Assembly: GCA_964252035.1 (NCBI GenBank)
Contig: OZ176200.1
From: Podarcis erhardii
Taxonomy: Eukaryota
Strand: one strand, 5' to 3'
Length of the DNA stretch: 64,000 bases
Positions 1 to 64,000 of the stretch are shown piece by piece. Positions within the stretch are counted from its first letter, which is position 1. Every line of letters begins with the position of its first letter. A program made the position numbers and the translations under genes. A model generated the notes under the pieces. That model did no database searches and was not told the origin of the DNA. It saw only the letters and a list, made by a program, of their open reading frames with translations.

Positions 1-1256
1 ATTGTTTCCTGACTGATTGTCTGCCAGGCACAGTGTATGTGGACCATTTGTGGACCACAGAGCAGCCTTAGGTCTTCTGATCAAGAGCTGAGAACCACGT
101 GGCCTCTGATTATTAAGAAGATGAATGTTTTCCTTCCAGAGGAAGGCCATACTGCCTAGGATACCTTATATGATCAAATACCTCTGGGTAGAGAAAGAAA
201 CACTGGCACTATCAATACTGAACCATATGGTTGATGGTCCGACTTGGCATAAAATAGTTGTCTGTGTCTTTGACTTGGAACTAATTTTTGCTGGCTGAGC
301 TCTAGAACATCCTGCCTTGGGGCTAATATTGTATTTTAATATTCTGTTGGAAGCCGCCCAGAATGGCTGGGGAAACCCAGCCAGATGGGTGGGGTATAAA
401 TAAATTATTATTATTTCCAACACCATAATTCTATGTTTCTACTGAATGGCATGAAGTGGAGTGCATTAGTTGTGCTTGACTGTTTAATTCAGTTGAAATG
501 AATGGGATTTATGGTTCATTGATTTCAATGGGACTTAAGCATCTCCCCCCCCCCCCGGATTGGTGCTGTATAATCAGTAGCACCATTTCAGTGAATGCCT
601 TTTATTTCACTTACCATCCTACACCTCAGACCACATTTCTTTTTCAGTTATAAAACAGCCCCATAAAGCAAATCCAATAAGAATAATTGCTGAATCTACC
701 TCCAGGTGTTAAGTGTACTTTAAGTCACACAAAAAATATGTAGAAGATTATATACCAGTGTAAAAAATTATTACAAGTTTAAATATTTATTATTGTGTGA
801 TATGTTACTGAATCCCTATCCCAATTAATATTCTCTTTATGACTTTATGACTTGGAGTGAGATTTCCTTTTCCATTAATAGAAGGGTTCCTTTCTTCTGC
901 AGAAGTTTCTCTGTTGCAATAGAGGATCCCGCTGACAGAAAATGTGAGAGATAATTTTTGTGGATTCCTCCTTCCCCTTGCATTCTCATGCCACAGGAGG
1001 GTTCCCCAAATTTGCCAGAGCAAATTTTCAGGGGGATGCAGGGTGAAGCAGCAAAATTTTCCTTTTCTCCCTTCTGTCAGCAGGAACACCCCATAATGAG
1101 CATTCAGCTCATGGATCTGCAGTACCAATTTTTTTTATTAAGGGAGTATTTAAATCATCAAACATTTATTGCAGACTCTTGTATCTCCCAGATCAACTTT
1201 CCTCAGCCTGGTATCCTCCAGATGTCTGAGGCTCTCAGTTCCCATCATCCCTGACC

Positions 1257-1430
1257 GACAGCCATACTGGTTGGAGCAGATGGAAATTGTAGTCCAAAAC
1301 ATCTGTAGAATAGCAGGAGAGGGAAGACTGCCCTTGATGGGGAACTTGTGGCCCTCCAGACTTTGCTAGATTTCAATTCCCATCAGTCCCAGCCACAATG
1401 GCTAATGTTCTAGAATGATGGGAGCTGTGA
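1257..1430. mobile_element. Degenerate fragments of the palindromic hAT-type MITE family
   Basis: Shares motifs (gatggaaattgtagtccaaaacatctg, gccctccaga, ttcccatcag) with the better-preserved copies at 11205, 54067 and 61028. Confidence 0.5.
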
Positions 1431-1583
1431 TTTTGCTTTTTTAGTACTAATGGAAAAGTGAACATCTGAGTCTGTCTATACATATTAAACACCAACCCAT
1501 ATATCTGAGATGTATTATGCCTTCAGTTTATATGCAGATATTCCCCAATATTCATGCACTGATTAAATGGGAAATTGTCAGTA

Positions 1584-1821
1584 CAGTGGTACCTTGGTAC
1601 TTGGTTCCCAAACAAATCGACTCCCAAACGCCGCAAACCTGAAAAGTGTACTGGGTTGCGAATGTTTTTCGGAAGCCTAACGTCCGATGTGACAGACAAG
1701 TGGCTTCCGATTGGCTCTTCTGATTGCAAGAGCCAATCAGACGCCGTGCTTGGAAATTGAACGTTTCGGAAGTTGAATATCCTTCTGGAATGGATTACGT
1801 TCAACTTCTGAGGTACCACTG
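1584..1821. mobile_element. Tc1/mariner(pogo)-type MITE
   Basis: Perfect 11-bp TIR CAGTGGTACCT (1584-1594) / AGGTACCACTG (1811-1821), flanked by TA on both sides. Confidence 0.85.
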
Positions 1822-2016
1822 TATAAACTGAATCCTAAAATAATGTCCACCCTTTGATTCAAGGTATATTTTAAAATATATGAATGTTTTAATCATCTTG
1901 CAGCATTACGAAGTGTTGTCCTAACATGATAATTGATTGATAGTATCTGGTAGATACAAGATGAATTTTTCAAGAAAGCATTTTAGTAAAATGTAAATAA
2001 TTTTTTCCCCATACAG

Positions 2017-5000
2017 AGATTTCTAGCTCTATTATTGTGTCTTCTGAGGAAGAAAGAACTGAGAGTTACACCAGCGGCCTACAATTATGTGATAGAGATA
2101 AAACACTTGAACTCATGCCTGAAAATCCAGTTTATTCTAGCAGTTTAGAGGTGAAAAGGGAGAAGAGCAATGTCCCAACCTTCCTCAAGCATGTGTCAAA
2201 TGTTGAAATAAGTTTAGGAGATTTAGCTAGACTTTCTGTTGTAGTTACTGGGGATCCAAAACCACAGATACAATGGTATTTCAATAGTGTTAAGCTGACA
2301 TCATCTGCAGACTATAAGTTTGTGTTTGATGATGAAAACTATAGCCTCATTATTCTCTCCACAACATTTGACCATGAAGGGGAATATACTTGCATTGCTA
2401 GTAATATCCATGGAGAGACAGCCTGCTCTGCTTATCTGAAGGTCAATCCTAAGGGAGATGAAAGGGAACTGGAGGCAGAATTCACTGCAGAAAAGACAGG
2501 AAGTCCTCAACCTCCATATTTTGTTAGGAAGCTAGACCCTGTTCAGTGTGCACAAGGTGCTCCTGCTGTGTTTGAGTACAAAGTGGCTGGGGATCCACCT
2601 CCAGAGATTCAGTGGTTTAGGGGAAACAACCAGATTTTCTCCTGTGCACGATACACTATCATTCATAACCGAGATGGTTCTGGGTCACTAATGGTGAATA
2701 ACTGCCAGGGGGCTGATGGTGGCTTATACATCTGTAAGGGAATCAACCTCATAGGTGAAGCCTCTAGCAGTGCAGAACTTCTTGTTCTCTTAGACGTGCC
2801 TGGGGAGGCTCCATATAAGGAAAAGAAGAGTAAACAGAAAACACACACCAAGTCATATAAAGAAACTGTAAGTGACGAGGCTACTGTCTCACGGATATAT
2901 GCCGTTAAACTGCCTGGTGATGATAGGCATGATGGGCAGCATGTGATGTATACAATTGGAACTGAAGATAGGCATTCACTACATAGTGAAGAGGTAGATG
3001 TTTTGCAGGTGGCCTCCTACTCAACAGCTACTGTACAGCAGGAAGCCCTTCTGACCCAACAAGTAGCCTTGCTTGAGTCCCACAAAGTTGGAGAAATTGC
3101 AGATCCATCTTCTCAGGCCAATGAAAAGGTGGCTTCTTCAGCTTTTACCACATGTGAGGTGAAGGAGCACCCCGGTTTCCTAGAGCAACACTCTGAACCA
3201 ATTCAAAGCCCACCAATAGTCGAATTGCCGGGTTCCTGGTGCCACCAAGTTTCTGACATCTGTTTACCTGTTGTGGAGGAAATAAACCAAGAAGACAAAG
3301 AAAAGGGGCTGCAAACCAAGCTTCCAGAAATGGCCAGGCCAACGTCAGCTATCGAGCAAACATCTCAGTTTGCCTCCATTCTGTCTGAGGAGAAATATGT
3401 GGTAAGCCCCGGTGAGTCTGCTGTATTCTCAGTCCCAGGACCTGAGGAAGTTATTGAAACCAGTGAGCCTAAACATGCAGTGTGTGTTCCTAGAATTGAG
3501 GGCATCCAAGAATTGTCCAAGGAAAGTTCTTTGGCAGACCACACACACAAGTGGGAGAATGTCACACCTGCTAAAGAACGAGGCAGCTTTTTTCAGTCTG
3601 TTGTAGCAGCAGAACAATGCAAGATAAGTGAAGCTCATGCTGAGGCAATCGATTATGCTGATTCACCTGCAGAAGTTCGTCCAACCCAAGAATCATCCAA
3701 CTTATTGCATGTGGCTACGATTGCCTCTGAACAGATGTTCCCCAAAGAGTCCGCCTTTGATGCAACCATTGCAGAGCAGCAGAAGGGCTCGCTGGAACAG
3801 GACAGGCTTGTCCAAACAGCTCTGGTTGCTGAAGAAAAGCAGCAGCTCTCTGATGAGCACACTGAGGACCTTCCCAGGTTAGACTGCATGATGGTAGCAG
3901 AAATCCAAAGAGAGGGTGAAAAGCCACTGCATTTGCCTGTTGTATATGGACAAGGCTTGCTTCCTAGAGAAGAGCATTTTAGTTCTGAGGTGCCCCTGGA
4001 AGATGAGGCGCTGTCTAGGAAAAGCCCATGTTTGCTACACTGCTTAGTAACAGAAGAACAAGTTTCCACGTCTTGTGAAGATGCTAAGCAGTTTCCTCCT
4101 CTGGCAGAGGCAGTTAGCATTCAGGTCACCCAGGAGCCCATTTCTGTGTTGCACCTCCAAACGAGCCAAACTGAGCAAGTGTTGCCTAAGGAAGGCATCT
4201 TGGCTGTACAAGAACCCGAACCCCAAAATGCTTTGCAGAAAGCTGAAATAATGCTCAAACGTGCTGTGGCGTCTGAGGAAAAAAACCAGATAGCTGCCGA
4301 GGCCCTAGAGGCTTTTCAGAGTGGCATTGCTGGAGAATACCCTGTGGCTATAGCAGAGCCTCAGCTTCGTAAGTGTCTGACCACTGTGGCTGAGGAGATG
4401 CTTCTGCCCAAAGAGGAAATCCTCCCCAAAGCAGGAAAAGAGCAGAAAGCTACCCTGAGGAAGGAAGACTTTCAAACAGTGATGCAGGTATCTGATGTGA
4501 CTGAAGAGAGGGTCTTGGAAGTAGGACGTGCTGAGCCATTTGAGGCTGTTCAGGCCATGAGTTGTGAGGTGGTGTCTGAGCCCAGGTTGCCTTCAGAATC
4601 CACCTGTGTTGAGGAGCAAGGTGTTCCGATAGAGAGCATCGGTCTCTTGGAAGCCACAGAGCAAGAATTTGCAGCCCGCATCCAAGAAGGTCAGTCAGTC
4701 AGGCTCCCATTGTTATTGGAGGAAAAACAGCCATTAAAGGAGGAGCACTTGGACAAGATCGCAAGGCCAGATGCTGAGAATGTAAAGGCCCAAAAGCAAC
4801 TGGGGCTGCTTATGGATGTGCCTGAAACATGGGAAAACAAAGTGCTTCAGAAAGAAGAAGAACTTGCAGCTGAGACTCCAGTATGTTGTAGCTTAGATAT
4901 GAAGGCTCAGATCAGAAGGGCCCTGAAAGTAGCTCTGACAAATGAACAGCACTTATTTCCATTGGATGCTTTCGGTGATATTGAGAGCGTTCAATTAAAG

Positions 5001-5880
5001 ACTGTAACAGTGATCAAAGAACCTCAACATGCAACATGCACTTGCCTTATAATCTTGGAAAGTTCCAATACTGCAGAAATAACTCTCTCTCTAGATGGAG
5101 TATATTCTCAGACAGCTGATTTCAAAAGCGAATTGCAAGCTGCTGTTCACTCCATTATTTATGACGAGAAACATGTTCTGACAGCAGAGGAACCCAGTGC
5201 CATAGCAGAACCTAAACACCACAAGTTGCTTACTTCTTGTTCACCTTCCAAACTAATGCAGTCTGCTACTGTAACTGAGACACCTGTTCAGCAACAATCT
5301 GTCAGTAATATTATTGGTTCACCTGAGCTACATCATGCTTACCTGAGTACTGAATCAGAAATACAGGAGGAGCAACTTGTGTCTATTCAAGAAGTCCAAA
5401 CTATTGCTCTCAGTGAGCACATTAAAGATGTAGGTACAACCACACTCACCCTTGATATTCCTGTAGCAGCAGCCCCAGTTGAGAGGTTAATAGATGCTCT
5501 AAAAGTGAAAGAGAGAAAGGAAGAACTTTTTGAGGAAAATGAAGAGGAGGCGCATGTAGTTAAGGCTAGCAAACAAGAAGACAGTCTAGGGAGCAGGGGT
5601 TGTCCCATCATGCGCCAAAGTTTTATAGACACTGTTGTTGAAGAAGGTGACAGCGTAAGTCTTACCTCCATTATAGAAAATGTTAAAGTGGTGAATTGGT
5701 ATTTTGGGGATAAGCTGGTATCTTCAGGAAATGAGTTCAAGTGCTTGCAAGACCATGACACATACACACTAGTAATCAACCAAGCATTCAAGGAAGTGCA
5801 TCAAGGAGAGTACACCTGTGAGGCTCTGAATGAAGGTGGAAAAACAACAGCAACAGCGAAACTCACAGTTGTAAAAAGAG
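2017..5880 (+). CDS. TTN: Titin N2B exon (Ig I24, I25, N2B unique sequence, I26; eq. human exon 49)
   Basis: Acceptor ttttttccccatacag|2017, donor AAGAG|gttgga at 5881; 3864 nt, phase 1-1. Two N-terminal Ig domains ([13 protein letters not shown]..., [13 protein letters not shown]...), a long acidic unique region, then Ig ...[11 protein letters not shown]. Confidence 0.95.
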
Positions 5881-8800
5881 GTTGGAATATGGGGATAAAA
5901 TATTGCTTTCCTATTTTCACTCATTTGCTAACTGAATAGAACACACATATATATATTTGTATCTCTAGTAGCATTTTGGATACAGATATAAGAAGTATAT
6001 AAACTTCAGCTGTGCACCACCAAACTAATCACAGATCCTCCACTTTTTGTTTCCTCTTTAGAACTTTTATTTCTTTAAATATATTTCTTATTCACACCTT
6101 TTATTTGCATTTTGCACTTTTTGGTACTGAAACAAAATTAAATTTTGTTTCATGAATGATGATTGTTAAATAAACTATTTGTAATGTCAGATTTTTAAAA
6201 AAAGAGTGCATGTCTTAGGAGCACTTTCATCCCCATATCCACAGAGCAACTTGGTTCACTTTTCCTTTTCATTGCTACAATAAAGATGCAATCCTGAACA
6301 CGCTGACTAGGGAGGAAGTCCCACTGAGCACTGAGCAGATGTGTATCTGAAGAAGTGTGCATGCACACGAAAGCTCATACCTAGAACTAACTCAGTTGGT
6401 CTTTAAGGTGCTACTGGAAGGAATTTTTTTATTTTGTTTTGACCACTGAGCACAGTGAGACTTGCTTCTGAGTAGACGTGCCAAGAGATTGCACAGCACG
6501 TTGTAGAAGTCATTGCACCATTTTAGCATAATGTCACACATTTCATGTTGAAAATGTTCTGGTACAACCTGGTATAATTTCATATATCATGTTGTTTGCA
6601 TGCCTTTAGTAGTAAGTAGCACATCAGAGTATCTTCAGAGTTCCATTATGCACTGCAATGTATGTAGCCCTCTGGTAGACTGAGCACTGCTTTCGGTTTG
6701 CTTTCACCTCTGACAACCATTTTTCTTTACAGCCACTTTCCTTGGATAGCTCATGAAACCACACATCTCATTTCTGTTGGTCACTTTATTAACAGTGTTT
6801 TGGAATGTACACTTATAAGCACCATACATGCTATTAGTATTACAATATCCACATGAACGTGGATGGTTGTAACCACATTATTCTTTGACTTTAAACTTCA
6901 GTTGGACCCATACTGAGGAGAAGGCTGGAATCCCAAGAAGTCGCTGTGAACCACCTTGCCAAGTTCACCTGCGAGATCGAGATGGCGCCAGACGTACGGT
7001 TTCAATGGTACAGAGCCGGTCGGGAAATCTATGATGGCGACAAGTATACCATACACACCGCTAATTATACATCCACTCTTCAAATCCCGAGACCGCAAGT
7101 AGTTGACTGTGGCGAATACAGCTGCAAAGCTTCCAATAAGTATGGCAGCGTAAGCAGCAAAGCAACCTTAACGGTAACTGGTAAGTGTGAGACATGAACC
7201 CTGTGCTGCTTCCTTGTTAGGTAACTGAATGTGTTCACCATTAGTATGTGGTAAAATGCATCTAGGGCCAATAAGAGACTAAGGATTTCCATTTCTGTGC
7301 ATATAGAAATAGAAGAAAATACCAGGTATTTGGCCCCCAGGTTCAACGTACATATCCAGGAGCAAAAAATATATTTTCATCGGAAGCTGAGTCAAAGAAC
7401 AGATTTGTAATTATTGTATATTGTTTCCGAACTCTTTTAAGCGTGGAGGAAAACTTACAAATAATAAAGGGAATACTCTAGTTCTTTTCAGATGTGCACC
7501 ATTTGGTACAAGCATACACACTACAAGCACCTCTCTCTAGTGATGGAAGAACTGCAGTTGGTGAAGGAGATTGTAGGCAAGAACTTCCACACTTAAAGCA
7601 TTTCACACTGGGGTCGGGAGGAGAGAAGAATGCAGCAATGGCATGGATTGTGCCCAGAGGCATTTGAAATGTTTTTTGATTCTGTCATATTCACCTATAA
7701 ACATTTGCTCTTAAATGTCTTAAGCTTCTCAAAAAGATTATAGTATTAACTGAGTCGTCTGATCATGATCTTGCTGATTTTATTTTATTTACTCTTTGAG
7801 ATTTATTTTATTTTGATTTTATTTACTCTTTGAGATCCATGCTTACAGACGTAGTGGGAGCCATCTTGAAATGAATAAAGGATACATAATGACATCGCTC
7901 TTTTAAAAAGATCTCCCTAGGCCTTTTTATTACTATAATAATTGCCTATACCTTTCATCTTACTGGAATCTGTATTACTGGTTAATTCATGACATGCACT
8001 TCAAATCCTCACATGTAAACCTAATTTCATGACTAAATAACTCTTGCTAGATGGCTTTTAAAACTGCTCTTTTAGATAACAAATAACTCTTGCTAGATGG
8101 CTTTTAGAACTGCTAGATCATCCTAATGATTTACTGGATGTATTGAGTCTTGGGAATCTTTACTGCACATTATTTCTAGGCAATTTAATGCGTGTATATG
8201 GAGACAGCGTTTCTGTCTCCTTTCTTTGGTGCTGGGGTGTGGGGGAAAGGTTGCTGTATTGGCCAAGTCCATGTCAACTTTCCCCCCTTTCTTTTGCAGA
8301 AGCGTTTCCTCCAACCTTTCTAACCAGACCCGAATCTATTACTACTTTTGTGGGTAAGAGTGCCAGGTTCCTCTGCACAGTGGCAGGCACCCCCGTAATC
8401 GACACAGTGTGGCAGAAAGATGGTGCCGCAATTTCTTCCACAGAACATTGCAAGATTTCAGCTTCTGAGAATAAGCACAGTTTAGAGATTCCACGCCTCA
8501 CCGTAAATGACAGGGGGGTATATACCTGCAAAGCCTCAAACAAATTTGGGGCAGACATCTGCCAGGCAGAAATAGCTGTCATTGATAAACCACGATTCGT
8601 CAAGGAACTGCAGTCTGTTCAGTCTGCAGTCAATAAGAAGATCCATCTTGAATGCCAAGTGGATGAAGACAGGAAAGTCACAGTATCCTGGAGCAAGGAT
8701 GGAACCCGAATACCTCCAGGCAAAGATTACAAGATTTGCTTTGAAGACAAGATAGCATCACTTGATATCCCTCTGTCTAAACTTAAAGATTCGGGAACAT

Positions 8801-11800
8801 ATGCATGCACTGCTGCAAATGAGGCTGGAAGTAGCTCTTCTTCGGCCACTGTAACAATCAGAGGTAAGGAAATTGTCGGCCTGCTAAACTTGGTGCCATT
8901 TATGTCCTCTTATTTATAGTAGTTGCGCTTCAAAGAGGAGCTGCCAGAGTCACTCCACGGGTTTAAGTGGGCCCTGGCCACGCCCCCACAGTGCCCTGAT
9001 TTGCCACCTGGCAAATGGCATGGCCGGGTCACCCTCAATGTGACGCAGGACGCTATCCTGCACCATGCTGAGGCAGGGGTGGGGCCTGGTGGCCTGAACG
9101 CAACCCGGTCCCACGCGGAACCGATTTGTTAGTTCCAAATAATGAAGAAGTGAGAGGTAACGTTGAGAAGGAAAAAGCTAATCATAGCACATTTCTCCAA
9201 GTGTGGTGTGGAGTTCCTTTGTAAAAAGAAAAGCTACAATCTTTTTCACTCGTCTTTGTGTCTTTACTAAAGCTTATTGTCTGATTTCCTTAAATGTGCA
9301 AACTTTATTCCAGTGTTGACTAAAACTGTCATTTATTTATTTTTCCGTCCTAGGTGATTCTTTAGAGAAGTCATGATTTACCATGATAAAAAGCAGAATT
9401 GAGAGCAATGGCAGGAACTGGAGTTTTGTCCTGGATAGATATCTGCATGCTTCTCAATAGCTTGTCTTTGTAATCGTCCTATCAAATCGATCTTCTTAAG
9501 GTGTTATATTTCAGGCTTCTTTCTTTCTGAACTTTTCTTCTAGAGCCACCATCGTTCCTGAAGAAAGTGGACCCCTCTTACTTGTTGACTCCTGGAGAGT
9601 CAGCACACCTTCAGTGCAAAATCAAAGGGTCTCCTGAGATCCAGGTGACATGGTACAAAAATAACAAAGAAATTAGAGAGAGCGACACACAGAGGATGTC
9701 TTTTGCCAATAACGTGGCTGTGCTAGATATTACCAATGTGAAAGTTGATGACAGTGGAAGTTACTCGTGTGAAGCAGCTAATGATGCTGGCAGTGACAGC
9801 TGTAGTACTGAGATTGTTGTCAAAGGTTTGTTCTTAAACCCAGGGATGCTTTCTTTTCAAGGTGCTCTGTTCTGTTGCAAGTGTACTATCGGTCACTAAT
9901 TCTTTATTCATGCTTTGATGATTTTATAGAGCCTCCTACTTTCATCAAAACTCTTGAGCCGGGCGACATAGTGAGAGGAATGAATGCCACTCTTCATTGT
10001 GAGGTTTCTGGTACTGGACCGTTTGAAATCAGTTGGTTCAAAGACAGGAAACAAATTCGCAGTAGTAAAAAATACAGGTTGACTTCCCAAAAGTCTCTTA
10101 TCTCTCTGGAGATTTCTTCATTTAATAGTGCAGATGTTGGTGAATACGAATGTTCCATAGCGAATGAAGTTGGAAAATGTGTTTGCAGTGCAACATATAT
10201 ACTTAAAGGTTAGTGAGCAAGTGAACAAACAAAACCTATTTTTAGCATAGTGCAAAAGGAGAAAATAACTCTTTCGTGGAAACCAATTTTTCTTTTTTAG
10301 TTGTCTCCTTTCCTTTCCTTCTCTTTCTGTGTCTTGTTACATCTTGGAATCTTTTCTTATATTCTTGAATGCAGGAATAAAAGCAGAGAACAGATTTCAT
10401 TGAAATTAATTCCCAAGCAAGAGGCTGTTTTACACAGTCAATTCAGTTCTCTTTTAAAGGTGACCTTGCCTTTCAAAACAATATGCAGATCAGAACACAG
10501 CCATCCTTTAAAATTCACACTTCTTTGAATTTTGCAATGCAGTGTTCCAACTGGGAAATGAACACTAAAATGAAAAATAGTTTTGGGAAATAGTGAATAT
10601 TGGGCAAAATAGCATTAAAAATGTGTGTAGTAGAAGAAATTCATACTAAACTGCTGATAAATTTTCACAAGAACTTCTTTTAAAAACTGCAAACTGATGT
10701 GGAAATGTGAGGACTCAATTTAAGACTTTTAAAAAAGAGGAACTGATAGGTTTGCCCATCCCTACACATGATATGTAAAGAGTTTATTGCTTCTGTCAGC
10801 TTGTGATACAAATATAAAACCTACCCAAGTCAGCATTCTAATTTGCAATGCTAATGCATCTTTTCATCTCCCATCCCCAACATTATCAGTACTCAAAGTT
10901 CCACCAAGTAATGAAAGAGGAGCCCAAAGGCAATTCATATGTTAAAAATGCTCTTAGCATTCCCACACACTTACTTAAGAGTAAGCCTCACTGAACTCAA
11001 TGGAACTTACCTCTGAGTAGGCACGCCTATGGTTGATCTGTTAGCCTTTCCTTTGATAAGTATAGTGTCATGAAATTAAGGAGTTTCCAACATAAAGCAT
11101 AGCCAAAAGGCAAAATCTCTACTCCTGACATCCTTCTGAGAAGCAAGCTTTGGTGCCCAGTAAAAGAATTCCTCTTTTACTCTTCCTAGTCCCCTCATTT
11201 ACACCAGTAGTGGGGAACCTGTGGTCCTCCAAGTGTTGCTGAACTACAATTCCCATCAGCCCCAGCCAGCATGGCCAATTTGTAGTTCATCAACATCTGG
11301 AGGACCAAAGGTTCTCCACTCCTGGTTTACATCAGTAATGGGGAACCTGCAGCCCTCCAGATGTTGTTGGACCCCATAATTCCTGACCATTGGCTAATGG
11401 GGTGGGAGTTGGAGTACAATATCTAGAGTGCCACAGGTTCCTCACCTCTACTTCACCTGGATTAATTTGCCTGCTGTCAAATGTAAGACATTTACTTATT
11501 GCTCAACAAATAATGGTCCCTCTGTCTCCAGATTGAAATGGTAGATTTCCCCCTAACATTCAGAGGTAGAAATCCATAAAAGACGTTGCCATTGTATCCA
11601 GAAGGCAATTTATTTTCTCTAAAAAGCCTTAAATGCAGCACCAAGCACCATATGATGCAATGATAGATAAGGGTTTTTCTTCCTTCCTTTCTTTTTCAAA
11701 TTAGAACCTCCCTCTTTCATTAAGAAAATCGAAGATGTTACTGCACTCGCTGGGGATGAAGTTTTCTTACAGGCAGCTGTGAGAGGCTCAGCTCCTATTT

Positions 11801-14800
11801 CTGTCACTTGGATGAAGGGGAAAGATATTATTAAAGAAGATAACAAAGTCAAAGTGACCTTTGAAAATGGCATTGCAACTTTGCAAATCACAGATGTCCA
11901 GTTTAGTTCTGGTGGTAAATATACATGTCTGGCTGAGAATGATGCAGGAAGCCAAACATGTTTTGGAGAATTAGCAGTTAAAGGTCAGTGTAGGAGCACT
12001 TTAAGATCGCACAATTCTTCTTATACACAGGCATATTGTTCGCATTAGGTCTATAATGACCACTGTTTAATTCTGTTATAGAGCCTGCTACCATTGTTGA
12101 GAGAGCTGAATTCATTCAGGTGACGGCAGGGGACCCAGCAACTCTGGAATACACTGTTGCGGGCACTCCAGAGCTAAAAACGAAATGGTTCAAAGACGGA
12201 AAGCCTCTGGCTTCTAACAAAAAGTATAGAATCAGTTTCAAGAACAATGTTGCTCAGTTGAAATTCTACACCGCCGAATTGCACGATACTGGCGAAATCA
12301 CCTTTGAAGTTTCAAACGATGTTGGACGCAGTTCGTGCACCACCTCATTTACTGTGTTAGGTTGGTAATCCAGCAGCGCTACTGCGATTTAGATGGTAGA
12401 ACAATTAGAAGGCGGGAGGTGGGAGGGGACACTCCTAAAACACTCTTTTTGATATATATTGGTTTTCTTTTCTTTGCTGTGCCTTGGAACAGATCGCACC
12501 CTTCCTCCATTCTTTACCAAACCTCTGCGGAACGTCGATAGCGCGGTTGGTGGCTCCTGCCACTTTGACTGCAAAGTATCAGGTTCTCTTCCAATAAAAG
12601 TGTCTTGGTTTAAGCATGACAAAGAGATCACTGCCAGCGCCAAGTATGCAATACGCTACGAAGAAGGTTCAGCGTCTTTGGACATCAAACACCTGGATAC
12701 CAATGACGCAGGAGTGTATTCCTGTAGAGCTACTAACTCTGCAGGGGGCAAGGAAAGCCATGGAACTTTAACGATAAAAGGTTTGACATCTTCTTTTGCA
12801 TTCTCTTCTCAGTATCTCTTTTAACCCCTTTCCCCACCCCCCTTTTAACTCCTCATTGCATTAAGTTGAACTACTGATTCTTTCCAACTCTTTCTTTCAA
12901 ACAATGTGTAGAGCCACCTAGCTTTGTGACAGAGCCAGAGTCTCAAGAAATATCTCCCGGATCAACAGTGCGTTTGAAGAGTACATTTAAGGGAACAGCG
13001 CCACTCTCTGTACAATGGTTTAAGGGTGATGCTGAGCTAACCACTGGCGGAGCTTGTTACATCATGACGGAAGCTTTGTCAAGTTACTTGGAGCTTTACG
13101 CTGTGAAACCTGCTGATTCAGGCGCCTATTCTTGCAAAGTCAGCAACGCGGCTGGTTCAGCCTCATGCAGTGCAAACTTATTTGTCCAAGGTTTGCACAA
13201 CTCTTTCTCTTATGATGATATGCTTGGGTGGCGATTTGAGGTGCCTCTTATTTTTCCTTAACCTCTTTCTACAACTCTTCTTAATAACATTCTTTAAATT
13301 CCACAGAACCCGCTACTTTCGTGGAAAGACTTGAGCCGTCACAGTTGATTAAGAAAGGAGAATACGCCCAATTAGAATGTAAAGTTACAGGCACGCCTGA
13401 AATTAAAATCTCTTGGTTCAAGGATGACAGGGAAATTAAAGACAGTGCCAAACACAAGATGACTTTGGTGAGCTCCACAGCAGTACTCAGACTCCTGGAT
13501 GTCACTCTTGAAGACTGTGGTGAATATACATGTGAGGCAAAAAATGATGCTGGGAAAGATACATGCAGTAGTGTCGTGGTTGTAAAAGGTGTGTGCAAAA
13601 GTACCCCTCCACTCAATTTTCTCAGCAAGTCTTTCGAGCCTTTTAAAGGTCCCAGAACCAATTAACAACCCCCACTCTTTCTTTCTTTCTTGTGCTATAG
13701 AGTCACCTTACTTTGTCAAGGAATTTGAACCAAGGGAAGTGTTAAAAGACTCAGATGTGATACTGGAATGTGAGGTCTTAGGTACCCCTCCATTTGAGGT
13801 CTATTGGTTAAAGGACAACAAACCTGTGAGGAGCAGTAGAAAGCACAGAATAAGCATTGAGAATTCCTTGATTAGCCTCCAGGTTTTCAAGTTTGACTCT
13901 TCAGATGCAGGAGAATACCAGTGCAGGGTAACAAACGATGTAGGAAGCTGTGTCTGTAGCTCTGAGTTGGCTCTGAAAGGTCAGTACCGCCTGGAAAATA
14001 TAATAATTTAATTCTGATGTTTAGTTGAGGCTAATACTCACCAAAGCATCTATTCTTTCAATAGAACCCCCACAATTTGTGAAGAGGATTGAGAACATTA
14101 GCTCACTTAGAGGAGGCACAATAGTGTTTCAAGCAACTATTAAAGGTTCCATGCCTATAACAGTCTCTTGGCTGAAAGATAATGATGACATTGTTGAAGA
14201 CGATAACACCAAAATGACCTTTGTGAACAATGTGGCCACTCTTATGATCAGGGCCATAGAACTGAAGCACGATGGGAAATATTTTTGCCAGGCTAAAAAT
14301 GATGCTGGAATCCAAAGATGTTCTGCTTTACTAACAGTAAAAGGTTTGTAGAGCTTACTCCCACCTCCTTAATTTGTAGCATCGTGTTTTGCTAACATCT
14401 ACACTTCAAGTCACCCAGACTCATATTTGCTCCTGTATTTATCACAGAGGCAGCCACCATCACTGATAAAGCTGTTTCAATTGATGTCACAGAAGGCGAC
14501 CCAGCCACATTGCAGTGTAGATTTTCAGGAACAAAAGATATTACTGCCAAGTGGTTCAGAGATGGAAAGGAGTTGACATTGGGACACAAATATAAAATCA
14601 GTGTTGCCGATACAGTCTCTATGCTAAAGATTGTTTCTACAGAAAAGAAAGATAGCGGCGAATACACATTTGAGGTTTCAAATGATGTCGGAAGCAGTAG
14701 CTGTAAAGCTAGCATTAATGTCTTAGGTTTGTATTGTCTATCCCTCTTCTCTTGGGGGTGGGTCGGTTGGTAGGTGCTGGCCGCAACTGCAATTCTTATT

Positions 14801-17800
14801 TTCTTTTTATGCCAAAGACAAGCAAAGTGGCTTCTAATACATATCTTTTTGCTTTGTCTTGGGTAGATCTGATCATACCGCCTAAATTCACCAAAAAGCT
14901 AAAGAAAATGGATAGCATTAAGGGCTCTTTTGTTCACCTTGAGTGTATAGTGTCTGGTTCACACCCAATAAGTATCCAGTGGTACAAGGACGGCCAAGAG
15001 ATAACTGCTAGCGAAAAGCACAAGTATTCTTTCCATGATAACATGGCATTCTTGGAGATCAACCAGCTTGAAGGTGCAGATAGTGGATCTTATACCTGCG
15101 AGGCAACAAATAAAGCTGGAAGCAACCAGTGCAGTGCCCACTTAACCGTCAAAGGTTTGGACATCTTGTACTTTTTCTCCTAGGCGGCAGGCTTATTTGC
15201 CACGTCGCTTTGATTCTGGTTTTTGTTTATCGTTCCAAAATGAATGACCTCCCTCTTTTCCTGGTCTTTCTCCCCACTCTTTGTAGAACCCCCATGCTTT
15301 GTTGAAAAGCCACAGTCACAAGATGTGGTACCAGCTGCCAGAGTCCAACTCAAAGCTCTCGTGAGCGGCACGCCTCCCATACAAATAAAGTGGTTCAAAG
15401 ATAGCAAAGAACTCCTTTCGGGAGCTTCTCGCTCAGTTTACAAAGATGACACTTCAAGCGTGCTGGAACTCTTTTCGGCCAAGACGTCTGATTCAGGGAA
15501 CTATATCTGCCAATTAAGCAATGACGTCGGGACAACAACCTGCAAGACAACTCTTTTTGTGAAAGGTCTGCACTTTTACATCCCGGGTTATCAGTTGCGA
15601 TTTGCGCAGCTCAGTCCTATGCATGTCTACTTGACTGTAAGTCCCACTGTGTTAGATGGGGATTACAGTAAGTATGTGCATAGGATTGCAATCTACCATA
15701 GTTTTTTTGGTTGGTTTGTGTTTTTTAAAGCCAATTACTATTTTCTAAATAATTATTTTTAATTTTATTTTAGAGCCCCCTAGGTTTCTTCAGAAGCCTA
15801 GCCCTGTGGTAGCTTTGAGAAAAGGACAGTCTACCACTTTTGAATGCCAGGTAGCGGGTACACCGGAAATCCGTGTCCTTTGGTACCTTGATGGGAACGA
15901 AGTGCTGGACCATGCTAAATATGGAGTCTCGTTTGTAGACAACATGGCGACTTTTAAAGTTTCCAATGCTAAAGTGGAGGATAGCGGGACCTACATTTGC
16001 GAGGCCCGCAATGACGCAGGTAGTGAGAGTTGCAGCATTGAACTGAGAGTGAAAGGTTAGTTGCTAAGAATGTCTTTTCCAGTTCCTTCAGCCATGCAGT
16101 TGGGTTCCTCCCCTTATTTCTGAGGATGCTTTGTTTTCTTCTACTACTTTAGAACCTCCCACATTTGTGAGGGAGCTAAAACCTGTGGAAGTAGTAAGAA
16201 CCTACGATGCTATGTTAGAATGTGAAGTCACAGGGACTCCTCCGTTTGAAGTGACCTGGCTGAAGAACAACAACGAGATCCGAAGTAGCAAGAAATACAC
16301 CATGACTGATCAGCAATCTGTTTTTGCCCTTCATATCATGAACTGTGATGTTCAGGATGCTGGCGAATACCAGTGCATTATTTCAAATGAAGGGGGCAGC
16401 TGTTCCTGTAGCACAAAAGTCAGTCTGAAAGGTCAGTTCAGTAATCATAGTAGGGGGAAAGCCTAAGAAACATTCCGTTTGTTCTCTCACCTCCTTTAGC
16501 AAATTTTAAACCTTACCCAGGTTTCATTCCGGTTTTTTTTTTATATTTTTAATAAACACAGAACCCCCATCCTTCATCAAGAAGTTAGAAAACGTCCACG
16601 CTGTTTTGAAGAGCTCTGCTGTATTTCAATGCACTGTGGCTGGTTCTCAGCCTTTAACAGTGTCTTGGATAAAAGACGAAAGAATCATCGAAAACGATGA
16701 CAGCTTCCACATTACATTTGAAAACAATGTGGCGAGATTGAAGATCAGGCATGTTGACCTCGGTCACAGTGGGAGATACACCTGTCAGGCAAAGAATGAG
16801 TCAGGAGTTGAGAAGTGTTTTGCTTTACTTTTAGTGCAAGGTTTGTGAGTTTTGATTCCTATTTTGATTCCTCAGTAAGCACCAGTCTTCTGCCAGTTAC
16901 TCATCGGAAGACTTCAATATATTTTTGTTTTTATTCTTACTCCAGAACCTGCTCAGATCATAGAAAAAGCTAAATCAATTAAAGTTACAGAGAAAGACCC
17001 AGTCACTCTAGAATGCACTGTGGCTGGAACACCAGAACTTCAAGTGAAATGGTCCAAAGATGGGAAACAACTCATGCCCAGTAGATATTACACCATGAGC
17101 TTTGACAATAATGTGGCTAGGTTCAGGATTGAATCCATTATGAAAGAGGACAGCGGCACATACACCTTTAAGGTCGAAAATGAGTTTGGAAGCAGCACCT
17201 GTGAGGCTACTTTGTCTGTACTAGGTTTGTATTTTGTTTGGTCAAAATGGAGCATGTTCTTTTTCAATCAACATTTTAATTGCCTGTGTATTGTTCATGA
17301 AGAAGAAAGACTAGAGCAAGGAATCTGATGCTACTTGCCTTCTTCCCTTCCTTCTGGGCAGATCAAGCAATCCCTCCTTCGTTTACCAAAAAATTGCCAA
17401 AAATGGATAAAATTCTGGGATCATCTATTCATATGGAGTGCAAAGTCTCTGGCTCACTCCCAATTACTGCAAAATGGTTTAAAGATGGAAAAGAGATACC
17501 CGAGAGTGCAAAATACAGGCATCTATGCCATGAGAACACTGTATCGCTCGAGGTTAATTACCTAGAGTTGACAGATTCTGGAAATTATACTTGCAGCGTA
17601 ACAAATGTTGCAGGAAGTGACTCATGTAGCGCCGTCTTAACTGTGAAAGGTTTGGATTTCTATCTTCTTTCTATACACTGTATTAAAATATAAATCTTTT
17701 TCAACTTCACATCATCTTAAGATCTTTGAATGTAGATCCCATTTAATGTTATCTATATAGAACCTTTCTTTTCTTATTAACTTTGACACATGTTTTATTT

Positions 17801-20800
17801 CTCTTTATTGGTTTGCTGTGGCTTGCCAGGCCATATTTCTTGCGCCGGAACCTAATTAGTTTTCTTTTGTTTCTTAAAACCTTTAGAGCCACCAAGCTTC
17901 TTGGTAAAACCAGAAAGTCAATCAGCTATACCTGATTCAACAGTGGAATTTAAGGCATCTTTAAAGGGAACACCGCCTTTTAAAATAAAGTGGTTTAAAG
18001 AAGATTTAGAACTTGTTTCTGGACCTAACTGTTTATTTGGGATTGAAGGGTCAACTGGTTTCTTAAATCTTTATTCTGTGGATGTATCAAAAAGTGGAAA
18101 CTATACTTGCCAAGTTTCCAACGATGTTGGCAGCGATTCTTGTACAACCACACTGAGCATAACAGGTGTGCTAATGTGTTCTGTGTTGCTCTTTTCTTAA
18201 TTGTCTTCTGCAGTCTTTTGTGTAAATGTTTCTGAGTTACTTTTCTTCCTGCATTGCTAAAACTAGAAGTTAAGCGCCCTTTTAGATGTCTCTCCCCTCT
18301 TATTCTATATACCTTTCAACACAATCCCTCTTTTCTTCCGATTTACCTTGCTTTCATTTTTCTTCCATTTCCCAGAACCTCCAAAGTTCATTAAGAAGCT
18401 AGACCCGTCTAAAGTTATTAAACAGGGTGACTCCACACGACTTGAATGTAAAATCAGTGGCTCTCCAGAAATCAAAGTGGTATGGTACAGAAATGACACT
18501 GAAGTCCATGCCAGTGAAAAATTCCAGATGTCATTCACAGATTCTGTGGCAGTCATTGAAATGAGGCATCTTGGTGCAGACGATAGTGGAGATTACATAT
18601 GTGAAGCACAGAACCCTGCTGGCAGGGCAAGCTGCAGTACTAAACTCCTAGTCAAAGGTTAGAAAACATCCCTTGGCAGACCTCCTTCTCTTTGACTAAC
18701 TATCTCTAAAAAGATTGAGATTAGCTCATTCTGATTCTTGTATGGCTAAGCTAACTGTTAGATTGCTATAACTGCCCATTGTGGACAGGGTCCTATTTCT
18801 CATCTAATTAGTCTCCAGGTTCATTTTAAACAAGTATTCTCTAACCTGTGGCTTTCACTCTTTCCCTCAAGAATGTTCAAAGGGATGTGGTGTATTTACT
18901 ATTATTTATTTAGGTTATTTAATTATTGCAATATTTGTAGGCCACTATTAAACCAAAAAACCAAAGTGGTCTACAACAACCGCATAGTAAAAACTACATT
19001 TTTAAAACAACAACAACAACAACCCAGAGATCAATTAGCTATTACAGAAAGATGTTTTCTTAATTACCTGCATAAGCTTGGTGGCAATTATAACCCACTC
19101 TTCATTAACATCAATGAGTGGGGTACTTAAATCAAGGCTGCAACCATCAGTCAATCAAATTTGCATCACAACACTGAGAGGGTGACAAAACATCTCCTCC
19201 AGTCAACTAATCAAATGCTTGAGTAGATGTCGGGGTTGGTGTCCACTGAATCTGCAAGAGTGACCATCACAGCTCTCTGCCTGTTACAGAAAGGATAAGT
19301 AATAAGTCAGTAGGACTATATTCCATGTGAAAGGAGGAGAAAATGGGTGTTAAATGCATTCCTGCACTCACCCTTTTGGCCCAGCATTCTAGGATGGTCA
19401 CTGCTTTTATTACTGAAATGACCAATTACTCTATTCCGGGTGGGCAACAGTTGCGGCCTCTTGTGGGCTGGCTGCCAGCCATTCCCAAGTGCTGGGACTC
19501 ATGTGCACATTAAAGATCATCCGGCCGGCCACACTGCAGGGCGGGATTGCCTGCCAAATACACTAAACTGCCCAATCATGGGCATCTTAGTGGGTGGAGC
19601 TTTGCTGGCGGACTGGGACATGCATGCTTCCACCCTAGTCCGTTGGCTACCCTTAAAAACCAGCTGTGAAAAGAAAAGGTGCTGCTTCTGCTGCATGCAT
19701 GCCTTGGCACTGAAATAAATACATATCTGGCAATTCTCACATTATATTCACATTAAACTAGCAACATATATATTGAGCTAACTTTCTTAAAATGACGCCT
19801 GATTCTTCCTTTCATCCTAGAACCGCCCATCTTTAGCAGGAAGCCGTCTCCAGTAGATACACTCAAGGGTACTGAGGTTAGCCTTGAATGTGAGATTTCT
19901 GGGACGCCACCTTTTGATATTACGTGGTATAAGGATAAGAGGCAAATCCGTAGCAGTAAAAAGTACAAAGTCGCATCCAAAAACTACCATGCAAGTGTTC
20001 ACATTCTGAATATTGAAGTATCTGACATTGGTGAATACCAGTGCAAAGCTCAGAACGATGTCGGAAGCGACACTTGCGTTTGTATGGTAAAACTTAAAGG
20101 TAGGTATTATTTGAGGAAATACGGTGTGCAATCATCGTTGTCTTTATAAAAATGCACAATTCTTGTTGGAACTCTTGATGCCCACTGGCTCTTTCCTCTT
20201 CAGAACCACCAAAATTCGTGACCAAAATTAACAACCTTACTGTTGTGGTGGGTGAACCAGTAGAGTTGCAGGCCACCTTGGAAGGCTCTCAGCCGATTTC
20301 GGTGACGTGGCTCAAGGACAAAGAAGAGGTCATCAGAGAAAGTGCTAACAGGACAATAACATACGTGGAAAATGTTGCCACTTTGCAGCTTGCCAAAGCA
20401 GAACCAGCAAGCGCTGGGAAGTATATCTGTCAAATCAGTAATGATGCTGGAACCCGGGAGTGCATAGCTACTTTAACCGTTCTAGGTTGGTAATGACACA
20501 AACTTGGCTTTTTATTTTCTTTAAAAAGAGAGAGAGAGAGTTAGTTTTAAAAGTTGGGAAGGCTAAATAACATTCAGAGCCTTGAGGTTGAGGGGGGAGG
20601 CATGTCATCAGTGCACATGGTGCATTACAGAGTATTGGAGAACAGGTTCTGAAGCAAAATGTTCAGGTAACCCATTGGTGGCTTCATACTGCTCTGCTCC
20701 TATTGGTTGGGCAGTCAGCTCCTCTTCTCTGGAAGACAGATAAGTGGCACGGTGGTGTTTACTCTGTTTCTCAATTCTAGAAAAGAAAAGCCATTAATAG

Positions 20801-23800
20801 TTTTGTAGTGGCTCCTTTCCAAAGCAGAAAACTGTGGCTTTAGAGAAGTGATTTCTCTAATTGCAGTATTAAGCCATGTGGCTAAGGAGACAGTGATATT
20901 CACACGTAGATATTGGATATTGCTTGAATCTCTTTCCAGAGCCAGCTGTCATCACCGAGAAGGCAGAACCAATGAAAGTCACCGTCGGAGACATTTGTAC
21001 CTTAGAGTGCAAAGTGGGTGGAACACCAGAACTTTCAATAGGCTGGTTTAAGGATGGAAAAGAATTAACAACTAGCAACAAATACAAAATTACCTTCTAC
21101 AACAAAGTGTCCACACTTAAAATTATTGATTCAGAAGTGGAAGACAGTGGCTTATACACTTTCGAGGTGCAGAACAATGTTGGCAAAAGCAGCTGCACAG
21201 CTTCTGTTGATGTTCTGGGTCAGTTCTGTTGCTTCTCTTCATTGTATTTCCACCAGGAAATGGTTCTCTTTTGTGGGGTCCTCATTTTCTTTTGTTTACC
21301 TCCTCTTACACAGATCGGATTATTCCACCTTCTTTCACAAGAAAACTTAAAGAAACTCATGGTGTACTGGCTTCTTCAGTGATTCTTGAGTGCAAAGTGG
21401 CTGGATCCCTTCCCATTACAGTCGCTTGGTTCCATAATGGACATAAACTCACCAGTGGGGAAAAACATCAAATCTCATTTTCAGACCATGTTTGCAGTTT
21501 GCAGATTGGTTCACTGAACTCATCTGATACAGGAACTTATGCATGTAAAGCTGCTAATGTGGCAGGCTCTGATGAAACCAAGGCTGCTTTGATTGTACAA
21601 GGTCAGTATTCAATAAGTGGCTAACACTTTGCAGAAAACTTCCATAATCTTTATTCTTGGAAAATTGCATTCTCTTGGTGTTGTGATTTGAGGAAAGTTT
21701 TATTTTAACTTTATGATTCCTGATCTGTTGTTACTTTCAATGCTTCTTTAGAACCACCCTCTTTTGAGAAGGTCCCTGAATCTGTGGATATTTTACCAGG
21801 CAAAAGTGTTACATTTTCTGCTGTTATTAGAGGAACACCACCATTTAAGGTGAGGTGGTTTAGAGGCGTCAATGAACTCGTACCAAGTGATAAATGTAGC
21901 ATCTACTTGGAAGATTCGGTCACAGACCTGGAGCTGTTTGATGTAGAGCCACAACAGAGTGGAGAGTATACTTGTGTTGTGACTAATGAGGCTGGCAAAG
22001 TGTCTTGTACAGCACATCTTTCTGTAAAAGGTTGGTACAGGTTGCACTTTTTCGCTTTGGAATGTTTAGGTGTTTGTGCAGCGTTGATGCCAATACTTGA
22101 CTTCTTATTGCTCACTAGAACCAGCCGTTTTTGTGAAGAAGCTCAGCGACCATTGTGTGGAGCCAGGCAAATCCATAATTCTAGAGAGCAGGTACACTGG
22201 TAGCCTTCCGATTTCAGTGACATGGAAGAAGAACGGCGTAACTTTAGGCCAGTCTGAAAAGTGCAGCATCACCACAACAGAGAAGTCATGCATTCTGGAA
22301 ATTCTTAACAGTACAAAGGATGATCAAGGAGAATACACATGTATGGTTGAGAATGAGGCTGGAGAAGATATCTGTGAAGCACTGGTATCCACTTTAGGTC
22401 TGTCTTTAGCGCCTTCTTAATAATATTTTTTTATTTAAAAACCTCATTGTTTCTTCATTGTAGCGTTCAGGTGCCATTATCCTAATGCTGACTCTTTGTG
22501 TCCCCAGAACCTCCTTCTTTCGTCACTCACTTGGGACCTCTTGAGGTGTCAGTTGGAGACTATACCACTTTGCAATGCCAAGTTACTGGGACTCCAGAAA
22601 TTACAATATCTTGGTTCAAAGGAGATACAAAATTAAGATCTACTCCTGAGTATAAGATGTACTTCAAAGATAATGTTGCTACACTTATTTTTAACAAAGT
22701 GGATGCCAGTGACAGTGGGGAATATATTTGCAAAGCAGAAAACAGTGTCGGAATGGCCTCGTCAAAGGCTGTCTTAGCAGTTCAAGGTGATTATTTTATC
22801 TGGGATTGGTTAAAAACTCATACTTACAGATCTTTCACTCTTTAAAAAACGTTTTCACCTGTCCAGATGCCTGCATAAGCCGTATATTTATTGCATACTT
22901 CTTTTCTTGCAGAGCGAAAACGTCCACCTTCTTTTGCAAGGAAATTAAAGGATACAGAGCAAACCGTTGGTTTCCCAATCAAATTAGTTTGCCGTCTAAA
23001 TGGGTCAGAGCCAATTAGTGTTACATGGTATAAGGATGGTGTGCCTTTAAGAGATGACTTTAATGTGCAGGCCTCTTACATAGATAACGTGGCAACTCTT
23101 CAGCTGTTGCAAACTGAGATGAGTCACACTGGGCAATATTCTTGCACAGCGACCAATCCAGTAGGGACTGCTACCTCTAGCGCTAGGCTCACAGTCTCAG
23201 GTTAGTTTCATACCGACTCTCTTGTTTTCATCTGTTACGTTCAACCACTCTTCCTAACCTCTAAAAAGATTTTACAGTATTTAGCTTTACTGCGTCTGAA
23301 AGAAATCCAATCGTTCCTCTTCATTTTATTCCCCAGAACGCAAACAAGCTCCCTCCTTTGATATCACACCCGAGTCCAAAGATCTTCCTGTTGGAGAAAG
23401 TGCTGACTTTGAGTGTCATGTTACTGGAGCCCAACCTATACATGTAACGTGGGCTAAAGATGGCCGCGAGATCCGTACAGGAGGAAACTATGCCATTACC
23501 TTTGTAGCAAATACAGCCCATTTGAGAATTCTGAGAGTAGGCAAAGGAGACAGCGGACAGTATACTTGCCAAGCTAGCAATGATGTTGGGAAAGACTTTT
23601 GCTCGGCTCAACTTAATGTGAAAGGTATTTGAATTTAAGTTGGCTGATCTTTTGTGGAGAAAAGGGATTTTCTTGGGATTTCTTTTCCACAGAATTCTTT
23701 TTTTCTAACTATTAGAAGCTAAAAAGAAAAAGGCAGACCTCTTTCAAATTAACAAAAATTCATAGGAAACTATCTGTAAGTATTTAAGTTCCGAACTATT

Positions 23801-25571
23801 TTCTCCTCCTTACTGTGTCTTGAAACCCCAGTAGAGCAAAAGAATAATGTTTGCGCTCATAGAAATGTGATGGATTCTTATGACAAATTACACGCGCCGG
23901 TTGTGATTTACAGATGCCCACGTTAAATATAGCTTTTATAGCATTCTTTGGTTTTTCTTTGCTGTTGTAAAAGTCGAGGTGGATTTGATTCATTTACAGT
24001 TTATGTATAATTTACATTCTAAAAAAATAGTTACATGGGAAAATATACATAGATAGCTTGATCCATTAGCAGGGATTTATCAAGAGTTTTGCACAGGAGT
24101 TTTGCATAAGATGTCGACAAGTTGAAAGGGGAGTGGGGAAATAGCAATTGGCCTCTGCACTCGTGCACCTGTCAGGGATGTCATCTTAGCATCCCACCCC
24201 CAGGCTGAAATTTTGAGAGGGCTTTGAGTGCCAGTCAACAAACAGATGAGATGGAAGCAGATGGAACGCTTGGGCACAGATAGGATCCTTCCTCCCCTCC
24301 TCCAGATTATTGTACCTGGAAGAGGCTTATCTCATAAGTATTGATTCTTAAAATATCCATCTGTTGTGGGGAGCACAGGTGCAGGAGAAGAGTTCTCCTA
24401 TATTGATTCTGGGTGCTAATTTCCCACCAATCTCCCTTCTTTGTAGTGGACTGGCATTAAGGGAGGCATGAGGAAACAAAGGCTGTATTTTGCTGTGTTT
24501 GCTGTTCAGTGAATCAGTGCCATGGCTTATTTCAGCAGAAATGTCAGAATTTTTGCAGTTTTTTTTTTAAATGGAGGTTTCTCATACACTTACTAATTTT
24601 TGTTGTTATCGTCCTTGATAATACCATATTATGATTTCCACTGCAAATTTTTTTTGCGTGTTCTTAATAGTTCTTATTCCTCTCTATATTGAATATTACT
24701 TTCCTTCTGGCTTGTCAGAACCTCCTAAATTTGTGAAGAAACTGGAACCATCAAGAATGCTGAAACAGGGCGATTCATGTCAACTTGAATGCAAGATCAG
24801 TGGTTCCCCAGAAATCAGAGTTGTGTGGTACAAGAATGACCACGAAATCCATGCTAGCGACAAGCACCGTATGGCATTCAGTGATGGCACAGCAGTGCTG
24901 ATCATTGTTGATGCTACCCATGATGACAGTGGAGATTACATTTGTGAAGCTCTTAATTCTGCTGGCACCGCAAGCTGCAGTACAACAGTCACAGTGAAAG
25001 GTTAGAAGCCAATGTCTACTCTGACTTCCTCCACTCTACCCAACCCTTAGGAGCACTGGAAGGTGTTTTGTTTTTTCCCCATACGGAGTCAGACCATTGG
25101 TCCATCTACCTCAATGTTATCTTCACTGACTGAGAGTGGCTCTCCAGGATTTCAGTCAGGACTCTCTCCCAGCCCTACCTGCAGATGCTGGGGAGTTGAA
25201 CCTGAGGTCCTCTTCATTCAGAGCAGATGCTCTACCAGTGAGCTGCAGGCATTCCCCTACTTTACCCTTAAATGGTTGGATGATAATGCTATAATGCTGG
25301 GGACGCATAGTCAAAAGTACTGACAAAGGACTGAGATGTTTGAAATCCAAAGACTCCTTGACTGTAGTGAAAATGGCAGTGCTGATGAGGAGGTCAGGCA
25401 CACTATGCAAATAGATATAGTAAAGCAGTCTTGAAAATTTTAAGAGCGGAAGAAGCAGTCTTAGAGGATCAGTGGCCCCTCTAGCCTTTACCTATCACTG
25501 GCCTGTGTCAGAAATTACAGAACTGTGAAGTAGCACAGGAAGGAAAAGAGTAAAATCTATTATTATTATTA

Positions 25572-25621
<50 letters not shown>

Positions 25622-28600
25622 CAGTGCTTTTTTCTGGGGAGATGCAGGGGTACACATACCCCTAAACATTTTGTTAATCTAAGTTTGGCCTCATTGAGGG
25701 GCAGTATTTCAATATGAGTAGGAAAATGAGAGTACCCCTAAGCATTTTTTTTAGGAAAAAAGGCACTTGTTATTATCAATATTCCCTGCCTGTTTCCTTG
25801 ACTGGACTTAAGGTGGCTTACAGATAAAAATAAGAACCACTACCAACACAGAAAAACAATCATTAAAAAACAATTAAACATTGACAGAATTAAAGCTACC
25901 GTATATACATATCTAAACATCTGTTAAACCCATACCAATAATTACCATAAAAACAACACAGCACAGCCCTTTCACTAAAAGCAGTCAGTTCCCAAAATCC
26001 TGTTGGAACAAGAAAGTCTTCACCTGCTGGCTGAAAGACAAGAAGCAGGAAGCCAGCCTAGCTTCTCTAGGGAGGGAGCTCCAAAAAAAGCATGGGAGCA
26101 GCCACCGAGAAGGCCCTCTATTCCCTGAAAATTCAGTTTACAGGCAGTGAAAGGTTTAAAGATAACCTATGCCTCAGTTAGGATATACTCCTTGAGCATC
26201 TGATTAATAGCTAGGAAGTTGACAAGAAGAGGCAACAGGTGAACGGATCAAAGAAGTGGGCAATAATGCAAGATATAAGGTTACAGGAGTAGGAGGACCA
26301 GTTTTCTCTTGTGTGTGCCAACTACACAATCTGCCAGGTGATCGTCTGTTACTTCCTAGCAACACTCTATAGTTAGATAAGACATAAGATGTGAATTGCA
26401 GTTGCAGGGGACAGTGGGGAAAGAGTTACAGGATTTCTTCTATTTAAAAATAAAATAAAATACAGTACTTATAGGGATAAGGAGGAGGACCGTAAGAAAA
26501 TAAACCTTTGGCCATGGAAGGTTTAGAGCATGTGTTTGAGGGTGTCAGTTTGAGAATAGCCGATGTGGGAGTGGAAAACGTTATGCGGAGGTACACACCC
26601 ATGCTTATTAACTGCATTTATTTGGAAAACTCAGTGCCACATGCAACAGGAATTTGTGGGGGGGATGACAAAGTTTCCAAGCAAGACTTTGCAGCTTTAG
26701 AAATAGAAATGACCTAAAATTGACCTGCTATGCACTTGGGAGATCTAGAGAAAGAATCTTCTTAGGCACCTAAATGGGGATTTTACAAGCATACCTTCTG
26801 CCTTCTGTTTCTGGGTGTCTTGCCCCTGTTAGCAAGAAACCCCTCCCAGGAGTCCCGTTACATGTCCTCGTCTCCTTTCTTTTATAGAACCTCCCGTTTT
26901 TAGCAAGAAACCCAGCCCCATAGACACACTCAAGGGCTCCGATGTCACCCTTCAGTGTGAAATAGCAGGCACACCGCCATTCGAAGTCGTCTGGTTCAAG
27001 GACAGAAAGCAAGTCAGGAGCAGCAAGAAGTTCAAAGTGACAACCAAGAACTTCAGTGCCAGCGTCCACATTCTCAACCTCGAAGCGGCAGACCTTGGGG
27101 AATATCAGTGCAAAGCCACAAATGAGGTCGGAAGCGACACTTGCTCTTGTGCTGTGAAGTTCAAAGGTTAGTAATGAGTGCGACTGCGGTGCAAAGTCTG
27201 CGGGCACGCTTTCCTTTGCCTTTCTTTTGTGGCTTCCTTGCCACCTTCCTCTTACCGTAAGGAATTCTCTTCCCTGCCAGAACCTCCTCGGTTTGTTAAG
27301 AAGCTGAGCGAAACCTCCACCTATGCCGGGGAACCCACAGCACTGCGGGCCGTAGTAGAAGGCTCCCAACCCATTTCCGTCGTTTGGCTTAAGGACAAAG
27401 GCGAAATAATACGGGAAAGCGAAAACCTCAAGATTTCCTTTTCGGATAACATCGCAACTCTTCAGATTGCAAGTGCCGAAGCCATCAACAGCGGGAAGTA
27501 CATCTGCCAGATTAAAAATGATGCTGGAATGAGAGAATGCGCAGGGCATTTACAAGTTCTAGGTTGGTACAGGCAACCATCCCCTTCTAAAGAATTGAAT
27601 CTTGGCTGCCTTGGCCATTGCAGCTAATTTGCTTCTTAAGTCTTGGTTTTCTCGAAACTCAAGTTTTCTGGATTGTCTCCCTCATTCCAGAGCCGGCTGT
27701 GATTTTAGAGAAGCCCGAGCCCATGACGGTGACTTCTGGCAATGCTTTTACTCTGGAGTGCACGGTGGGTGGTACTCCAGAGCTAATTACCAAGTGGTTT
27801 AAGGACGGAAGAGAACTCACCAACAGCCGCAAGCACCAAATCAGCTTTTCCAACAAGGTGGCGACACTTAAAGTTATCTCCGCAGACATGAATGACAGGG
27901 GATTGTACACTTTTGAAGTACACAATGAAGTGGGGAAAAGCAGCTGCACTTCCTCCGTCGACATTTCAGGTTAGCTTGGGATCTTTCTCGTTTCTCAGTT
28001 GCCCTTCTCTTCTGTCGTTTCTCCTCTTAAAAGTTGGCTCTTTGTTGCCTTTTCCTACCCAGACCACGTCGTCCCTCCTTCTTTTATAAGAAGATTGAAA
28101 GAAACCTTTGGCGTGCAGGGCTCCTCAGTTGTTTTGGAGTGTAAAGTTGCCGGCTCCCTTCCTATTTCAGTCACTTGGTTTTATGGAGGAAATGAAATTT
28201 TCCCAGGGGACAAATACGAAACCGGCTTTTCAGATAATGTCTGTGCTTTGAAGGTGAATGCTCTGGACTCGTCTGATACAGGTCCCTACACCTGTGCTGC
28301 CCAGAATGTAGCCGGCTCTGAAGAATGCAGTGCCTTTTTGACAGTGCAAGGTCAGTAAAGGATAGACAAGGCATCCGTTGCAAATCTTTCCCGTGCGTGT
28401 TTATCTTGCTTTCTTGACAACCTGTTTTATACAGATGTTAGCTACCTGGCACATTTGCGTTAACTTTTTAAATGTTGTGTGTAATTCTAGAACCACCCTC
28501 TTTTGCAAAGACACCAGACCCGCTGGAGGTTTTACCTGGAATGAGTGTAACGTTCAGGAGTCTGATTAGGGGAACTCCTCCATTCAAAGTGAACTGGTTT

Positions 28601-31600
28601 AAGGGGAGTAGAGAACTGGTGCCAGGGAAAACCTGCAACATCACCTTGGCAGATTCATCTGCGGAGCTGGAATTGTTCGAAGTGGGACCACTCCAGACCG
28701 GAGATTACACCTGCCTTGCCACAAACGATGCTGGCAGTGCTTCTTGCACCACACATCTTTTTGTAAAAGGTTTGTCCAAATGCTATTATTATGGCATGTA
28801 CACATGTTAAGTGTGCGTGCACGTCTGTGTGATATACACACCCACATAGAGAGACGCCCATATTGCAGTTCTTGGTTTAACCACTTCTTTCATATGACTT
28901 TATCTTAGAGCCTGCTGTGTTTGTGAAGAAGCTGAGCGATTTCAGCGTAGAACATGGGAAATCCATAATTCTAGAAAGCACATTCAGCGGAACTCCTCCA
29001 CTCGCAGTAACGTGGAAGAAGAACGGCTTAAACATCACACAGTCTCCAAAATGCAATATAACCACCACAGAAAAATCAGGCATTCTGGAAATTCTTAATA
29101 GTTCTACAGAAGATGAAGGAGAATATATCTGTGAAGTTGCAAATGATGCTGGGGAGGATGTATGTCACGCCCTGGTATCAATCATAGGTGTGTTGTTGTC
29201 TTAATAGTTGGTTAACCATTCTTGTACTAATTGCCATCTTCTGATGTGCTTAGATTGACTGTGGGTATTGACTATGATTATTTCTGCTGCAGAACCGCCT
29301 CATTTTGTTAAGCACTTGGATCACTTGGAGGTGACCATCGGAGAGCCTGCAACTTTACAGTGCCAAGTGGCTGGAACACCGGAAATTAAAGTGTCATGGT
29401 ACAAAGGAGATACCAAACTAAGATCTACACAGGCTTATAAAATGCACTTCAAGAACAATGTGGCTTCACTTGCTTTCAGCCGGGTAGAGAACGCTGACAT
29501 TGGCGAATACACCTGCAAAGCAGAAAACAGCGTTGGGTTTGCTACTTCAATGACAACAATCACCATCAAAGGTGATGGCTCTTTTTAAAATAATTGACCC
29601 TTGTCATATTACACACAACGTTTGTGTGTAATATGCTGAAGTGTGTGACCCACTTGAATCACAGGCATGGTGACGGGGCTCTCAGCATGTCCACAAGCTG
29701 CTTTGCTGAGCTGTAAGGAGACTGAGATATCTCTGAGTTCTTCCTGTGTCTCTGTGCAGCCTTCCTTCCTTTCTCCAAACCCTGAAAATTACTGAACTTG
29801 CATGAGTTTGAAAGGATGGTGGTATGGGAGGCACACACAGACCTCCTATTCCCTGTGTGTGCCCATATGGGTGGGGGGCATGAGGGCTTAGGAACAGAGA
29901 ACATGGCTCTGTTTATTTTTATTGGAATTCTCCACATGTGCAGGGCATACTGGCCCAGGTATTCTTTTTAGTCTTCTTGCATGGCCAGTTATCATACCCT
30001 GCAATTTATTTTTTTGCAGATGTTAAACTTCCTCCTTCATTCACAAGAAAACTGAAAGACGTGCAGGAGACTCTTGGTTCTCCTATAGCCTTTGACTGCC
30101 GCATTGTTGGCTCTGAGCCACTTGAAGTGTCTTGGTCGAAGGATGGGGTGCAGCTGAGAGATGATGACAACATTCAAACCACCTTCTTAAGCAATATAGC
30201 GACGCTTCAGATCTTGCAAACCTCCATGGCTCACGCTGGCCAGTACACTTGCACAGCTCACAATGCTCTTGGGACTGCTTCTTCCAGTGCCAAGCTCCTA
30301 CTCACAGGTTTGTAAACAACTAAGTCCGAAGTTGTTGCATGCTGGTTCAGTTTTAAAGAACGTGAACAAGTCACAGGGCCGTAACAACAGGCTAAGAGTT
30401 TGCTGTTTGAAGGGAAGGCAATACGTCCTGCCATGCCTTTTCACTTTTTGATTTTCTTTCTTTTCCTTAGAACACCTGAAACCACCATTCTTTGATGTGA
30501 AGCCTTTGCCCCTTGACGTTGCTCTTGGGGAAAGTGGTTCTTTCAAGTGTCATGTCACAGGTTCAGTGCCAATGAAAGTCAGCTGGGCAAAAGATAACCG
30601 TGAGATCCGCCCTGGTGGCAATTACAAGATTACACTGGTAGAAAACACTGCCACACTGACCATTCTTAAAGTGGGCAAAGGTGATGGTGGACTGTATACT
30701 TGTTATGCAAGCAACAGTGCTGGGAAGGATTCTTGTGGCGCTCAGCTGAGTTTCAAAGGTAATTTGATGGAAAGTGCTGTCCTTTCTTCTTCTTCTTCTT
30801 CTTCTTCTTCTTCTTCTTCTTCTTCTTCTTTCCCCCCATTTTGTAAAATATAAATAAAGACATGTTTGAATCTTCCAGCTAAAATGGGCACAAGTGGGTG
30901 CCATTCTGTATCTAGAGTAGCAGCTGATAAAAATCTTCTTGAAGTTATTTTCTTGACCATATTAATACCACACCGGGGTTTTCGTTTATTGCTTACAAGC
31001 CTGTTTAAAATTAGCAGCCTGTGGAAATTTATTAGGCCGTAAACAGGCTGAACATAGACTCTCCTTTTAATATGTGACACTTGAGTTGTGGTATCATGTT
31101 TTCCACTGAAGTGCCATTAAGCTGGGAAATCTGTGATCCAGAATCAGAAAAAAGACTTGGTGTTTATTTGTGTGATAAGAAAATACAGTGTTGTATCCAG
31201 TCTTCTCTCTCCATTGATAGAAGGCTCTTGGGTCCACAGGAGGCTTCCATCAGTGGAACAGGGAGGGAGGTGAAGTCAAGCAATTCTCCCTCCCCGCAGT
31301 CCACAACCTCTCATACCACCTTTCACTATGTTTCAAAGGATCCCCCAACCCTCTGGAACACTTTTGATGGGTGCCTGGGGCTGCTGATGGGAGGGGAAAT
31401 TGCAAACATTTCCTTCTCATTCTTCCAATGGAATCTTCCACTCAATCAGTCCAGTGGAGGGACACCACTGGATTGCAACCCATGCAGCCATTATTTAAAT
31501 GGGCAAGAGCATTATGAACTTCCATAACTTTAACTGGACATAGACAAGCTTTAGGGAAAACTTCAGGCCGGATCTGAAATCATATTACATAGAGAAATCA

Positions 31601-34600
31601 GCCTTCAGATGTTGCACGTTTAGAAGGAATCTGAGTGGCTATTGATGTAAACAGGCCTGCTGAGTTGTTTCTATCAAGGCCCTTGGCATTGTATGAATAG
31701 CTTTCCCCAGCATGATAATGCAACAATAGGGGAAGCTTTACCTGCTGAATACCCTCCTAATGCACAGTTGTCAAAGGCACAAAATCACTGCTCCCCTGCC
31801 TAATCTCAGAATACTAGGCTAGATTTAGAAGTAAGCCCCATTCCGCAGAGAATGTGTATGGAAGGCATGTTCGGCCAGGTCCATTGCATTTCCCTAGCCT
31901 GGTACAGTGCAGTAGTGATGGTAGATGCCAATTCCTGGCTGTCTCCATGCATTCTAGGAGGAACGCAAGGATGGAAGAGGAGCAAAATGTTGCTGGGGTA
32001 GTGAGCAACATTGACAGCCTCCTTCTTAAAGTTGGAAGGGAGGCTCAAGCAAATAGATCACAGTGTGGGTTACTAACTCTGGATAAAGTATTTGCAACGG
32101 TATGTGCACAAGAGTTCCGCTGGATCAGATCAAAAGGTTCTCTAGTCCAGCATCGTCTTTCCCACAGAGGCCAATCAGATGTCTCTGGGAATTCCATAAA
32201 CAGGAGATGAGGGCAATAGCTCTCTCCCACTGTTTCCCTCCAGCCATTTCTATTTGGAGGCTTGCTGCCTCTGATCTGATCATGGAGGTAGCCTACAGCC
32301 ATCATGACTTCCATCCATTGAGGGCCTAATCCTCTGTGGTTATATTTATCAGTTGTATTTCTCCTTTTTTGTCTTAGTGTAGTGTTGCATATAATGGAGA
32401 TAATTTAAATTTTACAAGGAGGGGCTGATAGAATCCCCTGTGCTTCCATGTGTTCTTCTCCAGTCTTTTTATCATACCACCACCATGAAATATACTTCTG
32501 AGGCAGATGTGGTTTGAACTGTTCTTGAGTGCTCTATGACTTGGCTTGTAAGGGATCAGTTTGCCTCCGTAGATTGACCGTAAACTCTTTGCCAGTACAC
32601 TTTGATAGCTAATATAGATGACACACATTCCTGAGATCTTGCAAAATTAACACAAGCAATTTTATGTATTCATTTCCTTTCCTTGTTGTTGTTTTTTAAT
32701 AGAGCCACCAAGGTTTATTAAGAAGTTAGACTCCTCCAGGGTTGTGAAAGAGCACGATTCGACTAGATTTGAATGCAGAATAGGTGGCTCTCCAGAAATT
32801 AACATTGTGTGGTACAAGGGTGAAACTCAAATTCATCCCAGTGACAAATTCAGCATGTCATTCATCGATTCTGTGGCAGTCATTGAAATGCACGGTCTGA
32901 GTGTTGAAGACAGTGGAGACTACACTTGCGAAGCCCAAAATGCAGCGGGTAGTGCGAACAGCAGTACTTCACTGAAAGTGAAAGGTCAGAACCTGCCCTT
33001 CCTTTGCTTTCTCTACCCTTCCTGTTGTAGAAGGTTGCTAGGGCTTGCCGTCTCCTACTAAGCAAGCCAATATTGGTTTCCATTAAAGGCCACTAGTAGG
33101 CCCCTTTATTTGGAATGGGAAATTTCCTTTGCATGTCTCTTCTCTCCCATTTCATTGCAATCCTTCATTCTTAATGGTGTGCTCTCTGTTCTTTCAAACG
33201 TTGCTCCTTTGCATTTAACAGAAATCCAAACCTCCTCTTTTGTAGCTCCTCCTGTTTTCCGCAAGAAACCGCGGCCAGTAGAGGCTCTGAAAGGTTTCGA
33301 TGTTCACCTTGAATGTGAGCTTCAAGGCACTTCTCCCTTCCATGTTTCATGGTACAAAGATAAAAGAGAAATAAGAAGCAGCAAAAAGTACAAGATATCA
33401 TCTGAGAATTACCTTGCTAGCATTCACATTCTCAACGTTGATGCGGCAGACGTTGGGGAATATCACTGTAAAGCTGTCAATGATGTGGGAAGTGACACTT
33501 GCATCTGTTCTGTGATGCTGAAAGGTTTGTAAAAGACTTTCCATTGCCATGTTTCCCCCGGCCGCTCCAGGTTTTTAAAATCTTACTCTCTTTTCCATCA
33601 CTTACATATTTTCCACCTCTTGATCAGGACCCCCAAGGTTTGTGAAGAAACTTAATGATACCACTGCCGTTGTTGGGGATCCAGCAGAACTGCAAGCTAC
33701 GGTAGAAGGTTCTGAGCCGATTTCTGTTGTTTGGATGAAAGACAAAGGTGAAATCATCAGAGAAAGTGAAAATGTCTGGATGTCATATTCCGATAAAGTT
33801 GCCATCCTTCAGGTTGTAAATGCAGAACCAAGCAACACTGGGAAATATACCTGCCAGATTAAAAATGATGCCGGAAGTCAGGAGTGTTTTGCTACTTTAT
33901 CAGTTCTAGGTTGGTATAGAGTAAAAACAACAACAACACAAAAGCATGCTGAAGAATAAATATTTTAACATATTAACATCTTATTTACAAATGTGACTCG
34001 TTTTGCATCTTATTCCAGAGCCAGCATCTATAGTGGAGAAACCAGGACCAATGAAAGTCACAACTGGAGATTCTTGTACTTTGGAGTGTACTGTAGCTGG
34101 GACACCAGAGCTGACTGCTCGGTGGTTCAAGAACGGACATGAGCTCTCTTCCGACCACAAATACAAAATCACTTTCTTCAACAAAGTAGCTGGGCTTAAG
34201 ATTCTGAATACAGGAGTAGAGGACAGTGGAGAATATACGTTTGAGGTGAAAAACAATGTAGGCCAAAGCAGTTGCAAAGCATCAGTCCAGGTTTCAGGTT
34301 AGTTGAATGACTTGGGAATATCCCATCTGCGTCTTGATATATGGACTTATCTAATTCAGTGATTTCATATACTGCTTAACCACTGAAATTTCCAAGTGCT
34401 GTATGATCAAACCAGACAGCGGATAAAATAAATTTAAGTGGATGATTAAAGATGGAAAGCTTCCTTAAAATGCCTACTGAAATAAGGAGGTCTTCAAAAA
34501 GTGCCTGATGTTGAACAGAGAGCGGGCTGCTCTAATGTTGGCTAGGAGAGAGTTCCACATAATTGGGTCCACAATACTGGATGTGGAGACAAGGAGAAGC

Positions 34601-37600
34601 CATGGACATGCCTCTAAAATGAAGAGAGTGCATATGTCTGCTTTCAAGATCCATCTCAAACTTCTTATGCCAATAAATAGTTTAATTATTGTTAAGCCCT
34701 TGGGAATCTATTACTTTTTTTAACTAAATAAAAAAGCCTGTGAAGACAAGCCATAACGTTTCTACCTTTCCTTTGTGCTCCTCAGATCGCATTATACCAC
34801 CTTCATTCACAAAGAAGCTGAAGGAAACACATGGGCTCTTGGGTTCATCTGCTGTACTTGAGTGCAAAGTAATTGGGTCACCTCCCATTTCTGTCTTTTG
34901 GTTCCATGACGGAGAAGAGATCACTAGTGGAGAAAAGTATCAAGCAACTCTTACAGATAACACTTGCTCTTTAAGAGTGAATGCTGTTCAAGAGTCAGAT
35001 GCTGGAAATTACATTTGCACAGCAACTAATGTAGCTGGATCTGATGAATGTGATGCATATTTCATTGTCAGAGGTAAATACTGAAACTTGGGTAGATAAT
35101 AAGAACAGGATATCAGTTTTAAAAAAACAAAACAAAACCATGTTCCTTATATTCTTTATATCTTTTGTAAATGCAGCTGCTTGCCTTTCAACCATAACTA
35201 TGTTACATTAACCTCTTTTTACGTATGTCTAGAACCTCCATCTTTTGTGAAGAAACCAGAACCTCTGCAAGTTTTATCTGGGGCAAATATAACTTTCACA
35301 AGTATCATTAAAGGAAGCCTTCCCCTTGATGTGAAATGGTTTAGGGGTAGCGTTGAACTATCCCCAGGACATAGATGTAACATCTCTCTGGAAGAATCAG
35401 TGGCTGAACTGGAGCTGTTTGATGTACTCCCAGCCCAAAGTGGAGACTATACTTGCATTGTTAGTAATGAAGCTGGCAAAATCTCTTGCACAACCCAACT
35501 CTTTGTAAAAGGTTTGTTCTTTGTTTCGGCTTCCTTTGTTTACACTGGAACAAAATCCCAAATCTCAGGCAATTATCTTAAACGTTTGCTCTCATGTTAT
35601 TTCTGATAGAACCAGCGAAATTTGTGAAGAAACTGAATGACTTCAATGTTGAGAAAGGAAAGCAATTAATCCTGGAATGTACATATACTGGGACACCTCC
35701 TATTGCAGTGTCCTGGAGGAAAAATGCTATAAATATAGCACAGTCAGAAAAATACAGTATCACCACTACTGAAACATCTGCCATACTTGAGATCTCTAGT
35801 AGCAAACTGGACGATGCTGGGCTGTATTCTTGCCATATAGAAAATGACTCGGGACAAGATAATTCACAGTCTACGGTCTCAATACTAGGTTTGTAGATTG
35901 TTTTAAAAGTGACCGCCCTTTTTCATTAACTTTATGGTTGTTGTGACATGTGGAAGGGTCTGACTGGTTTTGTAACTGAGTCTGTGTGCTTATTCTTTAG
36001 AACCACCTTATTTTGTCAGAAGCCTGGAACCTACTCAGGTGACAGTAGGGGATTCTGCATCATTGCAGTGCCAAATTGCGGGCACACCAGAAATCACTGT
36101 GTCGTGGTACAAAGGAGACACCAAACTGAGAGCAACTGCTACCTCTAAAATGCACTTTAAAAACCAAGTTGCCACGCTGGTGTTCACTCAGCTGGGTAGC
36201 AACGATGGTGGAGAGTATATTTGCAAAGCAGAAAATAGTATTGGAGAAGCTTCCTGTTCAGCACTGCTCACTGTTCAAGGTGAATATGGCAATATGCTTT
36301 TGAAAGCCCCAGGGACAAATGATTTATTGCTCTTTTAAAATGTGCCCGTGCGTCAGAACAGGAATTGTATTCTATGCCGTGACCCCGGACTTCCTTATTC
36401 TTGTGCCTTCGCGGTGGTGTGTGCTCATGATGGTGTTATAGCAGTGATCTGGCTTTCAAAACTGCTTGTGCCCACAAAGTTTTGACAGTGGACATGCTGC
36501 TTCTTTCCAATCCATGCACATCCCATGGGTCCTGCTAAAATCCTGTAACTTTTCATGCCACACGTTTCATGTAGCATAGGGGGTTTTGTCCCACTTTTGC
36601 AGTGCTGTGGTGCAAGAGTGTCTCTCCAGGTTATCAATGAGGGGGTAACACACTGGAAAAGCATGGCATGGCAGGTAATAATGACCGCTCCCCGCATAAA
36701 ACGGGGGGCGCCCTTTGCGTGGACGTGCGCAGCCCCTGGATCTGTAGCGGCTCCATTAGCATAGGCTTGGCTTTGCCTTCCCTCAGGTGGGATACCTGGA
36801 GGTCTCCGCCTACCCCAGTCAGTTGTCCAATCCCACCTGGGGGAAGCGTTGCCAAGGAGATCAGGCCAGGTAGGGGAGGGATTACCTGCCCACACAATAA
36901 TATGGAATAATGTGTGGACAGTTTAAATCCATCACTATTGCACTATTATTGATGGCATGGTGCAGAATATATCTGCCCAAGATCCCCATGTTTCTACCTA
37001 TTCTTTATTCCTCAACAGCAAGTTTCCATAGATTTAATATAAACAAGTTATGATGCTTCACTATAGAACCATCTGTGTCATGGACCTGACTAGAACTTCT
37101 CTATGCTATAACTTCATTCCTGCCCACAGGATTCAATCTTTCTGTTCTTGCTAATAGTGAATAATCAAACATCGGCTAATCTTTAAAAATGAATTCCATC
37201 TTCTATGCCATTCACTGTTTATCAGTAATGTTTGAAAAAAAGACAATGACTCCTGTTCAACTTTAGCAGCCAATTAAGCTAATTCTCACTTATTTTAATG
37301 GGATTTAGGCATCACTGCCTTTAGCTAGATTGGGGACATATGTTGCTACAAATGTGCATACTATTTACCTCTATGAAAAAATCTTAAGCAATGGAAATAT
37401 AGTACAACAGCTGAAACATTTGGTCAACAACACTCCAATGTACAATATTTGTTCCCTTGCAGAGCTTAAACTTCCTCCTTCATTTTCCCGGAAATTAAGA
37501 GATATTCACGAAACTGTTGGATTACCAATTACATTTGATTGTGGCATTACTGGTTCTGAACCCATTGAAGTAACCTGGTATAAAGATGGCGCACAAATAA

Positions 37601-40600
37601 GAGATGGCTATAATGTGCAAACGTCATACTTAAACAACGTTGCAACTCTGCAGATCTCGCAAACTGACATGAGTCTTGCCGGACAATATACTTGCACAGC
37701 TTCCAATGCTATTGGAACTGCTTCTTCGAGCGCCAAACTCATCCTTACAGGTTTGTCAAGTGTCAAATGTACTTTTCTTTGATGTCATCAATGGGATGTT
37801 TCCCCACATACGTGCCTATCCTAAATGATGAATATGCTGTGACTTGGGCCTCTTCCTGCAATTACCATGTGTTTCTTTCTTAACAACGTAACTCATCTGG
37901 ATTAACATGTGCAAAGTTACACCTTATTTTTACTTCTTCCAATCTTTAGAAGGGAAGACTCCTCCGTTCTTTGACATCCCAATTGCACCTGTTGACGCCG
38001 TTGCTGGTGATGGTGCTGACTTTGAATGCCACATTTCTGGAACACGCCCAATAAAGGTTACTTGGTCAAAGGATAACCGAGAATTGCGAACTGGAGGGAA
38101 CTACCAGATCAGCTATGTGGAAAATATAGCCCATTTGACAATTCTGAAAGTTGGCAAAGGGGATTCTGGAAAATATACATGTCATGCTAGCAACGAAGTT
38201 GGAAAGGACTCTTGCACAGCGCAACTTAATATTAAAGGTACTGGGTGCTTAATCTGTACCAGCTTCCATTATATCATATTGGCTTCTCTCTAAAGAACAG
38301 TGAGCAGATTTTCACATGTGGGAAGGGTTTTGTTTTTGTTTACTTCTCCCTGCATCTTCCAAAAAGTCACATTTGAATTTCAGAGGATGACCTGTAATAG
38401 TGTGTTATGCAGTGCAGGAGGTGGCTGTACCTGGCATTGGAATCGACAAACTCTGGAGACCCCTTGCATGAGTGCCTTCCACTTGTCTAGGAGGTCTCAG
38501 AGTTCAAGCTACAATGACAAAGTGATGCTTTGGAAAACATCACAACATCTGTATTTTGACAAGACATACTGGAGGAAACTGAAAATACGCATTTAAGAGT
38601 GTTCAGGTGGTAGCCCATGGCATGTGAGCAGATTTCCATTTGTCCATTGGGACTTCCCCTTCCTCTACTTCCCCATGCAGTCCCATGAATTCCCACAAAT
38701 ATGTTCTTGGGGGGCAGTCAATCCTCTGGAGCAGATTTGTGGGAGCACTTTTGGTCTTCGGTGGGAACCGAGAAGAATGGGAAGTCTCATCATGCAAGTG
38801 CAAGTTTGTTCTTCTGGATGTGAGCCACTGATGGTAAATGGGGAAATCTAGGAGAATAGAAGACAGTTGTTCGGAGGGTGACAAAGATTTTTCTTCTTTT
38901 CTGACAGAACGACAGACTCCACCTTCCTTCACCAAAAAGCTGTCAGAAACTGTAGAAGAGACAGAAGGGAACACATTTAAACTTGAGGGCCGTGTTTCTG
39001 GCTCCCAGCCTTTGACTGTTGCCTGGTACAAGAATAACCAGGAGATTTATGAAAGCCCTAATTGCGAAATATCATTCAAGAACAACACTCTTCTCCTTGA
39101 AATTAAGAAATCAGGACAAGCTGATGCAGGTTTATATACCTGCAAAGTGTCCAATGAGGCTGGGAGTGCACTCTGTACTTCTTCTGTGGTTATTAAAGGT
39201 CAGTTGACAGCCTCCATGGTATTTATTTTTCTTCTTAAGCCCATACGCTCTTGGTGTTTTCTGATGGTCTAATTGTGCTAGAATACTCATTAATTGCTAT
39301 TACTTTTCTACATTGGGTGATGAAATCCAGTCCCACATTATTTATTCATAGGACTTGCAGGAGTTAAACTGTAAGGCTAGGAAAATAGTAGGCAATTCTT
39401 CTGAAGCTGTTCATTACTTGACATTTCTCTTATTAAAAATATTCTGCTGTTTACTAAACTCTTTAATAATGCTGCTTTATGCATACTTGAAGAGGCAAAA
39501 ATAGTGATTGTTTGAAAAAGACATCTTCCAGATGTTTTTCTGTAAATGCTAAGCCTTCTGAAAAAGTTATATTATCTTTTCATCACTTTTTAAATAAATA
39601 ATTAGTTCTCATACTTATTGTTAACAGTGCATAAAAAATTCATCCATTAAAAAAATGTTTTGCAAATAAATCCATTAAGAACTGCTTCAAAAGTTAGAAA
39701 GTGTTTAATGCTTCCCAAAACTTGAAGATATAGCTGCATTTGTGAGAGTCTGATCAGATAAGCAATATATTGAGTGCCTGCTTTTTCTTACATGGAGCTG
39801 CTATCCATGTAAGGACTCTTTAAAATGCTTTCCCCCCTTAACAATATCACATTAAAGGCATCCAAGGTGAAGGATTGCAACCAATTGTGTAATATATTGT
39901 TCCAACCTTTCTGGCTTGTACATCTTTGGTAGCTTGGTGTGAAATCATCAAATTTTGGGCTGTTAACATAAAAGGCGATAATGCATATTTTGCAGGTAAT
40001 TCAATGCTTTCATATTCCTTTCTCTTTGCAAAATAACAGCTTTATGTGCTACCTTAACATATGCATACTTCACACCTCCATTCTTTTTGTACTACTTCTA
40101 CCGTATAAATACTGTACTGGGAAAATGGAATGGATTCATCAGCATCTGCTGCATAATCTTATTCAAACCCAGATCTGTATCTTGTTATGGAAGAGAAATT
40201 ATTACTTAACATCTTTTCTTCTCTTGCTTTCATTATTTTGTCCCTTCGAATGGCATTACAGAGCCCAAAAAACCACCAGTATTTGATCAACCTCTTAAAC
40301 CGGCAACAATAGAAGAAGGTAAAATCTTGCAGCTCAGTTGCCATGTCAAGGGATCGCAGCCCATCAGAATCCAGTGGCTAAAAGCTGGGAAAGAGCTAAG
40401 ATCATCTGATAAATGCAGCTTGAGCTTTGCTAATGGATCCGCTGTTTTGGAAGTCCAGGCAGTTACTAAGACTGATTCTGGCGAGTATATATGCAAAGCT
40501 TCGAATGCAGCTGGAACTGACTCTTGCAAGTCAAAAGTGACAATTAAAGGTACAGTGAAACTGAATGCTTAGGTGATGAAACAGTAACTCAAAATTCCGG

Positions 40601-43600
40601 TATCAGTCTATTCAGTATCTCCCTGTTACAGTAAATGGGAGCAGCTTCACCTATAAATTAGCAGGTCAAAACTGCTTATTTTTCCTGGGCACGTGACTGC
40701 ATATCACACTACGACTTGCATATTCACATGCATTATTTCATAGTATTGTCATCCAAAATGCATTTGCTTCAATACCCTGAGCTAGTTGTTCCTTGGTATC
40801 CTGTATTTTATACATGACTTGTGCGGGGGTATAAAATTAAATCAAACAAAAGGACCCCAATACATAAGCTGGGTAGTATTTTGTGCATTTAGTCAATGGT
40901 CTCATCTATGCCATGGGTTGTTGTTGTTGTTTGGTTTTAGTATAGTCCCTTTCTGCTCCACCACTTAATTCCCTCAATATTCTTTTTTCAGAAAAAGCAG
41001 CAGCTGCACCAGCAGCAGCTAAGAAAGCACCAACTGATGGCAAGCTTTACTTTGTCTCGGAGCCTCAAAGCATCACTGTCATCGAAAGTAAGCCAAGCTT
41101 TAAAAAAAATAGCCATCTTTCATAATACTTGAATTTGGCATATGTTGACTGCTGTTTCCCCCTGGCCAGGGACAGATATTTTCTTTACCACATTTCATTT
41201 CTTTTCTTCTTCATCAGAGAGCGTTGCAACATTTATTGCCAAAGTAGGTGGCGATCCCATCCCCAATGTTAAGTGGATGAAGGGAAAATGGAGGCAACTC
41301 AACCAAGGAGGTCGCATTAGCATCCAGCAAAGAGGAGATGAAGCCAAGCTGGAAATAAAGGATACAACAAAAACTGATTCTGGGCATTACAGATGTGTGG
41401 CTTTCAACCAACACGGTGAAATTGACAGCAACGTCAACCTACAGGTTGAGGAGAAGAAACAAGAAGTGATAGAAGGTGATCTTAGAGCAAAACTAAAGAA
41501 GTAAGTACCAGAATTGCTCTAAGTTTTAATCTGAAGGTGAGGCAGGATCTGAACCACAAATATAACTCAGGCTGCAACCCTAAACACTCTTAATAGCAGT
41601 CGTGTTCCACTGGACTTAGCAGGACTTATTTCTGACTAAACATGCCTCTTGAAGTCTATCAGACTATACCTGATCATGACACTCAAACTTCAGTCTGGTA
41701 AACATGTAGTAGATGTTATGCAGCCTTTTCAGCACTAGGGACTAACAGAATGTTGTATTAATTAAAGTCTGAAGCCACAATTTGATCCACTCTCTAATGC
41801 TGAGGACAACAGCCATGAGTTTTAGAAAATCAAACATTATGGTTTAGGTTGTGCTTAATCATGACTAACAAGTCCCACTGATTTCAGAGAGTCTACTCTA
41901 AGCATGATTCAATCCATATCCAATTGTATATGAATGAGATATCCCACAACGTGACAGCAGACCTACAGGGATATATCAGACATGCTGTTTTAAGGGCATG
42001 AATGAAAAGTTCTTTTTCCTGGTCAGAAAAATCATTAAGAGAAACTTGTCAAGAAGTAATTTATGATTCTCCGTGGCATGTTACATAAAGGAATGTAAAT
42101 TATCTGAAAAGTTAACTAAGTAAGTGCAAACCTATGCATTGTGCACACAGAGGTAAGCTTGGCTGAGTTTAAAAAGGATTCTAGATTCAGGTAGGTAGCC
42201 GTGTTGGTCTGACGCAGTCAAAATAAATTAAAAAATTAAAACATTGTCCAGTAGCACCTTAGAGACCAACTAAGTTTGTTCTGGGTATAAGCTTTCTTGT
42301 GCATGCACACTTCTTGAGATACACTGAAACAGAAGTCACCAGACCCTAATATATAGTGGGAGGGTGCAGTGGGGATTTTCTCAGAAGGGTAGTAGGAGAT
42401 GGGTGATTGACTCAATGGGTATGGTAAACCTGTTAACGACTGCAATTAGTCTTACAGGAAAAAGCAAGAGATAGTCTGCAGATGACCAAAAATAGCTTTA
42501 GCAATTTAGCAATTCAGAACATTGAAACATTCAACACAGAGAGCATATTTTATGAACAACACCAAAAATTCTGCCATTTCTATAGGACCCCAACTAAAAG
42601 GAAGGAAGATGAGGAAGAAAAGGCCATTGATATAATGGAACTTCTGAAAAATGTAGATCCTAAAGAATATGAAAAATATGCACGTATGTATGGAATTACC
42701 GATTTCCGAGGTCTCCTCCAAGCCTTTGAATTGCTGAAACAAAGCCAGGAAGAAGAAACTCATAGACTGGTAAATACCAGCATATACATTTGCTTCAGAG
42801 TAATTTTTTGAAATGTGTTGTGCTATTATTGCTTAAATAAGTGTGTTCAATATTCCAGATATGCAGTTAACCAATTACAGAGATTTATATTCTATTTTGG
42901 AACTTAGCTGTTGCTTCTGATGTCATGAAGGTTCACATTTGGGGATCGTTTATTCATGGCATCTTCACAGCAAACCCTACTCAGTGTTGTTCTCCAAAAG
43001 ATGTCAATCATACCTCATCACATGAGGTGTATAGACTAAGAGGCATTGTTTAGGGACAGTAGAGAAGAAAAGATGTGCTTCTGATAGTTTTTACTGGGTT
43101 CTCTTTGGGTAACCTTAAGCATTTTGGAAGGATTGGAGTTGAGCTGTCCTGCATGTAAAGGAAGTTAGATCTGCAATGAATATACAGAACTGCTTCATTT
43201 TCGTAAAGTTTTGGCAAAAGGGAATAGCTAAAAGCATGAAGGTTTTCTACCATTTTAAACCATGGTTTTTGTTCCAACAGGAGATTGAAGTAACACAGAG
43301 ATCTAGAAGGGAAGAACAAGAGTTTGATGAACTGGTATCATTTATTCAGCAAAGACTTACACAGACAGAGGTAGTTATTGCCATATATTACACAATTTAA
43401 TTATGTGTGCTGACAACTGTAGCTAATACATAGCATAGGCTGTGCTCTGAAACAGTCAAACATATGAAAAATGTTTTCCAGCCCATCACTCTGATCAGAG
43501 ATATTGAAGATCTGACTGTAGTAACAGATGAAGATGCCGTGTTTGAGTGTGAGATTAAAATTAACTATCCAGAAATCAAACTTTCCTGGTACAAAGGCAC

Positions 43601-46067
43601 AGAAAAACTGGACTCTAACAACAAGTATGAAATAAGAATTGAAGGTGACCGACACATACTTAAAATCAGGAATTGTCAACTTGGAGATCAAGGAAATTAC
43701 AGAGTGGTCTGTGGGCCACATATTGCCAGCGCTAAGCTTACTGTGATTGGTAAGTGCAAAATTTCTGTTTAACACAAACTTAAGCTTTGATTTTACTTGG
43801 CATTTTCTAAAATATGTACTTGAACTTGCTAACAGAACCAGCAATTGAACGGCATCTGCGCGACACTTCACTCAAGGAAGGCTTTACGTGCTCTTTCGTC
43901 TGCCAGTTTTCTGTTCCAAATGCAAAATCCCAGTGGTTCAGAAATGGAAAGGCTCTTAAGATAGGAGGTAGATATTCAGCTGAAGTCTCAGAGAAGATGC
44001 ACAGGCTCATTATTAAGGATGTGCGAACAGAAGACCAGGGGCGCTATACCTGCAGGTTTGACCATCTAGAAACAACTGCTGACCTAACCATTGAAGGTTT
44101 GTATATGCACATCTTTATGTAAGAATAAGTAAGTTTGGGGGTAATCTTGACAAATAAGACAGAAAAGACAATGCTGGGAAATCCTCTGTTTGAAGAAAAT
44201 TCTGCTATACTTCTTTCCTCACCGCCCAAGATATCAGTCATGCTGTCATTGTACACATTCTTATCTCAGCTTATTTCTCTTTGAACATTCGTATAGCTTG
44301 ACTTTACAATGGGAGGGGTTTTTCCACCCCATTTCATCTTTTGGCACTTTTATGCTGAGGTTTTTACAATGATCGCAGCCCTTTCCATTGTTACCTGGCT
44401 TCTCTTGCTTCTGACACAGCGCTGTGCCAACTATCTTAAGTTTCGGATCTACTTCCAGTATACGAACTCGCTGTCATGGAATGCCGAATGCTCAGTTCTT
44501 TGTATAACTTTCTTTGTTTTTTGGTGGAGTCGTGTATGTAGGCAAAGCTTCAAGTAAAGGAATAATGGTTACATTTTCAAAAAATTGTTTCCAAAAACAG
44601 CTGAACCCATCCAGTTTACAAAGACCATTCAGAACATAGTGGTGAGCGAATACCAATCTGCAACCTTTGAGTGCGAGGTATCCTTTGATGATGCAGTCGT
44701 CACATGGTATAAAGGCAAAGTTGAACTCAGGGAGAGTCAAAAGTACAGTTTCAGAAGTGAAGGCCGTTGCCATTATATGACTATCCACAACGTTACTGCA
44801 GATGATGAAGGTAATGTTACACTATTTGCTTCCTTCCCTTGCTGTCGTCCCCCGTCCGTCCCCCCCCCCCCCCCCCGTTGCTGACAAAAATGATGTCACA
44901 TAACAAATTGCCTTTGTGATTTCAGGGGTGTATTCTGTAATTGCTCGTCTGGAGCCAAGAGGTGAAGCAAGAAGCACTGCTGAACTTTATCTGACTACTA
45001 AAGGTTAGTAAATGCTTTCTTCAACTTAAAACAACAACAACACAGGACGTAAGATGGAAGGGTGGAAATGATGTCCGCGAAGTGGAAATAATTTGAAATG
45101 CAAATCTACTTTCTTCTTCTCTTGCAGAAATTAAACTGGAAGTGAAGCCCCCAGGTAAAGAAAAAAAGCATGGATGCATTTGTCTCAAGTTTTATTTTTG
45201 TATTTGAAACACCAGAGTGCCCACACATGATGAGGTTCTCTGCCTGTACACTTCCCCTTCCACCTGAAGCCCCTACCCCTCTGGGTTGGATGCCAGTGTG
45301 GAGCCTCCCCAGACTTTCAGCAATGGCCTCTGGATGTTTCTAGATGGGGGGTGGGGCTAAAAATCCCCTGGTACATGCACAAAAGCCTGCAGCCTTCATA
45401 CTAAAGTTAGTTTCAGTGAGCATAGGCTATTTGTTCTTGTGTGTTCCAAGTAGGACAATTAAAAGGTTGGAGCCAAACTTAATTGCTTGCAAATGAAAGC
45501 CACCCTTCTATCCTGAAAATACCTCATCCTTTCTTCCAATTTTGAAGGCCTCCTAACCCCCTGGAACAGATTTTAAGAGGGTGCAAGGGACTGCACAGGG
45601 AAGGCGGAATTGGCAAAAGTCATCCTCTTTCCTTCCGCCGGAGTTCTGCTCCCACTAGCAGGATGCTCCTGTCAGTGGGTGAAACATCTGGATCTAAGCC
45701 AAATGGAATATTTAGAATGGCTTTTTCATAAGGGCAAATGACTTAAGAGTCATCTTCTAACTGAACCAGGACAGTCCATTCCATTCCAGGACACACTATT
45801 CTTTTCCTCCTGGTTTTTAATTTCTTCCCCCCTCCAGAAAAGTCAGCAAGCGTGCTGTGGCCCCTTTTCATTCCTTATTGTGCTGTGCTTGGTTCCCGTG
45901 CTTTGGAAATAAGTTTTTGCACTTCTGCAAACTTCATGACAGATGGGAACCTTTGGCCCTCCAGAAGTTGCTCAACAAGCATGGCCAGTGGGAGTTGTTG
46001 TTCAGCAATATAAGGAGGGCCAAAGTTTCCCCATACCTGCCTTAAGAGATTTCCAAAGCTTTGGGTA

Positions 46068-46105
<38 letters not shown>

Positions 46106-49100
46106 TGTCACTTAAGCTGCATAAGGATCCACACTTCAAGAATGAGTTTCTTATTCGTATACGGGATGCAGCCAGATTAATCTGATGGTCCCTTTCCTTG
46201 CACATTTGGTTCTCCAGATATCCCAGATGCTAGAGTTGCAGTTCCTGTTGAAGTTCCAGCTGAAGGTAAGCCTTATATACAAAAGATTCCGCTGTTAAGG
46301 GTGGGAGAGCAGGTGGTTTAGAATTTGTGTGCCATATGAATGTTCATTGATTGAATTTTCCCTTGCGTTTATCAGAAACTCCTGCTCTTCCTCTCTTCCT
46401 TCTTATGCCAGAAGAGAAGAAAAAGGAAAAAGGTATTACAGTTCTGTTGCATACATGCTCAGAAATGCAGATCTTTACATGCACTTTCACTTGCTGCTGG
46501 GTTCATTTTGGGTGGCTAATGGCTTTATCTATTTTGTACTTGTTTTAGTCGTTAAAAAGACAACCGTGCAGAAAGTCACCAAAAAGGTGGTTCCAAAAGC
46601 TCCAGAAGAAGTTGCCCCTCCTAAAGGTACTATCATACTAGAAGTGTTGATTCAAATACTATAAAATTGATTTATAAGGAACATATGTTAACCAGTGTAG
46701 ATTAAGGCATAATCACAGCAAATGAAGGGGGGGGGACCATCTTCCTCTCATTCTAAAATCTTTAGGAGTTTTCACATGTTACTACAAATGCATAAGTTCA
46801 GGAACATCTTCTATATCTGCAAACATGTGTAGGCTCTCTTCATGCAATAGGGTCCAGTACTATTTGGTTATTAAGACACAGCTCCAGCTTATGTCACAGA
46901 GCAGCCATATGCATGTCTATTCAGCCAATGGGACTTATAGTCTACAATCTGCCCTCACTTATCTGGGAGTAAGAATTCAATAGGGCTTACACTGGAGTGA
47001 ACCTGGTTAGGACTGCGTTGTAAGGGCAGGATTCCACTCATGAGTCCTGTCAGTGGAAGACCTGCATGGGGACTTCCACTTGCACAATGGGGCTTCCCCT
47101 CTCCCTGTGTGCCCCCCTTCCCCATGAAACTGGTTCGGGGGGAGGGGGAATCAAGACAACCCTCAGAACAGCACACAGTGGGAAGAGAGGGGGGTCGTTC
47201 TGTCTGGCAAGTCAAAATGTTTCCACTGGTGGAACAGTTGTCCTAGCATGACATTGAATTCCTCCCTAGCTGTGGATGGCTTTAAAAGAGTATTAGGCAA
47301 ATTAATGGAGGGGAAGACTGCCAGTGGCTACTAGCCATGTGGAGAGCCAGCGTGGTGTAGTGGTTAAGAGTCTCGTAATCTGGGGAACTGGGTTCGCGTC
47401 TCCGCTCCTCCACATGCAGCTGCTGGGTAACCTTGGGCCAGTCACACTTCTCTGAAGTCTCTCAGCCCCACTCACCTCACAGAGTGTTTGTTGTGGGGGA
47501 GGAAGGGAAAGGAGAATATTAGCCACTTTGAGACTCCTTAAAGGGAGTGAAAGGTGGGATATCAAATCCAAACTCCTCCTCTTCTTCTTCTTCTTCTTCT
47601 TCTTCTTCTTCTTCTCTACTCCACTTCTACCACAGTTGGAGGAAGCAATGCTTCCGAAAACTAGTTGCTGGGAGCTACAAGAGAGTAGAATTGCTCTTGT
47701 GCTAATGTTCTGCTCCCTGGTTTCCCACAGGCATCTGGTTGGCCACTGTGAGAACAGGATTTTGGATTAGATGGGCCATTGGCCTGATTCAGGAGGCTAT
47801 TATTAGGTCTTGTGTGTGTGTGATTGCAGCCTCAGTTGGGTTGTCGCTGCTGAATTTGACAGAAGACTCAATTAGCAATATTTGTTCCCGAGATTTGTTT
47901 CTCTCCCATTTGTCTTTAAATGTTAACGAGAATGCCGTGCATCTTAACAATACAAACCGGAGATCTCAGTCCAGTTTCATCTGACTAATGTTAATGAGAC
48001 CAGATGAAATTAAATCCAAAGGTTAGCTCATGATGCTCAATCAAGCCGCTTAGCAGACATATCTGTAAATGTTTCAGAAGTGGCAAAGGAACCAGAACCC
48101 CCATCTTCAGCCCTAGTCCCAGTTCCAAAAGTACAGGAAATTATTCCAACAGAAGGTAAAGAATCAAATACTGAAATGCGCATACTAAGAAAATAATATT
48201 TTATGGGGAGAATGCCACCCACTCCCCATCTTTTATTGCTTGGGCCATTTAAAATGTGGCGCTGTCATTCTTCATTTTCCCTTCAGTCATCCTAACATCA
48301 TTATTCATGCAAAGGTCATCCCTTTACAGGATTTTCCAGATAATACTAATTTGAACTCTTTCTTCAACTACAGATAGGTAGCCGTGTTGGTCTGCCATGG
48401 TCAAAACAAAATAAAAAAATTCCTTCCAGTAGCACCTTAAAGACCAACTGAGTTAGTTCTAGGTATGAGCTTTCGTGTGCATGCACACTTCTTCAGACGT
48501 TTACTTCAGGAGCTTGCTGCAGATAAGCCGGAGGATTTAACTATCAGTTGACTAGAATACCCACTGAAATACTGATAGTTTATTAAAAGGACTTTGAAAA
48601 GACAGTAGGTAGAATTAAAGCAGGATAGCTTTTGATATAGTGGAGGTGTGTACTAGCACAAGAGATTAGGAGGCAGTTTTTTCATTAGTTTTTTCTCCTT
48701 GCAGCCCCCTTTGCCACCTGCCACACTGTTCCAGAGTGAAACCTCTTGAACTGATTTTCTGGGGACACAAGGGGCTGCAGCAGAAAATGGAGGAGAGGGT
48801 TCAGCAAAAAAAAATCTCCTCTCCTTCTCTTATATCAGTGGACACTTCCATGCAGAATTGTATTTCATAGGGTTGGAGGAGACATTCAATTTTGTTTCCG
48901 TTTTAATGACAAACTAACTAGTTCACACTTTTTGATCCAATAGCCAAACTGAAATGCAGCTCTCCTTTGAAATTCACACTCCTTCAAATTTTGTGATGTA
49001 GTTCTCCAAGCATAAATTTGTATACTAGGGGCAAGTGTGCATGAAAATGCATCAAATAGTCGAAACACTTCATTATATTAGGGGAAAATACTTGCAAAAA

Positions 49101-49502
49101 TATGTATATTAGTCAGAACTGCATGGGGAAATGTTGGTGGATTTGCATGAAGAATTTTTAAAATAAATAAATAAAATAAAGACAGAGAACTGATTTAAGA
49201 TTGGGAAAAACAAAAAGCTGAGAGAAACAGTCATTGACAGATTCATCTATCCCTAGATTTCACCCAGGAATTTCAAACTTTTCCACTGAGCAGAAAGCTT
49301 TCATTTAATTCATCTATCCATTTGTAAGCACTAATAAATCCATCTGCCTTAGGACAGCCATGCTGCTGTTGCTTTGAGAATGACATGGCATTGAAACTAC
49401 ACAACGAAAAACTTCATTTGTACAATTTCAAAGCACAATAACGCATGTATGGAATGATTATTCTGAAAACTGCAAATACCCATGTCAACCTTATTAGGCT
49501 TT

Positions 49503-49547
<45 letters not shown>

Positions 49548-52500
49548 GCTCCTGCAAAGAAACCTCAGGAAGTCAAAGTAACCACTGTAGCTAAGAAGAA
49601 AGAAGCAGTTTATGAGAAGAAGGAAGAAGTATATGAGGTTCACAAAGAAGAATATGAAGAATGGGAAGAGGATTATGGAGAGGAGCATGAATATTATGAA
49701 CGAGAAGAAGGATACGATGAAGCAGAAGAGGAATGGGAATATGGAGAAAGACAAGTAACTTATGAGGAAAAGCAAATTCGCAAAGAAGGTATGTTTCATT
49801 TTTTTAAACTTTCTCCTTTCTGTTTTCTCTGTTGAGGAATCTGTGGTTCTTGAGATGTTGGTGTATTCCATGTCCTATCAGCCCCAGTCAGCATAGCGAT
49901 TTGGCAAGGATGATATCTGGAGAGTCACAGCTTCCCCACCACTGCACTATATGATTAATTTCCAATACCTCTCATTTCACTGTTCTTTGGAGGGGGAAGA
50001 GAGCTCAAATGTGGTTGGAAAAGCTGCTGTTCCTTTTTTTCTATCAAATTTTGCTTTCTTGCAGCAATATACTTGCAGAAAATATTTCAAATTTTTTTAA
50101 AAAAATAATTTTTATTTGATTTTACAAGTGTAAAGGTAAAGGGTAAAGGGTCCAGTCGCGAACGACTCTGGGGCTGCAGCGCTCATCTTGGTTTATTGGC
50201 CGAGGGAGCCGGCATACAGCTTCCGGGTCATGTGGCCAGCATAACTAAGCCGCTTCTGGCGAACCAGAGCAGCGCACAGAAACACTGTTTACCTTCCCAC
50301 CAGAGCGGTACCTATTTATCTACTTGCACTTTCGTGCTTTCGAACTGCTAGGTTGGCAGGAGCAGGGACGGAGCAATGGGAGCTCACCCCGTCGCAGGGA
50401 TTCGAACCGCCAACCTTCTGATCAGCAAGTCCTAGGCTCTGTTTAACCCGTAGTGCCACCCGCATCCCTTTACAAGTGTAGAATTATAACAATACAAAAT
50501 ACATATGCATATTTAGAGATTTTTCCAAATCTTCCCACCTTCCCCTCCTTGGGTCCTATTATCAGCCTTTTCAACTGCATATTATTTCATCGTCCAAATT
50601 TTATGTCTCTCCATTTTGTCCATAATATTTTCAACATTACAAGTGTTATTGCAATCCTGCTAAAGTTTTCATCTGCTTACAGTGGTCTCTCAAGTAAATT
50701 ACATTTTTTTTTCTCATTCTTTATTAAAGTTTTGGTTCTCTTGGTCCTGAGCTTTCTGGTCAGTTTTGCCATTTCGGCATAATCCAACAGCAGAAAATAT
50801 TTCAAATGGATGTTCATCCAATCTAAATCTGCCTATACCTTGCCTTACAGGTCATATTAAAAAAATAAGCATATTCTTTTGCAGATGGAACAATGCTGCA
50901 CTGCTTAAGCGAATGGTGGCCAGTGTTGATTTCTATTTGGGCCAAGAATACACAACTGCTAACATTCCCTGCACATTTTTTCTTTCTCAGTTATACAGTC
51001 CTTGATGTTTATGAAGCAGGTGTAAGGTAATGTTCTCTAATATAAATGTAATGTATGTTACAGTTGTCCAGGTTCCAGGAAAGCCAGAACCACCTACGCG
51101 GAAACCACCAGAGATTTCAGCCAAGAAAGTAGAGAAGAAAGTTGTGGTAGAAAAAGGTATGGCCTTTAGAATTTTAGTATCAAAACATTTCCCACTGCAG
51201 CAAGTCCTATTCAGATTCTCACAGTCCTATTTTCTTTCCCTTTCTTTCCTTTTTAAAAAGTGCATATTCCCATTATATTCTTAAGATAACTTCTGTGTAA
51301 AATGAACCAATTTCCAGCTAATGTGAAATTATTTAAATTTCCTGCAGTTACACGGAAACCTGTAACCGAAGAGGTGGAAAGAAAGGCTAAAGTGATGGAG
51401 GAAGAACATTTCAAACGGGCCAGAGGTAATACTGAAGATAATGTAAATTGCATGTGCTTAGCAGTAGACAGTGCTATTAATACATTTGCATCAATTTCAT
51501 ATCCATGAAATACATGAAACTGCCTTAACAGGTCAGCCTGTTTTGTTCATCTGATCCAGTGTAGTGTTTCCTCTGACTGGCACTGGTCTCCATGGCAGAT
51601 GTCTTTCGTGTTATCTGCACCCTATCCTTTTAAATGGAGATACCAGGGACTTCACCTTGGACCTCCTTCTTGCAAACTAGGTGCCCAGCTACTAGCAGAG
51701 GGAAGGAAGTAGTGATGCGGGAGCAAATGGAGATGAGGTGTCCATTAAAAGCAAGAGGTTATAGTTAAGAGTTCTGGGGTTTTCCCCAACCCCCTGGAGC
51801 AGATTTGGGGGAGGAACATGGGAAAGCATGAGGAGACAAGGGGACTTCTACTATGCATATTGAAGTCCTTGCACGAACAGAATGACTTATTTGGATACAA
51901 CCCTTTGCTATGTATTAATTTGGTCTTTTGTAAATTGTATCCCACGAGTGGCGCAAAAATGCAAGCTCATATGCAGTGTGATGTTACATTTTCTGCATGT
52001 AATCTTAGCCTAGATGATGACCGAAAAGGTTTGGGACTAACTATTTATATCCTTTAAGCTCCAGAAGCCCCACCACCAAAACCTGCACGGAAGGTGGTCC
52101 ATGAAGAAGTGGTAGAGAGAAAAGGTACAAAACACATTTTTATTTTTTCAGCGTTTATATGTAATCCCTGATCTGAATATTTCCATAATGTATGCATGCA
52201 TGCCCACAAGTTCACTCTGTGCTGACCTGCAGTGATTGCTGGTTTTTATTAACCCATTGTGATGTTCCCACTTCACAGTCACACATGGCATTCTCTTTCT
52301 CTATGCAGGAATGGTGAGCATGACTTGAGAAATCCCCAGATCCCCATACACTTACCACAATTCTGTTTTTCTACTTCCCATATCACGACACTCCAAAACA
52401 CACCAACTCCCAAGCATGCTAGTGCCTCTTTTGTTTCTCCTTAAGGCTCCTTAAAGCCATCTGTTTTGACTCCAGTCCTGTTGTTGTTCTTGATCTGAGT

Positions 52501-55500
52501 TTGCCATTAGAGGAAGAAATGGTAGTTCTCATCACTATAGGGTGTGTGTGCTTTAAATGAACGTGGGGGAACAGGGTTCTCTTAAGTCCTGTGGGGTTTC
52601 CACAACACCTAGGCACCGAGTCTATATTGGTGCAGAATTCTTGCTTTTTGGTTTCTTTCTTTAATATCTTCTATATTCATCTAATTTACACTATATGTTA
52701 CCATTTAATACAACTTCTCCTGTATACTCACTATGTGTCCACTCTCTTGTTCTTCTTATGTCTGCTTTTCTTTGGAAACAGGGCTTTTGTACATTCTCTT
52801 TGCACACAAAAATAGTTTGGACTGCTTGAAAATGCCTTTTATGCTTTATGGCCTCAGTTGTTGCCTGTTTATGATTTTTGTTTCTCTTTATTGCTGTGGC
52901 ACATCCACCCTAATGGTGTAATTTTGAGCTGTGGTGCTGAGTTCACTAAATGTAGTATGTGGTGTTATGCGACTTCCATAAGGATAGATTCATTGTCTAC
53001 CAATTCTTTAATTTAAAAAATACTAAAGTGAATTCTTGCTTTTTAAAGTACCAACAGAACAACAATGGACCTTTTCAGAAGAAAAGGTGTCTGTTTCGTA
53101 TCACAGAGAAGAAGAATATACATACGGTTCAGGTAACTATAAATATCTTTCCTCACTTCTTTTTTCTCCTTGCTGTCTTGTCTCGTGTGAAAATGGTGCC
53201 TTTTCAGAATTCTTAAATTCTTTTTTACTTGATGATAGAGTAACAAGTGAGGATCTGCTCCCTATACTGAACTGCATGGGAAAATACTCATGCACAAGAG
53301 TTTTGTGAGCACATGGGAGTGCAAAGATTGCTTAGGACTGGTGGAATAGACAAAGTCTGTTTGCTGTTGCATTTCTTAGTTGTCATTTTATGTACCAATC
53401 CAGTATTATCTAAAACAGAGTGAAAGTACAGTTTTTACATCTTACAATTCTCTTTAAAGAACCAGAAGAGTATGAAGAGGACAGCTTCTATGTAGAATAT
53501 CCAACTGAAGGTAGATTCGCTCTTTTTCCAAATCACTTTTATCTTGTTTTGTACCATGCGAGTTCATCTATACTGTTAACTGTTGAAATGTGTAGCTGTT
53601 ATTATATACCGTCTTTGATACTTCCCTGGGTTTGGGCATGTCTTTATCACTATTTAGATGACCGATACATATGTTGGGTGGTAGGACTTAAGATCATGCC
53701 CGGAATTGTTGCTCCCAGATTTGCAAACACTGTGTGGAAAGAGCCTAAGCACATACAATTTGTACACACCTAGACTCCATATGAAAGATCAGATGGACAC
53801 TTAGAGGTGTGGATAGCAGGAGCAATTTTTTCTTCCACAAATTCATCCATCATCTTAATAGGTCTACATGTAGCATTTCAGTATTATCTAAAATGGAGGG
53901 TAAATGTAACTTTTTAAATCTCATAATTCTCTTTAAAGAACCAGATGAGTACGATGAGGAAAGGTTCTATGTGGAAGCACCTGAAGTTCCACCTCCCAAA
54001 GGTAGATTATATTATTATTAATATTATTATTACTACTACAATTTTAGTATGTGAGTTTATTTAAACCAGGGTTTCCCAAACTTAGATCCCCAGCTGTTTT
54101 TGGAGTACAATTCCCATCAACCATGACCGCTGGTCCTGCTAGCTAGGGATTATGGGAGTTGTAGTCCAAAAACAGCTGGAGACCCAAGTTTTGGGAAACC
54201 CTGGTTTAAACTCTTATCCATTAAGAACTTGATATCTGCAGTTATTTAATATCCTTGTTGATCAGATTTGGGTGCTTATGTATGTTTACATGTGTCACAA
54301 AAGCCAGTAAGTTTTTAAAAATATAATGTGAGGGTGGCTCTGATGACCACTATCATCTGATTAACCCAAAATTAATATCTTTAAAGTTCCTGAGGTGAGG
54401 AAGAGAGCAGAAGAAAAAGTTCCCAAGGAAGTGGAGGCCCCGCCGGCTAAAGGTGAATAATATATGTGCAATAATAACAATATCTCAGACAGGTCTCTAG
54501 CCTGCGTATCTTCTAGAGGATTGATAAACACACAGCCAAAAATGTGGCTGAGCTACTTCATCAGAAAGACACCTTTACAACTAAGATCCTACATATTAAA
54601 CGTTATACGCGGGTTTAATCTTCAATAGGCATAACTGTCTTTGTTAAATAGATACATGGTTTTAAATCCACGCTGGCATTTCAAACATTTTCTTCACTGC
54701 TATGAACAAATGTAGGCCTGTAGCACTTCCTTAAACCTTTTATACCTGTGTGTCTTTAAAGTGCCTGAGGTGCCAAAGAAACCAGTCCCAGAAAAGAAAA
54801 AACCTGCTCCTCCTCCGAAAGTAGAAGCTCCGCCAGCTAAAGGTACATCCATTGTCAGAGCTGATCCCGCCATCTTGCTTCTCTGAACTCTTATCCATGC
54901 CTTAAAATGTGTCCATCCATATGTTACTTAGGTTTTTCTGCAAGCAAAGTGTGTATAATATACATGTACTTTAGGGATGGCCAAATATTCATTTGCTAAA
55001 TTTCACTTTGTAATGTAATGGATGTTTACTCCTTTCTGGGTGGGTGCCTGTTGTGATCCCTCGTGCTCAGCCACCATCCCTGGGCAGTGAGAACAGAGCG
55101 CACATGGCCAGGAAGCCATTGGGGAAATCCCCCCTGGCTGTCTGGGCATCTGGCTTGTGTTCCCGCTGGCTGCTGCATTTCAAATTGGCCAATCAGTGGA
55201 CTCTCCCGGCAGAGAGGGCATTGGCTGCACACATGCCCTTGCAACTGATGAGGTCTAAAAGCCGGCAGTGTTTTCCAGCCCCAGCACATTTGCCAAATTT
55301 CGCTTTGTTAACGTAATGTCTTCTGCATGGCATGATAACTGTTCGATTTGCATGCCGCGTATAGAAGGCACTCATACAGACACACAATTATGGAGATCAA
55401 AATGGGATGTTTGCCCAGTGCGGCTTTTTTCATGACAGATTACCCTTACCTATTAACTGATTTGGGACCCGGGTGGCGCTGTGGGTTAAACCACAGAGCC

Positions 55501-58500
55501 TAGGACTTGCCGATCAGAAGGTCGGCGGTTCGAATCCCTGCGACGGGGTGAGCTCCCGTTGCTCGGTCCCTGCTCCTGCCCACCTAGCAGTTCGAAAGCA
55601 CATCAAAGTGCAAGTAAATAAATAGGTACCACTCCAGCGGGAAGGTAAATGGCATTTCTGTGCGCTGCTCTGGTTTGCCAGAAGCGCTTAGTCATGCTGG
55701 CCACATGACCCGGAAGCTGCCTGCGGACAAACGCCGGCTCCCTTGGCCTACAGAGTGAGTTGACCGCGCAACCCCAGAGTAGTCCACGACTGAACCTAAC
55801 GGTCAGGGGTACATTATTTACCTCTTTATTAACAGCTTTTGCTTGATGCCTTGATATGCCATTTATCTCGCTTCTGCTTCTCTCCATATATTTCTGTGCA
55901 ATCTTGGATGTTGAGCCTCAAATAGGAGTTCCAAGTTCTAAAACCTCTCTTTTTTTAATGATCAAGTGCCAGAGGTGCCTAAGAAACCTACACCAGAAGA
56001 AAGAAAGCCTGCTGCTGTTCCCAAGAAAGAACCGGCACCCCCAGCTAAAGGTACTTTTCTTGAAACGAAAGCCACCCAAAGAACCTTTGTCCCCTATGCT
56101 TTGTCCCCCATATGCAACCACTGTTTGGAATGAGTTTTACAAATCCAGCGTCTTTCTCTGTTTGGTTACCAAAGCTAATGTGTTGAATATGTGGGTGTTT
56201 GGGCTGCTGCCCATAGGGAATCTTAAATGAAGGTTCTTCTGGGTTAGAGCATTCCTTTCCAAAATACCATCTCTTCCTTCTTGTGAAATGTAATCACAAA
56301 ATGTGAGATGTCATTGATCAGTTGTTATGTGTCCGGGTGATTCTCAGAATCTGCTTTTGATATCTTTAAAGTGCCCGAAGTACCCAAAAAGCCAGTCCCA
56401 GAAGAAAAAGCACCTGTTCCCGTTCCTAAAAAAGTGGAGCCACCTGCTAAAGGTATGAGACCACCGCTCATAAGCAGCTCTTTTCATTTGTTGCTTCAAA
56501 TGACGTGCTGTGAAAAGATCTGAGGTCCCTCAGCAGTGATTGTTTTCGTGTCGTAATCGTCGTCTTCCTATATTTGTTCGTTGCTCAACAGCATCTTCAT
56601 TAACAAATGTTCTTCAGTTAAACACCAGAACACTAAACGGACAGTGTGCAATGTTATCGTAACACATCTAAATTCAGTAAAGTGCCCAGTTCACTTGTAA
56701 GTGATCTCACAACTTGATATAGGACCCTGCTCCTCACTTTATAATAGTTAGCAATATTCGATCCCAATATTCATAACTCTGATGTTTTTTTCAAAGTGCC
56801 AGAGGTACCCAAGAAAGTAGAAGAAAAGGTTCCTGTTCCAAAAAAGAAAGTGCCTCCGCCACCCAAAGGTACAAGACGCAAATCTTATATATTTGAAAAA
56901 TATATAAAACTAAATCTTAAGACTCTTTTGTTTCTCTCTTTGGATCTTCCTCTTAATTATATGTATGTTCATTTCATATTTGAGTCCTATGCAGCATATG
57001 TTTGTGTATAGTTGTTGATAATAGCCATCATGGTCTCTTAGTCTCTACATATCCTTACATATTCTCATTTTAACATTATTAAAAGTACCTGAGAAAGCGG
57101 TCCCTGAAGAAAAAGTGCCGCGACTACGCAAAAGGGAAGAAGCTCCTCCAGCTAAAGGTATGCTTTCCTTCAAAACAAACAAACAGAACAGAACAGAACA
57201 GAACAAAAAGACCATTGCAGTCAAATGTAGACAAGGATTAAATGTAAGGTGTTGGTTGTGTTTAAAATAGATTTATGAAAGGTTTAGAAAACTTACTGAT
57301 TAGAATATTTGTGGGAGACTGTATGGGAAAAATACGGAATAACACATACAATCTTGCTTAAAATGTATATAGGAAGTGCAGTGTAAGCGATGGAAGTCAA
57401 TCAATGAAATTTTATTATTATTTTCATATTGAGATATTTGTAGAAGAAATTTGGAAGAAATTCTTCCAACTTTTGTTCTTCTTCTTTTCTCTTTATTTTT
57501 TCTTTTTCTTTTCTCTTTTCTTCTTTTTTTCTCTTTTGTTCCTTTTTTCATGTATATATGCTTATTTGAAGTGTATATGTCTGTATGTATTTGCAGTGTT
57601 TTGCTTATATTTTGTAACAATTATGTTAAATAAAATTAAAATTTAATAAAAAAACAAAACAAACAAAACAAAAAGACCATTGGTCTTTTACATCGGCACC
57701 ATTATTTAAATGTCCTCTATATCTTTTTAGTTGCTGCCTCTTCTTTGTAGCCGAAATCTGTACTTTTAACATCATTCTTGCCACTTCAAAAAAATTCTAA
57801 AACTAAATGGTCTCTTTAAAGTGCCTGAGGTACCTAAGAAAGTCGTCCCTGAAGAAAAATTACCTGTTGCTGTTCCCAAAAAGGTGGAAGCTCCCCCAGC
57901 CAGAGGTATGCATTTAAATGGTCAATGGTCTTATTATCTAAAAGAGCTTTTACCTTTCTTTCGTATGCTGACCATCATTTTATGTTTCGTACCATGTCAC
58001 ATTGCTTGCAACTGTTCAACATATTTTCATAGGGCAGGAATGGGGAACCTTAGATCTGGGGGGCAAATACAGCCCTGTGGGCTTCTCTATCTGGTCTTCA
58101 AAATGCTCCTCAAGCCACATAACCTCCCAAGGTCACATACCTCATCGGCCATGCTTTGTATCCTCCTTGAGTAAAAGGATGCGGGTGGCGCTGTGGTCTA
58201 AGCCACTGAGCCTCTTGGGCTTGCCAGTCAGAAGGTTGGCAGTTCAAATCCCCGCGCACGATGGGGTGAGCTCCCGTTGCTCTGTCCCAGCTCTGCCAAC
58301 CTTCCAGTTTTAAATCACACCAGTGCAAGTAGATAAATAGGTACCTCTGCGGCAGGAAGGTAAATGGCGTTTCCATGCACTCTGATTTCTGTCACAGTGT
58401 TCTGTTGTGCTAGAAGTGGTTTAGTCATGCTGGCCACATGAGGTATTTTTGCCTGGCTGGGATGGATGCTTAGATGGATGGATAATAAAGTGGGGTTGGT

Positions 58501-61500
58501 GAGTGTGTGTACAAACTGACCTACTGTCAAATTTGCATTAGTTCCTCTCTGCACATTTGCCTCTGGCCCTGTGCACCAATGATATGTGTGCCCCAGAAGC
58601 TTGCCCCAAAGAGAAGGCAGCCCTTAGGCTGAGAAAGCTTCCCCATCCCTGTCAAGAGGGGACGATTTGCTTATGTTTGTTTTGCAGTTCTGTATTAGCT
58701 TTACTTTGTATGTTGCCTAGTAAAGAAGAGTATATAGTTTACTTGTCCATTTTGCAGTTGTTAGTTGCACAAGTGTTCAGACAAACCTCCTCAGATATCA
58801 GTCAGGAATCTGTATATCCCCATTAAAACTCAATGCGTTTAATGTCTTTTAAAGTGCCTGAGGTGTCTAAGAGAGCTGTTCTAGAAGAGAAAAGATTTGT
58901 TTCAGAAGAAAAAGTATCTGTTGCCATTTCTAAAAGAGTGGAAGCTCCACCACCTGAAGGTATATTTGCAAATAATTAGAACTGTGAGGAATTTAACTGT
59001 TTTCAGGCGCTTTTTGTTGTTGCTGCTCTTCACTGCTCTTCCCTGTTAACATCTGCCATTACAGTTTTGTGTTTGTGTGTCTCTGGACATTTGTATAACA
59101 TCTGACACCCAGGCAAGATCCTCAGAGGAAATGTCTTTTCTCAGATCCAATTCCATGGTTATCCAGAATGTCAATAGCATTTACTATTTATCCATTACAT
59201 TTTATCGCACCCTACTTCCAAGAATCTCAGGGTGATATACATGGTCCCTCCTTTCATTTTGCTTTTGCAACAACCTAGTGAGATGAGTTAAGCTGAGAGA
59301 TAATGATTGGCCCATTCACCCAGTGAGATTCATGGCTGAGCCCCCACCCCCATTCTAGTCAGACACACCTATATCTTGGTGGCAGAAGTAAATGTTGCAC
59401 AAAGTCTTACAGAAGCCCTTGTGCAAGTGGAGGAGCTCCTATGGATCTGGGGTAGATTTCGTCATTCAGCGTTCTTCCATTAAGTCAGAAGCAGTCCAAC
59501 TATGCTTGGAAAAGGTTTTCTTCTAAATGAAGATCACCTTTGGATCTAACCCATTATCCTTTCAACTTTCCATAGTCTGCAGAAAGAAGTCATGATTTAG
59601 GGGCAAGGGTACACAGTGTACACATAGGACACCTGTAGTGCGACATGGGTTTTCCTACATAAAACTCCACCTGATTTTTCTTGTAAGAATCTGTCCCCTG
59701 ATGGAGTCATCACATACCACAATGCAGGATTCCATAGATCAAGAGACCTTAGCAAGTCATCTAGACCCTTGCAGTAGCTAACTTTGATGTAGATACTTTG
59801 CTATTAATTCTCTTATGTACCAGTTGTAATGGGGAAAGATCTGAGATACCTAGAATTGCAGTTGACATGAATGTGTGTTTCTGTGTATGCAAATCAGTTC
59901 ATGTCCTTTGTATATGCCTGCTTGTAGTAATTACACTGACCTGGCAAGGGTGGTTATAGGACATCTAACCCCACAGCAAAATTAAAAATAACCCATCTTT
60001 AAAATATTAACAGTGGAAGAATGGCCTGAAGAGGTGGAGGAGGAAGAAGTGGAAGAAGAAGAAATTTATGAAAGAGAGGAGGAGATTTCTTATGAAAGGG
60101 AGGAGGAGGAAATTTCTTATGAGAGAGAGGAGATCTCTTATGAGAGAGAGGAGGAGATTTCTGAAGTAACAGGTATGCCTCAATTCAACAACCAGCAGCA
60201 AATGTTAGTATAGTATAATATCTTCCATTATATCCTTTGGGCTGAATTGAATGTAATTATTTAATGACCTTTGGAAATTAAGCCAGTCATTTGCTGCTTA
60301 TGATATGATTTACTTTGTTCGGAACCCAAACAAGGGTTTAAAAGATAAATTTAAGAGTGCATACACTTTTTCTTTTCTTATTTCCCTCCATCATTCTTAT
60401 TTTCACATGAAAATACAGATATGAACCCAAGTGTTCTTTTCTCAAATTTACAAATATAGGCAGAGCACTGCAAGCCAATTTGTATAAGAATAAAAGATTC
60501 CTACATTCCTACACAGATAACACATATTATTTAGGGTGGCTCAACTTTCAGAGCCTCATTACTCTCCCAAGAAAGCTGGAACCACCAGAAACAGACAGAA
60601 AAAGAGCTACATATTTGAAAGAGATAGTATTTATTCATTCATTCATTCATTCATTCATATGATTTATTACTTGCTTATCATTATAAAATAATTCCAAATA
60701 TTAGTCACCTTCATATCAGCCATGTAGAGCTAAACAAAACAAAAGTACATGAAATCTAACTTACCTAAAGCCATTGCTCCAAGAGCTATGGAATTAAAGG
60801 ATGTGATCTAATACCCCATTTCATAAGGCTCCCCCTATTTATTACAAGAACCATTGAGATAGGCCCTTTCATGGATCTGACCTTTTCAAGGAAGTTGAGA
60901 TATGTCATCTCTCGCTGAAGTCACTGTGGATGTTTACATTGACTTCAATGGGAACTGGGAAGTAATCTACTCACTTTTTCCCATGAAATGGTCAGAAGAG
61001 AGAGTATGGCCTCTGTTGAGAGGAAAGCAGGGATGCAGAACCTGTGGCCCTCCAGAGCTTGCTGGACTCCCAACGACCCCAGCTAACATGGCCAATGGTC
61101 AGGAATTATGGGAGTTGTAGTCCAGCAATATCAGGAGGTCTGTCCCTGGAGTAAACCTACCTGCACATGTTACTAGGAGTAACATGAGATGAAAGTAAAT
61201 ATATGTGTGTTTGTAAGAGCTGTCACTTTCTTGTTTTGTTAATTGTATCAACATGTGCATGTCAACTATTCAACTATACCTTCTTAATATCTTTACATTA
61301 ACAGAAGAGGCCTACTACGCTGAGGAGACAGTGCATGAAGAAGTCCCACCAGTTAAAGGTATACCAGCAACTCTTTGGTATTAAAGTATCAACTCTTCAA
61401 TATAGATGTTTGACAGCTGTCTGTCCCATGCTTGTTACTATTGTATTTGTGCTTGTTTTTTGTTGTTGTTGTAGTGCTCAAAGTATTACAAACTATCTTT

Positions 61501-63267
61501 TTTGACTGGCAAGGACCTGTTTGCAAATTCCTGTGCCTTTCTCAATTTTAAAAACCCTAATTGCCAGCAATGGCCCATTTTGCTTTCATATAACACCTTG
61601 TGTATCTTTTGATTCTCTGCTGTGCAGAGATGAGTATGTCTTAGTGTGTGTTTCTGTATGTATATAAAACAGAATTAGCCTCTGAACATTTCGACTGAAT
61701 TTTGCATTGAAATATGGATTCATCTCCTTATTTTTCTATACTGTTTGAATAACATGCACAGCGAACATAACTGATACTTAAATATTCTTCCTGAAGTGCC
61801 TGAGGTTCGGAAGAAACCTGAACCAGAAAAGAAAGTACCAGTTGCTGTTCCCAAGAAAGTGGAAGCTCCCCCAGTTAGAGGTATATATATATATAGACTG
61901 CTTTTTTCACTTAGGCAAAATTAGGGTTGCCATACGTCTGGATTTTCTCGAACATTACTGGGATTTCAAAGGCTCAACAACTTTGGGGTTTGTCTAAAAA
62001 AGCTCAACAACTTTCAGGGTGCCCTGGTTTTTACTTTTTGAAATATGGCAACCCTAGGCAAAATGCTTTTTTTTTTTTTGTCGTCTGTCATCTAAACTAT
62101 TTGAGTTGATATTAATCTCTTTTGCATTAAGTGTGAGCAATTGCTTGTCTCTAAAGCAATCTGGCTGTGGATTTACTCAGTGAAATGTATGTGTTATAAG
62201 TTCTTAATGTGTTTTCCTATTGATGTTCAAATCACTCCAACGTTATAAAATTTTGTAATATTTTTAAGTGGCCAAGAAAGCTCCTCCTGAGGAACGGGCA
62301 CCACCTAAAGCAAAAGAACCTCCAGCACCCAAAGGTAACACACACGCAAAATCATGTCAGTAATGTGTTTTGTCTAGATAGCGTCATGTATATATTTTGT
62401 TGGTCCATTTCACATAAGAATTATATGGGTTTCGTGCACATTAATATCTTGAGGGACTGTCGCCATGTATTGGCCCCTCTTTGAATCTTCTGCCAGTAAT
62501 GTTGTCAGTTCCTCGGTCTCTTTTACTGTCTCATTCATGTTTTATATATGGTAAATAATAGATCAGTATTTTTAAACGGAACTGAATTATAGTCAAAATA
62601 TATTCCTGTCATTCTGAGATGGAACCACATGCAATATTCCTACCTTTGTTTGTTGTCTTTAAGTGACCGAAGTACACAAGAAAAAGGTTGTCACTGAAGA
62701 AAAAGTAACAGTCACTAAGAAGGAGGAGGCTCCACCAAAAAGAGGTATATAAAGTTTTAAATTCTGTGGAATTTATATATATGTATCTTAAGATTTCTTG
62801 GGAGCTAAAGAACTGCACAGCAAATGCAAGAAACCCAGGGGACTCAGTCATCAAATATCTCCCCCCATGATGCAGAGCAAACCACTTTTGAAACTGAATG
62901 AGCTTTCAAAGGCTATTTGTGATATAGCATGGGAGAGGAATATAGCAGGGGAAGAAAGAACTTATTGTTCAAACAAGAAAAGTTGTTTTTAGGCATGCCA
63001 AAGGTAACTCTTTGCATCCTTCTTTTGCCCTAGTGGTCTAATTATGTTAAATAGTCTGTGTTTCCTTTTCTTGTTTTATGTACAATGTCAAGATCTCGGT
63101 ACTTTGAATCGTTTTGTTACCTGGTTTATATTTGTCACATGTACGTGATTTAAGTCACCTGAAAATTAATAATATCTTTCAAGTGCCAGCTGTGCCAAAG
63201 AAAGCTGTGCCGGAGGAGAAAGTCCCCATTCCGGTTCCCAAGAAAGCAGTGGCTCCACCAGTTAAAG
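2017..63267 (+). CDS. TTN: Titin, internal I-band part (N2B, I27-I79, N2A, proximal PEVK); multi-exon, partial
   Basis: 87 AG/GT-bounded exons splice into one open frame. Diagnostic titin sequences include N2[33 protein letters not shown]-set Ig domains with PPxF...W.K....Y.C motifs, and PEVK repeats. Confidence 0.99.
3375..5372 (+). repeat. Cryptic ~74-aa (222-nt) degenerate protein tandem repeat, about 9 units, inside the N2B unique sequence
   Basis: Three independent motifs recur at 222-nt spacing: xxxx[EA]E[KQ] at 3375, 3597, 3819, 4041, 4263, 4707, 4929, 5151; E(P) at 3690, 3912, 4134, 4356, 4578; [LF][PS][KR]E at 3744, 3966, 4188, 4410. Confidence 0.8.
6341..6445 (+). mobile_element. 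Penelope-like element terminal (pLTR) fragment, sense to TTN
   Basis: Carries a hammerhead core; 100 bp identical to the reverse complement of 48398-48497; CACTGAGCA direct repeats at 6322-6330 and 6444-6452. Confidence 0.75.
6343..6380 (+). ncRNA. Minimal type-I hammerhead ribozyme motif
   Basis: GTAT [CTGAAGA] A [GTGTG-CATG-CACAC] [GAAA] GC TC^ ATAC. Helix I GTAT/ATAC, intact core, helix II hairpin, self-complementary AGCT helix III, CUC cleavage triplet (cut after 6376). Confidence 0.75.
6902..7180 (+). CDS. TTN: Titin exon, Ig I27 (eq. human exon 50)
   Basis: 279 nt, AG/GT; [12 protein letters not shown]...KATLTVT. Confidence 0.95.
8300..8863 (+). CDS. TTN: Titin exon, Ig I28+I29
   Basis: 564 nt, two Ig domains; [13 protein letters not shown]...SATVTIR. 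Confidence 0.95.
8910..9090. promoter_or_regulatory. Candidate muscle enhancer-like motif cluster
   Basis: MEF2-consensus TTATTTATAG (8910-8919), GC/KLF boxes CCACGCCCCC (8978-8987) and GGGGTGGGG (9076-9084), paired E-boxes CACCTG (9005) and CAAATG (9012); motif match only. Confidence 0.3.
9544..9825 (+). CDS. TTN: Titin exon, Ig I30 (6-domain super-repeat 1, pos 1)
   Basis: 282 nt, AG/GT; [12 protein letters not shown]...TEIVVK. Confidence 0.94.
9930..10208 (+). CDS. TTN: Titin exon, Ig I31
   Basis: 279 nt; [12 protein letters not shown]...ATYILK. Confidence 0.94.
11205..11324. mobile_element. hAT-type palindromic MITE
   Basis: TIR CAGTAGTGGGGAACCT / AGGTTCTCCACTCCTG; flanks atttacac / gtttacat (8-bp TSD-like). 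Confidence 0.7.
11333..11449. mobile_element. Second hAT-type MITE, directly following the first
   Basis: Starts CAGTAATGGGGAACCT, ends AGGTTCCTCACCTCTA. Confidence 0.65.
11705..11983 (+). CDS. TTN: Titin exon, Ig I32
   Basis: 279 nt; [12 protein letters not shown]...GELAVK. Confidence 0.94.
12082..12360 (+). CDS. TTN: Titin exon, Ig I33
   Basis: 279 nt; [12 protein letters not shown]...TSFTVL. Confidence 0.94.
12493..12780 (+). CDS. TTN: Titin exon, Ig I34
   Basis: 288 nt; [12 protein letters not shown]...GTLTIK. Confidence 0.94.
12912..13190 (+). CDS. TTN: Titin exon, Ig I35
   Basis: 279 nt; [12 protein letters not shown]...ANLFVQ. Confidence 0.94.
13307..13588 (+). CDS. TTN: Titin exon, Ig I36 (6-domain super-repeat 2, pos 1)
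   Basis: 282 nt; [12 protein letters not shown]...SVVVVK. Confidence 0.94.
13701..13979 (+). CDS. TTN: Titin exon, Ig I37
   Basis: 279 nt; [12 protein letters not shown]...SELALK. Confidence 0.94.
14065..14343 (+). CDS. TTN: Titin exon, Ig I38
   Basis: 279 nt; [12 protein letters not shown]...ALLTVK. Confidence 0.94.
14448..14726 (+). CDS. TTN: Titin exon, Ig I39
   Basis: 279 nt; [12 protein letters not shown]...ASINVL. Confidence 0.94.
14867..15154 (+). CDS. TTN: Titin exon, Ig I40
   Basis: 288 nt; [12 protein letters not shown]...AHLTVK. Confidence 0.94.
15287..15565 (+). CDS. TTN: Titin exon, Ig I41
   Basis: 279 nt; [12 protein letters not shown]...TTLFVK. Confidence 0.94.
15774..16055 (+). 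CDS. TTN: Titin exon, Ig I42 (6-domain super-repeat 3, pos 1)
   Basis: 282 nt; [12 protein letters not shown]...IELRVK. Confidence 0.94.
16153..16431 (+). CDS. TTN: Titin exon, Ig I43
   Basis: 279 nt; [12 protein letters not shown]...TKVSLK. Confidence 0.94.
16562..16840 (+). CDS. TTN: Titin exon, Ig I44
   Basis: 279 nt; [12 protein letters not shown]...ALLLVQ. Confidence 0.94.
16946..17224 (+). CDS. TTN: Titin exon, Ig I45
   Basis: 279 nt; [12 protein letters not shown]...ATLSVL. Confidence 0.94.
17362..17649 (+). CDS. TTN: Titin exon, Ig I46
   Basis: 288 nt; [12 protein letters not shown]...AVLTVK. Confidence 0.94.
17887..18165 (+). CDS. TTN: Titin exon, Ig I47
   Basis: 279 nt; [12 protein letters not shown]...TTLSIT. 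Confidence 0.94.
18376..18657 (+). CDS. TTN: Titin exon, Ig I48 (10-domain super-repeat 1, pos 1)
   Basis: 282 nt; [12 protein letters not shown]...TKLLVK. Confidence 0.94.
19436..19637. mobile_element. Degenerate hAT-like MITE
   Basis: Left end ccggggtgggcaac resembles CAGGGGTGGGCAAC hAT TIRs; right end atgcttccacccta; GC-rich in an AT-rich intron. Confidence 0.4.
19821..20099 (+). CDS. TTN: Titin exon, Ig I49
   Basis: 279 nt, absent from the + ORF track, translated by hand; [12 protein letters not shown]...CMVKLK. Confidence 0.93.
20204..20485 (+). CDS. TTN: Titin exon, Ig I50
   Basis: 282 nt; [12 protein letters not shown]...ATLTVL. Confidence 0.94.
20940..21218 (+). CDS. TTN: Titin exon, Ig I51
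   Basis: 279 nt; [12 protein letters not shown]...ASVDVL. Confidence 0.94.
21314..21601 (+). CDS. TTN: Titin exon, Ig I52
   Basis: 288 nt; [12 protein letters not shown]...AALIVQ. Confidence 0.94.
21752..22030 (+). CDS. TTN: Titin exon, Ig I53
   Basis: 279 nt; [12 protein letters not shown]...AHLSVK. Confidence 0.94.
22119..22397 (+). CDS. TTN: Titin exon, Ig I54
   Basis: 279 nt; [12 protein letters not shown]...ALVSTL. Confidence 0.94.
22508..22786 (+). CDS. TTN: Titin exon, Ig I55
   Basis: 279 nt; [12 protein letters not shown]...AVLAVQ. Confidence 0.94.
22913..23200 (+). CDS. TTN: Titin exon, Ig I56
   Basis: 288 nt; [12 protein letters not shown]...ARLTVS. Confidence 0.94.
23337..23624 (+). 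CDS. TTN: Titin exon, Ig I57
   Basis: 288 nt, absent from the + ORF track; [12 protein letters not shown]...AQLNVK. Confidence 0.93.
24719..25000 (+). CDS. TTN: Titin exon, Ig I58 (10-domain super-repeat 2, pos 1)
   Basis: 282 nt; [12 protein letters not shown]...TTVTVK. Confidence 0.94.
25078..25257 (-). mobile_element. tRNA-derived SINE (Squam2-like)
   Basis: Reverse strand reads GCTCACTGGTAGAGCATCTGC...GGTTCAACTCCC (A/B boxes), then CCTGGAGAGCC...GATGGACCAATGGTCTGACTC. Confidence 0.7.
25559..25621. repeat. (ATT)n microsatellite, probable tail of the adjacent minus-strand LINE
   Basis: About 20 ATT units with one interruption. Confidence 0.9.
25622..25769. mobile_element. Short MITE nested at the (ATT)n tail
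   Basis: Imperfect TIR CAGTGCTTTTTT / AAAAAAGGCACTTG; internal TACCCCTAA repeated. Confidence 0.6.
25770..26118 (-). mobile_element. L2-type LINE 3' remnant
   Basis: aaggtggcttaca next to the tail and gggagcagccaccgagaaggccctct, which I recognise as typical of reversed L2 3' ends. Confidence 0.5.
26888..27166 (+). CDS. TTN: Titin exon, Ig I59
   Basis: 279 nt, absent from the + ORF track; [12 protein letters not shown]...CAVKFK. Confidence 0.93.
27281..27562 (+). CDS. TTN: Titin exon, Ig I60
   Basis: 282 nt; [12 protein letters not shown]...GHLQVL. Confidence 0.94.
27691..27969 (+). CDS. TTN: Titin exon, Ig I61
   Basis: 279 nt; [12 protein letters not shown]...SSVDIS. Confidence 0.94.
28063..28350 (+). 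CDS. TTN: Titin exon, Ig I62
   Basis: 288 nt; [12 protein letters not shown]...AFLTVQ. Confidence 0.94.
28491..28769 (+). CDS. TTN: Titin exon, Ig I63
   Basis: 279 nt; [12 protein letters not shown]...THLFVK. Confidence 0.94.
28909..29187 (+). CDS. TTN: Titin exon, Ig I64
   Basis: 279 nt; [12 protein letters not shown]...ALVSII. Confidence 0.94.
29293..29571 (+). CDS. TTN: Titin exon, Ig I65
   Basis: 279 nt; [12 protein letters not shown]...TTITIK. Confidence 0.94.
30020..30307 (+). CDS. TTN: Titin exon, Ig I66
   Basis: 288 nt; [12 protein letters not shown]...AKLLLT. Confidence 0.94.
30471..30758 (+). CDS. TTN: Titin exon, Ig I67
   Basis: 288 nt; [12 protein letters not shown]...AQLSFK. 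Confidence 0.94.
30785..30830. repeat. (TCT)n microsatellite 26 nt downstream of the I67 donor
   Basis: About 15 TCT units. Confidence 0.92.
32045..32330 (-). mobile_element. CR1-type LINE 3' remnant
   Basis: ctagtccagcatc...cacagaggccaatcagatg is the reverse complement of the tail seen at 47720-47790. Confidence 0.5.
32703..32984 (+). CDS. TTN: Titin exon, Ig I68 (10-domain super-repeat 3, pos 1)
   Basis: 282 nt; [12 protein letters not shown]...TSLKVK. Confidence 0.94.
33246..33524 (+). CDS. TTN: Titin exon, Ig I69
   Basis: 279 nt; [12 protein letters not shown]...CSVMLK. Confidence 0.93.
33628..33909 (+). CDS. TTN: Titin exon, Ig I70
   Basis: 282 nt; [12 protein letters not shown]...ATLSVL. 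Confidence 0.93.
34019..34297 (+). CDS. TTN: Titin exon, Ig I71
   Basis: 279 nt; [12 protein letters not shown]...ASVQVS. Confidence 0.94.
34786..35073 (+). CDS. TTN: Titin exon, Ig I72
   Basis: 288 nt; [12 protein letters not shown]...AYFIVR. Confidence 0.94.
35233..35511 (+). CDS. TTN: Titin exon, Ig I73
   Basis: 279 nt; [12 protein letters not shown]...TQLFVK. Confidence 0.94.
35610..35888 (+). CDS. TTN: Titin exon, Ig I74
   Basis: 279 nt; [12 protein letters not shown]...STVSIL. Confidence 0.94.
36001..36279 (+). CDS. TTN: Titin exon, Ig I75
   Basis: 279 nt; [12 protein letters not shown]...ALLTVQ. Confidence 0.94.
37463..37750 (+). CDS. TTN: Titin exon, Ig I76
   Basis: 288 nt; [12 protein letters not shown]...AKLILT. 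Confidence 0.94.
37950..38237 (+). CDS. TTN: Titin exon, Ig I77
   Basis: 288 nt; [12 protein letters not shown]...AQLNIK. Confidence 0.94.
38908..39198 (+). CDS. TTN: Titin exon, Ig I78
   Basis: 291 nt; [12 protein letters not shown]...SSVVIK. Confidence 0.94.
40262..40549 (+). CDS. TTN: Titin exon, Ig I79
   Basis: 288 nt; [12 protein letters not shown]...SKVTIK. Confidence 0.94.
40992..41087 (+). CDS. TTN: Titin N2A exon: linker + start of I80
   Basis: 96 nt; [32 protein letters not shown]; donor gtaagc. Confidence 0.92.
41218..41500 (+). CDS. TTN: Titin N2A exon: rest of I80 + start of UN2A
   Basis: [20 protein letters not shown]...EGDLRAKLK; phase 1 to 2, donor gtaagt. Confidence 0.93.
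42187..42476 (-). mobile_element. Penelope-like element fragment with an inactivated hammerhead core
   Basis: Same family as 6341 and 48368. Reverse strand reads GTAT CTCAAGA A GTGTGCATGCACAA GAAA GC TT ATAC (G5>C in the core, helix II closing pair broken). Confidence 0.75.
42586..42769 (+). CDS. TTN: Titin N2A exon: UN2A (is) helical insertion, part 1
   Basis: [61 protein letters not shown]; phase 2 to 0. Confidence 0.95.
43281..43370 (+). CDS. TTN: Titin N2A exon: UN2A part 2
   Basis: 90 nt; [30 protein letters not shown]; phase 0-0. Confidence 0.94.
43482..43749 (+). CDS. TTN: Titin N2A exon: Ig I81
   Basis: [14 protein letters not shown]...SAKLTVI; phase 0 to 1. Confidence 0.94.
43836..44096 (+). 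CDS. TTN: Titin N2A exon: Ig I82
   Basis: 261 nt; [16 protein letters not shown]...ADLTIE. Confidence 0.94.
44601..44810 (+). CDS. TTN: Titin N2A exon: Ig I83 part 1
   Basis: 210 nt; [19 protein letters not shown]...VTADDE. Confidence 0.94.
44926..45003 (+). CDS. TTN: Titin N2A exon: Ig I83 part 2
   Basis: 78 nt; [26 protein letters not shown]. Confidence 0.94.
45128..45154 (+). CDS. TTN: Titin micro-exon, N2A-PEVK linker
   Basis: 27 nt; EIKLEVKPP; cttgcag acceptor, gtaaag donor. Confidence 0.9.
45940..46039. mobile_element. hAT-type palindromic MITE, internally deleted
   Basis: gggaacctttggccctccaga ... ggagggccaaagtttcccc inverted ends. Confidence 0.65.
46070..46104. repeat. (GT)n microsatellite
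   Basis: About 17 GT units, ~115 nt upstream of the 46218 micro-exon. Confidence 0.92.
46218..46265 (+). CDS. TTN: Titin PEVK-region micro-exon
   Basis: 48 nt; [16 protein letters not shown]. Confidence 0.88.
46376..46432 (+). CDS. TTN: Titin PEVK-region micro-exon
   Basis: 57 nt; [19 protein letters not shown]. Confidence 0.82.
46549..46626 (+). CDS. TTN: Titin PEVK exon
   Basis: 78 nt; [26 protein letters not shown]. Confidence 0.88.
47200..47810 (+). mobile_element. CR1-type LINE 3' end, interrupted by a SINE
   Basis: ggctttaaaagagtattaggcaaattaatggagg...ggctactagccatg before the SINE; ggcatctggttggccactgtgagaacagga...gatgggccattggcctgat after it. Confidence 0.55.
47341..47616 (+). mobile_element. 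CORE/MIR(Ther1)-derived SINE (Squam3-like) with (CTT)n tail
   Basis: tRNA-like head GTGGTGTAGTGGTTAAGAG...GGTTCGCGTCTCC, MIR-like core GCTGGGTAACCTTGGGCCAGTCAC...CTCTCAGCCCCAC...CCTCACAG, CTT tail. Confidence 0.8.
48054..48155 (+). CDS. TTN: Titin PEVK exon (alternative start 48057 via TAGCAG)
   Basis: 102/99 nt; (A)[33 protein letters not shown]; donor GAAG|gtaaag; weak pyrimidine tract. Confidence 0.7.
48368..48497 (-). mobile_element. Penelope-like element terminal fragment, antisense; hammerhead core intact but helix I truncated
   Basis: Reverse strand reads ACGT CTGAAGA A GTGTGCATGCACAC GAAA GC TC ATAC; 48398-48497 is the exact inverse of 6346-6445. Confidence 0.78.
49505..49546 (+). 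repeat. (ATT)14 microsatellite abutting the splice acceptor AG (49547-49548)
   Basis: ttgt(att)14 ag|CTCCTGCAAAG. Confidence 0.95.
49549..49788 (+). CDS. TTN: Titin PEVK poly-E exon (Tyr/Trp-rich acidic)
   Basis: 240 nt; [10 protein letters not shown]...[29 protein letters not shown]...KQIRKE. Confidence 0.92.
50133..50468 (-). mobile_element. Sauria SINE (Squam1), full length
   Basis: tRNA-like head with B box GGTTCGAATCC, ACCTTT-type tail, perfect 12-bp TSD TTTACAAGTGTA (50121-50132 / 50469-50480). Confidence 0.92.
51064..51156 (+). CDS. TTN: Titin PEVK exon
   Basis: 93 nt; [31 protein letters not shown]. Confidence 0.85.
51348..51425 (+). CDS. TTN: Titin PEVK exon
   Basis: 78 nt; [26 protein letters not shown]. 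Confidence 0.82.
51527..51690 (-). mobile_element. Degenerate tRNA-derived SINE (Squam2-like)
   Basis: gagataccagggacttcaccttggacctccttc resembles the reversed tRNA head of the 25078 copy. Confidence 0.4.
52059..52124 (+). CDS. TTN: Titin PEVK exon
   Basis: 66 nt (in-frame alternative starts 52065, 52068); [22 protein letters not shown]. Confidence 0.82.
53049..53132 (+). CDS. TTN: Titin PEVK exon
   Basis: 84 nt; [28 protein letters not shown]. Confidence 0.82.
53460..53510 (+). CDS. TTN: Titin PEVK acidic micro-exon (duplicate 1)
   Basis: 51 nt; [17 protein letters not shown]. Confidence 0.8.
53939..54001 (+). CDS. TTN: Titin PEVK acidic micro-exon (duplicate 2)
   Basis: 63 nt; [21 protein letters not shown]. 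Confidence 0.82.
54067..54203. mobile_element. hAT-type palindromic MITE
   Basis: TIR CAGGGTTTCCCAAA / TTTGGGAAACCCTG; TSD atttaaac / gtttaaac (7/8 match). Confidence 0.85.
54387..54452 (+). CDS. TTN: Titin PEVK (PPAK-type) exon
   Basis: 66 nt; [22 protein letters not shown]. Confidence 0.9.
54762..54842 (+). CDS. TTN: Titin PEVK (PPAK-type) exon
   Basis: 81 nt; [27 protein letters not shown]. Confidence 0.92.
55464..55826 (+). mobile_element. Sauria SINE (Squam1), full length
   Basis: GGGACCCGGGTGGCGCTGTGGGTTAAACC head, B box GGTTCGAATCC at 55527-55537, TTTACCTCTT tail. Confidence 0.92.
55967..56050 (+). CDS. TTN: Titin PEVK (PPAK-type) exon
   Basis: 84 nt; [28 protein letters not shown]. 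Confidence 0.92.
56372..56452 (+). CDS. TTN: Titin PEVK (PPAK-type) exon
   Basis: 81 nt; [27 protein letters not shown]. Confidence 0.92.
56797..56868 (+). CDS. TTN: Titin PEVK (PPAK-type) exon
   Basis: 72 nt; [24 protein letters not shown]. Confidence 0.92.
57086..57157 (+). CDS. TTN: Titin PEVK (PPAK-type) exon
   Basis: 72 nt; [24 protein letters not shown]. Confidence 0.9.
57822..57905 (+). CDS. TTN: Titin PEVK (PPAK-type) exon
   Basis: 84 nt; [28 protein letters not shown]. Confidence 0.92.
58177..58441 (+). mobile_element. Sauria SINE, older and 3'-truncated; sits next to a hAT-MITE end at ~58035
   Basis: GGATGCGGGTGGCGCTGTGGTCTAAGCCACTGAGCC...GCTGGCCACATGA. Confidence 0.82.
58855..58959 (+). 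CDS. TTN: Titin PEVK exon
   Basis: 105 nt; [35 protein letters not shown]. Confidence 0.92.
59176..59340 (-). mobile_element. MIR/CORE-type SINE remnant
   Basis: caacaacctagtgagatgagttaagctgagaga...ggcccattcacccagtgagattcatggctgag is a reversed CORE. Confidence 0.55.
60014..60172 (+). CDS. TTN: Titin PEVK poly-E exon
   Basis: 159 nt; [53 protein letters not shown]. Confidence 0.9.
61028..61148. mobile_element. hAT-type palindromic MITE
   Basis: CAGGG...CCCTG ends, internal gaacctgtggccctccaga / gggagttgtagtccagc; flanks gaggaaag / gagtaaac. Confidence 0.65.
61305..61358 (+). CDS. TTN: Titin PEVK micro-exon
   Basis: 54 nt; [18 protein letters not shown] (CAGAAG tandem acceptor). Confidence 0.85.
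61797..61880 (+). CDS. TTN: Titin PEVK (PPAK-type) exon
   Basis: 84 nt; [28 protein letters not shown]. Confidence 0.92.
62269..62334 (+). CDS. TTN: Titin PEVK exon
   Basis: 66 nt; [22 protein letters not shown]. Confidence 0.88.
62664..62744 (+). CDS. TTN: Titin PEVK exon
   Basis: 81 nt; [27 protein letters not shown]. Confidence 0.9.
63184..63267 (+). CDS. TTN: Titin PEVK (PPAK-type) exon
   Basis: 84 nt; [28 protein letters not shown]. Confidence 0.92.
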
Positions 63268-64000
63268 GTACACCTGCTTTCTCTGACTCTACAAGAGGGC
63301 TTTTGAATAGGTCAGAAACAGGCACCCGCTGGAGTTGTGAACCAGCTGCTTCTGATAAGGAAAAAGTAAACTTGACTAAATTTCACAGAAATGTTCTGCT
63401 CTGTGTCAAAACAAATGCAGAATACTAGGGTTAAACTGGGACACTTGAAACGCTGGTGTTGATGAATTCCTGTAGGCACTTTGCCTGCACAACTTCTAGC
63501 AGCTGGCCTTTGCTGATCTGCAGCAGTGCATTGTGTTGACTGTGTAGTTTGTAAGGTCTTTTGCAATATTATTTTTATGTGGGTGAAACTGCCACGTGCT
63601 TTAGATCTCTTATGGCATTCTTGTTTTGTGAGACATTTCTCTGTCCCTGTTAAAAGCTGTCCTGAATCTTAATGTCCTTCTTGAAAGTTTTCTGCAGTGT
63701 ACACTCTTTCGGACCTTTATTTTTAAAAAAGAAAGAAAGAAAATAAATGATTTCATAAATATTATTTCTGTTTAAAAATCTGCAGTGAATATTTTACATT
63801 ATGATGCCTTTGGATAATAAATAAGTATTTCTGTTCTTGAAAAAGAGCAAATTCCATAAACCAAAAGCAGGCCAGTTAATAGCCTGTATTGTCAAGTTTT
63901 TGCTAAATGTATGTCTGCTTAATATTATGTTGTCATGTTGGTCTCCTGTATTAGAAAATCTTGAGATATCAAATGTCTATGAAGTTTTCTTTGTCTGTAA

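Follow-up and report, generated by a model that had tools for sequence, protein, structure and literature searches.

Whether the long 'unique' sequence of the titin N2B element (N2B-us) has any internal order is the question raised by this locus. Over thirty years of modelling, N2B-us has been treated as a worm-like chain without features; cardiomyopathy-linked variants, stiffness-tuning phosphorylation and the FHL/MAPK/PP5 signalling complex are all located on it. A sequence-only reading of the window (the entire 64 000-nucleotide stretch of Podarcis erhardii DNA analysed here) had noticed a 74-residue period running through this region and had proposed that the period is under selection.

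Identity of the exon

The open frame 2001–5939 spans the probable exon and its three immunoglobulin (Ig) domains.

2017..5880 (+), probable titin N2B exon, with a polypyrimidine tract and AG acceptor 5' of 2017 and a GT donor at 5881
2175..2444 (+), Ig domain 1 (I-set; Pfam PF07679, ORF residues 47–136)
2514..2786 (+), Ig domain 2 (I-set; Pfam I-set, ORF residues about 160–250; zero indels between homologues)
5604..5870 (+), Ig domain 3 (I-set; Pfam Ig, best stretch Ig_2 PF13895, ORF residues 1190–1278)

The order along the exon is Ig–Ig–unique sequence–Ig, and Pfam places a non-Ig stretch of 939 residues before the third Ig domain. An N2B element is recognised by two I-set Ig domains that are followed, within one open exon, by a long insertion of non-Ig sequence and a third Ig domain, and this exon has that arrangement. 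Pfam returned Ig families only for the exon, and the repeat unit described below matches no curated family. The homologues of the exon are single ORFs of similar length and cover 72–100% of the query (most >90%); those from Salvelinus, Sander, Scleropages, Rhinoraja and Leptodactylus bear titin-like or titin a-like names. Most homologues come from Logan assemblies, and a quick tree was used to infer their taxa. The mammal-like copies agree with human N2B-us as its sequence is printed in PMC11530556. The assignment to titin N2B in the sequence-only reading was right, given the three I-set Ig domains around the unique sequence and the titin or titin-like homologues, and 2017–5880 (+) is probably the squamate titin N2B exon.

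The 74-residue period

Autocorrelation of the translated unique sequence (2787–5603) against shuffles, the check that had been suggested for the period, gave a sharp peak at lag 74. With BLOSUM62 scoring, lags 74 and 148 give z = 9.2 and 5.6; lag 73 reaches just 2.8, lag 75 lies under the lowest listed value (2.15) and the highest z in 2000 shuffles was 4.8. The ortholog profile (19 sequences) sharpens the signal (z = 14.7 at lag 74, 8.2 at lag 148 and 6.4 at lag 37). All nine starts of the motif (A) on which the period had been read are at the positions claimed, eight of them exactly on a 222-nucleotide grid from 3375 and one (4491) 6 nucleotides off, and the two further motifs (B and C) fall at unit positions 31–32 and 49–50 in the units for which they had been listed. 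Across 666 residues in its centre, the 'unique' sequence consists of a 74-residue module repeated nine times in tandem, in register at 3375–5372, with seven copies clear and two (u6 and u8) weaker. The parts of the unique sequence are as follows (hhalign values are probabilities; z is from the profile test).

2787..3374 (+), Us-N, N-terminal non-repeat part; indel-rich, 2.35 events per 100 residues
3375..3596 (+), u1 (74 residues); hhalign 90% to u2 and u7, z = 6.1 at offset 0
3597..3818 (+), u2; hhalign 89–97% to u1, u3, u4, u5 and u7, z = 8.6
3819..4040 (+), u3; hhalign 97% to u2 and u4, z = 9.7
4041..4262 (+), u4; hhalign 92–97% to u2, u3 and u5, z = 10.2
4263..4484 (+), u5; hhalign 88–92% to u2, u3 and u4, z = 8.0
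4485..4706 (+), u6; weak match, z = 2.6, best offset +37, occupying exactly one 74-residue slot
4707..4928 (+), u7; hhalign 84–92% to u1, u2 and u3 and 80% to u8, z = 3.7
4929..5150 (+), u8; z = 4.4, 0/2000 permutations as high, offset 0 the best of 74
5151..5372 (+), u9, degenerate with an indel-prone second half; z = 5.6 at offset 0, 1.7 indel events per 100 residues
5373..5603 (+), Us-C, C-terminal non-repeat part, E-rich; indel-rich, 4.0 events per 100 residues

Comparison of the ortholog alignments of the units by hhalign gave probabilities of 80–97% over 57–73 columns at offset 0 for u1–u5, u7 and u8. In an ungapped profile test all nine units scored above their own column permutations (z about 2.6–10), and the grid offset beat the other sliding offsets (74 tried) in seven of them; a leave-one-unit-out test was consistent with the permutation test on the repeat. 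The region therefore contains at least three adjacent, significantly similar units in a common register, which defines a protein tandem repeat. The unit alignment (A2) is virtually without gaps, and identity between units averages about 13% with a maximum of 26%. The unit furthest from the repeat consensus, u6, nevertheless has the highest ortholog identity to the window (mean 45%) and 0.10 indel events per 100 residues. For u8, hhalign aligns it to u7 over 72 columns (80%), and the leave-one-out HMM gives a median of 4.9 bits, where the 99th percentile of the shuffles is 5.4.

Further units were sought in the flanks; on the grid at 2931, 3153 and 5373, hhalign, HMM and profile test all gave negative results. 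The segment at 3153 scored above all permutations when placed at offset −1 and is present in only eight homologues; in squamates, 3150–3371 could be a tenth copy that has degenerated strongly.

At the DNA level, TRF found no tandem repeat in 2000–6000, and the excess of identity at lag 222 is confined to codon position 2 and is not seen at position 3. These two results rule out recent duplication or gene conversion, and the repeat is detectable only at the protein level.

A shorter rhythm runs within the modules. Acidic and hydrophobic residues alternate with a period of 9.25 residues, about eight beats per unit, with a power of 28 for E+D and 25 for hydrophobic residues against a 95% shuffle maximum of 7–8. 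The beat was found in most of the single sequences tested, the window included. It is in phase and of sizeable amplitude in u1–u5 and u7, weaker in u6 and u9 and weakest in u8, and the period analysis found none in the flanks of the array. Sub-periods also occur at 37 and 18.5 residues. The region is acidic (18% D+E), and P, E, V and K together make up 34%.

Conservation, distribution and age

In 15 of the 19 homologues lag 74 ranks first, teleosts at about 32% identity among them. A search of the unit profile against 1.84 billion proteins found 25, all of the N2B type where checked, with skate, Scleropages and frog among the matches. Unit starts defined by the HMM are spaced by 74 (±1) residues in the homologues from skate, fish, frog and lizard. 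The tree has a tetrapod clade and a ray-finned clade, and the skate falls outside the tetrapods. The copies are the product of a tandem duplication that predates the split between cartilaginous and bony vertebrates, and to judge from the reptile, fish, frog and skate alignments the register of the nine-module array is maintained over >400 million years.

Length is held as closely as register. Among the homologues the array has 0.10–0.60 indel events per 100 residues, near the level of the Ig domains (0–0.09) and 4–40 times lower than the flanking unique sequence (Us-N and Us-C); one stretch of 190 residues is exactly that long in 26 of the 32 homologues, skate and frog included. Conservation among orthologues itself has a period of 74 (z = 8.2), with the same unit positions conserved in each unit. 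The HMM spacing, the low indel density and the periodic conservation, all independent of the three motifs of the earlier reading, support its proposal that the period is under selection.

The mammal-like sequences depart from this pattern. They lack u1–u2 and portions of u3 and u9, and the coherent period is gone from their N2B-us; the array has probably been shortened and de-phased in them secondarily. It had been suggested that shorter versions of N2B-us differ by loss of units. This is borne out only in part: u1–u2 are missing, but the deletions end out of phase. Loss of whole units was rejected for the mammal-like and other short homologues alike, since the deletion ends lie off the unit borders.

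Structure of the modules

Sun, Liu, Huang, Le and Yan (Nat. Commun. 2024; PMC11530556) showed experimentally that human N2B-us (572 residues) contains a folded α/β domain of 115 residues, isolated amid 457 'unstructured' residues and the only fold known there. Thermal stability and cooperative unfolding at about 5 pN are among the marks of this domain, and pulling of human N2B-us gave one unfolding step; the paper mentions no repeat, duplication or periodicity. The corresponding segment of the window is

4878..5289 (+), equivalent of the 115-residue human N2B-us domain, from u7 position 58 to u9 position 47

Residues 581–695 of a mammal-like homologue (P0019), by eye close to the sequence that PMC11530556 prints for the human domain, align to this segment at 41% identity. 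Homology to the human domain is found only for u8 with its flanks (4878–5289), and on this evidence the α/β domain described for human N2B-us has its core in u8. The view of N2B-us as fully disordered, which the sequence-only reading took as established, is outdated, as the folded human domain (PMC11530556) coincides with u8.

Confidence is low in both of the AlphaFold2 (AF2) models made, whose mean pLDDT is 37 and 56. For u8 the full-length model predicts, at low confidence (pLDDT 50–60), three strands (4989–5018, 5028–5057 and 5070–5096) between two helices (4896–4940 and 5121–5183), and it has strands in no other unit. A similar fold for u3–u4 was tried and rejected, as AF2 with 30 orthologues yields boundary helices and coil only. 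Predicted helices of ∼15–40 residues, which contain motif A, stand at most module boundaries (not u3/u4); the u3 boundary helix has the highest pLDDT (66–81). Each boundary helix is followed by ∼40 residues predicted to be non-helical, among which lie three short, conserved motifs of hydrophobic and acidic character, E-P, L-H-L-Q-V and L-P-K-E; in u8 these correspond to the β1–β2 turn, β2 and β3 of the α/β domain. The modules other than u8 are predicted to be non-globular. So tight a length constraint, comparable to that of Ig domains, is unusual for such a region and, if the array is ancient and kept in register, would point to a spacing-sensitive ligand or transient structure.

An origin from degenerate Ig domains was rejected: hhalign of u3, u4, u8, a structural-domain-like segment and u3+u4 against Ig1, Ig2 and Ig3 gave ≤7% probability, with controls of 99.6% for Ig1 with Ig3 and 97.7% for u3 with u4. 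A PDB sequence search found nothing for the unit profile or the entire unique sequence, and the ESM Atlas gave no relative of the unit (scores ≤0.69).

Function and alternative explanations

The explanation that we prefer, and consider probable, is an ancient, conserved array of nine modules with a fold at u8, working as a segmented spring with docking sites and decayed in mammal-like sequences. The array would be a segmented entropic spring, and its evenly spaced short motifs are candidate docking sites for ligands that span several modules. We infer this docking function, perhaps for FHL LIM domains; FHL proteins are the best candidate ligands. In the model of PMC11530556 the LIM zinc fingers of FHL proteins bind N2B-us peptides of ∼5 residues by β-augmentation, with 24 predicted FHL2 sites on human N2B-us. 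Under this proposal module length would be constrained because the geometry of the ligand is fixed. Weighing against it, human N2B-us binds FHL2 although the coherent period is lost from mammal-like sequences, so that binding as such does not need exact spacing. CCDC141 was also considered as an N2B ligand and rejected, as a published paper locates its binding to the A-band.

An alternative is that each of the nine modules folds, if only marginally, as a small α/β domain like that of human N2B-us, making non-mammalian N2B-us a chain of weak domains that opens stepwise at a few piconewtons and exposes cryptic sites, like the talin rod domains. The indel density of the array is as low as that of Ig domains, the conserved motifs sit, within their units, where u8 has its turn and strands, and the alternating hydrophobic residues of L-H-L-Q-V are kept in several units, all of which would suit such a chain. 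The AF2 models speak against it, with helices and coil only in u3–u4 and strands in u8 alone, as does the 9.25-residue beat, whose strength in u1–u5 and u7 and weakness in u6 and above all u8 suggest different constraints on u8. The single unfolding step of human N2B-us (PMC11530556) also counts against it, although the human protein lacks the other units in intact form. We regard this alternative as unlikely.

A more specific form of docking, to which we give a somewhat smaller chance still, is a rack tuned to FHL proteins, with stretch gating its loading. The eight beats of each module would face eight zinc fingers, those of four LIM domains; alternatively, four sites of 18.5 residues would face the four LIM domains. 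The indel-free spacing would then be kept because the ligand reads several sites simultaneously, and as many as nine FHL molecules could sit in register on non-mammalian N2B-us.

The period could also be a functionless fossil, the residual similarity left by an ancient tandem duplication. The very low identity between units, the missing DNA-level repeat and the out-of-phase deletions tolerated in mammal-like sequences are what a fossil would leave. Unconstrained decay, however, would have wiped out the sharp lag-74 peak, and it does not fit an array almost without indels from skate to squamates within indel-rich flanks, or conserved unit positions that are identical across all units. This reading is improbable.

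Still less credible is a helical ruler, in which the modules are in step with a partner that is itself periodic, such as the thin filament or adjacent titins. An α-helix of 37 or 74 residues measures 5.5 or 11 nm, the actin subunit repeat (cf. the nebulin modules), and both the 37- and 18.5-residue sub-periods and the long helices predicted at most unit boundaries agree with this. The predicted helices are confined to those boundaries, with coil elsewhere in the unit, and the dominant 9.25-residue beat is not the period of an amphipathic helix. The N2Bus3 segment moreover shows no direct actin binding (Yamasaki et al., 2001, cited in the review PMC8553726). Chance, or a compositional artefact of an E-rich low-complexity region, might be suspected from the acidic residues and the low unit identity, but it is refuted, and left with practically no probability, by a peak at exactly lag 74 with adjacent lags at background, shuffles that never approach the real signal, the independent recurrence of this period in homologues of about 30% identity and in-register, full-length hhalign matches.

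If the array is ancient and nine-modular, as in the explanation that we prefer, the ancestral state would be modular and the 572-residue form of mammals would have decayed from it; the folded domain reported in 2024 would gain an evolutionary origin and eight paralogues for comparison. Alignment A2 is a ready profile for annotating the N2B exons of non-model vertebrates.

Comparison with known systems

The repeat was put forward as undescribed, and we found no published account of a 74-residue N2B repeat in the open-access literature; the nearest older repeat surveys, by Greaser (2001) and Witt et al. (1998), might mention it. The closest known relative is the human N2B-us domain (PMC11530556), of which window 4878–5289 is the orthologue, with the same predicted helix–three strands–helix arrangement. 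It differs in context: here the domain is one slot in an array of nine units, and non-mammalian N2B-us has about 940 residues against 572 in human.

The PPAK and poly-E repeats of titin PEVK (26–28 residues) are likewise cryptic tandem repeats, with prominent acidic motifs, in a spring called disordered. The N2B array does not belong to this type: P, E, V and K do not dominate it (a fraction of 0.34) and its period is 74. PEVK repeats are distributed across many small exons, whereas the N2B array, with its 9.25-residue beat and strictly conserved unit length, lies in a single exon.

The titin Z-repeats and the modules and super-repeats of nebulin resemble the array as short helical modules in tandem. 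Their spacing matches a ligand (α-actinin or actin), and the periods of nebulin are hierarchical. No sequence relation between them and the N2B exon was detected (Pfam finds Ig families only), and the N2B modules are only partly helical.

In LIM binding by tandem β-zippers, as of the LDB1 LID with LMO proteins, extended peptides give regularly spaced short strands to successive zinc-finger modules. By analogy, the array may offer a comparable series in its regular, pentapeptide-like hydrophobic and acidic beats, and FHL2 has been modelled with N2B-us in this manner (PMC11530556).

Exon identity and location of the array

A single long open frame runs through window positions 2001-5939 (+), and the splice-site context indicates exon bounds at about 2017-5880. 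According to Pfam, it encodes three Ig domains:

ORF residues 47-136 (+), I-set Ig domain
ORF residues ~160-250 (+), I-set Ig domain
ORF residues 1190-1278 (+), I-set Ig domain

The 939 residues separating the second and third domains (2787-5603) match no Pfam family. Judged from sequence, the Ig-Ig-long insert-Ig layout is that of the titin N2B element; database homologues about as long as this one carry the names titin-like or titin a-like, which supports the identity first proposed. The nearest named homologue in the database search is from the lizard Phrynosoma (64% identity), and a quick tree places the window within a squamate clade. Two antisense ORFs inside the exon, 3653-4120 (-; 155 aa) and 5387-5791 (-; 134 aa), probably arise as side effects of the E-rich coding on the sense strand. 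Across the whole window Rfam gave no match at gathering thresholds; in 6200-6520 no hammerhead family was found even at E<=10, the sole match being a chance-level snoR118 (13 bits, E=3.9).

The unique sequence (N2B-us) is divided here as follows:

2787-3374 (+), Us-N, non-repeat end
3375-5372 (+), u1-u9, nine units of 74 residues (222 nt)
5373-5603 (+), Us-C, non-repeat end

A 74-residue period

The sequence-only reading had proposed a 74-residue repeat, and all nine of its motif-A starts (hydrophobic-x3-[EADN]-E-[KQR]) were found where it had placed them, eight on a 222-nt grid and one, at 4491, 6 nt off. When the unique sequence is compared with itself by BLOSUM62 autocorrelation, z rises sharply to 9.2 at lag 74 and again to 5.6 at lag 148; at lag 73 it is only 2.8, and 2000 shuffles reached at most 4.8. 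With a weighted profile of the window and 18 homologues, z rose to 14.7 for lag 74 and 8.2 for lag 148; lag 37 scored 6.4, and lags near 222 scored 5-6. Of the first 19 homologues, 15 had their highest-scoring lag at 74, including teleosts at ~32% identity. No tandem repeat was found at the DNA level. The excess of DNA identity at lag 222 lies at codon position 2 (0.40) and not position 3 (0.28), and the similarity of the units is therefore old and maintained at the protein level.

Units were obtained by slicing the ortholog alignment along the same grid. Their mean identity within the window is 13% (maximum 26%), against a chance expectation of 7.6%. With hhalign, u1, u2, u3, u4, u5, u7 and u8 match one another at 80-97% probability over 57-73 columns at offset 0. 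Two further tests agree, one with HMMs from which each unit in turn was left out, the other an ungapped comparison of profile scores with permutations. When 74 sliding offsets were compared, the grid offset scored best for seven of the nine units, and the neighbouring grid slots (2931, 3153 and 5373) gave no unit signal in the profile tests. Derivation of the units from Ig domains was rejected: hhalign against the flanking Ig domains gave <=7%, with controls at 97.7-99.6%.

Permutation z-scores (ungapped profile) and indel events per 100 aa, counted relative to the window
Segment; z; indels
u1, u2, u3, u4, u5; 6.1, 8.6, 9.7, 10.2, 8.0; 0.19
u6; 2.6; 0.10
u7, u8; 3.7, 4.4; 0.60
u9; 5.6; 1.7
Us-N; -; 2.35
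Us-C; -; 4.0
Ig domains; -; 0-0.09
Ig1-Ig2 linker; -; 11.7

The unit least like the consensus is u6 (4485-4706), whose best match is moved by half a unit (+37). It is nevertheless the unit in which orthologues are most identical to the window (45%); one stretch of it hardly varies (L-L-E-A-x-E-Q-D/E-F-A and ten further residues), and it looks like a specialised site for a putative partner. Just upstream of u1, at 3150-3371, there may be a tenth copy, highly degenerate and one residue off the grid. This segment outscores all permutations and has the E+D beat (see below) in phase, based on just eight homologues; most fishes lack 38 aa of it.

Constraint and occurrence in other vertebrates

The identity of the array (22-38%) is below that of the Ig domains despite the scarcity of indels, and the stretch 3759-4328 is exactly 190 residues long in 26 of 32 homologues, skate and frog included. 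Conservation among orthologues also follows a 74-residue period (z=8.2, and z=6.0 for lag 148), with unit positions 5-6, 13, 32, 50-51 and 68-69 (mostly Glu) and 39, 48 and 73 (Leu) the most conserved. A profile of the units (58 sequences, essentially ungapped) found 25 matches among 1.84 billion representative proteins, among them the skate Rhinoraja, Scleropages and the frog Leptodactylus; those examined have the Ig-Ig-array-Ig layout or pieces of it. HMM-defined unit starts, which are independent of the multiple alignment, are spaced 74, 74, 74, 74, 75, 73 and 74 in nearly all matched proteins; the array is thus older than the split between cartilaginous and bony vertebrates. This spacing, the conservation period and the indel density of u1-u8 (0.10-0.60, versus 2.35-4.0 in the flanks) bear out the suggestion that the period is under selection. 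It is against this constraint that the rival reading of the array as a functionless fossil has to be weighed.

Five homologues (P0031, P0034, P0038, P0041 and P0042) form a separate fast-evolving ray-finned fish clade that retains the 74-aa spacing. They may represent a second teleost titin paralogue, in which case an independent lineage has kept the array.

Shorter versions had been expected to differ by loss of units, which holds in part. The mammal-like P0019, P0048 and P0047, which match the human N2B-us sequence printed in PMC11530556, keep three full units (equivalent to u4, u7 and u8) and fragments. Us-N, u1-u2 and parts of u3 and u9 are gone, but the deletions do not end at unit borders, and the coherent 74-aa period is lost. 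Another short clade (P0043 and P0044) has lost Us-N and u1-u3.

A 9.25-residue beat

Ortholog-profile periodograms of 3375-5372 contain a very strong 9.25-residue (74/8) component, absent from the sequence-only reading and detected here. E+D reaches a power of 28 at this period, hydrophobics 25 and conservation 14 (95% shuffle maximum 7-8): acidic and hydrophobic residues alternate at 9.25 aa, eight beats per unit, and K+R peaks at 37 and 18.5 aa. Folded at 9.25, the composition is roughly hydrophobic-hydrophobic-x-K/P-E/D-E/D-x-K-x. Most of the sequences tested one by one show the beat (15.8 in the window, 15-17 in teleosts and 17.6 in Phrynosoma; shuffle maximum ~11), but it is weak in skate and P0042. 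Units u1-u7 and u9 share its phase, and its amplitude is sizeable in u1-u5 and u7; u8, which forms the folded domain, has the weakest beat. Periodogram and phase tests did not find it in Us-N, Us-C or the mammal-like sequences.

Structure and comparison with human N2B-us

In an AlphaFold2 model of the full unique sequence (mean pLDDT 37, built with 20 sequences), predicted helices recur at most unit boundaries; a rival reading takes the array as a helical ruler for actin or neighbouring titins. For u8 the prediction is helix-three strands-helix (helices 4896-4940 and 5121-5183; strands 4989-5018, 5028-5057 and 5070-5096). In human N2B-us a 115-aa alpha/beta domain was predicted and then confirmed experimentally, with a critical force of ~5.5 pN and a Tm of ~62 C (Sun et al., 2024; PMC11530556). 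Its equivalent in P0019 (581-695) aligns to window 4878-5289, from u7 position 58 to u9 position 47, where the HMM unit is u8. On this domain motif A falls within the boundary helix, motif B (E-P) at the beta1-beta2 turn, L-H-L in beta2 and motif C (L-P-K-E) at the start of beta3. A second AlphaFold2 run on u3-u4 (30 orthologues, pLDDT 56) gave boundary helices alone (pLDDT 60-81) with coil between, and so the other units are not predicted to fold as u8 does; this bears on the rival that the array is a chain of marginally stable mini-domains.

On the main reading, the array would act as a segmented spring and as a docking rack with sites at even spacing, FHL LIM domains being the most plausible ligands. 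We favour the spring and docking-rack reading because of the published binding mode, antiparallel beta-augmentation of FHL2 on N2B-us (PMC11530556), and because a spacing-sensitive partner is needed to explain the indel constraint. The same study predicts 24 LIM-binding pentapeptide sites overall in human N2B-us and places cryptic FHL2 sites within the domain. As human N2B-us binds FHL2 and the mammal-like sequences have no coherent period, spacing is not needed for binding as such.

No previous description of the repeat was found in the open-access full-text literature, as had been supposed, and no family of the unit in Pfam, PDB or the ESM Atlas. N2B-us is described as nonmodular or unstructured in a 2021 N2B/N2A review, the 1999 three-element-spring paper and Sun et al. 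(2024), who term the remaining 457 residues of human N2B-us unstructured and do not mention repeats, duplication or periodicity (PMC11530556). The disordered, non-repetitive N2B-us from which the sequence-only reading had started does not agree with these results: the array is ancient and nine-fold, constrained in length and position, its period is hierarchical (9.25/74), and copy eight corresponds to the folded domain already known from human N2B-us.

What the first reader, a model, noticed from the sequence alone, without database searches (positions are those of the whole stretch)
6343..6380. Intact sense-strand hammerhead ribozyme motif in the intron between the N2B exon and I27
Seen on the TTN pre-mRNA strand: GUAU-CUGAAGA-A-GUGUG(CAUG)CACAC-GAAA-GC-UC^-AUAC. 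All catalytic core nucleotides are present, helix I (GUAU/AUAC) and helix II are perfectly paired, and helix III is reduced to self-complementary AGCU. The ~105-bp insert starts essentially at the ribozyme. The two other family copies in the window are antisense and damaged (core G5>C at ~42316; helix I lost at 48497). Established: Penelope-like retroelements carry minimal type-I hammerheads with a tiny palindromic helix III that cleave best as dimers, and an extra A after A9 is tolerated in a natural viroid hammerhead. Inference: a self-cleaving site 500 nt downstream of the weak N2B donor could cut only N2B-adjacent nascent RNA and so affect N2B inclusion, splicing kinetics or termination. 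It may equally be a neutral, monomer-inactive insertion.
Basis: partly seen in the sequence, partly recalled or inferred. Interest (0 to 1): 0.78.

Follow-up and report, generated by a model that had tools for sequence, protein, structure and literature searches.

The report
Young Penelope repeat with hammerhead motif
The hammerhead ribozyme motif is really there, on the titin sense strand. It is the standard minimal ribozyme of a very abundant lizard jumping gene, in a recent 111-base insertion that two related lizards lack, so it is most likely an inert passenger.

Summary
Window 6343-6380 (+) reads exactly as described. It is the only hit of a relaxed minimal-hammerhead descriptor in the 64 kb (0.01 expected by chance). 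It lies on the TTN sense strand, in the 1,021-nt intron after the N2B exon.

The motif has the published hallmarks of Penelope-like-element (PLE) minimal type-I hammerheads: an extra nucleotide after A9, a G10.1-C11.1 pair, a palindromic AGCU in place of helix III and a 4-bp helix I. It sits in a 111-nt, 5'-truncated, tail-less PLE fragment flanked by an 11-bp target-site duplication.

Reads from two related lizards show the exact empty site, so the insertion is lineage-specific. It is 100% identical over 100 nt to an inverted copy 42 kb away, so its intactness reflects youth and not selection. The family is extremely high-copy.

No Rfam hammerhead model matches. In native context the predicted helix I probability is about 1% or less. 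Published work finds such monomers inactive in vitro, and the one lizard PLE hammerhead tested did not cleave without the element's own protein.

This scan already reached the same verdict for sense-strand intronic copies elsewhere in this genome.

The parts
6343..6380 (+). Minimal type-I hammerhead motif. Helix I 6343-6346/6377-6380. Core CUGAAGA 6347-6353. Extra A 6354. Helix II 6355-6359/6364-6368 with CAUG loop 6360-6363. GAA (G12-A14) 6369-6371. Palindromic A15.1-G-C-U16.1 6372-6375. C17 at 6376. Predicted scissile bond 6376/6377.
   Evidence: Read directly. Only descriptor hit in the window, 0.01 expected. Hallmarks as in PMC4209133.
6341..6442 (+). Family-homologous part of the insertion: a 5'-truncated, tail-less 3'-terminal fragment of a Penelope-like element. 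6443-6445 (CCA) also match the element and overlap the duplication.
   Evidence: 100/100 identity of 6346-6445 to the 48k copy and 87% of 6341-6435 to the 42k copy. Family reads continue past both ends into shared family sequence (table 7).
6332..6340 (+). 9-nt junction filler TGAGCAGAT that does not match the family. It repeats 6 nt of the target duplication and is predicted to pair with core CUG and with the GCUC^A cleavage site.
   Evidence: Alignment. Folds.
6321..6331 (+). Left copy of the 11-bp target-site duplication CCACTGAGCAC.
   Evidence: Empty-site joint 6320->6443 with 11 letters fitting both sides, in DNA contigs of organism B and contigs of organism A (table 5).
6443..6453 (+). 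Right copy of the 11-bp target-site duplication.
5881..6901 (+). TTN intron between the N2B exon (ends 5880, donor AGAG|GTTGGA) and the next Ig exon (6902-7181).
   Evidence: RNA contig joint 5878->6900, GT..AG (cut +2), depth 59.6. I-set domains on both sides. Titin is the best PDB match.
48371..48497 (-). Second young copy, antisense to TTN. The hammerhead 30-mer is exact, the helix I 5' strand is lost to 5' truncation, and it carries the optional ~30-nt PLE tail (...CATGGCAGACCAACACGGCTACCTATCTG).
   Evidence: Tail concept from PMC11167929.
42188..42352 (-). Older copy (83-87% identical), antisense to TTN, with G5>C, C11.1>A and C17>U. It extends further 5' into the element and carries the tail. 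The 5' limit is approximate.
   Evidence: Upstream family sequence matches loose-end reads (table 7).

Best explanation
This is a recent, lineage-specific retrotransposon insertion. A Penelope-like element (PLE) RNA was reverse-transcribed from the proximal of its two internal start sites, so the copy has no tail. The copy was 5'-truncated two bases upstream of the element's own minimal hammerhead, and integration produced an 11-bp target-site duplication in the TTN intron after the N2B exon. The hammerhead is part of the element's own transcript; its role in transposition is not settled in the literature. In TTN it is a passenger: intact because it is young, lacking a helix III as a monomer, without a sense-strand partner nearby, and predicted to be folded away. 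Shown here: the motif, the family, the anatomy, absence from relatives, identity to a second copy, and high copy number. Inferred: catalytic inactivity in TTN pre-mRNA and neutrality.
For: [quoted passage not shown] Layout: in the lizard PLE PAc the hammerhead sits at the pLTR-ORF junction, reverse transcription starts at two adjacent internal sites, and the optional 30-40 bp tail lies between them (PMC11167929). Here the 6343 copy ends 66 nt after the cut site without a tail, and the 48k and 42k copies run about 30 nt further. Exact empty site: joint 6320->6443 skipping 122 with 11 ambiguous letters, in organism B DNA (unique depth 13.6, about 0.9% divergent) and in organism A (about 2.7% divergent in the exon). 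100/100 identity to the 48k copy. Summed word depth on the repeat is about 1.7 million against 13.6 on unique flanks. Folding: helix I pair probability is 0.7 in the isolated 38-mer but 0.013 or less in every longer context, and the copy-specific filler pairs with CUG and with the cleavage site. Fold energies are not better than shuffles (z -0.44 and +1.02). No pile-up of read starts or ends in about 250-300x of family RNA reads (table 6). Literature: single min-HHRs showed no detectable cleavage and dimers only weak cleavage; the PAc hammerhead did not cleave without PLE protein, and no RNA-seq reads began or ended at its site; 8 of 9 Xenopus dimer elements did not cleave.
Against: All catalytic-core positions are intact, so residual activity cannot be excluded from sequence. 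PLE hammerheads can cleave as dimers or with the element's protein, and family transcripts are present in cells, so trans partners exist in principle. No RNA from heart or muscle of the species that carries the insertion could be examined. The raw RNA runs laid had no TTN reads. Standard libraries capture 5'-OH and cyclic-phosphate ends poorly. Thermodynamic folds ignore co-transcriptional folding and proteins.
Confidence: 0.9

Rival explanations
1. The copy self-cleaves nascent TTN pre-mRNA at a low level. This could happen as a trans-dimer through the AGCU palindrome or the 14-nt helix II palindrome, with another TTN transcript or an abundant family transcript, or with help from PLE protein. 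The cut would perturb splicing or termination downstream of the N2B exon.
For: The catalytic core and family hallmarks are intact. Dimers of such motifs cleave weakly in vitro, and a lizard PLE hammerhead is protein-assisted. Family RNA is expressed. The homodimer MFE is much lower than twice the monomer MFE (-35.0 against -18.0 kcal/mol).
Against: The insertion is absent from two relatives, and the one with RNA data (organism A) splices N2B to the next exon normally, so it is not a conserved part of TTN regulation. There is no other sense-strand copy in 64 kb. The predicted dimer pairs the helix II palindromes and does not form helix III. Helix I probability is about 1% or less in context. 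No end pile-up is seen family-wide. A strongly cleaving site in titin would probably be deleterious.
Confidence: 0.05
2. The insertion matters to TTN through RNA duplex formation and not through catalysis. The 100-nt sense copy (6346-6445) and its perfect antisense twin (48398-48497) would pair in the pre-mRNA and favour A-to-I editing, exon-block looping or back-splicing across the I-band exons between them.
For: 100/100 identity in inverted orientation within one transcription unit. Inverted intronic repeats are an established driver of back-splicing and editing (general knowledge, not tested here).
Against: The distance is 42 kb, with many competing local structures and other repeats. No RNA of the carrier species was available. 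Whether the 48k copy is also lineage-specific is unknown.
Confidence: 0.04
3. The motif is a chance resemblance and not a hammerhead relative.
For: No Rfam hammerhead model matches even at E<=10. Fold energy is no better than shuffles.
Against: The descriptor gives 1 hit against 0.01 expected. The motif is shared by repeat copies. It meets four hallmarks that are not part of the core descriptor. It sits in an element with the PLE tail layout. It is the least variable stretch among family reads: 0 variable sites in 38 nt against 7 in the next 62 nt (table 3).
Confidence: 0.01

Closest known systems
Minimal hammerheads (min-HHR) of metazoan Penelope-like elements (Cervera & de la Pena 2014, PMC4209133; Lunse, Weinberg & Breaker, RNA Biol, cited in PMC6765202)
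   Same: Type-I topology. CUGANGA/GAAA core. Unpaired nucleotide between A9 and G10.1. G10.1-C11.1 pair. No loop 3, with palindromic A-G-C-U. 4-bp helix I. Dispersed single copies from truncated elements. Reported in reptiles.
   Different: Helix II is 5 bp with a 4-nt palindromic loop (a 14-nt perfect palindrome), against the 6-8 bp described for Schistosoma and Drosophila. Activity of this lacertid family is untested.
PAc, the Poseidon PLE of Anolis carolinensis (PMC11167929)
   Same: A lizard PLE. The hammerhead is followed within about 65-100 nt by two alternative 3' ends that differ by a ~30-nt AC-rich tail. Copies are variably 5'-truncated.
   Different: Sequence similarity to PAc could not be checked: the element strings were not found in the held supplements. 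The target here is not obviously AT-rich. No RT-EN reading frame is present in this window.
Non-LTR retrozymes: tandem hammerhead units that give small circular RNAs (PMC7229834; bioRxiv 10.64898/2026.07.22.740005)
   Same: PLE-derived type-I hammerhead on a short non-coding unit.
   Different: This locus holds one motif and no tandem array, so there is no second cut site to release a unit.
Conserved host intronic self-cleaving ribozymes (the mammalian CPEB3 HDV-like ribozyme; the intronic hammerheads behind Rfam HH9/HH10)
   Same: Sense-strand ribozyme motif inside an intron of a protein-coding gene.
   Different: By my own knowledge those are conserved at orthologous positions and stable as monomers. 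This one is absent from close relatives, has no helix III and matches no Rfam model.

Membership tests
PLE minimal hammerhead (min-HHR) | Conserved core: C3 U4 G5 A6 N7 G8 A9 ... G12 A13 A14, A15.1, U16.1, H17 | tested here: met
   CUGAAGA / GAA / A..U / C at 6347-6376. Single descriptor hit in the window.
PLE minimal hammerhead (min-HHR) | [quoted passage not shown] | tested here: met
   A at 6354. Hallmark listed in PMC4209133.
PLE minimal hammerhead (min-HHR) | G10.1-C11.1 closing pair of helix II | tested here: met
   G6355-C6368. Helix II pair probability is 0.98 in isolation and 0.44-0.76 in context.
PLE minimal hammerhead (min-HHR) | No or tiny helix III, with palindromic 15.2-16.2 | tested here: met
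   AGCU at 6372-6375 with no loop.
PLE minimal hammerhead (min-HHR) | Short helix I (4-5 bp), type-I topology | tested here: met
   GUAU/AUAC, 4 bp; the next pair U6342/C6381 does not form.
PLE minimal hammerhead (min-HHR) | Larger than usual helix II (6-8 bp) | tested here: inconclusive
   5 bp plus a CAUG loop. The whole 14 nt is a perfect palindrome.
PLE minimal hammerhead (min-HHR) | Lies in the terminal repeat / 3' region of a PLE (an element with an RT plus GIY-YIG EN reading frame) | tested here: inconclusive
   The optional-tail 3' architecture and variable 5' truncation match PLEs. No full-length element or RT reading frame is in the window, and none could be fetched.
PLE minimal hammerhead (min-HHR) | Self-cleavage after H17, at least as a dimer | not testable with these tools
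   Needs in vitro transcription. Only indirect evidence: no read-end pile-up in family RNA (table 6).
Rfam hammerhead models (Hammerhead_1, _3, _II, HH9, HH10) | Score at or above the family's gathering threshold | tested here: not met
   No match at gathering score in the whole window. No hammerhead match at E<=10 on 6250-6480.
Non-LTR retrozyme | Two or more tandem sense hammerheads bracketing a unit | tested here: not met
   One sense motif only; the other two copies are antisense and 36-42 kb away.
Conserved host intronic ribozyme | Presence at the orthologous site in related species | tested here: not met
   Exact empty site in organism B DNA contigs and organism A contigs (table 5).

The most novel reading that the evidence does not exclude
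The intact sense-strand min-HHR is occasionally activated in cardiomyocytes, by pairing with abundant family transcripts or by PLE protein, and cuts nascent TTN RNA just downstream of the N2B exon. That would give this lizard lineage a new retroelement-borne modifier of titin isoform output.
Probability: 0.03. Interest if true: 0.6.

Novelty: already known. Interest (0 to 1): 0.1.

Why it matters
As it stands it matters little. Minimal hammerheads dispersed by Penelope-like elements are documented in reptile genomes, and sense-strand intronic copies are expected by the thousand. The useful result is negative. An 'intact ribozyme in a famous gene' is explained here by the youth of the insertion: exact empty site in relatives, and 100% identity to a sister copy. 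That should lower the priority of similar calls in this genome. If the motif did cleave, it would be a rare case of a retroelement ribozyme acting on a host pre-mRNA.

Tried and rejected
Rfam gave no hammerhead family, at gathering score on the whole window or at E<=10 on 231 bases. PLE min-HHRs fall outside those models, so this does not argue against the motif.

I tried to compute the energy of the classical double-hammerhead dimer with helix III in trans. It failed because the structure is not nested in a two-strand representation. The unconstrained dimer MFE pairs the helix II palindromes instead.

A search for the element's strings in the supplements of the PAc paper found nothing, so direct similarity to Anolis PAc is untested. 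Lunse et al. (PMC5785218) is not held and is cited only through PMC6765202.

I considered that the 9-nt filler might be an upstream exon of a spliced PLE RNA, because the family has an acceptor-like polypyrimidine-CAG at the helix I edge. No family read carries that filler (table 7), so I dropped the idea.

I considered that copies might begin at the ribozyme cut site. They begin around 6341-6343 and not at 6377, so the 5' ends are not cleavage products (table 7).

The raw RNA runs of organism A had no TTN reads (exon depth 0), so they could not test cleavage at this locus.

Operator rules: the window has no N.

Full report
**Observation.** I wrote a relaxed minimal-hammerhead descriptor: CUGANGA, 0-1 extra nucleotide, helix II of 4 bp or more, GAAA, 2-8 nt, U16.1, H17, helix I of 4 bp or more. 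It hits once in the window on both strands, at these coordinates. In 200 first-order Markov sequences of the same length it gave 0.01 hits on average. The 30-nt core occurs three times against 0 expected:
- 6347-6376 (+), exact.
- 48467-48496 (-), exact.
- 42289-42318 (-), with three mismatches: G5>C at 42316, C11.1>A and C17>U.

The 48k copy has lost the 5' strand of helix I by truncation.

**Gene context.** The flanking exons encode I-set Ig domains, and the downstream one matches titin best among solved structures. An RNA contig of a related species joins 5878->6900 across a GT..AG intron of 1,021 nt. TTN is thus on the + strand, the intron is 5881-6901, and the motif lies on the pre-mRNA strand about 463 nt past the donor AGAG|GTTGGA.

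**What it is.** Cervera and de la Pena (PMC4209133) defined the minimal hammerheads of metazoan Penelope-like elements (PLEs). Beyond the catalytic boxes, they list these recurrent features:
- a conserved G10.1-C11.1 pair;
- palindromic 15.2-16.2 with no or a tiny loop 3;
- a short helix I of 4-5 bp.

They also report that most copies are dispersed single motifs from truncated elements, and that reptiles have them. The TTN motif meets each of these features. Helix II is shorter than described (5 bp with a palindromic CAUG loop, the 14 nt forming one perfect palindrome). No Rfam hammerhead model matches, at gathering score or at E<=10 on 231 bases. That is expected for a motif without helix III. 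It means the motif is a member of the PLE min-HHR class by descriptor and context, and not by covariance model.

**Anatomy of the insertion.** Aligning the three copies, and reading the loose ends of family reads (table 7), shows that the family sequence continues on both sides of the TTN copy.
- Upstream of 6341 it continues as ...CTTCTGTTTCA|GTGTATCTG.
- Downstream of 6442 it continues as a ~30-nt AC-rich stretch, ...(C/T)ATGGCAGACCAACACGGCTACCTATCTG. The 48k and 42k copies carry this stretch and the TTN copy lacks it.

This is the PLE signature described for the Anolis element PAc. There, reverse transcription starts at two adjacent internal sites in an AC-rich stem-loop downstream of the hammerhead, and the optional 30-40 bp 'tail' is the sequence between them. 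Insertions are variably 5'-truncated (PMC11167929).

The TTN copy is therefore a 5'-truncated, tail-less fragment:
- the family-homologous part is 6341-6442;
- a 9-nt filler TGAGCAGAT at 6332-6340 precedes it;
- 11-bp duplications CCACTGAGCAC flank it, at 6321-6331 and 6443-6453.

'The insert starts essentially at the ribozyme' is correct. However, many family copies have heterogeneous flanks starting at 6341-6343 (table 7), so this is a family-wide preferred 5' end and not a peculiarity of TTN. It is also not the cleavage site, which would give copies starting at 6377.

**Age and conservation.** This is the decisive result. I laid DNA contigs of organism B (8 differences in 921 flanking bases) and contigs of organism A (13 differences in 479 exon bases) on the stretch. 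Both show a joint 6320->6443 that skips 122 bases, with 11 letters fitting either side (table 5). That is the exact empty site with one copy of the duplication, carried in organism B by the contig at unique depth (13.6). The insertion is therefore absent from two related lizards and arose, or is still segregating, in the window's own lineage.

In agreement, 6346-6445 is 100% identical over 100 nt to the 48k copy, while the 42k copy is 83-87% identical. The two young copies share two subfamily-specific bases (T6382, C6393) that differ from the majority of family reads in organism A (table 3). The intact core thus reflects youth, not purifying selection in TTN.

The family is very abundant. Summed word depth over the repeat reaches about 1.7 million against 13.6 on unique flanks in organism B. 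The tool warns this is not a copy number, but the order of magnitude is clear. Earlier notes of this scan report many such motifs in the same genome, including sense-strand copies in AKAP6, TBXAS1, TRHDE, VGLL4 and JMY introns, with the same verdict. Those are unchecked AI notes and I count them only as leads.

**How it most likely behaves.** As a monomer the motif has no helix III, because A15.1-G-C-U16.1 are contiguous. Published tests give these results:
- Single min-HHRs showed no detectable cleavage, and dimers or trimers cleaved weakly, mostly at non-physiological Mg2+.
- The lizard PAc hammerhead showed no cleavage without PLE protein. Its mutants did not affect insertion in vitro. No public RNA-seq reads started or ended at its site.
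- Eight of nine Xenopus dimer elements did not cleave.

At this locus there is no second sense-strand copy within 64 kb. Folding predictions give these results:
- Helix I has a pair probability of about 0.7 in the isolated 38-mer, but 0.013 or less in every longer context.
- The copy-specific filler pairs CAGAU with AUCUG, sequestering C3-U4-G5. In the minimum-energy fold of the insert it also pairs UGAGC with GCUCA, covering the cleavage site.
- Fold energies are no better than shuffles (z -0.44 and +1.02).
- The predicted homodimer pairs the helix II palindromes and does not build helix III.
- Among about 250-300x of family RNA reads in two raw runs, no position shows a pile-up of starts or ends (table 6).

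These runs had no TTN reads, and the libraries are not end-specific, so this is weak evidence at family level only. Taken together, I put 0.9 on a neutral, catalytically silent passenger. I put about 0.05 on weak cleavage with some effect on TTN processing, about 0.04 on an effect through duplex formation with the inverted twin, and about 0.01 on chance.

**One point in favour of the element's own use of the motif.** Among family reads and contigs, no site within 6343-6380 varies at 10% or more, whereas seven sites do in 6381-6442 (table 3). That fits constraint on the hammerhead in the active master elements. The 92% likeness filter and uneven depth make this only suggestive.

**Comparison and novelty.** The closest known thing is the PLE min-HHR class, and the layout is that of PAc-type PLE insertions. 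It is not a retrozyme locus, because the motif is single. It is not a conserved host intronic ribozyme, because relatives have the empty site. Nothing here lies outside what is already described, so novelty is 'already known' and interest is low.

**Limits.** I could not examine RNA from heart or muscle of the carrier species. I could not test whether the insertion is fixed or polymorphic there, or fetch a full-length element to tie the fragment to an RT-EN reading frame.

Noticed in passing
window 6346-6445 (+) and 48398-48497 (-): Two 100% identical 100-nt PLE fragments lie in inverted orientation 42 kb apart inside TTN. In the pre-mRNA they could form a perfect 100-bp duplex, a possible substrate for editing or back-splicing.
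   Followed up: no
window 42319-42352 (-) and family reads laid at 6341 (table 7): The family sequence just upstream of helix I ends in a polypyrimidine tract plus CAG (…CTTCTGTTTCAG), like a 3' splice site. This recalls the D. virilis PLE intron that ends at the 5' edge of helix I (PMC4209133). The TTN copy is truncated and lacks it.
   Followed up: partly
window 6332-6340 (+): A 9-nt filler TGAGCAGAT at the 5' junction repeats 6 nt of the target duplication. It is predicted to pair with both the core CUG and the GCUC^A cleavage site of this copy.
   Followed up: partly
window 6338-6348 joined to 6368-6408 (table 5): Family RNA reads and one organism B DNA contig show 'opposite strands' joints near the 5' edge of the hammerhead, and a 'goes back 63' joint (6405->6343). 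These indicate fold-back and short tandem arrangements of this family elsewhere in the genome.
   Followed up: no
window 6343-6442 (table 3): Among family reads no site in the 38-nt hammerhead varies at 10% or more, against seven sites in the next 62 nt. This is suggestive of constraint on the ribozyme in master elements.
   Followed up: partly
window 5878-6900: In a related species that lacks the insertion, an RNA contig at depth 59.6 splices the N2B exon directly to the next Ig exon through the non-consensus donor AGAG|GTTGGA. Intronic contigs lie at depth 2-4.
   Followed up: partly
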